Source of the DNA: Eledone cirrhosa
Lineage: Eukaryota
NCBI GenBank assembly: GCA_964016885.1
Contig: OZ024741.1
Coordinates: 307,892,001-307,956,000 of the forward strand
Direction of reading: 5' to 3'
Length of the DNA stretch: 64,000 bases
The translations under genes and the position numbers were made by a program. Within the stretch, counting starts at the first letter, position 1. Every line of letters begins with the position of its first letter. Below, one piece after another: positions 1 to 64,000 of the stretch. Below the pieces are notes generated by a model. It made no database searches. It saw only the letters and a list, made by a program, of their open reading frames with translations, and was not told the origin of the DNA.

Positions 1-27
1 ACTGCCCTGATTACTGAAGAAATAATA

Positions 28-60
28 AGAAGCAGCAACAGCAGCAGCAGCAGCAGCAGC

Positions 61-146
<86 letters not shown>

Positions 147-300
147 AAACAACAACAACAACAACAGCAGCAGCAGCAGCAGCAACAACAACAGCAACAA
201 CAACAGCAACAACAACAACAGAAACAACAACAACAACAACAACAGCAGCAGCAGCAGCAGCAGCAGCAATAATGATGATGTTGATGATGATGTCGATGAT
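28..300. repeat. (CAA)n/(CAG)n trinucleotide microsatellite
   Basis: Visible caa/cag runs followed by gat runs. Confidence 0.95.
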
Positions 301-649
301 TTCTACTTTAGGCACAAGGGCAGCAGTAATTTTGGAGTAATGGAACTGTCGATTAAATCGACCCCAGTATTAAAAGTTAATTGAAGTCTCTGGGATTTGA
401 ACTCAGAACGTAAACCGCTGGAACAAATATGACGAGGCATGTTGTCTGGCACTCTACTGATTCTGCCAAATAAAAACAATAACACCAGAAGAACCATATC
501 CAAGTAACATAAAGAGTAGGACACAAATATGACAAACAACCAACAACCACAAACAATAGCAACAACATTAACCCTAGCAACGACAACATCCACTCTATCA
601 AGGAGACAATAATAACAACTAAGACAACAACATTAACCCTAGCAACAAC

Positions 650-1156
650 AACAATAACAACGACGACGACCGCCACCACCACCACCACCACCACCACCAC
701 CACAACGACGATGACGATGGTGACAACGACGACAACGACAACGACGACAACGGCAACAACAACAACGACGACGACGACGACAACAACAACAACAACGACA
801 ACAACAACGACAACAACAACAATGACGACAACGACAACAACAACAATGACGACAACGACGACGACGACGACGACAACAACAACAACGACGACGACGACAA
901 CAACAACGACGACGACGACGACGACAACAACAACGACGACGACGACGACGACAACAACAACGACGACGACGACGACAACAACAACAACGACGACGAGGAC
1001 GACGACAACAACAACAACGACGACGACGACGACGACAACAACAACGACGACGACGACGACGACAACAACAACAACGACGACGACGACAACAACAACGACG
1101 ACGACGACGACAACAACGACGACGACGACAACGACGACAACAACAACCAGAACGAC

Positions 1157-1188
<32 letters not shown>

Positions 1189-1259
1189 CGACAACAACAA
1201 CGACGACGACGACGACAACAACGACGACGACGACGACGACAACAACAACGATGATGACG

Positions 1260-1293
<34 letters not shown>

Positions 1294-1565
1294 CGACGAC
1301 GACAACAACGACGACAACAACAACAAAGATGATGACGACAACAACAACAACAACAACAACGACGATGACGACGACGACGACGACGACGACAACAACAACA
1401 ACAACGACGACGACAACAACAACGACGACGACGACGACGACGACAACAACAACGACGACGACGACGACAACAACGACGACGACGACGACGACAACAACAA
1501 CGATGATGACGACGACAACAACAACAACAACAACAACAACAACGACGACGACGACAACAACGACG

Positions 1566-1596
<31 letters not shown>

Positions 1597-1740
1597 CGAC
1601 GACGACAACAACAACAACGACGACGACGACAGCAACAACAACGACAACAACAACAACGACGACAACAACAACAACAACAACAACAACAACGACGACGACG
1701 ACAGCAACAACAACGACAACAACAACAACGACGACGACAC
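650..1740. repeat. Compound (CAA)n/(CGA)n microsatellite, ~1.1 kb
   Basis: Interleaved aca/acg triplets. It explains the poly-T/V/S/L ORFs at 377-1767. Confidence 0.95.
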
Positions 1741-2421
1741 TATAGCAAAGATTACAATAAGACACATTCAGAGAATGTCTACTATTTTACTACTTCTACC
1801 AGCCAACAAAATGTTAGCTCCATCCGAAACAAAACAAAGCACAGGCAATGGTGCGTGTAAAATGTGAAAATAAGTGTGACATGTGGCCGGGTATGCCCCC
1901 CTTGCCCTACTCTACCATATAGACACACTTTTCAGTGTATCTTTCTTCACCCCCAGTGTGCAGTGACAATACTGGAAATTTGGTGTGTGTGTGTGTGTGA
2001 AGGGAGGAGGGGTACATCATACTCACCCACCTCAACCTCACCTCAACGTGAAGCTCACAAGACACGAAAACAATACGATGTCTGTCATGTCACAAGTTGA
2101 GACGAGGACGTAGTAAAATAGTGACTAGCTGGATTGTTGGTTGGCTGATTGTGAACTGTGTGGCTGGTGGGTACTTGGTTGGTCGGCTGGTTTGTTGGGT
2201 GGCTGACTGGCTGACTGAATGGTGGGATGGCTGGTTGTCTGGCCGAGTGTCTGGGTGGCTAGCTGGCCGTTTGGTTGAAAACCGGTGATTTTGTTGGTAC
2301 AACCATAAAACAAACAACAGACCTACTGATTGATAGATGGGTAAATACATACATATATTTACGCCTAGATTCGTACATACACACGCATTTACACATGTAT
2401 ATATATATATATATATATATA

Positions 2422-2600
2422 TAATTGTTTCTACGTTAGGCACAAGGCCAGCAATTACCCAGTGCATTACTGGTACTTTATTTTATCGACCCCGTAAGGA
2501 TAAAGGGCAAAGTCAACCCCGGCGGGATTTGAACTCAGATCGTAAAGGGACGTAACTATGCTGGAAAGCATGGCGTCCGACCCTCTACCGATACTGCCAA
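2422..2600 (-). mobile_element. tRNA-derived SINE family 1 copy
   Basis: Reverse complement of the family consensus ggcagtatcggtagagggtcggacgccatgc...GAGTTCAAATCC (B box)...gcctttcatccttacggggtcgataaaataaagtaccag...ccttgtgcc...agaaacaattat. A diverged copy is at ~306-470. Confidence 0.9.
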
Positions 2601-2622
2601 TTTACACATGTATATACACATG

Positions 2623-2657
<35 letters not shown>

Positions 2658-2694
2658 ATGTATACGTATATATATATATATATATATATGTATA

Positions 2695-3163
2695 TTAGTT
2701 TTGCGAGGTTTTGATATGAAATCGTGTGTCGAAACAAATATTGTTATACTTGGGCAGGGTCATATTTGTGTAATAATATTGCCAGAATTAATAACAGAAC
2801 ACACTCACTGTTTGGTTGGTTTTCGCTTCTGTGTCTTTTATATCGGTTAATTTAATTTTTTCGGTCCTCAATGTTTACCATTGACTGACCAACGGTCCAA
2901 AATACAGATATAATATAGACACAAAGACATATATATAGTCTAACAAAGTTCTTTCGTTGCACATCTGCAACATCGTCAGTGGTGCTATTATGTTTCCTCC
3001 TGTTATATTGTATGCCTGTTGGTCAGTCAATGGTAACATTGAGGACCGAATAAATTAAATTAACCGATATAAAAGACACAGAAGCGAAAACCAACCAAAC
3101 AGTGAGTGTGTTCTGTTATTAATTCTGGCAATAATATTATACAAATATGACCCTCCTCAACCC
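2695..3163. mobile_element. Penelope-like family A terminal (pLTR) fragment in fold-back arrangement
   Basis: Matches the non-coding end of the PLE at 39436-41992. 3017-3163 is an inverted copy of ~2750-2895. HHR-like core on the minus strand at 2952-2979. Confidence 0.85.
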
Positions 3164-3330
3164 TATAACGCACCAAAGTACTCGATACTTAGGGTAGTAG
3201 AGTGGGTAATAGGAAAAGAGTCAGGACCCCGACGGCTGAACACCGGCCGTTTCGATAGCTAGTTCCGAACAGTTCGGATCTAGCTGTCGAAACGACTGGA
3301 GCTCAGCCGTCGGAGTTCTGACTCTTTTCC
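3164..3330. mobile_element. Asymmetric fold-back element (gaccccgacggcagagctc family)
   Basis: Palindromic ~55-bp arms plus a one-sided extension, abutting (TA)n. Eight copies in the window. Confidence 0.8.
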
Positions 3331-3341
3331 TATATATATAT

Positions 3342-3384
<43 letters not shown>

Positions 3385-3990
3385 CATATATAAATGAAAA
3401 TTGAGAAATTAATGTAAGCAAGAAGCCAACAGTAATTCAGACATATAAGTGACTATTACGTCAAGATGAAAAATATTTAACGTAAGATATGGGAAAATAA
3501 TTTAATCCCAATTCAAAACAAGTCAAGACCAGAAATTTTATCCACAGATTTTGTGTAATCCGGGGAAAAAAGCAATAGAATCTTAACTCAAAATAAAATT
3601 AAGAGTAAATACTTATCCGTCAATTTGGAAAAATCTGCAAATGCACTATATAGTCTTAAAAAGACTATTTCACGAACATTTTCAGTGGGGTTAGTCACGG
3701 TTGGAACCGTTCCTCAGTAGTGCTCAACGCGTTAACTAATTTTTCCACAGCTAAAATATGCCAGAGGGGAATTTAAAAGCAGGCTAGTCAAACCTCGTGT
3801 GGAATTGAATTAATAAACACACATGGAGACAGAGCTAGTGGCGTCAGAATGAGACGAATGTCTGTTTACAAGAAACAGCAGTCAAAACATTCCGAAAAAA
3901 AAACTCAACAAAAGATATGGAGTTCCGCATAAAGCAATATTATCGCGGTTTTTGAAAGTAGTAAAAGCCTGTATGTATATATATATATAT

Positions 3991-4180
3991 AGGAAAAAGT
4001 ATGACCCGACGGCAGAGCTCAAGCCGTTTCGACGGCTATTTCTGGTCCAGAAATAGCCGTCGAAACGGCTTGAGCTCTGCCGTCGGGTCATACTTTTTCC
4101 TACTTCCCACTCTACTACCCTAAGTATTGAGTACTCTGGTGCGTTATGGTCCATCTGGTTCCTTACCACAATTCCTTTGT

Positions 4181-4181
<1 letters not shown>
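3991..4181. mobile_element. Asymmetric fold-back element copy
   Basis: aggaaaaagtatgacccgacggcagagctcaagccgtttcgacggctatttctgg|t|ccagaaatagccgtcgaaacgg...ctttttcct, then an extension. (TA)n on both sides. Confidence 0.85.
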
Positions 4182-4228
<47 letters not shown>

Positions 4229-4624
4229 CATATATATATAATACACGCTTTTACTACTTTTTCAAGCATTATACTGCGGCCATGCTTGGGCATCATATAT
4301 TGACTTCTAATGTGGCGATATTAGTAGCCCACAAAACGGGATGAACTCAATAATTATAAATTATTATATAGGCTGATTCATTCATTTTTCTTACAACCTA
4401 GCTACAGAGTTTCAACAAACCATATATTTTCTAAGTTTCATCAGAGAAATATTCAGGTGATCTGGCTTCTGTCAATATACATTGATTAGATAAAAGAGAG
4501 GGAAAGGAGGGAAACAAGGTATAGGGAATTGCTATTGTTATTTGAAAAATTCTGTCTCAAAATAATTAAAATAAGGGCTTTCACTATATATTCACGTTAT
4601 TGTTGTTGATGTTGTTATAAATAT

Positions 4625-4830
4625 GATTTCTACTCTAGGCACAAGGAAAAGCAATTTGGACGGGAGGGGAAAGTCGATTAAGTTGATCCCAGTGCATTAC
4701 TGGTACTCTATTTTATCGACCCCGTAAGGATGAAAGGCAAACCTAAGCTCGGCGTGATTTGAACTCAGAATGTAAAGGGCCATAAATCTATGCTGCAAAG
4801 CATGGCGTCTGACGCTTTACCATAATAGCA
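4625..4830 (-). mobile_element. SINE family 1 copy
   Basis: ttttatcgaccccgtaaggatgaaaggc...gatttgaactcag motif. Confidence 0.85.
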
Positions 4831-4910
4831 ATTATTAGTATTTCTTCTATTTACTCAGCATTTAGTTGCTATTATTTGGATCGTTAGATATCAAGCTGTC
4901 TCCTGCAGCC

Positions 4911-6000
4911 TTATGTATCAAGTACCGTTCTTGCTTTGCCAAGAAAACAAGCTTTCTGTAAAATCAAGAAATTGACTTCTATATCTAACATATTCAACCA
5001 GTCTTTTAATCTTTTTGCTACTGTCCCTAAGACTCCTATTATTCTTGTTATATAAAATTCAGGTCAACCATGACTATTAAACGGTTGACTCGCTTCACTA
5101 CTTTCGTAAACTATACAGGCTTTTATTTTTCTCACTTCTAACGGCAGTGGGATAAGGCCAAATAAGGGTAACAAGATATCCCCTTGGAACCCCCCCCCCC
5201 AATCTATTTTTACTCATCCAAGGGAGTTTCCCCTCTGCTGTTAGTTCTGTTTCATCATCATGCATACTTTTATCAGTTTAGTAATTCTGAACATCTTGAA
5301 TGTCTTCAAAATTTAAGAGTATAGAACCATATCATATGCTTTCAGGCAATTGTTCCTGCCTAATGATAAACCTATTATCATCATGTCAATTAACAGTTAG
5401 TCGTTTTTCACACCATGGATTTCTCCGACACCCATTCGGGTATATGTTTTGTTCCTCTAGGTGTGCATACATACTTGTTAACAGTTTTCATAGAAAAAAG
5501 GAAAGCAAGTTAATGGCCTGTAGTTTGAGATAACGTCTCCTTTCTGTTTATCTGTCATGGTTATTTTGCTTTTATTCGTTCAATTCGGGATACTTCCGCT
5601 CCAGAGGATTACATTTAATAAGATTGTCAGGTCATTTCTCCGTGTTTTAGCGTTTTGAAGCAAGAACTCTTAAAAACTGTCAAGTCCGGATGTCTTCCAA
5701 TTGAGTAGACGTGCAATGAGCTCCGAATAGATTATTATATCAATTAATTGTTTCAAGTCTTTTTCTACTTCTATCAACTCCACCTCCTTGTGGCTAATTT
5801 TCTTGCTCCACATATCGCTTCAAAATTCTTTGCTTCTCTCTGCTTTAAGTAATTTATTGTCGTGTCACTCAACTTCACTCAATTTATCAAACAATCTTTT
5901 CTGGTTATTTTGAAATAACCTGCTCTATTGGAACGGATTTGTTCTACTCTCGTTTGTTTCCTAGCAGTTTTTGCTGTCACTCTTCAATTATAACATCCAT
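4911..6000 (-). pseudogene. Decayed RLE-type non-LTR retrotransposon (R4/Dong-like), RT and C-terminal fragments
   Basis: Manual minus-strand translation: 5049-4911 gives ITRIIGVLGTVAKRLKDWLNMLDIEVNFLILQKACFLGKARTVLDT* (RLE C-terminus pattern IGALGT...LQK..LLGTAR). Upstream patches read NWKTSGLD, SNYRPLTCFP and KAYDMV. Many frameshifts and an internal deletion. Confidence 0.75.
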
Positions 6001-7882
6001 TCCTCCTCTTATTCTTATGTTGTCAGGAATTTTCCTAACCCTTATGAATAAGCAGTTCTAATAGACAATAGATAACATAGGATCATTCAGTTGCATCAAC
6101 ATTTTCGCCGCTTCTATAACAAGTGATATTAGCCGATAAATTTCCAATAGGAATGTGCAAAACACTGTAATTTAACATAATTAAAGCAAACCTCCCAATA
6201 GTATGTGTTTTCATAAAGCCTTAGTTTTAAAAGGCTCTATATGCCTGGAATTTTCAGACACCGAGGAAGATGACTTAATAATTCGCTGTCCGAATATATC
6301 GAATATATAATTTTAAAATCATATTGTCAATTTTAAGAACAATTGGCTTGTCATAGAGAAGTGGACGGTTCGAGAAAATACGATCTTTGTCTCTCGGAAA
6401 AGCAGTACACCGTTGGAAATTGTGAACAAAATTGGTGAGTTTTTACGGAGGCTCTTCTATTGTTATTTATTGAGAAATTTCTAATTACTAATTCGCAATA
6501 CAATTCTATTCCCTACGTAATGGATTTGCCAGAAAGATCTTCCTATATTTGAAAACAAAAAAAAACATTAATCTCTACATCAAAATTAAATCATTCACAA
6601 CAAGTGTCACCCTTCTTGTTCACGCATGGTTTTGCACATAGTTTTGAAAAGAATGACAATATTTGCAACTGGATGGATGAAAATACCTCTCTCTGTACAC
6701 AGTAATTAAAAAGTGAGCATGTGACACCTTTTAAATGCTTCTATGCCTATTTCCAAAACCAACCAAATCTCTATATACTGATAGTAGTTTGCTCTGTATG
6801 GGAATATTTTGTTTATATGTTGTCAGGCATCTAAACAATCAGAAACGTGAATCTTAGAGGAAATCTCATACAATATACACTCTATTTTAAATATTTAGTA
6901 CATTTTTCGATCATTTTTATACAGACATGTTTGCCAGTCCATATGCTTATACTTAATATACACACAGAGACAGACACACACACACATATATATATATATA
7001 AATGTAATATGAGTTTTTCGAATATTAATAATAACATTAGATTCGTTTGCAATTTTGCAAACAAGCCTCAATTTTATAGCCATGTCAGTAGAATGAACAC
7101 TTCATTCTTGCTCTTGTGTTAGCATGCGTACAGAACTGCAGACACTAATGTTTCTGGGTATCACCCTTCGTCAGTACAGCTCACTGTTCACCTGCCAAAC
7201 TGTCAGAGCTAGTGAAAATATATGCTATTTTCAAAAATACACAGTGACTGATTGGTCTGATTTGCATATTAGCAGGCTGGCTGATCAGTCAGATCTGCAT
7301 ATTAGCAGATCCACTGATCAGCCATATTTGCATATCAGCAGACTGGCCAGTCTGCTGTTTCCCGCCGAGGTTAACTTTACCTTTCATCCTTACGGGGTCG
7401 ATAAAATAAAGTACCAGTAATGCTCTGGGATAATTGTTGGCCTTGTGCTAAAAGTAGAAACAATCATTAATATTCGAAAAACTCAGATTACATTTATTGT
7501 ATTCAGCCATGTAGAGCGAAATTATCTTATATATATATTTTTTCATTCGCAGCAGATTTATTATCGAAATGAAAAGCACGGCATCTGAGTCTTCTTATAA
7601 ATGAGTCCGATTTTTCTATAAGTTGTTTTAGAAAGTCCTTATTCTTAGGTAAAGGTATATCTTTTAGAGAAGAAGAGATCCTAAAGAATTCCATTTTTAA
7701 TCAGTTATAATTTAAAGCGCTCGACAATAAAGGAGCAAAATATATGCAGAGGTTATATTTAATTTGTTGGGATTCAACAAGCTTAAACATTTTTATAACT
7801 GATATAAAGCACTCAACAAGTTAGTGGAGTAAATACACAATATATTAATAAATGGAAACTATATTTATAAAACCATATTTAT

Positions 7883-7942
7883 TTTATTATACATATTTCA
7901 AGGGCAACCAAGGCAAATTATGGTGCGCTTTCATCAGATAAA
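7883..7942 (-). ncRNA. Type I hammerhead ribozyme (family F)
   Basis: Reverse complement of the 10096-10155 motif. tcatcag at 7931-7937. Confidence 0.8.
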
Positions 7943-8598
7943 ATACAGATTTGTTTTATAAATAAATATTGACATACCCGGAAAAAAGACAACCTTAACG
8001 GTTGGAGCTTCCTGGATAGTGGAGATAGTACATTTATTGAGGGTAATACAAAGTTATGAGTGAGTATGCAAATGAGTGTCCGAAAGGTTGGAAAGATAAC
8101 GGTTTATTTAAATTAAACTGTTGGAAGAAGATGATATGTAAGGGAGAGAGAAAAAAAAGAAAAAAAGAAAAAAAGAAAAAAGAAAAAAGAAAGGAGAAAG
8201 ATAGAAGAGGAAAGAAAGAACGATTATATGTATTGATAGTGAAGATAGAGTGAATGAAGAAATAAGTTTCAAATGAGAAATATACACAGTGTAAATATAT
8301 CTAAGTGAAAGAAGAAATAAGATTAACGTGGAAGAATAATATTTATAATGCAGGGTTCATTACGTTTTGATTATAATACTTATAATAGGTTGAAGAATTA
8401 GATTAAAATTAAAAAATAGAAATCAAAATTAAAGATTAACATTTGCCTTAATATTAAAGATTTTATTTAATAATTTAATATTAATAATTAGTTTAAATGT
8501 GTATGTTAAGGATTATAAATTTTTTAAATAAATATATAGTATTTTACATTAGAGAAAATCTAGTATAGTTTATTTTATTAAAAGTTGTAAGTCAAAAT

Positions 8599-8835
8599 TT
8601 AAACATTATTGTTAAGTATGCTAAGGTCCGATTTAGATGGTGCAATCAATCTAACTGGTAATTCAATTTCAAAATTTCTTTTATGGTCCTTCAAATTAAT
8701 TTTTGGTTTCCTAGGTATGAAGGGTTGAGTCCTATTTTCGATGCCTAATTCCTGCATTATATAAGAAGCTTCAGTATTTAGTTTTTCAAGGTCATCATTG
8801 GTTGCTCTTTTGTAATTCTTCCTTAATTCCTTCAA
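8599..8835 (-). pseudogene. PLE reverse transcriptase N-terminal remnant
   Basis: INLKDHKRNFEIELPVRLIAPSKSDL resembles the PLE motif LKDHK.NF...P..RLINP.KS. Truncated at the arm junction. Confidence 0.7.
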
Positions 8836-9530
8836 TATATATTTTTTATATCTTCAAACGTGTTTAATATATATATCCAAATGTTTATATATATCTGGAA
8901 AAACATATGATTTTTATATATAGGTGTTTTATATATATGTGGAATAACCTATGGTTTATGCTTTAAATATATTCTTAAGATAAATTTTTTTTTAATTTTT
9001 AAACTTTATAGCAAGTAAATTTATGACTTCGAATAAAATAACATATGGTTCATGTTTTAATTATATTCTTAAGATAAAAAATTTTAAACTTTTTAACTTT
9101 ATAACATTTAATCCTTGGAGTCATCTGAGATCTTAAAAAATCACTTCTAACTTCCTTTACACTTCCTTACTGTTTTTATAATATAATTAAGTGGTTATTC
9201 CTTTGTCAACTCTCGTAAATTTTTCATAAATTTCGAATTATTTGGATGTTTAAATTTTGACTTACAACTTTTAATAAAATTAAACTATACTAGATTTTCT
9301 CTAATGTAAAATACTATATATTTATTTAAAAAATTTATGATCTTTAACATTCACATTTAAACTAATTATTAATATTAAATTATTAAATTAAATCTTTAAT
9401 ATTAAGGCAAATTTTAATCTTTAATTTTGATTTCTAATTTTTAATTTTAATCTAATTCTTCAACCTATCATTATAAGTATTGTAATCAAAACGTAATGAA
9501 CCCTGCATTATAAATATTATTATTCTACGT

Positions 9531-9712
9531 TGGATTGGCAGTATCGGTAGAGGGTCGGACGCCATGCTTTCCAGCATAGTTACGTCCCTTTACGGTCTGA
9601 GTTCAAACCCCGCCGAGGTTGACTTTGCCTTTCATCCTTACGGGGTCGATAAAATAAAGTACCAGTAATGTACTGGGTAATTGCTGGCCTTGTGCCAAAA
9701 GTAGAAACAATT
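9531..9712 (+). mobile_element. SINE family 1 copy with ~16-bp target-site duplication
   Basis: attattattctacgtt on both sides (~9516-9531 and ~9710-9725). Absent from the mirror arm at ~8325-8340. Confidence 0.92.
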
Positions 9713-10095
9713 ATTATTCTACGTTAATCTTATTTCTTCTTTCACTTAGATATACTTACGCTGTGTATATTTCTCCTTTGAAACTTATTTCTCCATGCAC
9801 TCTATCTTCACTATCAATATGTATAATCGTTCTTTCTTTCCTCTTCTATCTTTCTCCTTTCTTTTTTCTTTTTTTTTTCTTTTTTTCTCTCTTCCTTACA
9901 TATCATCCTCTTTACAACAGTTTAATTTAAATAAACCGTTATCTTTCCAACCTTTCGGACACTCATTTGCATACTCACTCATAACTTTGTATTACCCTCA
10001 ATAAATGTACTATCTCCACTATCCAGGAAGCTCCAACCGTTAAGGTTGTCTTTTTTCCGGGTATGTCAATATTTATTTATAAAACAAATCTGTAT

Positions 10096-10155
10096 TTTAT
10101 CTGATGAAAGCGCACCATAATTTGCCTTGGTTGCCCTTGAAATATGTATAATAAA
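10096..10155 (+). ncRNA. Type I hammerhead ribozyme (family F)
   Basis: TTTAT-CTGATGA-aagcgcacca..tggttgccctt-GAAA-tatgta-TA-ATAAA. Stem I is TTTAT/ATAAA and the triplet is AUA. Confidence 0.8.
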
Positions 10156-10265
10156 CTAAATATGGTTTTATAAATATAGTTTCCATTTATTAATATATTG
10201 TGTATTAACTTGTTGAGTGCTTTATATCAGTTATAAAAATATTTAAGCTTGTTGAATCCCAACAA

Positions 10266-10569
<304 letters not shown>

Positions 10570-10807
10570 AGAAAGACTCGAAGTCAGTGCTGCAGCATAT
10601 GTACAAACTTTATTTGCATATTACAATTGTTTCGATATCGATCAGCTCAAGATACAATCAAGGTGACAGAGTCATAAAACTGGTACATATGCTGCAACAC
10701 TGACTTCGAGTCTTTTAAATCTATTTACACTCTGCACACTACAGCTGTAACACTGTAATAAAACCCAAAGGAAGCGGCCCTTGTAACAGCATCGAGTGCT
10801 TCAATCA

Positions 10808-10942
10808 AGGTACTCATTTTCAGCTGAGTATACTGGAGCAACGTGAAATGAAGTGTTTTGCTCAAGGACATAACCCAGGAATCGAGCCCACGACGTTATG
10901 ATCGAAAGTCCAACGCCCTTACCACTAGGCCACGTGCCTCCA
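10808..10942 (-). mobile_element. tRNA-derived CORE-like SINE (family 2)
   Basis: Minus strand has A box gtggcctagtggtaagg and B box ggctcgattcc, then ccttgagcaaaacact (CORE-like). Related decayed copies at ~36340-36470 and ~38615-38730. Confidence 0.75.
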
Positions 10943-10965
10943 CACATACACACACACATACACAT

Positions 10966-11080
<115 letters not shown>

Positions 11081-11082
11081 CA

Positions 11083-11500
11083 CAGTAGTATGTATATATA
11101 TACATACATGCACACATTTAAGTATGGATTTACCGAACATTTATTATAATGCTCGGTTTGTTTGTAAACAAACATCCCGAATTAAGCCGTACAGTGTTTA
11201 GCAAACATCATTGCCCTTTTGTTCAACACTGACAAAGGAACGATGTACTAGTTTCAAGCTTATTAGCTACCGTACTAAGAGTGAGAAATGAAATTTCGTT
11301 TCATTTTTTTCGTTTATCGTTTTCGGTACGCCCGGTCGATTAACTCACTCGATATGCAAATTAGGCTGCTCAGCCGTTAATATGCATAAGGAAATTATAT
11401 GCTTTCAGACGTTCAATCACCTGGCAGGAAGGCATACGGTGCTGACGATAGCTAATAAGCTTGAAACTAGTAATGAAATTTCGTTTCATTTTTTCCGTTT
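11083..11500. mobile_element. HHR-bearing non-coding element, family H (rearranged)
   Basis: Homologous to 51674-52140. HHR core CTGACGA at 11442 (+), and the 3' half of an HHR on the minus strand at ~11240-11269. Confidence 0.75.
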
Positions 11501-11505
11501 ATATA

Positions 11506-14500
11506 TTTTTAAAAAAATATTTTCTTATTTTACGTCCTTTATATTATTGTTCTGCATTCTCCTGCATTGAACCACCTAGGTACTATGACATAACCTGTGT
11601 ATTTGCTGGCATGGGCGTGCATCTGTGCGCTTATGTTAGTTGATATATTAAATTATCTATATTTATCTCCAAATCACTGATTTGTCGAGCAAACTTGTCA
11701 AAACCACTTCTAAAAAAATTTTTTTTGGGGTGTTAGTAGGCGTCAGTCATCTTACCATCCCATTCCTTCTAACTAGCCTCTGTGTCACGTGATTGATTCT
11801 TTAGAATCGGCCATTTGACTTGAAGCAGTGAGAATTTCGGTACATAGAATCCAGTCCTCGCAAGCTGTTCGATCTACCGAATTATTATTATTTTTATATG
11901 AGCCGCCAGTGTCCGCGCATTGCCTGGAGACTTAACTGAGAATAGACTTCCTGATGACGCAATGAATTCTCGACAGTTGGATTACGTAACTGTCTTTATC
12001 CCATTGCAGAAACTAATTAGTTGGAGTGAAAATTTAAGTAAGAAAAAAAAATTTTTTTTAAATTTTTTTAAAAAAATATTTTCTTATTTTACGTCCTTTA
12101 TATTATTGTTCTGCATTCTCCTGCATTGAACCACCTAGGTACTATGACATAACCTGTGTATTTGCTGGCATGGGCGTGCATCTGTGCGCTTATGTTAGTT
12201 GATATATTAAATTATCTATATTTATCTCCAAATCACTGATTTGTCGAGCAAACTTGTCAAAACCACTTCTAAAAAAATTTTTTTTGGGGTGTTAGTAGGC
12301 GTCAGTCATCTTACCATCCCATTCCTTCTAACTAGCCTCTGTGTCACGTGATTGATTCTTTAGAATCGGCCATTTGACTTGAAGCAGTGAGAATTTCGGT
12401 ACATAGAATCCAGTCCTCGCAAGCTGTTCGATCTACCGAATTATTATTATTTTTATATGAGCCGCCAGTGTCCGCGCATTGCCTGGAGACTTAACTGAGA
12501 ATAGACTTCCTGATGACGCAATGAATTCTCGACAGTTGGATTACGTAACTGTCTTTATCCCATTGCAGAAACTAATTAGTTGGAGTGAAAATTTAAGTAA
12601 GAAAAAAATTTTTTTTAAATTTTTTTAAAAAAATATTTTCTTATTTTACGTCCTTTATATTATTGTTCTGCATTCTCCTGCATTGAACCACCTAGGTACT
12701 ATGACATAACCTGTGTATTTGCTGGCATGGGCGTGCATCTGTGCGCTTATGTTAGTTGATATATTAAATTATCTATATTTATCTCCAAATCACTGATTTG
12801 TCGAGCAAACTTGTCAAAACCACTTCTAAAAAAATTTTTTTTGGGGTGTTAGTAGGCGTCAGTCATCTTACCATCCCATTCCTTCTAACTAGCCTCTGTG
12901 TCACGTGATTGATTCTTTAGAATCGGCCATTTGACTTGAAGCAGTGAGAATTTCGGTACATAGAATCCAGTCCTCGCAAGCTGTTCGATCTACCGAATTA
13001 TTATTATTTTTATATGAGCCGCCAGTGTCCGCGCATTGCCTGGAGACTTAACTGAGAATAGACTTCCTGATGACGCAATGAATTCTCGACAGTTGGATTA
13101 CGTAACTGTCTTTATCCCATTGCAGAAACTAATTAGTTGGAGTGAAAATTTAAGTAAGAAAAAAAAATTTTTTTTAAATTTTTTTAAAAAAATATTTTCT
13201 TATTTTACGTCCTTTATATTATTGTTCTGCATTCTCCTGCATTGAACCACCTAGGTACTATGACATAACCTGTGTATTTGCTGGCATGGGCGTGCATCTG
13301 TGCGCTTATGTTAGTTGATATATTAAATTATCTATATTTATCTCCAAATCACTGATTTGTCGAGCAAACTTGTCAAAACCACTTCTAAAAAAATTTTTTT
13401 TGGGGTGTTAGTAGGCGTCAGTCATCTTACCATCCCATTCCTTCTAACTAGCCTCTGTGTCACGTGATTGATTCTTTAGAATCGGCCATTTGACTTGAAG
13501 CAGTGAGAATTTCGGTACATAGAATCCAGTCCTCGCAAGCTGTTCGATCTACCGAATTATTATTATTTTTATATGAGCCGCCAGTGTCCGCGCATTGCCT
13601 GGAGACTTAACTGAGAATAGACTTCCTGATGACGCAATGAATTCTCGACAGTTGGATTACGTAACTGTCTTTATCCCATTGCAGAAACTAATTAGTTGGA
13701 GTGAAAATTTAAGTAAGAAAAAAATTTTTTTTAAATTTTTTTAAAAAAATATTTTCTTATTTTACGTCCTTTATATTATTGTTCTGCATTCTCCTGCATT
13801 GAACCACCTAGGTACTATGACATAACCTGTGTATTTGCTGGCATGGGCGTGCATCTGTGCGCTTATGTTAGTTGATATATTAAATTATCTATATTTATCT
13901 CCAAATCACTGATTTGTCGAGCAAACTTGTCAAAACCACTTCTAAAAAAATTTTTTTTGGGGTGTTAGTAGGCGTCAGTCATCTTACCATCCCATTCCTT
14001 CTAACTAGCCTCTGTGTCACGTGATTGATTCTTTAGAATCGGCCATTTGACTTGAAGCAGTGAGAATTTCGGTACATAGAATCCAGTCCTCGCAAGCTGT
14101 TCGATCTACCGAATTATTATTATTTTTATATGAGCCGCCAGTGTCCGCGCATTGCCTGGAGACTTAACTGAGAATAGACTTCCTGATGACGCAATGAATT
14201 CTCGACAGTTGGATTACGTAACTGTCTTTATCCCATTGCAGAAACTAATTAGTTGGAGTGAAAATTTAAGTAAGAAAAAAAAATTTTTTTTAAATTTTTT
14301 TAAAAAAATATTTTCTTATTTTACGTCCTTTATATTATTGTTCTGCATTCTCCTGCATTGAACCACCTAGGTACTATGACATAACCTGTGTATTTGCTGG
14401 CATGGGCGTGCATCTGTGCGCTTATGTTAGTTGATATATTAAATTATCTATATTTATCTCCAAATCACTGATTTGTCGAGCAAACTTGTCAAAACCACTT

Positions 14501-17500
14501 CTAAAAAAATTTTTTTTGGGGTGTTAGTAGGCGTCAGTCATCTTACCATCCCATTCCTTCTAACTAGCCTCTGTGTCACGTGATTGATTCTTTAGAATCG
14601 GCCATTTGACTTGAAGCAGTGAGAATTTCGGTACATAGAATCCAGTCCTCGCAAGCTGTTCGATCTACCGAATTATTATTATTTTTATATGAGCCGCCAG
14701 TGTCCGCGCATTGCCTGGAGACTTAACTGAGAATAGACTTCCTGATGACGCAATGAATTCTCGACAGTTGGATTACGTAACTGTCTTTATCCCATTGCAG
14801 AAACTAATTAGTTGGAGTGAAAATTTAAGTAAGAAAAAAATTTTTTTTAAATTTTTTTAAAAAAATATTTTCTTATTTTACGTCCTTTATATTATTGTTC
14901 TGCATTCTCCTGCATTGAACCACCTAGGTACTATGACATAACCTGTGTATTTGCTGGCATGGGCGTGCATCTGTGCGCTTATGTTAGTTGATATATTAAA
15001 TTATCTATATTTATCTCCAAATCACTGATTTGTCGAGCAAACTTGTCAAAACCACTTCTAAAAAAATTTTTTTTGGGGTGTTAGTAGGCGTCAGTCATCT
15101 TACCATCCCATTCCTTCTAACTAGCCTCTGTGTCACGTGATTGATTCTTTAGAATCGGCCATTTGACTTGAAGCAGTGAGAATTTCGGTACATAGAATCC
15201 AGTCCTCGCAAGCTGTTCGATCTACCGAATTATTATTATTTTTATATGAGCCGCCAGTGTCCGCGCATTGCCTGGAGACTTAACTGAGAATAGACTTCCT
15301 GATGACGCAATGAATTCTCGACAGTTGGATTACGTAACTGTCTTTATCCCATTGCAGAAACTAATTAGTTGGAGTGAAAATTTAAGTAAGAAAAAAATTT
15401 TTTTTAAATTTTTTTAAAAAAATATTTTCTTATTTTACGTCCTTTATATTATTGTTCTGCATTCTCCTGCATTGAACCACCTAGGTACTATGACATAACC
15501 TGTGTATTTGCTGGCATGGGCGTGCATCTGTGCGCTTATGTTAGTTGATATATTAAATTATCTATATTTATCTCCAAATCACTGATTTGTCGAGCAAACT
15601 TGTCAAAACCACTTCTAAAAAAATTTTTTTTGGGGTGTTAGTAGGCGTCAGTCATCTTACCATCCCATTCCTTCTAACTAGCCTCTGTGTCACGTGATTG
15701 ATTCTTTAGAATCGGCCATTTGACTTGAAGCAGTGAGAATTTCGGTACATAGAATCCAGTCCTCGCAAGCTGTTCGATCTACCGAATTATTATTATTTTT
15801 ATATGAGCCGCCAGTGTCCGCGCATTGCCTGGAGACTTAACTGAGAATAGACTTCCTGATGACGCAATGAATTCTCGACAGTTGGATTACGTAACTGTCT
15901 TTATCCCATTGCAGAAACTAATTAGTTGGAGTGAAAATTTAAGTAAGAAAAAAATTTTTTTTAAATTTTTTTAAAAAAATATTTTCTTATTTTACGTCCT
16001 TTATATTATTGTTCTGCATTCTCCTGCATTGAACCACCTAGGTACTATGACATAACCTGTGTATTTGCTGGCATGGGCGTGCATCTGTGCGCTTATGTTA
16101 GTTGATATATTAAATTATCTATATTTATCTCCAAATCACTGATTTGTCGAGCAAACTTGTCAAAACCACTTCTAAAAAAATTTTTTTTGGGGTGTTAGTA
16201 GGCGTCAGTCATCTTACCATCCCATTCCTTCTAACTAGCCTCTGTGTCACGTGATTGATTCTTTAGAATCGGCCATTTGACTTGAAGCAGTGAGAATTTC
16301 GGTACATAGAATCCAGTCCTCGCAAGCTGTTCGATCTACCGAATTATTATTATTTTTATATGAGCCGCCAGTGTCCGCGCATTGCCTGGAGACTTAACTG
16401 AGAATAGACTTCCTGATGACGCAATGAATTCTCGACAGTTGGATTACGTAACTGTCTTTATCCCATTGCAGAAACTAATTAGTTGGAGTGAAAATTTAAG
16501 TAAGAAAAAAATTTTTTTTAAATTTTTTTAAAAAAATATTTTCTTATTTTACGTCCTTTATATTATTGTTCTGCATTCTCCTGCATTGAACCACCTAGGT
16601 ACTATGACATAACCTGTGTATTTGCTGGCATGGGCGTGCATCTGTGCGCTTATGTTAGTTGATATATTAAATTATCTATATTTATCTCCAAATCACTGAT
16701 TTGTCGAGCAAACTTGTCAAAACCACTTCTAAAAAAATTTTTTTTGGGGTGTTAGTAGGCGTCAGTCATCTTACCATCCCATTCCTTCTAACTAGCCTCT
16801 GTGTCACGTGATTGATTCTTTAGAATCGGCCATTTGACTTGAAGCAGTGAGAATTTCGGTACATAGAATCCAGTCCTCGCAAGCTGTTCGATCTACCGAA
16901 TTATTATTATTTTTATATGAGCCGCCAGTGTCCGCGCATTGCCTGGAGACTTAACTGAGAATAGACTTCCTGATGACGCAATGAATTCTCGACAGTTGGA
17001 TTACGTAACTGTCTTTATCCCATTGCAGAAACTAATTAGTTGGAGTGAAAATTTAAGTAAGAAAAAAATTTTTTTTAAATTTTTTTAAAAAAATATTTTC
17101 TTATTTTACGTCCTTTATATTATTGTTCTGCATTCTCCTGCATTGAACCACCTAGGTACTATGACATAACCTGTGTATTTGCTGGCATGGGCGTGCATCT
17201 GTGCGCTTATGTTAGTTGATATATTAAATTATCTATATTTATCTCCAAATCACTGATTTGTCGAGCAAACTTGTCAAAACCACTTCTAAAAAAATTTCTT
17301 TTGGGGTGTTAGTAGGCGTCAGTCATCTTACCATCCCATTCCTTCTAACTAGCCTCTGTGTCACGTGATTGATTCTTTAGAATCGGCCATTTGACTTGAA
17401 GCAGTGAGAATTTCGGTACATAGAATCCAGTCCTCGCAAGCTGTTCGATCTACCGAATTATTATTATTTTTATATGAGCCGCCAGTGTCCGCGCATTGCC

Positions 17501-17669
17501 TGGAGACTTAACTGAGAATAGACTTCCTGATGACGCAATGAATTCTCGACAGTTGGATTACGTAACTGTCTTTATCCCATTGCAGAAACTAATTAGTTGG
17601 AGTGAAAATTTAAGTAAGAAAAAAATTTTTTTTAAATTTTTTTAAAAAAATATTTTCTTATTTTACGTC

Positions 17670-17677
<8 letters not shown>
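11506..17677 (+). repeat. Tandem array of 11 x 557/559-bp hammerhead-containing units (retrozyme-like)
   Basis: CTGATGA cores at 11951, 12510, 13067, 13626, 14183, 14742, 15299, 15856, 16413, 16970 and 17527. Units appear identical except an A9/A7 tract and one T>C at 17298. Flanked by short TA on the left and (TA)n on the right. Confidence 0.97.
11930..12039 (+). ncRNA. Type I hammerhead ribozyme, first of 11 copies
   Basis: Stem I ACTTC(11946-50)/GGAGT(12023-27) with distal ACTTAA(11930-35)/TTAAGT(12034-39). Core CTGATGA. Stem II GCAATG/CATTGC plus GACAGTT/AACTGTC. GAAA at 12009. Palindromic stem III AACTAATTAGTT. GUU triplet, predicted cut after 12022. Confidence 0.88.
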
Positions 17678-17709
<32 letters not shown>

Positions 17710-19058
17710 CGAAGATAGACATAGAATATTCGAAAATATTCTGTATGTTTATAATAAACATTTTGAAGACCTAATCGCTATAGAATAGAATACGTCACGT
17801 ATTACAATTAGATTCTCGATAAAAGCAAGGGAAGTAACCTACGCGTTTCATTCTTATTAGAAATCTTCAGGATTACATATCCAGTGCTTTTATCGAGAAT
17901 GACACAGCTAGAGACTTATAGAATACTTAGCTGTGTACAGGAACTGGTTTGAAAGAGCGGTTGCCGGTCCGGCAGAAATTAGAAATTGGAATAAATGCTC
18001 TGAAATAGCGATATATATGTGAAGATAGACATAGAATATTCGAAAATATTCTGTATGTTTATAATAAACATTTTGAAGACCTAATCGCTATAGAATAGAA
18101 TACGTCACGTATTACAATTAGATTCTCGATAAAAGCAAGGGAAGTAACCTACGCGTTTCATTCTTATTAGAAATCTTCAGGATTACATATCCAGTGCTTT
18201 TATCGAGAATGACACAGCTATAAAAGCACTGGATATGTAATCCTGAAGATTTCTAATAAGAATGAAACGCGTAGGTTACTTCCCTTGCTTTTATCGAGAA
18301 TCTAATTGTAATACGTGACGTATTCTATTCTATAGCGATTAGGTCTTCAAAATGTTTATTATAAACATACAGAATATTTTCGAATATTCTATGTCTATCT
18401 TCACATATATATCGCTATTTCAGAGCATTTATTCCAATTTCTAATTTCTGCCGGACCGGCAACCGCTCTTTCAAACCAGTTCCTGTACACAGCTAAGTAT
18501 TCTATAAGTCTCTAGCTGTGTCATTCTCGATAAAAGCACTGGATATGTAATCCTGAAGATTTCCAATAAGAATGAAACGCGTAGGTTACTTCCCTTGCTT
18601 TTATCGAGAATCTAATTGTAATACGTGACGTATTCTATTCTATAGCGATTAGGTCTTCAAAATGTTTATTATAAACATACAGAATATTTTCGAATATTCT
18701 ATGTCTATCTTCACATATATATCGCTATTTCAGGGCATTTATTCCAATTTCTAATTTCTGCCGGACCGGCAACCGCTCTTTCAAACCAGTTCCTGTACAC
18801 AGCTAAGTATTCTATAAGTCTCTAGCTGTGTCATTCTCGATAAAAGCACTGGATATATAATCCTGAAGATTTCTAATAAGAATGAAACGCGTAGGTTACT
18901 TCCCTTGCTTTTATCGAGAATCTAATTGTAATACGTGACGTATTCTATTCTATAGCGATTAGGTCTTCAAAATGTTTATTATAAACATACAGAATATTTT
19001 CGAATATTCTATGTCTATCTTCACATATATATCGCTATTTCAGAGCATTTATTCCAAT
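17710..19058. repeat. 310-bp hammerhead tandem repeat in both orientations (retrozyme-like family D)
   Basis: Minus-strand cores (tcttcag) at 17864 and 18174. Inversion point ~18219/18220. Plus-strand CTGAAGA at 18243, 18553 and 18863 (period 310). (TA)n on both sides. Confidence 0.95.
18237..18279 (+). ncRNA. Type I hammerhead ribozyme (family D representative)
   Basis: GTAATC-CTGAAGA-t-TTCT-aata-AGAA-t-GAAA-CGCG-TA-GGTTAC. In full units stem I is extended by ttctcgataaaagca/tgcttttatcgagaa. GUA triplet. Confidence 0.9.
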
Positions 19059-19064
19059 ATATAT

Positions 19065-19310
19065 ATTAGTTTTGCGAGGTTTTTTATATGAAATCGTGTG
19101 TCGAAACAGATATTGTTATATTTGGGGAGGGTCATATTTGCGTAATATTGCCAGAATTAATAACAGAACACACTCACTGTTTGGTTGGTTTTCGCTTCTC
19201 GCTGTCTTTTATATATATATATCTGCGATCTAACTTACTCCAAACAGTGAGTGTGTTCTGTTATTAATTCTGGCAATATTACGCAAATATGACCCTCCCC
19301 AAATATAACA

Positions 19311-19312
<2 letters not shown>
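19065..19312. mobile_element. PLE family A terminal fragment, fold-back
   Basis: gttttgcgagg...gggagggtcatatttg followed by its inverted copy ending atgaccctccccaaatataacaat(at)n. Confidence 0.85.
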
Positions 19313-19348
<36 letters not shown>

Positions 19349-19422
19349 ATGTATATATATATACATATATATATATAGTGACGAAACATAAGTCAATTGC
19401 ATGAACTCATAATCCTTTATTT

Positions 19423-19478
19423 ACTGCTATATATATTTCGATGATAGCCATTGAATGGCTATGACCTCATCAGGCAGT
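19423..19478 (-). ncRNA. Type I hammerhead ribozyme (family C)
   Basis: ACTGC-CTGATGA-ggtcATAGCCATTcAATGGCTATcatc-GAAA-tatata-TA-GCAGT. Confidence 0.8.
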
Positions 19479-21108
19479 TAGTCAGTTCTTAGATATGCCA
19501 GCTATGTGTTTATAGTGTCGATGGTATCAGAGCCTTGGGACATATGAGCTTGTTAGGAATAATTTAATGTTGTCAACAGCAATACTCTTGATTCACATTG
19601 GTCAGTTTGTAGATGATAGTGGGTTTGGTTTTGACCTCAAAGAGGCAGGTGGTTTTGTAAAGTTCAAACCGCCAGGCAAGATGACAATAGTTCCATATGA
19701 CTGATTTTCACAAAAGGCATTTAAGGTTAATAGTATGAAATAGATACTACAGGTCATTCTTAAATTGAGGAATTTATGTGGAGTGGTGCTACTGAAATTT
19801 ATGGTTGGAGTAGAACATTTACAAATAAAAAGACTTATGTTGGTTGGCTTGCACTACACTCACACCCACCTCCACAGACACACACACACATCCACACATA
19901 CAAAATGTGGGGTGGTAATACTTAATATAATGGTTAGAGTCCAATACTTAGATAGTTTAGAAAAATTTAGAAATAAAAGGTTTATGCTGGTTCACTTGTA
20001 CATACACTCACACCTACCCCCTCAAATACTCACACATCTACACACACAAATCCATACAGGCGTGTATATATATACATTTGTATGCATGCCCGTACGCACA
20101 AGTATAGACATATATATATATATAAAATATATATATATACACAGAACATACATATATATAAAATATATACATACAAAAATATAAAAAATATATATATACA
20201 TAAAATACCCACATACACAATATACATACACACATAAAACATACATACATACACACATATAAAATACACATACACATACATATAAAATATATACATACAC
20301 AGACATACATATATATAAAATACACATATATACACATATAAAATATATATACATATACACATGACATATATATACATATATATATAAAATCATGTTCAAT
20401 AAAACGTGGTTTAGATGACCCCTAACCGGTAGAGGATCCGGTGGACCATCCACCATAGGGACCACAAACTATGGGTGGTTGTTGTTGTCCATTGGTCATT
20501 GGTACGGAGTGTAGGGAACCGACAGGGGGGGGGGGAGGGGCTTGTGGGGGCCGTAACTGTGTTTTATCCATATAGCTTGAGGAAAGTTCCCGTCCTTAGT
20601 CTGCAGGCACCGAATAAGTCAGCCCTTCATCTAAACCACGTTTTATTGAACATGATTTTATATATATATGTATATATATGTCATGTGTATATGTATATAT
20701 ATTTTATGTATATATGTGTATTTTATATATATGTATGTATGTGTATGTATATATTTTATATGTATGTGTATGTGTATTTTATATGTGTGTATGTATGTAT
20801 GTTTTATGTGTGTATGTATATTGTGTATGTGTGTATTTTATGTATATATATATTTTTTGTATTTTTGTATGTATATATTTTATATATATGTATGTTCTGT
20901 GTATATATATATATTATATATATATATATATATATAAAGAAAAAGAGATGAAATCGAAAATGCAACTGGAGTCTTATTTTTTTTTTAAATAAAAATAAAA
21001 AATAAAAAGTAAGACTCCAGTTGCATTTTCGATTTGATCGCTTTTTCTTTATACTTTCACTCGTGTAGGACACCTCGGTTATTTTTCATTTTGTAAAAAA
21101 AACCTCAC

Positions 21109-21140
<32 letters not shown>

Positions 21141-21319
21141 GTGTATACTTGTGCGTACGGGCATCCATACATATGTATATATACACACCTGTATGAATTT
21201 GTGTGTGTAGATGTGTGAGTGTTTGAGGGGGTAGGTGTGAGTGTATGTACAAGTGAACCAGCATAAACCTTTTATTTCTAAATTTTTCTAAACTATCTTA
21301 GTATTGGACTCTAACCATT

Positions 21320-21402
21320 TTTCATCCTTACGGGGTCGATAAAATAAAGTACAAGTAAAGCACTGGGTAATTGCTGGCCTTGTGCCTAAAGTAGAAACAA
21401 TT
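21320..21402 (+). mobile_element. 5'-truncated SINE family 1 inserted in the right arm of family C
   Basis: The mirror arm (~19925-19935) lacks it. Confidence 0.85.
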
Positions 21403-21855
21403 ATATTAAGTATTACCACCCCACATTTTGTATGTGTGGATGTGTGTGTGTGTCTGTGGAGGTGGGTGTGAGTGTAGTGCAAGCCAACCTACATAAGTCT
21501 TTAAATTTGTAAATGTTCTACTCCAACCATAAATTTCAGTAGCACCACTCCACATAAATTCCTCAATTTAAGAATGACCTGTAGTATCTATTTCATACTA
21601 TTAACCTTAATTGAATGCCTTTTGTGAAAATCAGTCATATGGAACTATTGTCATCTTGCCTGGCGGTTTGAACTTTACAAAACCACCTGCCTCTTTGAGG
21701 TCAAAACCAACCCCACTATCATCTACAAACTGACCAATGAGAATCAAGAGTATTGCTGTTGACAACATTAAATTATTCCTAACAAGCTCATACGTCCCAA
21801 GGCTCTGATACCATCAAACTATAAACACAGAGCTGGCATATCTAAGAACTGACTA

Positions 21856-21911
21856 AATGCCTGATGAGGTCATAGACATTCAATGGCTATCATCGAAATA
21901 TATATAGCAGT
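21856..21911 (+). ncRNA. Type I hammerhead ribozyme (family C mirror copy)
   Basis: CTGATGA at 21861 ... GAAATATATATAGCAGT, with one stem I and one stem II mismatch. Confidence 0.7.
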
Positions 21912-22309
21912 AAACAAAGGATTATGAGTCCATGCAATTGACTTATGTTTCCTCACTATTATAACTCCGGAACTTATATTTTCGTTGAGTGCTCCCTATC
22001 CGCATACTGAAGTACTGGATTTTACCAACACTTACTTTCTTGGTTACATATAAATAAATGGACAGTCCTTGCGGCCGTCCATTTTAAATTTACTTTTGAG
22101 ACTCGAAACCGATTCGGTAAAGGTAACCATAGTGAGTACAATGAATTTTTTGAAATTTATTTTGAAACTTTTTCTTATTTGCTAAACCTTGATTATATAT
22201 GTTCTGGCTCGTTAATTTATTAACTAGTCATTGAACCACATTGGCATATGGTTGGACAATACATGTGTCCCTGGACGCTTTTTGCGTGTAGGGATATATA
22301 CTTTATTAT

Positions 22310-23418
<1,109 letters not shown>

Positions 23419-23907
23419 GAGAAGAAAGAAGAATACTGCGTGGTTGCACATGGGTTACATATGAAAAAATTAGTCCCTCGTCAGTGATTTGCCAACCATC
23501 ATTGATATTTCATCGCATTAAAAATCATATACCTCAGGTTGGTGCGAGCAATAACTAAAAAAAGCTATTGGGACAAGTAAATCGCGTAAAGCGAGTGAGA
23601 CAAGTAAACAACATATAAGTTTAAGGGCAAACCGAAGATAGGAAAATAAACAAGCAACATGGTTATCCGGTCAGCATAAGCTGGGTGGATTTCATGAGCG
23701 ATCAAGTTACAGACCGTCCGACGTGAATGAGATGTGAGCAAGAAAAGACTCCACTACTAGCCAAACGGGAGGAAGTGAGAAGGGGATAAACAGAGAGTGA
23801 GTGAGTGGAAGTGCAAGGAAGAGGTCAGTCGAGAGAAAGTGGAACTGACAGGGGGGGGGGCGAAAGAAGGTGAGAGAAACAGAGAGAACGGGGAAGCAGT
23901 ATGTATG

Positions 23908-23942
<35 letters not shown>

Positions 23943-24076
23943 GAAAAAGTATGACCCCGACGGCAGAGCTCAAGCCGTTTCATAAATATATATGTGTGTG
24001 TATTGAGTATATGCATATGCAGTGGCAAAAATATGTCTCCTTACGAATGAGGCAAATACATACGCATATATGTAAG

Positions 24077-24109
<33 letters not shown>

Positions 24110-24132
24110 TTACGTACATTTGTATATAAATA

Positions 24133-24180
<48 letters not shown>

Positions 24181-24203
24181 CGTACATTTGTATATAAATA
24201 TGC

Positions 24204-24243
<40 letters not shown>

Positions 24244-24249
<6 letters not shown>

Positions 24250-25134
24250 GATATAGATATCCCAGTAGTTACTAGGTACCCACGGAAATATATATGGTGT
24301 CTATAATAGTGGTTGTTCTATGGTACTAATTTGAGATACCAGAACTGTAAATATAAGCGGAACAAGTAAACATTAAACAATCTTTTAATTAAATTAAAAT
24401 ACGATTTAAATATTCACCTGTTCTAGTGCCATGACCGACGGTTTCGCTTATCAAAAGATTGGAAAGAGGGTGATATATCTACATCTATACGCACTTATGT
24501 CTAGTAGATATGGAAAAGCTATCTGAAGAGCTATATCTTTCCATTGGAAATTCTCTGAATTTCCAATCTTTTGATAAGCGAAACCGTCGGCCATGGCACT
24601 AGAAGAGGTAAATATTTAAATCGTATTTTAATTTATTTAAAAGATTGTTTAATGTTTACTTGCTCCGCTCATATTTACAGTTCTGGTATCTCAAATTAGT
24701 ACCATAGAACAACCACTATTATAGACACCATATATATTTCCGTGGGTACCTAGTACCTACTGTGATATCTATATCATTTATCTAATTCTTCTTAATGTAG
24801 AGGAAAAAAATGTTGTATCATGCTGCTATTTCTAGCAGCATGAAATATCAGCGAGTCTATAATTCCCGCTTTTTCTAACGGTTCAATAAGTGTGTGGGTC
24901 ATTTTAACGGCTTGGTTCATTCACTGGGCAGAGGGTGATATATCTACATCTATACGGACTTGTCTAGTAGATTTTGAAAAATTATCTGAAGAGCTATATC
25001 TTTCCATTGGAAATTCTCTGAATTTCCAATCTTTTGATAAGCGAAACCGTCGGTCATGGCACTAGAAGAGGTAAATATTTAAATCGTATTTTAATTTATT
25101 TAAAAGATTGTTTAATGTTTACTTGTTCCGCTCA

Positions 25135-25135
<1 letters not shown>
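24244..25135. repeat. ~464-bp hammerhead repeat (1.4 direct units plus an inverted partial; family E)
   Basis: CTGAAGA at 24523 and 24986. 24244-24465 is an inverted copy of ~24560-24781. (TA)n on both sides. Confidence 0.88.
24982..25059 (+). ncRNA. Type I hammerhead ribozyme with long stem II (family E)
   Basis: TTAT-CTGAAGA-GCT..ATTGGAAATTC-tct-GAATTTCCAAT..AGC-GAAA-CCG-t-CGG-TC-ATGG with a GUC triplet. The copy at 24519-24596 has GCC (predicted dead). Confidence 0.82.
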
Positions 25136-25166
<31 letters not shown>

Positions 25167-25269
25167 CATATATATATATATTTACGTACATTTGTATATA
25201 AATATGCATATATATATATATATATATATGTGTATATATATATATATATACACATATATATATATATAT

Positions 25270-25375
<106 letters not shown>

Positions 25376-26081
25376 GTGTGTGTGTGTATGTATATATATG
25401 TGTGTATGTATGTGTGTATGTGTAAGTGTATGCTAATATGTGTGCATATGTGTCTGATGTTAATGTTCTGTAACTGCAATGTAAGTGCACTCCGTCGTCT
25501 ATGATATCGCTGTTCACTTGCAGTTAGTCTCCATAACATGTCTATGGGTAGCAGGTGTTTGGCGGCATTGCCTAGAAATCAATAGCAATGAGAAACACAA
25601 TAAACATACAAATAGACATGTATACACACACACACACACACACACACTATTATATATATATATATGTATATGTGTGTGTTTGTGTGTGTGTGTGTGCGTG
25701 CGTGTGTGTGTGTGTGTCTATGTGTGTGCATGTGTGTGTGTGTGTGTATATACATGTCTATGTGTATGTTTATTATATACACACACACATACACGCGCTC
25801 GCGCATGCACACACATAGACACACACAGACACACACACACAGACACACCACACACACACATACGCACGCATTCGCACGTGCACGCACGCACAGACACACA
25901 CACACACACACACACGCACGCACAGACACACACACACTCGCACACACACACACGCGCATACGCACACACACACACAGACACACACAGACACGCGCGCGCG
26001 CACGCACACGCATGCTCACACACATATACACACATACACACGCACACGCACACACACACATATATATACATATATGTATAT

Positions 26082-26519
26082 ATAGTTTTGCGAGGTTTTT
26101 TATATGAAATCGTGTGTCGAAACAGATATTGTTATATTTGGGGAGGGTCATATTTGCGTAATATTGCCAGAATTAATAACAGAACACACTCACTGTTTGG
26201 TTGGTTTTCGCTTCTCGCTGTCTTTTATATATATATATCTGCGATCTAGGAACAATGAATATAACACCACTGACGATGTTGCAGATGTGCAACGAAAGAT
26301 TTATGTAAATTATATAAACTATATATATGTGTTTGTGTCTATATTGTATCTGTATTATTTTTGACCGCCGGTCAGTCAATGGCAACATTGAGGACCGAGT
26401 AAGTTAGATCGCAGATATATATATATAAAAGACAGCGAGAAGCGAAAACCAACCAAACAGTGAGTGTGTTCTGTTATTAATTCTGGCAATATTACGCAAA
26501 TATGACCCTCCCCAAATAT

Positions 26520-26525
<6 letters not shown>
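26082..26525. mobile_element. PLE family A terminal fold-back with degenerate HHR
   Basis: 26082-26247 mirrors 26405-26525. CTGACGA-t-GTTGCA-gatg-TGCAAC-GAAA at 26270-26297. Confidence 0.85.
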
Positions 26526-26603
<78 letters not shown>

Positions 26604-27511
26604 CAGTGTTGTAGTTTGCTTGAAGCATAGTTGAATAGGAAACACAAATTTAAATAATTTTGAAAACCATACAATGCACTAGAAAGAAAATCAAGATTTC
26701 TAAGATAACAAAAAAATCTTACATTAGCAAATTTGAGAATCTCAAATATTTTCGGATTTGAAAATCCATCATCAAGGGGGTATCCGTATGAGAGACTTAA
26801 AGGTTCAATCAGAGTTAACTTGTTTGTTTGGAAAGCAGATTTATGTTAAAAACGGTTATGTCTGTCGAAATCTTATCAGATTTGACAAATTTGATCTATT
26901 AAGTCTATATAAAAGATTTGTGTGATCTTTGCAGCCATTACTGTAAATGAATTTTTGTTTATGGTGTTGCTATCCATGTTGTTATTACTATTTGTGGTGT
27001 CGTTGTTATCTGTATTACTGTTTTATTTGTTGTCTACTTGTGGTATGTTTTTTTCTTGTTCCAGTGGTGGTAGTGATTGTGATGGGGTTAGATGTGGTGG
27101 CAGTGTTCGTGTTGGACTTTTTTGTTGTGTTTGTTATATTTTGTTGTTCTTGCGAATGTGATGGTGGTATCAAATTTTTTTAAAGCGGGAACTTGGTTTC
27201 ATACATTTTTTCGTGCATAGTTGTTGTAATTGTTCTTGCTGCTGCTGTCGTTGTTTCTCACTCATCCACCAGAGCCATTTTGTAAAATAAAAGGGGTGTT
27301 TATGAAAATACGCACAACATATTAGTCCTTCATGTGTTAAAGATATAGGAAAGCAACCAGCTCACTGAGAAGATAGTTGGCTTAGCTACAAAATATATAA
27401 TGTTCAGACATAAACGTTTTAAAACGCGTTAAAAACCAATGAATTTATTCCGCTGATGTGTATCATGTCTCGAGAGACTCAACAACAACAACAACAATAA
27501 TACATTTTTTT

Positions 27512-27862
27512 TCTGATTTAGACACAAGGCCAACAAGTTTGTGGGGAGGGGAAATTCAATTAAAACGGCCTCAGTGCATTACTGGTACTTTAATTTATCG
27601 ACCCCGTAAGGATGAAAGGCAACGCTAACCTCGGTGGGATTTGAACCCAGAATTTAAAGGGATGTAACTCTATCCACCGTCATTAATAATAAAGGTTTCT
27701 TATATAGGCACAAGGCCAGCAATTTTGGGGGAAGGGAAAATCGATTAAATCGACCCCAGTGCGTGACCGGTACTTTAATTTATCGACTCCGTAAGGATGA
27801 AAGGCAAAATTAACCTCGGTGGGATTTGAACCTAGAACAAGGGATGTAACTCTATCCACCAT
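27512..27862 (-). mobile_element. Two tandem SINE family 1 copies
   Basis: The consensus core is repeated at ~27512-27680 and ~27692-27862. Confidence 0.85.
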
Positions 27863-28141
27863 CGTTAATAATAATAACAACTTACCCTTCCCTACAATTG
27901 ATGGCCTTGTGCCTAAATCAGAAACTTTTATTTATCATTATTATTGAGACTTTCTTTCGATTTTACATATTTTTAGATCGATTGTCGGTAATGCCGTCCT
28001 CGGAGAGGTTATTGCTCTTGGTAATGATTGCAGATATTGTTGATGTCGTTGTTGCTGTAACTTTAAAATCAAATTTGCCGTCACGCCCCGTTTGATCGAA
28101 CTGAAAAGATTAAAATATCAAAATATAATATCATAAATATG

Positions 28142-28204
<63 letters not shown>

Positions 28205-28267
28205 CATATATATATATAATTCAAGTAAAGAAACGCTGGTTGATCAAATAAGCTACCGACTATAGTC

Positions 28268-28332
<65 letters not shown>

Positions 28333-28609
28333 CATATATATATATACATTCATATAAACGTAAGTATAATCACATAGACATATGAAATGAATATCATAAA
28401 TACCATACACACACACTCACACACACCTGGCTACACACCGACAGTAAAACTGAAATACTACGACAGTAAAAATGAAATACTAAAATGTTAACTTCTAAGT
28501 AATCATCGTGATGTCAATTAAATAGAGTCTAGTCACCATATGTTTCCACGTTTATCATGCACACATACAGACACACACACACACACAGAAACACTTATAC
28601 ATACACCCG

Positions 28610-28946
<337 letters not shown>

Positions 28947-29227
28947 TACACGGAAACACATAAATACAAACAGACATATATACATACATACATATAACTC
29001 AAAACATACGTATCCACACATACAATGACAACCATACGTGAAAACGCACACACACACAAACACATACACATACAGACACACACACATATAGCCATAGATA
29101 TATAGACATAGATATATATACATATATACATATATACCTGTTGATGTCTAACTTCCAATGAAAGAGTCCTGATTCTATGTTAGAAATCGGTTCTCTCTCT
29201 CTCTATCGGTAAACATTCATAAAATAA

Positions 29228-30166
29228 TAATTTCTACTATAGACACAAGGCCAGTAATTTGGGCGGGGTGGGAGGGGGGAGTCGATTAAATCGACCCCAG
29301 TGCATTACTGGTGCTTTATTTCATCGCCCCCGTAAGGACGAAAGACTAAGTTAACCTCGGCGAGATTTGAAATCGGACCGTAAAAGGTTGTAACTCTATG
29401 CTGCAAAGCATGGTGTCCGACTCTCTACCCATACTGCCATAGAACATACAAACAAACATACATACGTAATATAATAGTTAAAGTATTTTATGATATATTT
29501 GCATAAAATACAAGTATGATAGATAGAATGTGATTGTTCCGTCTGCGGGATCGAACCATGCACCTGCTGGTTGGAAGAGGGCAATTGCCCTTAGTGATCA
29601 AGATATATAACTAATAATGGTTTTTCATATAGGCACAAAGCCAACAAATTTGAGTGGGGAAAGTCGATTAAATCGACCCAGTGCGTTACTGGTGATTTAT
29701 TTAATCGACCTCATAAGGATGAAAGGCAAAGCTAACCTCGGCGGGATTTGAAATCAGAACGTGAAGGGCCGTAACTATGCCACGAAGCATTGAGTCCATC
29801 GCTCTACCGACACTGCCAATCCTCCGTTCTGCAGATAGGTAACTAATAATAAATAATTGCTTCTACTTTTGGTAGCAATTACCCAGTACATTACTGGTAC
29901 TTTATTTTATCGACCCCGTAAGAATGAAAGGCAAAGTTAACATCGGCGGGATTTGAACTCAGAATGGCAAGGGCCGTAACACTATGCGTCAAAGCATGGC
30001 ATCCGACCCTCTGCCGATAATGCCAACCCATAAATAATATTTGATAAATACATCTAAGAGTTGAATGTATATTATTTTAGCGGTCATGTAGGAGTCGCGA
30101 CAAAAAGCCCCCAGCCCACACCGTAAAGTGGTCGTGTAGGTGTCACGACAAAACACATACACACAT

Positions 30167-30197
<31 letters not shown>

Positions 30198-30673
30198 TAT
30201 ATATATATATCTATATATCTATACTGTCGACAAGCTGCGTGCCACCACATATGAGGTAAATATGAATGTTGTTTTATTAGCACGCTTGGGATATTATGAT
30301 AACTTATTATATTGTCCCAAATGGCGGTGGACTGGCAGTATCGGTAGAGGGTCGGACGCCATATTTTGACGCATAGAGTTACGGCCCTTGCAATTCTGAG
30401 TTCAAATCCCGCCGAGGTTAATTTGCCTTTCATCCTTATGAGGTCGATAAAATAAAGTACCAGTAATGCACTGGGATAATTGTTGGCCTTGTGCCAAAAG
30501 TAGAAAGAATTATTTATTATGACCTTGACGCATAGAGTTACGGCCCTTGCCATTCTGAGTTCAAATCTCACCGAAGTTAACTTTGCCTTTCATCCTTATG
30601 AGGTCGATAAAATAAAGTACCAGTAATGCACTGGGATAATTGCTGGCCTTGTGCCAAAAAGTAGAAACAATTA
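29228..30673. mobile_element. Cluster of five SINE family 1 copies
   Basis: Minus copies at ~29228-29440, 29615-29826 and 29844-30028. Plus copies at ~30320-30512 and 30525-30673. Confidence 0.85.
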
Positions 30674-30889
30674 TATTGTCGCAAATGTACTTGACAGCAC
30701 GGTCACTGCAATGAGAACTGCGCTATCTTTGATCGTTCGAGAAAGTCTGGGTTTTCACCTGCGCTAGAATAGGATTAAATAGTCGTCTGCAAAACAAATC
30801 CTCATACAAAATCGTTTGAATAATCGGCTTCGAGAAACACAAGAGTTACAATTCAAGAAGCAACAGCCTCTAATAAAATATATATTGCC

Positions 30890-31000
30890 TAGTACATATA
30901 TGCTTATATATAAACATATATGTGTGTGTATGTGTATGTGTGTACACATTTGTATGTATATATATATTTATATATATACCCAATATATATATATATATAT

Positions 31001-31070
<70 letters not shown>

Positions 31071-31083
31071 ATATATATATATA

Positions 31084-31152
<69 letters not shown>

Positions 31153-31508
31153 TACATATATATACATATATATATACATAGCCAAACAAACGGACATTCA
31201 TTGAAACACTCAATGTTTCAATATTAACGATCGGTTTTGTTTTATATCGATTTCCATAGAATTCCCCATCTGCCTTTCATTGTTTGTGGCTTATGATGTT
31301 TACATTTATATACACAGATATACATATGGTATTTATATATATCGACTTACGGACCTACATGGATACATACATACATTCGTGCATATGTGTATGTAAGCAT
31401 GTACAACATATGTACATACACACACACATTCACACACACACACACATATATATATATGTATATATATGTGTGTGTGTGTGTGTATGTGTATATATATATA
31501 TATAAATA

Positions 31509-31568
<60 letters not shown>

Positions 31569-31630
31569 CATATGTATCTATATATATGTGTATATATATA
31601 TATATGTGTGTGTGTATATATATATATGTG

Positions 31631-31663
<33 letters not shown>

Positions 31664-31818
31664 ATGAATATATATATATACACACGCGCATATATATATA
31701 TACATACACACACATATATATACACACGCACACACACACATATATATATAGACATATATATATATATACATATATATATATAGACATATATATATATATA
31801 GACATATATATATATATA

Positions 31819-31902
<84 letters not shown>

Positions 31903-32696
31903 TATATATATGTGTGTGTATGTGTATAGATATATACATACATACATGCGAATATTTCGTTAATCTTTTTTCCCTCTTTCTGCAAGTAAGTGCACACCAC
32001 ATAGCTAAAACTCCGTTGTGTAATTATTACAACCTTTATATGCCTTTGTTTTATTTATGCAGTTTTATTTGATTTTTTTTTGTTCGGTTTAGATTATTGT
32101 TATTGTCTCTTACTAACCTCCCCCTCCCTTTTACACTATTCCTCACACCCTCCCTCCTCCTCTTTTTGCTATTATTCACATCCTTCTTCCTCTCATTCTA
32201 GTCTTCATTCTTCTTCTTCAACTTCATCTCTTTCTTCTTCTTCTTATTATTTTTTTTTATTGCTTCTACACCTCCATCGCCTCCACTATCTCCGCTGCGA
32301 GTACCACTACCACCACCACTACCACCACCACCACCACCACCACCACCAACACCATCACCACCACTACCACCATACCGCCGTCACCGCCACCATCATCACT
32401 GCATCTTCCGTCTTTCACTTGTCTATTGTTACACGGCACGGTTCAGGAGCTCTCGTCAACGCTAGCCCCCGTTTGATGATAACGTATATTACTTGATTTT
32501 GGCTTTTGAATAAATACACTGTGTGCTCATCAAATGGCGTATAGGACATTGTCGACAAACAACAATGTTTACATTGAATTGTCCACACAACACAATACAC
32601 ACTTTAAATAATTTCTATTGGCTTTTGAAACAAATAAACGAATATCGTTCATTTCTGCATATTCACACCTTGTATTATTATTAAACATTGTCTGTC

Positions 32697-32792
<96 letters not shown>

Positions 32793-32856
32793 TGTGTGTG
32801 TATTTCTATCTGAATTCTGTATACACCAGTATGTATATGTACATATATGCATATGC

Positions 32857-32911
<55 letters not shown>

Positions 32912-33016
32912 CATACATATATATACGTATATATATATATATATATACGTATATATATATATATACGTGTATATATATATACGTATATATAAACATATAT
33001 TATTCATATCCAGCCG

Positions 33017-33064
<48 letters not shown>

Positions 33065-33070
33065 CATGTG

Positions 33071-33149
<79 letters not shown>

Positions 33150-34274
33150 AACGCAAGCACACGTACAACGTCTGTATTTTGATAACGGTCTGTTAGTTAT
33201 TGTTTCAATAATGGCGTATTGTTGATGACTTCTTACGAGACACAAATGGAAGTATATTACACCTCTAAGTGTTAATCCAAATCTTTACAGTATTCGCCAT
33301 TAAAAACACCCACTCGATACCATACGATCGAACAGACATTTGCATACACACACACACACATATATACATATATATTTATATATATTTAAATATATATATA
33401 TATATATATACATAGAAGTCCTCATACATACAAACATATATACAAACACATACGTATATTAATACGTACACACACACATACATGTCTACATTCACACTCT
33501 TTCATACATACATACATACATACATACATACATACATACATACATACATACATACATACATACATACATACATACATACATACATACATACATTCGTATA
33601 TACATACATAGTTACAGAAATTTCTCATTTATTCATTTTATTCTTTTATAACTATTTTTTATAAATATATTTTTTTATATTCCTTATATTCTTATATTCC
33701 ATCGTTCTTTCATTCGTTCATTCATTCAATCGTTCAATCGTTATTGCTTTTTCCTGGTGTTGTTCACAATTTCCTCTGAACTTTAAAGGGGTTTTATTGT
33801 TGCAAAACGGAAGTCACCAAGCAGCCATTAATAATTTTATTTTTTCTTATATTCTTTTCATTCTTTCTTTCTTGTGGGTCATTTGTCTTTCTTTACGTGT
33901 ATTTATTTATTTATTTATCGTTTTCTTTATTCACTTTTCTTCTTTTCTTTCATTTGTTTTCTTTTTCATAAATCAACTCTTTCTTTGGTCAGTTCGATAA
34001 GATCTCTTTAAATATTGAAAATACATAATTCGGAGACGAAGAAAAGAAACGAAAAGAAAATGAGGTAAAACACACACACAGAGACACACACACATAAATA
34101 CACATACACACAGTAAGCAAAAACGAAAACTCATCAAAACTAATAAAAACAAAACAAATAAGTAAAAAGATCAATGGAAAGAACAAACAACGAATTTTCA
34201 AAGCAACTCCTTTCGTACTTTCTCTTAACAGCTATTACTTACTTAGATACACACATATACATATGTGTATGTAT

Positions 34275-34342
<68 letters not shown>

Positions 34343-34410
34343 GGGGGGGTGAGGGCGTATATCTATGTGCATATATATACACGTATATATGTGTGTATGT
34401 CTGTGCATGC

Positions 34411-34446
<36 letters not shown>

Positions 34447-34473
34447 GCCAATATATATATATATATGTATACA

Positions 34474-34566
<93 letters not shown>

Positions 34567-34600
34567 TTATATATTTGTAATGATTTTTTTAACATTATAT
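30890..34600. repeat. Region dominated by (TA)n, (CA)n and (TACA)n microsatellites
   Basis: Visible directly. It accounts for the IY/VC/HT ORFs. Confidence 0.9.
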
Positions 34601-35206
34601 ATAGGTATGCATATATCTAATAGTTTCAATCGATTTACAATATTTATGTGTATGTGTATGTTTGTGTGTCTGTGTATATCTGTGTATGTGTAAATCTAAA
34701 TCAGTTTTATTTTAAAACATATTTTAAGTTGCTTTGTTATGTAACCTATTAGAATTTTGGTTAATTTTGGTTAATTTTTTGTTGATTTGTTTTGTTATTA
34801 TTGTTTTATTGTAGTTAATAAAAAGTGTTGTATTTAGCTTCGACACTCTCCCGCATTATACTAACAACGTCATATTGAACGAAAGAGCTTCTGTTGTAGT
34901 TAGTTGTTCAATCTATCAGAAATAGTATTCTAATCTTCCTAAAATCACAGCAAGGCATATTAGATGATGTAGTCATAGACAGACGAAATAAATGCCTTGC
35001 TAGGATCGTACCTGTTCTTTGTGTTTCGAGTTCAAATGGCACAGTGGTCAACTGTGCCTTTCATCATTTCAGGGTTGATAAAATATGGTTCTAGCCAGGT
35101 AGTGAGGTTAGTTTAATGGACCTTCCCCTCCTTCCAAATAACTAAAGTCGAAATCATTATTGTTTTATTGAAGTTAATAAGATGTGTTGAATTAGTTTCT
35201 AAAAAC

Positions 35207-35382
35207 TGTCGGTAGAGGGTCGGACACTATGCTTTCCAGCATAGAGTTACGTCCCTTTACGGTCTGAGTTCAAATCCCGTTGAGGTTAACTTTGCCTTTC
35301 ATCTTTACGGGGTCGATAAAATAAAGTAGCAGTAATTCACTGGGATAATTGCTGGCCCTGTGTCAAAAGTAAAAACAATTAT
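35207..35382 (+). mobile_element. SINE family 1 copy
   Basis: tcggtagagggtcggac...gagttcaaatccc...gtcgataaaataaag. Confidence 0.87.
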
Positions 35383-37146
35383 ATTAACGAATTTAAATGA
35401 AACAAAGAGGCCGCTATGTAGTTGTTCGACCTACTATAAATAGCAGTCAAATTTCGCTCTGAGACACATTTGTTATTGTAGTTCCGCATATGCGTAATAA
35501 ACAGAGATTAGCAGAATTGTTAGCGAACCAGACCAAATACCTTGGTGTGACTGACCCTGCTTTTTGTGTTTCGAGTCCTCGAAGTCAATGTTGATGTCAT
35601 CCTTATATGATTGATAAAAAGGTACTTGTCCAAGGTGTCTGGTAAAATATTTTGCGCTATTTACTTCAGCAGGTAGAGCAAGCTTGTCTGCATATAACCG
35701 TAAAGATTGTATCTAGCCGATGTACCGAAATAATTGTTTCTACTTTAGGTAGAAGATTAGTAGTTTAGGAAAGAGGAAAGAGGAAAGTTGATTGAATGAG
35801 CTCCAGTATTTACTGGTATTTTATTTTGAAGACTCCGGAAGGATTAAAGGAAAAGTTGATCTCGGCAGAATTTGAACTCAGAAGGTAAAGATTCTGACAA
35901 CCCTCCACACTCAGTACACTGAAGTAATATCACATAAAAAATATCACAGTAAAATGGCTTTCTCTAGAGTAAAAAAAATCCTTTAAATCGGAAGCCACTT
36001 ACACATTAATTTTAGGATGTCCATTCTAATATCTTTATGGTTTATGTTTCCACTGTTTAAAAAAAATTTCTTTTATATGGTATTTTCATGAAATGTGAGT
36101 ATTTATCTTCTATTACTTTTTTCCTAGATTCATCTTGCCAATATTTTAGCGTTGGACCTCCGTCGATTCTGGTAGTGAGTGCTCCGATTGCTCGCTCGAA
36201 AAAGGAACAGCCTGTTCATGAAATTAACGTACAAATGCCTAGGCATTCCACAGGCTCGTGAACCCTTAATGTAGTTCCCAGAGAGATCCAACGTGACTTA
36301 GTATGAGCCAAGGTTGGCCCGTCGAATTAAATGTATCTCATTTATGTCAGCTGAGCAGACTGAAGCAACGTGAATAGACTGGCTTGCTCAAGGACACAAC
36401 GTGCCACCAGGAATTGTACACGCTACCTTATGGTTGTAAGCCGAACACTCCAACAACTAAACCACGTGACTTCACAAATACCCGAAATAAAAGGCAACAT
36501 GAAACTACATTTGTATACTCACCAAATATTCGTGACAAGTATTATAACGCCTCTCAGTGTATCCTTTAATGTATCAGAACTACATTATATACAATGTGGC
36601 GTTCATTTGGTGGTGTTTTAACAATGATTTGGCTGTTACATCTAGCAGATTGATTGACGTCCTAGCGGGCGGCTCATTCAAAAGAACTTTATGATGGTGT
36701 TGCTGCTGTTGTTGTTATTTAGTAATATGTCAACCCGATCGAGAAAACATCCCTGCCATTCCGACCGTGCCCATTCTGTCTTTTTTCATTCTCTAGAAGC
36801 ACAAAGTCACATTATCCAACATAACATATTTTTGTTTTAGAGACAGGGTATGATTTGAAGGAGATTTAATGGCTATTTCTAGCAGGCTGAGTGCCCATAT
36901 TGAGATTCATATGTGACCATTAGTAAGATCTTGGAGGTGGTGATGGTGATTGCGGTGGTGATGGAGGTAGTGGTGGTTTCGGTCGTGGTGGTTTTTATGG
37001 CAGTTTTGGGAGCGATGGTGATGGCGGTGGGGATGGTGATGGTGTTGGTGGTAGGAATGGGGATGGTGGCTCCAGTGCTGAATATAAGCTCCATCATATA
37101 AATGACTAATAAGAAACTCTTAATATTCGATAAAGTTCTGAAGAGA

Positions 37147-37244
<98 letters not shown>

Positions 37245-37274
37245 AGTGAGTGCGTGTGCGTGCGTGTGTGTCTT

Positions 37275-37326
<52 letters not shown>

Positions 37327-37815
37327 AAGGAAGAGAAGGCGGGGAGGGATTGAATGGGTGTCAGGAAAATAGGGGTGGGGGCAGAAAGGTTAAGTAGTAC
37401 TTCTTATATACTTCAACAACAAGGTCTGACTGCTGTGGTAAAGAATCCCGCACCCACCTATTACCCACCATCATTCACCTCGCCTTTGTCGAAAAAAAAA
37501 GGAACAGGAACAACACATTTCTTTGCTGCATACATACTCATGAGCACAAATAGACATATATATATACACACTAACATGTGCACACACACACACGTACATA
37601 CACTCGCCCATTCACACACATATTCAACTATCTATCTATCACTCTCCAGATCTCTATTTATATATTTTTCATAGTTCAAAACGTGCATTGAAGCTGTTTA
37701 AGTTAGTTTTAAATTCAAAATATTACATACATATACAGACACGCATGCAAAGAAAGACACACACACACACACGCACACTCTCTCTCACTCACACACACAC
37801 ACGCACACACACACT

Positions 37816-37868
<53 letters not shown>

Positions 37869-37870
<2 letters not shown>

Positions 37871-38020
37871 CTAGGGCGGGTAAAATTCCCGAGATCCATG
37901 GACGAGTTCTCTCCAGCGGTCTCTGTCCCTCATTATCGGTGCCATGTCCTGCGTCTCCAACAGACCAGTGTCTGTCCTCAGGGCATCAATATATGTTAAC
38001 CTCGGTCTTCCTCTTCCAGG
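37869..38020 (-). mobile_element. RTE-clade LINE 3' end fragment
   Basis: Near-identical to 57150-57300, the 3' end of the RTE ORF remnant. Confidence 0.8.
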
Positions 38021-38246
38021 AAGTGCGGTAAGGAACCAGGTGGACCATAACGCACCAGAGTACTCAATACTTAGAGTAGTAGAATGGGTAATAGGAAAAT
38101 GTACAAGACCCCGACGGCAGAGCTCAAGCCGTTTCGTCGGCTATTTCTGGACATAGCCGGAACTCATTTCTGGACAGAGCCATTGAGTCCAGAAATAGCC
38201 GTCGAAACGGCTTGAGCTCTGCCGTCGGGGTCTTGAACATTTTCCC
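38021..38246. mobile_element. Asymmetric fold-back element copy with long centre
   Basis: Same arms as 3991-4181. The centre contains extra rearranged sequence. Confidence 0.85.
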
Positions 38247-38254
38247 ATATATAT

Positions 38255-38493
38255 ATATATAAGCAAGTCGGTCTGTGTGTGTGCCTGTCTGTCTGTGTAC
38301 AAATACTAGGCTCCTATTAACTTTTGAAGTACTAGGCCGATTTGGCACGTGCCATTGAGGCGACCTCTCATTGGCTAGCCAATTAGCTGACATAAGCTGA
38401 CATGCACTCAGAAATTGCGAGCTAAGCCATAAACGACCTTGAACAATTCAGGCTGGCATTCTTTTCCCGAGCATCGCCGGATACATCTGTTAG
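38255..38493 (+). mobile_element. Short non-autonomous Helitron-like element
   Basis: (CTGT)n near the 5' end. 3' hairpin cccgagcatcgccgga followed by gTTAG|t, resembling the 3' end of the element at 50494. Confidence 0.6.
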
Positions 38494-38740
38494 TATATAT
38501 ATATATATATATCGACAGTCGATCGACTTTCGTCAAATCGGATCGAGGAAACAATGTTTCCGTTGGTCTTTCCAATTGCTAGTACTATCTTTCGGTCGCA
38601 ACTCCAGGTAGAAGAAATAACGTGAAATAAAGTGTCTTGCTCAAGGACATAACGCATCTCCCGGCCCAGGAATCGAACTCACAACCTCACGATTGTGAAT
38701 CCAATTCTCAAACCACACGGACACGCGCCATATATATATA

Positions 38741-38794
<54 letters not shown>

Positions 38795-38838
38795 TGTGTG
38801 TGTGTGAGTGTGTGTGTGTTTATATATATATTATATAT

Positions 38839-39040
38839 AGGAAAACTTTCAAGACTCCGACGGCAGAGCTCAAGCCGTATCGACGGCTATTTCTGGACTG
38901 AGTCCAGATATAGCCGTCGAAACGGCTTGAGCTCTGCCGTCGGAGTCTTGAAATTTTTCTTATTACCCACTCTGCTACCCTAAGTATTGAGTACTCTGGT
39001 GCGTTATGGTCCACCTGGTTCCTTACCACACTTCCTTCGT
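38839..39040. mobile_element. Asymmetric fold-back element copy
   Basis: Palindrome centred on ggactgagtcc, plus an extension. Confidence 0.85.
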
Positions 39041-39929
39041 TATATATTATATATATATATATGTATGTGTGTGTATGTGCGTATGTGTGTGTATGCTTTA
39101 ATTCCTTTAAATCTTCATCAACACACCTTCACTCTCACACTCATTAACACCACACCCCACACCGCAGACACATCCATATCTCTTTTGTATATAGAGTCAC
39201 ACATCTCAACACAACCTGATCTCAGTTTGACAATCGCCACCGACGCATGCGAAAAAGTTCTCCAGGAAAGTTAACCAGGAATCTATAAAATACTTCCCAC
39301 CGAAATTAACAAAGAACTTACTAGGTCTACCAACTCATAATATTATAATACTATAAAGTTAAATCAAATTATTTAGAACTACAAGTGAAGTCATTCTTTT
39401 CCTTTTTTTCAAATATGTATATATATATTTCTTATACTTGGGGAGGGTCATATTGTTGTAATAATATTGCCAGAATTAATAACAGAACACACTCTCTGTT
39501 TGGTTGGTTTTCGCTTCCGTATCTTTTATATCAGTTAATTTATTCGGTCCTCAATGTTTACCATTGACTGACCAACGGTCAAAAAATACAGATATAATAT
39601 AGACACAAACACATATATATAGTCTAACAAAGTTCTTTCGTTGCATATCTGCAACACCGTCAATGGTGCTATTATGTTTCCTCTTGTTGTATTGTATGTC
39701 TACACCATCTTTGTTTAATCTGTTTATTTATTTATTTATTTTTGTCTTCTTCTCTGCGCATGCGTTTGCGTGTGTGTTTAGTGTTTAGTGTGTGTTCGCG
39801 TTTGGTTTACTGTATTTTGGTTATTGTATTCTATCTTAGTTTACTAGTGTGTGTTTCTATGTGTTTGTTGTTATTGTGCTTGTGTATGTATTTATTTATT
39901 TATTTATATTTCTCTTAGGTCAGTATCGT

Positions 39930-41592
39930 TTGTTTGGGTGTTGTTGTTATTCCATTCATTTTTTCTGTTTAGCTTTGGCCTTCTAAGTTCTATTTCCCTT
40001 GCCTCTCTGATTTGCCTATCTGCTGGGTCATTTCTATGTTTAGATATTATTTTAATTTCTATGTTGTCTATGTTACCGTCATGTTGTTGTCTGGCGTGTT
40101 CGTATAGTACAGAACCGGTTTTTTCGTCCTTTTAGTTCCCCCCAGTGTTGGTCTATCCTTTCAACTATGCTACGAGCTGTCTCGCCTATGTATGTTGTTG
40201 TCATGTTTCTGCAAGTACCCTCTGTACATCTTATGCTATAGCCTACGTTTCTAGTTTTACAGTTTATCCGGGGGTTTACTTTACATATAATACATTTCCT
40301 ATTAGTACAGTGGGTTTTCTTAAAAGGGTATATTTTGCTGATCAGGGATTTTATGGTAGTTCCTGGCTTTTCTACCACCTTAATCTTTAAGTGGGTCTTT
40401 CTCATGACCTTTCTACACTGGTTAGCTAATTTCACTCCAGGAGTAGCGTCCACGAACATGACACTCTGGTATCTCTGGTTGTCGTACCATGAGGTGGCTT
40501 TCCCTATCTTATGTTTAGTCCTATCCAAGCTATTCCATGATTTGCTCCTGTATAATGGGCAAATTCCTTTCATGTCCAGTTCTATGAGGGTCTTATACTT
40601 CTCCGTGGCTCTTTCGTATACTCTGATTCTGTCTCTTTGGTTGTAGCCAGAGAACTGCATGCGGTTGATGAAGTGTTGGCTGTGTCTTTTCATTTCTGTT
40701 GGGTTGCACATGCGAGACACGTTCTTTATCGCTCGTACCAAGTCTGCGATCAGAATATTAAACTTAGCACTACTGGACATTGTTGAGTTTTTTAGTATTA
40801 GGTATTTGGAGGCCATGGGTTTAGCGTAGTGTGAGTGGAGAATTTGGGCCCTCTCGTCTATAGTGTTAATCCAGAGTTCCGTATCTAATACAGGTAATCT
40901 ACTGTTAGGGTGTTTGGAAGGGTAGTCGATAGTTACAGTTATACTCTGGTGTATGGAATTAGCTATGTGCTGGATGCTTTCCATTGTGCTACATTCTAAA
41001 TCATACTTGTTAGTACTCTCTTGTGTGGGTGTCCTTATTACTATATTAATGTCGTCTACGTAAGGAGAGTACATGATGAGGTCTATGGAGCTTTCATCAA
41101 GGACATCTTTGAGTCTCCTTTCCCACGATATCATAAAAAGGTTGGCAACGTCACCAGCTATGCTGACGCCAATGGATGGCTGCTCCCTCAATTTGGGTGT
41201 AGATCTTCTCGTTGAATTTGAATATGTGGCCCTTTAGGGTAGTTTTAATACTAGCCCCCTTTTCAGCTGCGACCATTTTTCTTACCATTTTTCTTACCTG
41301 TTTTTGGTGGTCCGTATGGCTTTGGTCCACCCAATCTACCTTCCAATGGGAGTCTTTTTTGTCATTGATGTTATGGTCGGGAGGGGGGTCTACCTCTTAT
41401 GGGTCTACTGGGGCAGAAACGTCTAAGGTCATGGCTGTCTAGGTAGTTAGTGTCATAGATAAGTCTAAGTAGGAGGCCCAGTTCGTCTGTGTCGACGTCG
41501 CAGAACTCCACCTCACTCTCACTGATCATCTCCACACATTTTTCCACAGCAAAATCAATCTTAATGGATGGGTATAGTGATACCACGTCCAT
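39930..41592 (-). pseudogene. PLE reverse transcriptase plus GIY-YIG endonuclease (frameshifted)
   Basis: MDVVSLYPSI (RT motif A), IGVSIAGDVANLFM (B'), YVDDI (C), LPVLDT (E), NVGYSIRC...YIGET (GIY-YIG). Confidence 0.92.
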
Positions 41593-41708
41593 ACTGCCTA
41601 TTATAAATTAATATAGCATACTGCCGTCCATACTGCCTATATAAATAAATAAACAGATTAAATAAAGATGGCGTAGACATACAATACAACAGGAGGAAAC
41701 ATAATAGC

Positions 41709-41750
41709 ACCACTGACGATGTTGCAGATGTGCAACGAAAGAACTTTATT
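41709..41750 (+). ncRNA. Minimal hammerhead-like motif (family A)
   Basis: CTGACGA(41713)-t-GTTGCA-gatg-TGCAAC-GAAA-gaac-TT. Stem I pairing is weak. Confidence 0.6.
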
Positions 41751-42004
41751 GGACTATATATATTTGTTTGTGGCTATATTATATCTGTATTTTTTACCGT
41801 TGGTCAGTCAATGGTAAACATTGAGGACCGAATAAATTAACTGATATAAAAGATACAGAAGCGAAAACCAACAAAACAGTGAGTGTGCTCTGTTATTAAT
41901 TCTGGCAATATTATTACAACAATATGACCCTCCTCAAGTATAACAATATTTGTTTCGACTCACGATTTCATATCAAAAACCTCGCAAAACAAATATATAT
42001 ATTT

Positions 42005-42036
<32 letters not shown>

Positions 42037-42038
<2 letters not shown>

Positions 42039-43232
42039 CGTTTCTGAATTTGTTTAGCAAGATTCTTTATCTGAAAACGTGTGTTGAAACCGATATTGTT
42101 ATACTTTGGGAGGGTCATGTTGCCAATAAGAAACACATGCACCAGTTGCTTTCACTTCAATTTATTATAATAAATTTATAAATTTAGGAATTTATAAATT
42201 TCCGGTTGGGTGGTTGGTTCCACAACTAGATGATTGTTTATATATTGTCAAAGTTCTTTCGTCACACATTCTGTGACCTTTTCAGTGACTGGAGATTCTT
42301 TTCTTTATTTTTGTGCCTCTCCTTTGTTCTGTCCTACGCCATCTTGTTTTTGTGTGTGTGTGTTGTGTGCTTAGTTTGCGCATGTGTTACATCCGGGTAT
42401 CTGTGTGTGTTTATATTCGTTTATTTATTTGTTTATTTCCATAAAAACACTTATTAGCAATACATACCCTTTTCAAAGACCTCCCTGTATAGATAAGAAA
42501 TGTATAATCTGTAAATTAAGCCCTCATATTAACTGAAAAACTAGAAATGTAGTATATAGCATAATATGTACTGAAGGACAATGTAGAGATAAAAATATAG
42601 TGTACAAAGGTGAGACAGCTCGTAGTATAGGGGAACGGATAAATGAACACTGGCGAGACCTTCAAGATAGTAAAGAATCATATGTACTCTACCAACATGC
42701 TAAAATAGAACGTAAGGGTAAATTAGAGAACATAGAAATAAAAATAGAATCTACACACAGAAAAGACGCAATGTTTAGACAAATCACAGAAGCAATAAAC
42801 ATAAACGAACTCCAACCAAAATTAAATAGAAAACATGAGTGGAACAGCAACATCACAACTTACAATTAAGGACAAAATGAAAATACACACGAACATAGAA
42901 CAAACAACCAACCAGTAACATGTAAATAAACAAATAAATAAATGAATATAAACACACACGGATGTAACACTTGCGCAAACTAAGCACACAACAGAACAAA
43001 GGAGAACGTAGGACAGAACAAAGGAGAGGCACAAAAACAAAGAAAAGAATCCCCAGTGACTGAAGAGGTCACAGAATGTGTGACGAAAGAACTTTGACAA
43101 TATATAAACAATCATCTGGTTGTGGAACCAACCAACCGGAAATTTATAAATTCCTAAATTTATTATAATAACTTGAAGTGAAAGCAACTGGTGCGTGTGT
43201 TTCTTATTGGCAACATGACCCTCCCAAAGTAT

Positions 43233-43238
<6 letters not shown>
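42037..43238. mobile_element. PLE family B fold-back (inverted pLTR plus EN end and 3' UTR)
   Basis: The + arm from ~42439 encodes a decayed GIY-YIG ([14 protein letters not shown]...LNRKHEW). HHR cores at 43060 (+) and 42279-42285 (-, G8>A). Confidence 0.9.
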
Positions 43239-43268
<30 letters not shown>

Positions 43269-43330
43269 GAAAAGTATAGAAATTATTATGAGCGTGAAGC
43301 CAACAGTATTTCATAATATATAATATATAT

Positions 43331-43421
<91 letters not shown>

Positions 43422-44103
43422 CAGACACAAGGTTTTACCTTATATAATACGGAACTGTATAATTTAAGGATAAATTTGGCCGCAAATTTCTACCTTTTTA
43501 AGCTTTGATATAGTATTCCTTTTGTCGACTTACCTACCTAATTGGTGTGATTATTGCCGTGAAGGTGTGTCGGCTGTCTCTTAGCTTTTTGTCCTATTCT
43601 TTCACAAATATGTACCCAATCTTCTCGTCTGGTGTGTATCTATGAGATGACAAAAGCTGTTACTATAAATATCAGTTTTTCTTTATTGATTCTTTTTTCA
43701 TCATTTATTTTTTTATATTTCGTAAAAATGTATTTACCATCTAGTTACCCACTCACCCCTACGTCTTATACGGGAGCCATCTGTCGGGATTCTCATGTAG
43801 CTTGACTTTTCTTTTCTTTTGTGTTTCTTTTCATTCGGGTAAAAACAGAAATACAAAGAACAGCACTACCTACCGCCAACAAACGACGCGGTAGCTCGAG
43901 CCTAGAATACTTTTGATCATAGGATCTTGCTGGGAGAGGGCTGGCATGTGGTTAAACAATAACAACAATGATAACAACAATGTTAGCAACAAGTGAACGT
44001 CACTATGTTGTCATTTGCTCTGTTAGAAATGTCTATCACTTTATATAAATTATACTTTACCGGTCTTACAAAGACAAGGGCATGTTATATAATATTATTT
44101 TTT

Positions 44104-44432
44104 TACGATCTGAGTTCAAATCCTGCCGAGGTTAACTTTGCCTTTCATCCTTACGGGGTCGATAAAATAAAGTACCAGTAATGTACTGGGTAATTGCTGG
44201 CCTTGTGCCTAAAATAAAAACAATTATTTTAGATATGTAATGGCGGTGGATTAGCAGTATTGGTAGAAGGTCGGATGCCATGTTTTCCAGCGTAGAGTTA
44301 CGTCCCTTTATGGCCTGAGTTCAAATCCTGTCGAGGTTAACTTTGCCTTTCATCCTTACGGGGTCGATAAAATAAAGTACCAGTAATGCACTGGGATAAT
44401 TGCTGGCCTACTGCCAAAAGTCGAAACAATTA
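44104..44432 (+). mobile_element. Two tandem SINE family 1 copies
   Basis: Partial copy at 44104-44227 and full copy at 44240-44432. Confidence 0.88.
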
Positions 44433-45404
44433 TTCTAGATATGTAATGTACCGAGAAAATAGAGGATGGCCATGGTTGGGATGTCGAAGGACGGCTAAAC
44501 AACAAAAATCAAAAACAATAGTAGCAACGACACGTTCCACCGAGGTAGTCTGCACCAAAAGGAGAAACTTCAAGCTGAACCGTAACCGGAGTGAGAGAGA
44601 TTGCAACCGTGACCATCCTGTTTTATTCTAATTTTTTGTGTCAGATAAAGGCTTGAAATATTCAAGAAACACCTTATGTTGCGATAGCGCCTCTACGACA
44701 CCATCAGGAGTCGAGGTTCCTTTACCTTTTTTAAATATGGCTTTATTTTTAAGACAGTACATAGTGTTATTTAATTGATATTTAACAGCAATTTCTTGCA
44801 TTGTCTAGTAGTAGTAGTAGTAGTAGTAGTATGCTGTGTTGAATTTGCTTGAGCCTTGCGGTATTTCCTCCAGCTCTCTCCGCTCTGAGTTCAAATCAAG
44901 CCAATGTCCACTTTGCCATTCTTTTGTTTAGGGTCAATTAAAATAACAATAGCAGTTCCGCTCAGCAAGGCGAATTAGTGGAAAAGTTAGAACATCGGAA
45001 GACATGCCTTTTGGTATTAATCTCAGCTCTTATATTCTGAGTTCAAATCACATTGTGGCCTACATGGATGGTAGGCTATTTTCGCAGCAAAATCGCAATG
45101 TATACCAAAGCATTCAGACCAGGCCTTTAGTTTGAGGATATTTTTCTCCTTCTCCTTCCCAATCTCGGATGCCTTGAAAAGAAACCAATGGTTCTACCTA
45201 ACCCTCACCCAATAAAAAAAGAAAGAAAGAAGGATTTAATCAGTCTTGATCAAGTAGATCGATCTATGTGTGATCAAATTTATCCCAGTCTTGAGTCTCC
45301 ACTATTACTGGAGACTCATGATTGGAACGAGAGGAACAATAAATTCATTTCTATTTACAATAGCAAGGGCTTATTTCAGGCTACAGAGAGTTTGACAGGG
45401 GTGT

Positions 45405-45601
45405 ATGGCGGCGGTGGATTGGCAGTATTGGTAGAGGGTCGGACGCCATGCTTTCCAGCATAGAGTTACGGCCCTTTACGTTCTGAATTCAAATCCTGCT
45501 GAGATTAACCTTGCCTTTCATCCTTGCCTGGTTGATAAAATAAAGTACCAGTAATGCACTGGCATAATTGTTGGCCTTGTGCCAAAATTAGAAACAATTA
45601 T
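45405..45601 (+). mobile_element. SINE family 1 copy
   Basis: ggcggtggattggcagtattggtagagggtcggacgcc...agaaacaatta. Confidence 0.88.
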
Positions 45602-45707
45602 TGATATCGTATTGTTGTTGATGTTGTTGATTATGATAATGATGGTGATGATGATGTGAAGGAGAAGTAGGAAGATGAAGATGAAGGTTATAATGTTAAC
45701 GTTGAGT

Positions 45708-45745
<38 letters not shown>

Positions 45746-46574
45746 ATTGAAGATGATGATGATGATGATTAAGTTGCTTCGTCCAAGCCTTTTTATTGCT
45801 ATTGCTGGTGTAGTCGTTGTTAATGGTTGAAATTTAAGATGTGGAGGCTGAAAAGGTGGGTAGGGAGAATAATTAAATGTTCACTAAAAGGGGCCAGTGT
45901 TCATAAGGTGTATACCTCACTGAAGCACAACAAAAACATACACATGTATACATACACGCACGTTACACATATATACACACTCACACAAACACAGACACAC
46001 ATACATACGTAAGAGAAGCACAACACACACATACACACATCACGAAACATAAGATACATACACACACAATGACAGGAACGCACACACACATACAACAAAC
46101 CTCTGTCACCAAATTTACACCCTATCGCCCCCATCGTACATATCCAGCCACCATCCAGTACCCGTCCACACCATACACACCCTCATCATACCCACCACTC
46201 CATTCTACACACCACACACACACACGCACGCACACATACACACAGATCACCACACACACGCACCACATACCATCCACACCATTATACCACACCACTTCAC
46301 TTCACTCCATTCCCACAGCCCCACCACTATCACCATAACACACCAAACCCCCAAAGCCCTCACAGCCCACCCACACCCACTGCTACCAATCCACCACTCC
46401 ACACTTATAACCTCACACACGCAACAGGACCGCCACCACCACACCATACTCACATACACCTCACAACCCCACCACACTCAAAGCACCCCTCTTCAGTCAA
46501 ACAACCACCACCGTCACAACATCACCCCCACACACATACTGCTCCTCAGAGTTAAAACTCTCCTACCACCAACA

Positions 46575-47085
46575 CACCAACACACCACCACACCACACCA
46601 TACCATACCACACACCACGACACCCCACCCCACCCCACCCACCCAACCACACCACACCACACCATCACACGCCCCGCTACTCCACACCATCACACACCAC
46701 ACCACACCCTACCACACTGCACCACATCACATCACCTCACCACATAACACCACCACACACAACACCACTCCACCACACCACACCATCACACACCACACTG
46801 CACCACATCACATCGCCCCACCACACAGCACCACCAAACACCCCACCATCACACACCACACCACACCCAACCACACTGCACCACATCACCCCACCACACA
46901 ACACCACCACACACAACACCACCACACCACACCACACCATCACACACCACACCACACCCTACCACACTGCACCACACACCACACCCCACCACACAACACC
47001 ACTCCACCACACCACACCATCACACATCACACCCTACCACACTACACCACATCACATCACCACTTCACACATCATCACCACGCCA
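46575..47085. repeat. (CACCA)n-based degenerate minisatellite
   Basis: caccacaccatcacacaccac units recur. Confidence 0.8.
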
Positions 47086-47282
47086 CTCTTCACCCACAAA
47101 TCCCTAAATACAACCCTACAACATTTACACTATTACTACCAATCCACACCTTTATCACTATCCAACCCCCATTGTTATAACTCCCTTATTATACCCCTCC
47201 CCCTATACCCTTTGAAAACCACCTTACAAACCTGTTACACCCCTTTGCAGCTGTCTTGTAGGGGACACGCTATTCTAGCAAT

Positions 47283-47440
47283 AATAATTGTTTCTACTTT
47301 TGGCACAAGGCCAGCAATTACCCCAGTGCATTACTGGTACTTTATTTTATCGACTCCGTAAGGATGAAAGGCAAAGTTAACCTCGGCGGGATTTGAACTC
47401 AGAATGGCAAGGGCCGTAACTCTGTGCGTCAAAGCATGGC
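47283..47440 (-). mobile_element. SINE family 1 copy
   Basis: Consensus match, flanked by ctagcaataataat / ctagtaataataat (probable TSD). Confidence 0.88.
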
Positions 47441-47504
47441 TAGTAATAATAATAGAATGTACAGACAGCTAGGTTTTCTAACCCCCTTCCCTATTTTTAT
47501 TAAT

Positions 47505-47528
47505 TATCATCATCATCATCGTCATCAC

Positions 47529-47574
<46 letters not shown>

Positions 47575-47775
47575 GTCATCACCATCATCATCGTCGTCAT
47601 CGTCATCATCATCATCATCATCATCACCATCACCATCATCATCATCATCATCATCATCACCATTACTATCATCATCTTCAGCATCATCGTCACTATCATC
47701 CTCATCCTCCTCCACCTCATCCTCATCCTCCTCATCGTTATCATCACCACCATCATCACCACCACCATCATCCCC

Positions 47776-47808
<33 letters not shown>

Positions 47809-47890
47809 AATCATTAGCATCATCATCATCATCATCAACATCATCATCATCATCATCATCAACATTATCATTATCATCATCGTCACCATC
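47505..47890. repeat. (CAT)n microsatellite
   Basis: Visible directly. It explains the poly-H/M/D ORFs. Confidence 0.95.
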
Positions 47891-48589
47891 AGACATCCAG
47901 GTGATGACAGATTAGGAATGTGTTACCAGCATTATAACCGGTACACCCCACCCTCCATTTCTAAGAAACAACTGAGAGAAAGTGTTGATTTCCTGTACAC
48001 CATTTTATTGGTACCTTACCACATGAACTATTCTTCCCTGACCCAATGTCCAATGTTTACATCCTTTCGGTCGTTCCTTATTCTCCGTTCATGCTACGTT
48101 GGAACTAAAGTCTAATAAGTACCTCTATCACTTCGATGGAACCTTACTTTTTGATCCAATAGAAACTGGCTGCAATGCTTCGATGATTAGTTAGTAATCT
48201 AAGTCAAAGTATGTCCTAAGCTTAGAGGCTCATCACGTGAGAGCTTAGCCTGGTTTCATTGACATTAAGTGATTGGGAATACAAGACATCTTTTCGCTGG
48301 AGAAAGCAATTGTATGTAGTAGGATTAAACACCAGATGCCTCTGGCATACATTCCCAGCTGTGTGAACTCGAGTACCATAAATGAAGCATATTGTCAAGA
48401 TCATAAAGCGCCACCTGGTCCAGGAATCGAACCTACGATCTAATAATTGCTACTCAGATACCCTATCAACTACATCACACTTCTTCGTGCTTACATAATT
48501 GTTTACTGCGAAATTGAGCTACCCATTGATTGAAGTCCTGTAAAACGCTTGTCGACATCGCATCGGTGGCTCCTTGCCACATGTTAGTG

Positions 48590-49262
48590 CTATTTTAGCT
48601 CAAAAATCTGTCAAACATCAAGTAATTTATTGCCTGATTCGCTGTCTTGACACAATGCCAAACACCCGCATAACTTTGCTGGTACATTACCTCCTAATCC
48701 CTCTATCTTGAGCCAATGTCAAATACCGATATTTTTCCGATTATCTCTTACTACCGGATCCAGATATGTTGAGTCAATATCAAATACTTACAACGCTTTA
48801 CTGGTATCTTACCACGTAATCATGTTATTGCTTCCTTGGTACCTACTATGTGATCATGCTATTTTGAGCCAAAATCAAATATCTACACCATGTCGGTTTT
48901 CTCTTACTAAATCCAGTTCTTCGCTTCGGTGTTCTCTTACTACTTGATCTATCTATCTTGAGTCAATGTCAAATACTTACATGGCTTGGCTGTTATCTTA
49001 GAGCTTGATCCAGTATCTTGATATAAATAGCAAATACCTACATCACTTCTCCGGGACCTTATTGCCTGATCCAGCTAACCTCGATCAACATCAAATAACT
49101 ACAGCAATTCAGTTGTCTCTTACGACTTGAACCAACTATTCTAAGGCAAGATCAATCACCTACATCTCTTCGATCTTCGCATACTACATGAGCCAGCTAC
49201 CTTGAGCCAATGTCAAATACTGTCATCGTTTCGGTTTTCTTTCACTACCTGATTCGCATTAC
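48590..49262. repeat. Degenerate ~61-bp tandem repeat
   Basis: cttgagccaatgtcaaatac-like motif at ~48707, 48769, 48863, 48957, 49017, 49140 and 49201. Confidence 0.65.
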
Positions 49263-49891
49263 CTGAATACACTGAATTTCTGATTCGAACCAGATTCAAA
49301 GATCTGCACTCTCAATAATTCTGCAAGGAGGAGGTTCAGTGGGTCAGAAAGTCAATCGTATCTCTATAAGCTTATTGTTGCTCAGGCATGGGTTGTGGCT
49401 GCTACAGCTGCAGGTGTTTTAGGAAGGTGAGCAGGTGTGGCTGTATATTCTAAGACATGCCTTTTCACAGCTCGTCTCTTTTGGACGTCTGAATCAAGCG
49501 AATGAAAACCGATCGGAGTTTAAATCAGACATTACATGGTAGTGGGGCAGTTAGCAATGGTGGTGTGGTACTGGTGATGTTGGTGGTGGTGGTGGTAGGG
49601 TGGTGCTGGTGGTGGTGGTGTTGGTGGTGTTGGTGGTGATGATGGTGGTGTTGGTGGTGTTGGTGGTGTTGGTGGTGTTGGTGGTGATGGTGGTGGTGGC
49701 GGTGATGATAGTGGTGGTGATGGTGGTTGTGTTGGTGGTGTTGGTGGTGTTTGGTGGCAATAGGTAATAGTATATCATATATTTATATGTATGCATTTAT
49801 GTTATATCATGTTTCAATAATATTTAAAACTTGTACGCGCATGTACATATGCGTTGGGTTATGCATATATATATATATATGCACACTGACT

Positions 49892-49932
<41 letters not shown>

Positions 49933-49973
49933 GTATGATGATAATAATAATAAAATAATAATAATATATATAC

Positions 49974-50046
<73 letters not shown>

Positions 50047-50347
50047 TACATAAATATTATTCTTTGTTAGTTCCTGTAGCAGGTTTCCTAGCCACCCTTA
50101 GATAAATACTTAAGAAAGCCGTATATAATGCAATACTCCAGTCGTGACGCGGTCAGGAGGTGAAATATTTCTAACAATTTAGGTGGGAATAAGGAGAATT
50201 TTAAGGGAGAGCTGGGTGGAGGGAAATAGGGGCAATTAGTACAGTTTATAAGGAGAGCACGTGCCATGCGGTTACACCTGTATACACACAAACGAAATAT
50301 AATTAATGCGCGTTCGAACTCACACGCACAAACGCACAGTGACACAC

Positions 50348-51310
<963 letters not shown>

Positions 51311-51315
51311 TATAT

Positions 51316-52165
<850 letters not shown>

Positions 52166-52233
52166 ATATATATGTATATATATAAGTGTGTGTCTATGAA
52201 TATATATACGTACATACATATATGTATATATAT

Positions 52234-52287
<54 letters not shown>

Positions 52288-52387
52288 ACACACACACAAA
52301 CACACCTATATGTATACTGTATATGTGACGACTTGTTGAAGTTGATGGAGTTAATATTAATGTTATCGTATCGTTGAAGTTGTTCAA

Positions 52388-53224
52388 AATAATTGTTTCT
52401 ACATTTGGTACAAGGCCAGTAATTATCCCAGTACATTACTGGTACTATATTTTATCGATTCCGTAAGAAAGAAAGGTAAAGTTAACCTCGGTGGGATTTG
52501 AACTCAGATCATAAAGGGCCGTAAGTCTATGCTGCAAAGCATGGCGTCCGACCCTCTACCGATACTGCCAATCCACCTTAAAATAATGCTGTTTTCTGTC
52601 AGAATATCTTTACGTCTTTCTTGTCAAATAAGTGAATCCTCGTAAGAAATTAATTTTTATTTCCTTCATTTTAAAAATTTATTTTCTGCTTTATGTTCTT
52701 TAAGTGGATATCTCCATAAAAAAAACATATTTTTGCAGATTGCTAGTTAAAAGTACTGAGAGCGAAGCCGAAACATGTCCGACCACATCAACAAATAATA
52801 CTACTACAACTACAATTACTACTACTAATAATAATATATTGGCACAAGGCCAGCAATTTTTGTGGGAGGGGAAAGTCGACCCAAGTGTATGGCTGGTACT
52901 TTATTTTATCGACCCCGTGAGGATGAAATGCAAAGCTAACCTCGGCGGAATTTGAATTCAGAACGTAAAGACCAGTAACTCTGTGCTGCGAAGCATGTTG
53001 TCCGACGCTCTACCGATACTAATGGTTTCTGATTTAGGCACAATTTGGAGGGAGGGGAAGTCGATTAAATCGACCCCAGTGCATTACTGGTATTTTATTT
53101 TATCGACCCCGAAAAAATGAAAGGCAAAGCTAACGTCGCTGGTATTTGAACTCAGAACGTAAAATGCCATAAATCTATGCTGCAAAACATGGTGGCCGAC
53201 GCTCTACCGATTCTGCCAATCCAA
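52388..53224 (-). mobile_element. Three SINE family 1 copies
   Basis: At ~52388-52578, 52840-53020 and 53021-53224. Confidence 0.85.
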
Positions 53225-53596
53225 TATCAATTCAATATCACAACACAACATACATACTACAGACCCTATACAATAAGACCCTAATAAAATACATGAACTC
53301 AACTCACACAACATATCCTCTAAAAGATTAATACCCAAGAGAATAACACAACTCACATTACACATACCATACACAATAGAATAAATATTAAAGTGACACA
53401 AGAAACAACCTGGTGCCGAGCACTAAGAAAAGGTCAGTACCAATACTACACACGCACATACAAGGAAGCATTCGCACAATGAAGCACACACCCCAGGAAG
53501 AGAAAACAATCAAAATAAATAAATATGGTAATTCAGATGTAACTATAGTAATGAAATTTTGATTTTTATTCCAAATTAAATAAAATTGTATATATG

Positions 53597-53685
<89 letters not shown>

Positions 53686-53699
53686 AAGTGGCGTACTTG

Positions 53700-55190
53700 C
53701 TACTGAAATGATTGGTCACTTCTCTTCAGGCATAGCCTTCTAGATGTCTTCTCTGCTGCTTCCCCATTGTCTTGGTTGGCTCGGCTCATGCTTGCCCTCG
53801 AAATGTCAGAGTTCCGAGTGCTTTGCATAGGGAACGAGCTGCAAATCTTCGGCTGCCAATCGCTACTGGTATGCACCTAGTTTTCCATCCATTTCTGTTG
53901 CAGTTCTCCATCAACACCAGGTATTGCTCTTATCTTTTACTTTGTCTTCTTCATCCTTTCCTCCCAGGTAACACTTAACTTCCTAAGAACGAGCTGTCTT
54001 GACACTTCGAAAACCAAGATGGATGGTGTGTGATCTCAACTCTCATCACTCAGTGTTGTTCTTCGGCCAGCAAGACGACCGAGCAGTTCTCACGTCTTTT
54101 CTTCAGTCGTTCACTCTTCCTGACATAGCGCCTGCTATTTCAGACCTTTTTGCTGATTGCTTCGGCGATGGACCTGATTATATATTCATCGAAAGCGTAT
54201 TTCTACCATTGCTTTGAAGCAGTTGTTCAGATTATCCTCAAGGGTTTCTGCTTTAAAATAAAGGGGGCATGCTGGTGTCTGCACTTAGCCCCACAGACAC
54301 AGGTTGTATGTTATGGGCAGGACATCATACACACCCGAATTCAAGAACTTGATTCTTTGTGGGTATCGCTTTCAGATATTTCGCTACGTTACCTATTCCC
54401 ATTTCACCCAACCATCTTGATTTCATGTTGCTATTGATCTGGTTGTTCGCTTCTCCTCCTCCTCCAGCACCACCACCTCCTCCTCCTCCACTGAAGCCCC
54501 TGCCTCTTCCTGCACCAGCTTTACTCTCTCTTTCTTGCTTACAATGTCCAGTCTGGTTGATGTTGAGCTACAAAGAAGGGATCCTCTTTAGGCCTGACTC
54601 GGCTGCTTTCTAATTAATTCCAGCCTTCACAGCAGTTCCTGCGGCAACCACTTTACTATCAATTGATCCTGTGTACTACATATGTTCTCTTACACGTGAC
54701 ACCATGAACCTTTCTGTGATAGCATTGAAAGAAAGACTGCTCCCATGCCACCGAATGCTGCTTAAAATGCGTGGCGCGCATTGCAATCAAAACCTTCCAC
54801 TACAGTCATAAGGGCTTCATAAATCAATAGTTTGAACCAATCCCTGAAGCTTCTCGCAAGCCCAACTCTATCCTCATTTCTTAATCAACCCTTTAAGTCG
54901 GCACATGTTACTCTGATGGAGTCTGTGTTTCTCGGACTGCAGTAAATGAACTTACCAAGACTCCTCACCGATTTCTCTATGACTGAGGCAATTAGAACAC
55001 CCATCACATTCTAGCGGACTTTTCAGACACCATCACTCTCTTTAAAACCTCTAATCAGGACTTTGCACGTTTGAAAAGCATGAAAAATCTGTCTAGTTCC
55101 TTCAACAGATCTTGTCATTAAGACATTGTCCGTGAAGGCTGTGATTAGACATGACTTGCTAAGGGGTCCCTAGTAAATAGCATCCGCTGA
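53700..55190 (-). pseudogene. Decayed HERO-like RLE non-LTR retrotransposon
   Basis: Manual minus-strand translation: VYDVLPITYNLCLWG*VQTPACPL...ETLEDNLNNCFKA (~54332-54215; decayed CCHC region) and GWKTRCIPVAIGSRRFAARSLCKALGTL...EAAEKTSRRLCLKR (~53890-53720). Both match patterns I recall for HERO C-termini. The left and right limits are approximate. Confidence 0.7.
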
Positions 55191-56256
55191 TTTGACCAGC
55201 ATGTTCATATATGATAAAATATATATGTGTATGTGTATATATACAGAATAGAAGTAGCCCGAAGTCCGTAAATGTGTTTAAAATTTACACAACGTTTGTA
55301 TATATACATGTACGCATGTCAAATATACATAAAAATGATAAATACTGTAGTCGATTTGCAAACCTAGTTGCAACCAGAAGCTTATATACCCTATCACTTA
55401 TACTATATATATGTGTATAAAAATAAAAAATAAAATATATATATATATGTGTGTGTGTGTGTGTTTGTGTGTATGTGCGTTTTTGCGTGTGTGTATGTGT
55501 GTTTGCGTGCGTCTGTTTGTGTTTATGTGCGTGCATATACGTATGTGAATGTTATTGTGTACGCTCGTAAGTGTATACAAAAGAAAAGAGTATATGTATA
55601 TATATATACAAACATACATAGTAATTAGTAAAATCCCAATGGAAAGCCTGCACCGATTCGGCAGGCCTGCAAGTTTACTTACTGTCGTTCAATTCTGAGT
55701 TCAAAGCCAGTAAGCTTGCAAGTAAACCCAGAGGGAGTGTGTCTTCCATTTCAATTTTCGTAATTACTTCTATACCAACTCTGTACTTAAACGTGCATCA
55801 AGTACTAACCAGATCTGTGATCTTCCGTACAACGAACACAAGCTTATGTGTATAATAGCGTTGTACATGAAATCATATACGACAGGTTTAAGTATAAAAA
55901 ATATCTTTGTAACTTCGCTATGAGAGGATTTTTAATAAGTTGTGATCATATCACCGCTATCACAACAATAATGGGAGAGATCCTGATGGCACTGTGTCTT
56001 CAGAAGAGTTTACTCCCTAGCTATTGAGACAAAAACCTATAGTTTTTTAACTTTGAACATCGGCTGATGATGCTCATTTGCATACAGTGCAAAAGCTGGT
56101 CGGCTGGGATTAATAAACAGTAGAATTAACATTGACATAGCGAGAATTGTAAAGGGGTTGTATATGGAATTATATACAAAATCATATAGCCAGGTTAAAG
56201 TATGTTTATTATACATAAAGATATCGTATATGATTTCATTTACAATCCTATTTCTC

Positions 56257-56387
<131 letters not shown>

Positions 56388-57149
56388 TATGTGCGTGTGT
56401 GTGTGCGAGCAGTAGCATCGTAATAGGGTTGTATATAAAATAATATATATATATCTATGTTCGGAAAAGATTGTTTTGGTAAAAACCGGAGTAAGCAGGA
56501 GAAAGCTCTCAACATCGTTGTTTTTAGTTACGATGGAGAATTTTATAAAAATAACAAAATGCAATCGAGATGCCCTTCATGCATTTGCTGTTGATTATGA
56601 GAACGGTTTCCTCAGATGAAAATCGATATCTTTGATATGTGGCTGGCAGGAAAACACACATCCTAATGCCTGTGCGCCCAGCATACATATGAGTTTCTTG
56701 AAGGGTTTGCCAGGGTTTGTTAGAAAAAGCTATCAACGAAAAAAGACGAAAAGAACGAAGAACTGTGTGCAACTAAAACCCAGTAGACAGTTGAAGCAAC
56801 ACAAGGAGCTCTGAGGTAGGTGGGGTATATATTTAGTCTTAATATTCTTGAAATTTGTTGAACTTTTGTGAATAGGCATCATATCTTGTAATTTACCTAT
56901 GGTTTAAATTTCATATAAATCGAAGGGAAAAGATTTTCAGCGAGGGTTTTGCGCCCCCGGGGAACCCTTTGAATAAAATGAAATACACTTATCCAAGTAC
57001 CATGGGCAATGAAGTTTCAGAATATATATGGTTATAGGGGTCTATCTCTAAAACGTAGTTTTAGAGATAGACCCCATAGACTCTAAAGGAGTAGTTCGTG
57101 AACAAACAAACAAACAGACAGGAATACAACTTTATATATATATCTATCT

Positions 57150-57724
57150 ATCTAGAGCGGGTAAAATTCATGAGATCCATGGACGAGTTCTCTCCAGCGG
57201 TCTCAGTCCCTCATTAACGCTGCCATGTCCTGCGTCTCCCACAGACCAGTGTCTGTCCTTAGGGCATCAACATACGTTAACCTTGGTCTTCCTCTTCCAG
57301 TGTGTCCATGCAGGGACTCCCACAGGAGCACTGTGTAGTGTCAACTCTGGATGTCGGTGAGTATGTCCAGCTAACCTCAGTCTCCTCTGTGTCACTTTTG
57401 AGCTGACTTTTGGGAGACTCCCATACAGCTCTGAGTTTTTCATCCTCAGTGTAAATTGATTAATGTTCAGAGCGATCCTCAGCATTCTCGTGTAGCACCC
57501 ATCCACCATCTGAGTGAGTTTCCTGGTCAATGTCCAAGTCTCAGACCCGTACAGCAGCACAGACTCCACTACAGCAATGAAGAGGCGGATATTCAGGTCT
57601 TTACTAAGGTTCGACTTCCACACCGATCTCAGCTGTGGCACGCCGCCCAGGCTTTGCTCTTCTTCTCAACCACATCATCTTCCGTGTTCCCAATCTTTGC
57701 TCCCAAATACAGGAAGTCCTCAAC
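57150..57724 (-). pseudogene. RTE-clade LINE, 5'-truncated RT C-terminus and 3' end
   Basis: IRLFIAVVESVLLYGSETWTLT...DGCYTRMLRIALNI...RRLRLAGH is the typical RTE thumb/C-terminal region. The tail is a (TAGA)n/(TA)n repeat. Confidence 0.88.
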
Positions 57725-57747
57725 TAATATATACATATATATATCAG

Positions 57748-57936
57748 AATGGAGGCGGTAAAAACCAGTTAGACCATTACTCACCAGAGTACTCGATACT
57801 TGGGTAGTAGAGTGGGTAATATGAAATATTCAGGACCCCGACAGCTGAGCTCCAGCCGTTTCAACAGCTACATCTGAGTTCGGATTTCTAGCTGTTGAAG
57901 CGGCCGGAGCTCAGCCGCTGGGGTCCTGAATTTTTC
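57748..57936. mobile_element. Asymmetric fold-back element copy (diverged)
   Basis: ttcaggaccccgacagctgagctc...gagctcagccgctggggtcctgaa. Confidence 0.8.
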
Positions 57937-57937
57937 A

Positions 57938-58010
<73 letters not shown>

Positions 58011-58181
58011 TTCTTTTTCTTTTATATTCAATTATAATACAGGGCTCGGAAATATCTGTTTCTTAGCGCTATTTTATTGTAAGAGACTATTTTGAGTCCT
58101 TAACTCAATATATACCTTTGATATATATATATATTACTCTTTTACTCTTTTACCTGTTCCATCCGGCAGAGGCCATGCTGG

Positions 58182-58250
<69 letters not shown>

Positions 58251-58395
58251 AATATAGTAATAATAATAAAATTGAAGACTAAAATCCAAAGAGGGCTCGA
58301 TAAGGAAAATATATATCCAATATATCAGAACCGAAGACAGAACCACGTTTATGGTATAAAAGAGGTCGTAGACTAATGTTCTCTAAGTGGTGCAT

Positions 58396-59556
58396 GAGGT
58401 TACTGATCTTATTGGCCTTTTCCTTCTTTTCTCTATCAAGGACGAATTCCCCAACGCGGGCGGTGGTTTGTACCGTGACGATGGTCTTTTGACCATGACT
58501 AAGTGCGGACCTCGTGCTTGCGACAGATTCAGAAAAGAACTCACAGCCTTCTTTAAAGGCTTCAACCTCTCTATACAGGTTGAGGCCAATCTCTCGGTCG
58601 TTAATTACCTCGACGTTACCCTCAATTTATTGAATTACCCGTATAGAAAGCCGAATGATACGCTTAATTACATAAGTAAGCATTCCAACCATCCTGCCAG
58701 CATAACCAAGAACCTGGTAAAAAACGTTTCGTTGAGGCTTTCCCGTCTTTCCACCAACGAGCGCATTTTCAACGACCATTCCACTTATTACAATGAAGCT
58801 CTTGCTCGAAGTGGATTTGTCGATAAGGTAGCATATACAGAGTACGAGAATAGACCTAGAAGAAATAGATCCCGTCGCATTTGTTGGTTTAACCCACCAT
58901 ATAATATGGAGGTGGCCACACCATTAGCTAAGATCTTTCTTTCCCTTATTACGAAGCATTTTCCCCCTACATATAAATATAGTAAAATTTTTAATAGAAA
59001 CACTATTAAAATGTCTTACTCTACGACTCCTAACCTTGCACATAACATCACAGCTTCAAATTTAGCTAAACTATCTAGCCGTAGGAACACGTGCAACCCT
59101 GTAGTTAGTACTAACTGTAATTGTAGGAATCGGTCTGATTGTCCCCTATCCGGGAAATGCCTCTCTAGTAACATTGTCTACAAATGTAAGGTTGTAACAC
59201 CCACGTCCCGTAGGGCCTACATAGGGTTAACCGCCAATAGATTCAAGCAGCGTCTTTACATGCATACCCATTCTTTTCGTTACCCTCTAAGAAGGAATAT
59301 GACGTCACTTTCAGCTTATATCTGGAGTCTAAAAGACAACCACACCCAATATAAGTTACACTTGGAGATCCTAGCTAGGGCTAGATCGTATAACGGAAAT
59401 AAAAGACTATGTGACCTCTGCGCCGCTGAGGCCCTGGAAATACTCTACGCCACAGACCACATCTTAAACAAAAAATCTGAGGCAGTTTCGGCTTGTAAAC
59501 ATAAATTGCAAAAAACTTTCCTGTATTACAGCCCCACGTTATACCCTAACGGATAG
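58396..59556 (+). CDS. PLE RT C-terminal half plus GIY-YIG endonuclease (open frame, 5'-truncated)
   Basis: GGLYRDDGL (RT catalytic DD), NYLDVTLNL, YRKPND, WFNPPY, linker CNCRNRSDC (CxCx5C), NIVYKC...AYIGLT (GIY-YIG), CDLC..E, LNKKSE...CKH. No stop over ~386 codons. Confidence 0.9.
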   Translation, partial: EVTDLIGLFLLFSIKDEFPNAGGGLYRDDGLLTMTKCGPRACDRFRKELTAFFKGFNLSIQVEANLSVVNYLDVTLNLLNYPYRKPNDTLNYISKHSNHPASITKNLVKNVSLRLSRLSTNERIFNDHSTYYNEALARSGFVDKVAYTEYENRPRRNRSRRICWFNPPYNMEVATPLAKIFLSLITKHFPPTYKYSKIFNRNTIKMSYSTTPNLAHNITASNLAKLSSRRNTCNPVVSTNCNCRNRSDCPLSGKCLSSNIVYKCKVVTPTSRRAYIGLTANRFKQRLYMHTHSFRYPLRRNMTSLSAYIWSLKDNHTQYKLHLEILARARSYNGNKRLCDLCAAEALEILYATDHILNKKSEAVSACKHKLQKTFLYYSPTLYPNG

Positions 59557-60479
59557 CACGATCTATACGTGGATATTTTACGTCTTGATGTGGGAGCTAA
59601 GTATATGTTTTGTTTATTCCTTTACTTATTTGCATAGGTAAGTATATATTACCCGTATGTTTTGTGAAGGTATGTATACCTTCTCGTACGTATATTTGAC
59701 TGTTATGGCGTATAACTTTTACATATTCTGGTATTTAGGGTTTGGTTATGTGTATATGGGAGTTTTGCGTCTGCGTGAGTATGCAGGTTCGTACGTATGG
59801 TGGGTGTGTGTATATGTGTACTTCTTGTTTTAGTTGACTTACGTCTCCGAACCTTCGTGTATTTATTTGTAGGTATGTGTGTGCGCTTGTTATGTACGTA
59901 TTTATTTACTTATATACGTTTATATAATTATTTATTTGTACACAAGCATACACACATACACATATTTATATGTGCGTGGTTTTGTATACCTATGGTAAGG
60001 TTTTGCGTATGCTTGTGTATGTACGTATCTGTTTGCGTGTATGTATTTATTTGTTTCTATTACTTCTGTATTGTATTTATTTACTTTGTTCTTAACTCTG
60101 TAGCGGAGATTCATTCGGTCTCCTAGTTAGAATTTTAGTCTACAACTTCTGCTATACCATTTACGTGGTTTTTTCTTTGCGTGCTATTGTTCTCCACGCT
60201 CCACATATGACTTATTATCTTCGTTTTTTCGTTCATTGCCAGAGAACGTCTCTATGCACCACTTAGAGAACATTAGTCTACGACCTCTTTTATACCATAA
60301 ACGTGGTTCTGTCTTTGCGCGTAATTGTTTTTCACCGCTCCTATTAATGACGTATTATTCGTTTTTTCCCGTTCTTTGCCAGAGAACGTCACCATGAACC
60401 AAAGTATCGTCTTCCTGTCTTCCTCCGGTTGCAACGTTTTTTGAAATATCCAGTTCTGCGTTTACAGATTGACTTTGTT

Positions 60480-60530
60480 AGTTTCAGAAGATCCCGTTAA
60501 GGGTGAAAGCAGCGATTCTTTGCTTAAACT
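60480..60530 (+). ncRNA. Variant hammerhead (CAGAAGA core) at the PLE 3' end
   Basis: AGTTT-CAGAAGA-tcccgttaagggt-GAAA-GCA-gcgattctt-TGC-TT-AAACT. A second copy is at 51501-51551. Confidence 0.62.
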
Positions 60531-60555
60531 TTAATCTGTTATTTTAATAAATATA

Positions 60556-60599
<44 letters not shown>

Positions 60600-60872
60600 G
60601 ATATTAAATAAATGGAAATTATATTTATAAAACCATATTTATTTCATTATATATATTTCAGGGATATCATATTAAAAATATGTTATGCCTTCTTCAGACA
60701 AAATACAATATAAACAGTCTTATAAATAGATAGATTCGACATACCTTTCAACTTCGACTTGCATTTGAAAAGTTGATTTGAAAAGTTTATTTAATATCGT
60801 AAATATACTCCAAATACTTGTTGGGTGCTTTTATATCAGTTATAAATATTTACTCGTTGTAACCCAACAATT
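60600..60872 (-). mobile_element. Family F-related pLTR fragment with HHR and short fold-back
   Basis: Flanks match 7843-7890. tcttcag at 60691-60697 and tttc at 60656-60659, with a different stem II. Confidence 0.72.
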
Positions 60873-60884
60873 TAAATAAAACTT

Positions 60885-60943
<59 letters not shown>

Positions 60944-61717
60944 AGTTACTAGTTAAAACAAATGAGACCATAATCTTAAGTAATCTATACTTAAGGAGAG
61001 TGCATATATTATTATCACTATATATATATATGTGTGTCTGTGTGTGTATGTGTGTGTATACATACATATGTATGTAAGTATGTATATATGTATGCGTCTG
61101 TCTATGTATGTAAGTATGTATGCATGTATCCATGTATGTATGTATATTGTTTAATGTAAATGTCGATGTGTGTATAAATATATAACACATTCATAGAAAT
61201 TCACAGATGTATCTACGTCGAATAAACGTGAGTAAGAGTGAGCGGCGTACATATGTACCTGTGTAAGTTTTCGGATGCGGGCGCCCCTCTCACTAAAAAG
61301 ACTAGTCTTTCAAGTGGCTTGACTCTATGCACATAACAAGTACTCATGCGTGTATAAATTGCTGAATAGATAAAAAAAAAAATCACAATGAAATAAACAC
61401 AAAAATAAATGAAATAAATGAAAAAGGCACACGGCCCACTTGTAGGTTGTATGCCCCGGGAATTATACATGCGCACGTACACACAATTACATATAAGAGA
61501 CATTTTAACTCTTTGTGATAAATTGAGAGCAATTTATTTTGGAGATCATCTCACATTATACATGCTCATTTTCACACAGATGCTCACAAACTTACCTATA
61601 TATTCAGATAAATCCATTTATACACTTCTTTTCTTTCATTCTTCTCCTATCTCTCTCACCCCTCACCATCTCCTTTCCTCGCTCACTTTACCTTATATAT
61701 ATATATATATATATATA

Positions 61718-63957
<2,240 letters not shown>

Positions 63958-64000
63958 GTGTGTATGTGTGTGTGTAAATAATACATATACGTAAATAAGA

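Follow-up and report, generated by a model that had tools for sequence, protein, structure and literature searches.

Non-LTR retrozymes of animals are non-coding tandems with one type I hammerhead ribozyme per unit (Cervera and de la Pena 2020, PMC7229834; Li et al. 2026, bioRxiv 10.64898/2026.07.22.740005), and the accessible portions of these sources further describe low GC, thousands of motifs, a predicted self-paired circle and co-occurrence with PLEs, all of which the family reported here shares. In the same portions, family consensus lengths run from 51 to 972 bp, tested invertebrate circles measure 170-400 nt, and eight of nine predicted Xenopus retrozymes gave no cleavage in vitro (Li et al. 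2026). That a retrozyme moves by PLE enzymes on an RNA circle has so far, in the literature as accessible, been argued from co-occurrence, pLTR homology and analogy. PLEs, for their part, are described as having a tail on one side only, a 5'-truncated copy in inverted orientation and two points at which RT starts internally (PMC11167929; Craig et al. 2021; PMC3846280). The main template of PAc, the only PLE studied in vitro, is RNA that has not been cut (Frangieh et al. 2024, PMC11167929).

The window analysed here is a stretch of 64,000 nt from Eledone cirrhosa contig OZ024741.1 (307,892,001-307,956,000, forward strand). Its relevant features are given below, with unit phase counted from the predicted cut (position 1 = 12582).

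11037..11502, no strand assigned: separate element, an inverted insertion of minimal-hammerhead PLE type, into whose TA tail the array went
11498..17677, plus strand: single-arm insertion of the 557-bp retrozyme family, 11 units, 5' truncated at about phase 33, 3' end at site A
11930..12039, plus strand: extended type I hammerhead of copy 1, with distal and proximal stem I
11938..11971, plus strand: loop-loop pseudoknot (predicted), in which 11938-11943 of the stem I internal loop pairs with 11966-11971 of the stem II internal loop
12656..12660, plus strand: site A, the first fixed 3' end, phase ~75-79, with TATAT microhomology to the target; putative reverse-transcription start
12662..12788, plus strand: "tail" domain between A and B, the most conserved non-core part across subfamilies
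12776..12782, plus strand: site B, the second fixed 3' end, phase ~195-201, not an end in this window
17673..17707, no strand assigned: (TA)n tract that served as target, at the 3' junction
17710..19058, no strand assigned: separate family with a 310-bp tandem unit, a minimal hammerhead and a tail of ~33 bp, present as an inverted insertion

The eleven near-identical units of the preliminary description were recovered from the assembly as 11 hammerhead cores and 11 complete units, eight of 557 bp and three of 559 bp; two extra A residues lengthen units 1, 3 and 5, and unit 11 has one substitution. The array begins at about 11498-11506, adjoining another hammerhead element, and stops at 17677, where its right end uses site A (17673-17677). 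The TA tract in which it was said to sit is real on the right (17673-17707), but on the left only a TA remnant of ~6-8 bp is found, and the reported ~40-bp terminal redundancy turned out to be a mere offset between a variable 5' truncation (phase ~33) and a fixed 3' site (phase ~75-79). Nested insertion in the TA tail of the left-hand element is a simpler account than a template switch from that element, which was also weighed. At 6180 bp, the array is the longest A arm among 97 measured A arms, and local duplication after insertion may have supplied part of this length; the alternation of 559- and 557-bp units is partial, covering only 6 of the 11. As first stated, there is no credible ORF (longest ATG ORF on the concatemer, 35 aa). 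The RT plus GIY-YIG ORF of an autonomous PLE is absent from the unit, an endless ORF on the circle was rejected with a longest stop-free stretch of only 55 codons, and so was a tRNA origin (ARAGORN, 0 genes; a B-box-like word at ~11868 is not kept in sister families).

Each of the 11 units bears the type I hammerhead attributed to it, with CUGAUGA, GAAA, two-part stems I and II and GUU, in agreement with the type I core of CUGANGA, GAAA and UH with three stems. In copy 1, CUGAUGA occupies 11951-11957 and GAAA 12009-12012, stem II pairs 11959-11964 with 12002-12007 and carries a distal hairpin (11972-11994), and stem III lies inside a 12-nt palindrome (12011-12022) with the GUU triplet, the cut being predicted after 12022. 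The other predicted cuts fall after 12581, 13138, 13697, 14254, 14813, 15370, 15927, 16484, 17041 and 17598. One peculiarity had gone unmentioned: the first stem II pair (10.1/11.1; 11958/12008 in copy 1) lacks the usual pairing and is a C-A mismatch in 95/95 distinct motifs, among which the loci from the genome-wide core-pattern search, though not the others, had been preselected for the C and A letters. Over these 95 motifs the hammerhead stems covary, which implies selection on the fold. Also overlooked was the loop-loop contact, a predicted pseudoknot with Watson-Crick potential that itself covaries, being GAGAA/UUCUC in most subfamilies and GAAAA/UUUUC in sister family F2 (a two-sided change). 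The C-A mismatch together with a one-pair stem III may make cleavage slow. The predicted circle is self-paired (z -4.1 vs 40 shuffles), and in its fold proximal stem I is not formed (probability 0.0 in a folding model without pseudoknots).

Compared with the animal non-LTR retrozymes of the two accounts above, this hammerhead differs by its Watson-Crick loop-loop pseudoknot, two-part stem II and C-A first pair, and it is full-size whereas PLEs carry a minimal motif. It differs from the pseudoknotted hammerheads of Perreault et al. 2011 (PMC3088659) in that the contact joins two internal loops, the motif is highly repeated in an animal, the mismatch is C-A and the ribozyme is a predicted one. 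The covariance-model search proposed at the outset was run with the Rfam models and left the hammerhead undetected: there were 0 matches at gathering in the window, and 18 matches for 11000-12700 to E=10 held no hammerhead. Rfam thus overlooks this pseudoknotted hammerhead closed by C-A, and the number of similar families may for that reason be underestimated.

Across the genome, the gapped core pattern was counted 7,961 times and its reversed control 0 times, exact end junctions number 302 A-(TA) and 820 B-(TA) with controls at 0, and a similarity search returned 418 candidate loci and 250 matches, the 150 listed being 95-100% identical. Subfamilies are 75-92% identical, GC is 36% and units measure 500-580 bp, above the tested invertebrate circles; however, 557 bp lies inside the published range, so that the exceptional size first claimed is not supported. 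The arrays are pure tandems with no coding capacity or LTR-type organisation, and they coexist with autonomous PLEs, intact 777-aa PLE ORFs being present in the genome. Six sequencing runs of unspecified kind (4 organisms, 4 studies) contain 0.33-0.81 of the words sampled, with no RNA run among those listed, and they carry no weight in what follows. The family is a young, protein-free hammerhead tandem retroelement of non-LTR retrozyme type, at >1,000 (TA)n sites. The expectation of dispersed arrays with differing start phases was right as to dispersal and variable 5' ends and wrong as to the 3' ends, which are fixed at two sites. An ordinary locally amplified satellite, or an assembly artefact with a chance ribozyme look-alike, would fit the near-identical units and the want of an Rfam match; dispersal, fixed ends, subfamily divergence and compensatory changes reduce its probability to almost nothing. 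With >1,100 exact junctions, the single-locus local satellite that the preliminary description had kept as its fallback is refuted as a description of the family.

The two 3' ends, located in (TA)n, follow a strict rule. In head-to-head insertions, one arm ends at A and the other at B in 74/74 distinct clean cases among the fetched loci, in 19/19 inverted insertions picked by similarity alone, in 9/9 picked by their B end, and, for the 39 A and 100 B ends located on C1 within its first 350 Mb, in 25/25 divergent pairs. The same holds for sister family F2 (12/12), the 310-bp neighbour family (10/10) and an intact RT-bearing PLE with a 777-aa ORF and a 40-bp tail (6/6). Because an intact PLE of the same genome obeys it, the retrozyme ends bear the PLE tail signature. 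Five inverted insertions fell outside the clean classification, among them L228, whose second arm stops in non-TA DNA at about phase 63. On C1, 75 B ends were left unpaired and were considered as those of an autonomous partner, but all 20 that were inspected belonged to the retrozyme family itself, mostly as older copies or short truncations.

The insertions also carry an inverted arm truncated at its 5' end and have a microsatellite target, and their junctions show microhomology, with 2 nt or more of overlap in 23/36 junction rows vs 17% simulated. They thereby resemble endonuclease-bearing PLEs, which likewise have two internal end points downstream of the hammerhead, a tail on one end only, an inverted 5'-truncated arm, microhomology junctions and a (TA)n bias. 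The distance from the cut to site A is ~75 nt; in PAc, the first start follows its cut by ~85-92 nt (+111-118 minus +26). The differences are the absence here of an ORF and a tail of ~122 bp against 30-40 bp in PLEs. This A-B spacing is ~122 bp in F1 and ~118-123 bp in F2, and the tail domain holds a short hairpin (phase 84-107) and a long one (phase 132-183), which would make it a candidate binding site for the PLE protein. Such fixed two-site 3' ends and inverted A+B insertions are not described for retrozymes in PMC7229834 or Li et al. 2026 as far as their accessible portions go, and the literature covered, to which subscription journals mostly do not belong and whose supplements may bear on novelty, gives no account of the 557-bp family or of tail-type ends of retrozymes. 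We regard the fixed 3' ends with strict A+B pairing in a retrozyme family as new.

Palindromic junctions are on record (PMC3846280), and one might suppose that only one arm is primed on the target, the inverted one being made when the first cDNA folds back and primes itself, a route put forward by Arkhipova et al. (2013) for the palindromes of Penelope. Both arms do stop within ~10 nt of the same phase in 8/36 junction rows (L222 counting twice), e.g., 272/272, 354/354 and 109/109. Nevertheless, either arm may be the longer (A in 28, B in 46, of 74), fold-back gives no reason for the second arm's invariable use of the other site, and in L041 the shorter B arm extends past the outer end of the A arm, with a shared variant in outer-end register. 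We consider fold-back very unlikely as against priming of both arms at the target.

No autonomous partner emerged by sequence link from the one PLE family and the one motif search covered. The abundant PLE family (30 loci, 14 examined at 10 kb) matched the unit only over AT-rich stretches of 16-29 bp, with no pLTR sequence match and no standard hammerhead in its pLTR, while the 91 matches to a small hammerhead plus site A (control 6) were, by listing, mostly deleted retrozymes and chimeras.

Mobilisation by PLEs is, on the evidence of the ends, very probable. The nature of the template is another matter: A+B pairing alone was rejected as proof of a circle because the linear autonomous PLE shows it too. 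Unit variants were therefore counted in 47 insertions, each with at least 3 copies. The variant sites comprised 37 fixed in all units, 51 singletons and 6 intermediate ones; seven of the fixed sites, in 6 loci, are private to one locus and present in both arms. In L212, all 7 copies carry one variant that other loci have only in the setting of a different haplotype. In L045, two unit types alternate through three cycles, the second arm keeps the register, and the X type occurs nowhere else. Rolling-circle copying of a monomer circle is favoured by the variants that are private to a locus yet fixed throughout both its arms, by the star-like divergence of units and by the precision of the unit joints (408/409).

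These data bear directly on a reading in which the template of the PLE enzyme is a linear transcript of several uncut units, primed at A and B, with a slow or dispensable hammerhead, no need of a circle, and arrays lengthened later by unequal exchange. The A+B rule fits it equally well, uncut RNA is the dominant PAc substrate in vitro, and local amplification is favoured by Li et al. 2026. Local duplications do occur: L033, L059 and L317 have variants common to adjacent units, so that some duplication after insertion is real. L041, moreover, has a unit-specific variant in register on both arms. A linear source, however, predicts that its singletons recur in register on both arms, and only 2/31 unit-specific variants do so; linear copying alone cannot fix a new variant in all units, as at the seven private sites; gradual expansion predicts nested variants, whereas intermediates are few beside the singletons; the youngest arrays are already long; and hammerhead covariation speaks for a fold under selection. 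We judge the uncut linear template improbable, though with a real residual chance. L045 could also represent a short linear template that was later expanded, since local duplication is real and the alternation in the window is incomplete. A homogeneous source array could also be missing from the assembly.

A cut linear monomer, extended into tandems by end-to-end RT jumps, would imply the same monomer bottleneck as the circle, and 3/198 arms begin within 2 nt of the cut; about one such arm is expected by chance, so there is no clear excess. End-to-end RT jumps usually leave indels, and the joints are exact in all but one case, so that we hold this template to be highly improbable beside the monomer circle.

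Following the rolling-circle reading, an array would be transcribed, and the pseudoknotted type I hammerhead, whose structure covariation backs, is predicted to cut every unit once, behind its GUU, perhaps while dimerised through the palindromic stem III. By analogy with known retrozymes (Cervera and de la Pena 2020), the monomer would be ligated into a circle. A PLE protein, probably a dimer, would bind the hairpin tail domain and nick both (TA)n strands. One nick would prime at A and the other at B, 122 nt downstream, by TATAT microhomology, leaving the observed ends and their strict pairing. Each polymerase would then run round the circular template, for up to ~11 units as seen in the arm lengths. 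Finally the cDNA ends would join head-to-head through 1-5 nt of microhomology, as the junctions show, or one arm would be lost as in the window, with occasional local unit duplication afterwards. PLE-type ends would thus probably arise because the PLE enzyme copies a small RNA circle repeatedly from two fixed starts. We consider the whole chain, in which a PLE RT/endonuclease copies a self-cut, circularised 557-nt RNA, likely, circle included. The narrower proposition that the insertions are fossils of twin-primed rolling-circle RT, with two subunits of one PLE enzyme priming at two fixed sites of the same small circle, at times a dimeric one, seems to us slightly favoured. The original proposal of a retrozyme-like element, inserted as a rolling-circle product by a TA-targeting PLE, accordingly survives as regards a dispersed family of retrozyme type, the targeting of TA, insertion in the PLE manner and genomic traces of copying by rolling circle, while free phase permutation is not supported.

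If this scenario is true, it would provide direct genomic evidence that retrozyme circles are the template of transposition and PLEs the drivers, and it would explain the tandem and inverted structure of PLEs in general. The family offers countable genomic marks both of the enzyme (strict one-A-one-B ends) and of the template (variants fixed per insertion), and it supplies the components that a test would need: a 557-nt RNA, two predicted starts enclosing a conserved hairpin domain, and (TA)n DNA as the target. For genome writing, too, a processive rolling-circle TPRT on so small a circle would be of interest.

The 557-bp family works like an animal non-LTR retrozyme and, by sequence tests, is one, the only tests that it failed being the first pair of stem II (10.1/11.1) and the Rfam match. 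Eleven hammerhead cores spaced 557/559 bp were counted in the window, which bears out the array of eleven units with a hammerhead in each (eight units of 557 bp, with units 1, 3 and 5 at 559 bp; unit 11 carries a single substitution), and the motif scan of the window predicts cuts after 12022 and at ten further downstream sites. The longest ORF on the unit concatemer is 35 aa, in agreement with the preliminary description, which saw no credible ORF, and a tRNA gene search of the unit found none. The Infernal/Rfam check that it had proposed came out negative, the Rfam models missing the hammerhead motif of the array.

The ribozyme was examined in 453 extracted motifs, 95 of them distinct, from the window and fetched loci L001-L147. 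Six positions of proximal stem II are paired in 92-95 of the 95 distinct motifs, one with all four Watson-Crick types (C-G 42, G-C 36, U-A 12, A-U 4) and a second variable position with two pair types, and five positions of proximal stem I are paired in 82-93 of 95, including C-G/U-A and A-U/C-G exchanges; as related rows of about six subfamilies, the motifs show covariation that amounts to few events, not 95. Most motifs allow 5-8 bp of predicted pairing between the internal loops of stems I and II (GAAAA/UUUUC in the sister family F2, GAGAA/UUCUC in the majority of subfamilies), the best match being shorter or different in about 20 of the 95 rows; such loop-loop pseudoknots are described as accelerating hammerheads (Perreault 2011, PMC3088659). 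C-A stands at the first stem II position in 95/95 motifs, partly through selection of loci with the core pattern; it is unusual but not disqualifying, because Penelope-like element (PLE) hammerheads are described with an additional base at this junction (Cervera 2014) and a U-U mismatch there is already known (Perreault 2011, PMC3088659). Stem III is a single C-G pair within a 12-nt palindrome, and hammerheads with a palindromic stem III of such form are described as acting as dimers in other animals (Cervera 2014). The circular monomer has a predicted fold of -133.5 kcal/mol (z -4.1 against 40 shuffles, partly from A/U runs) from which proximal stem I is absent; the 86-nt core by itself gives z -1.75.

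Judged by sequence, the repeats are a young family spread through the genome: the 3.0 Gb of assembly searched holds 418 candidate loci (40 of them scored) and 7,961 gapped hammerhead cores (control 0), which answers the earlier question of copies beyond a single locus. Eleven cluster representatives measure 501-557 bp at 75-92% identity to the unit, and 1,789 candidates belong to F2, whose unit is 525 bp long and about 76% identical. The unit had been taken as exceptionally large, a view that does not hold, 557 bp lying inside the 51 to 972 bp given for retrozyme consensus lengths (Li 2026, bioRxiv 10.64898/2026.07.22.740005); tested invertebrate circles are given as 170-400 nt (Cervera 2020, PMC7229834). 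The novelty is not in unit size by itself. A CACGTG-containing block, a possible promoter element or hairpin, lies at unit phases about 316-335, numbered from the predicted cut (window about 12897-12916), and is kept in most subfamily representatives.

The insertions end in a highly regular manner. In 38/38 first insertions (the window's array and those of 37 among the 40 scored loci), the 3' end falls within (TA)n, close either to phase 79 (A) or to phase 201 (B), these BLAST-derived phases containing a few (TA)n target bases, and the 5' ends are scattered; of the phase-permuted arrays foreseen, the varying 5' ends stand, but the 3' ends are fixed. Exact 3' junctions number 302 for A and 820 for B genome-wide (controls 0), the B excess coming mainly from short truncations and from older copies whose A site is a variant (20 fetched). 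Many insertions are arranged head to head, and A is paired with B in 19/19 inverted insertions chosen by similarity, in 25/25 divergent pairs on contig C1 among the matches listed (20 of them fetched), in 9/9 chosen by the B end, and in 27 distinct insertions among 40 C2 loci chosen by the A end. Over all fetched loci, 74/74 clean inverted insertions have one A and one B, and no A/A or B/B inversion was seen; not counted in the 74 are L191, L205 and L207 (arms of both kinds, but interrupted), L199 (degenerate A), L228 (the second arm, in non-TA DNA, ends near phase 63) and L235 (under the identity cut-off). Of the inner junctions, 23/36 rows show 2 nt or more of overlap against 17% simulated, as taken from BLAST with junctions in AT-rich zones or below 97% identity excluded. 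The A-B stretch is the best-conserved region outside the core (60-65% invariant columns at 81-160, 18-50% in other 40-nt bins) and contains two predicted hairpins, of which the longer shows three two-sided changes. The 5' ends of the arms are concentrated just 3' of the hammerhead (55/198 in phases 1-50), with a second cluster near phases 401-525, perhaps from reverse transcriptase stalling at structure or from AT microhomology.

Several neighbouring elements in the window were also recognized:
7141-7174, minus strand: small type I hammerhead-like motif (motif scan)
11037-11502 and 51674-52164: inverted insertions of a third element, whose hammerhead is minimal (core at 51911)
17710-19058: young family of 310-bp tandem repeats, separate from the array, its hammerhead also minimal (motif scan, locus search)
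40079-41233, minus strand: probable PLE coding fragment (RT-like YVDD motif by eye)
58387-59556, plus strand: probable PLE coding fragment (46-50% identical to fragment P0002)
62815-63336, plus strand: probable PLE coding fragment (Pfam GIY-YIG match, E=2.7e-5)
One TA cluster at 11-19 kb thereby holds three hammerhead families together. The third element also adjoins L046 and L265 and is fused to the 557-bp family in L252 and L255; the 310-bp family has 243 candidate loci, ends about 33 bp apart and U-U as the first pair of its stem II.

Mobilisation by a PLE is well supported, because an intact PLE, F2 and the 310-bp family all follow pairing of the A+B type. In F2, where 30 loci were examined and one was ambiguous, the two ends are paired in 12/12 loci whose arms each carry a hammerhead, and the 310-bp family has one of each end in 10/10 fully visible cases (17 loci examined). 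The autonomous PLE is abundant, with intact 777-aa ORFs (RVT_1 E=4e-7; GIY-YIG-like and linker Cys motifs by eye), and its two ends, about 40 bp apart, are paired in 6/6 classifiable inverted copies (14 fetched). The proposed insertion by a TA-targeting PLE gains ground from the ends in (TA)n and their PLE-type pairing. In the 557-bp family the tail between the two end sites is three times as long as is usual in PLEs, and a search for its autonomous partner PLE, covering one PLE family and one motif pattern, found none. The young, very abundant 777-aa PLE (L163:928-3258 and L258-L271) has long TA/TG microsatellites in its 3' region, and its terminal repeat gave no standard hammerhead in the motif scan.

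The end-pairing rule cannot separate a circular from a linear template, which the pattern of variants is able to do. Over 300 sites with homopolymer zones masked, 47 young insertions of at least 3 copies have 37 variant sites fixed across every unit, 51 singletons and 6 intermediate sites. Among 98 young insertions, seven private fixed sites occur in six loci, on both arms, and 2/31 testable unit-specific variants are in register between arms. This is what one monomer multiplied during insertion would leave, given the fixed and private sites, the many singletons, the few intermediates and the low register, a pattern more in line with a monomer RNA circle as the template. One private variant checked genome-wide is present in L212, in 7 copies, and also, in 4 copies, at a single C4 locus, which is locally duplicated and of a different haplotype. 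In L045 two unit types alternate through three cycles and the second arm keeps the register, the X type being found nowhere else and the Y marker also at two other loci, a pattern that would fit a dimer circle. Unit joints are exact in 408/409, and only 3/198 arms begin at the cut. Against the circle count the partial 559/557 alternation in the window's array and the local duplications after insertion in L033, L059 and L317; source arrays may be absent from the assembly, a further point against it, and L041 would fit a trimer circle as well as a linear multimer. Entire insertions are duplicated locally at L222 and L317/L319, with spacings of 2.0 kb and 6.7 kb.

For retrozymes, we found no description in the literature searched of two-site 3' ends or of the A+B insertion anatomy, and supplements may hold one. 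The worth of the 557-bp family lies in this insertion anatomy.
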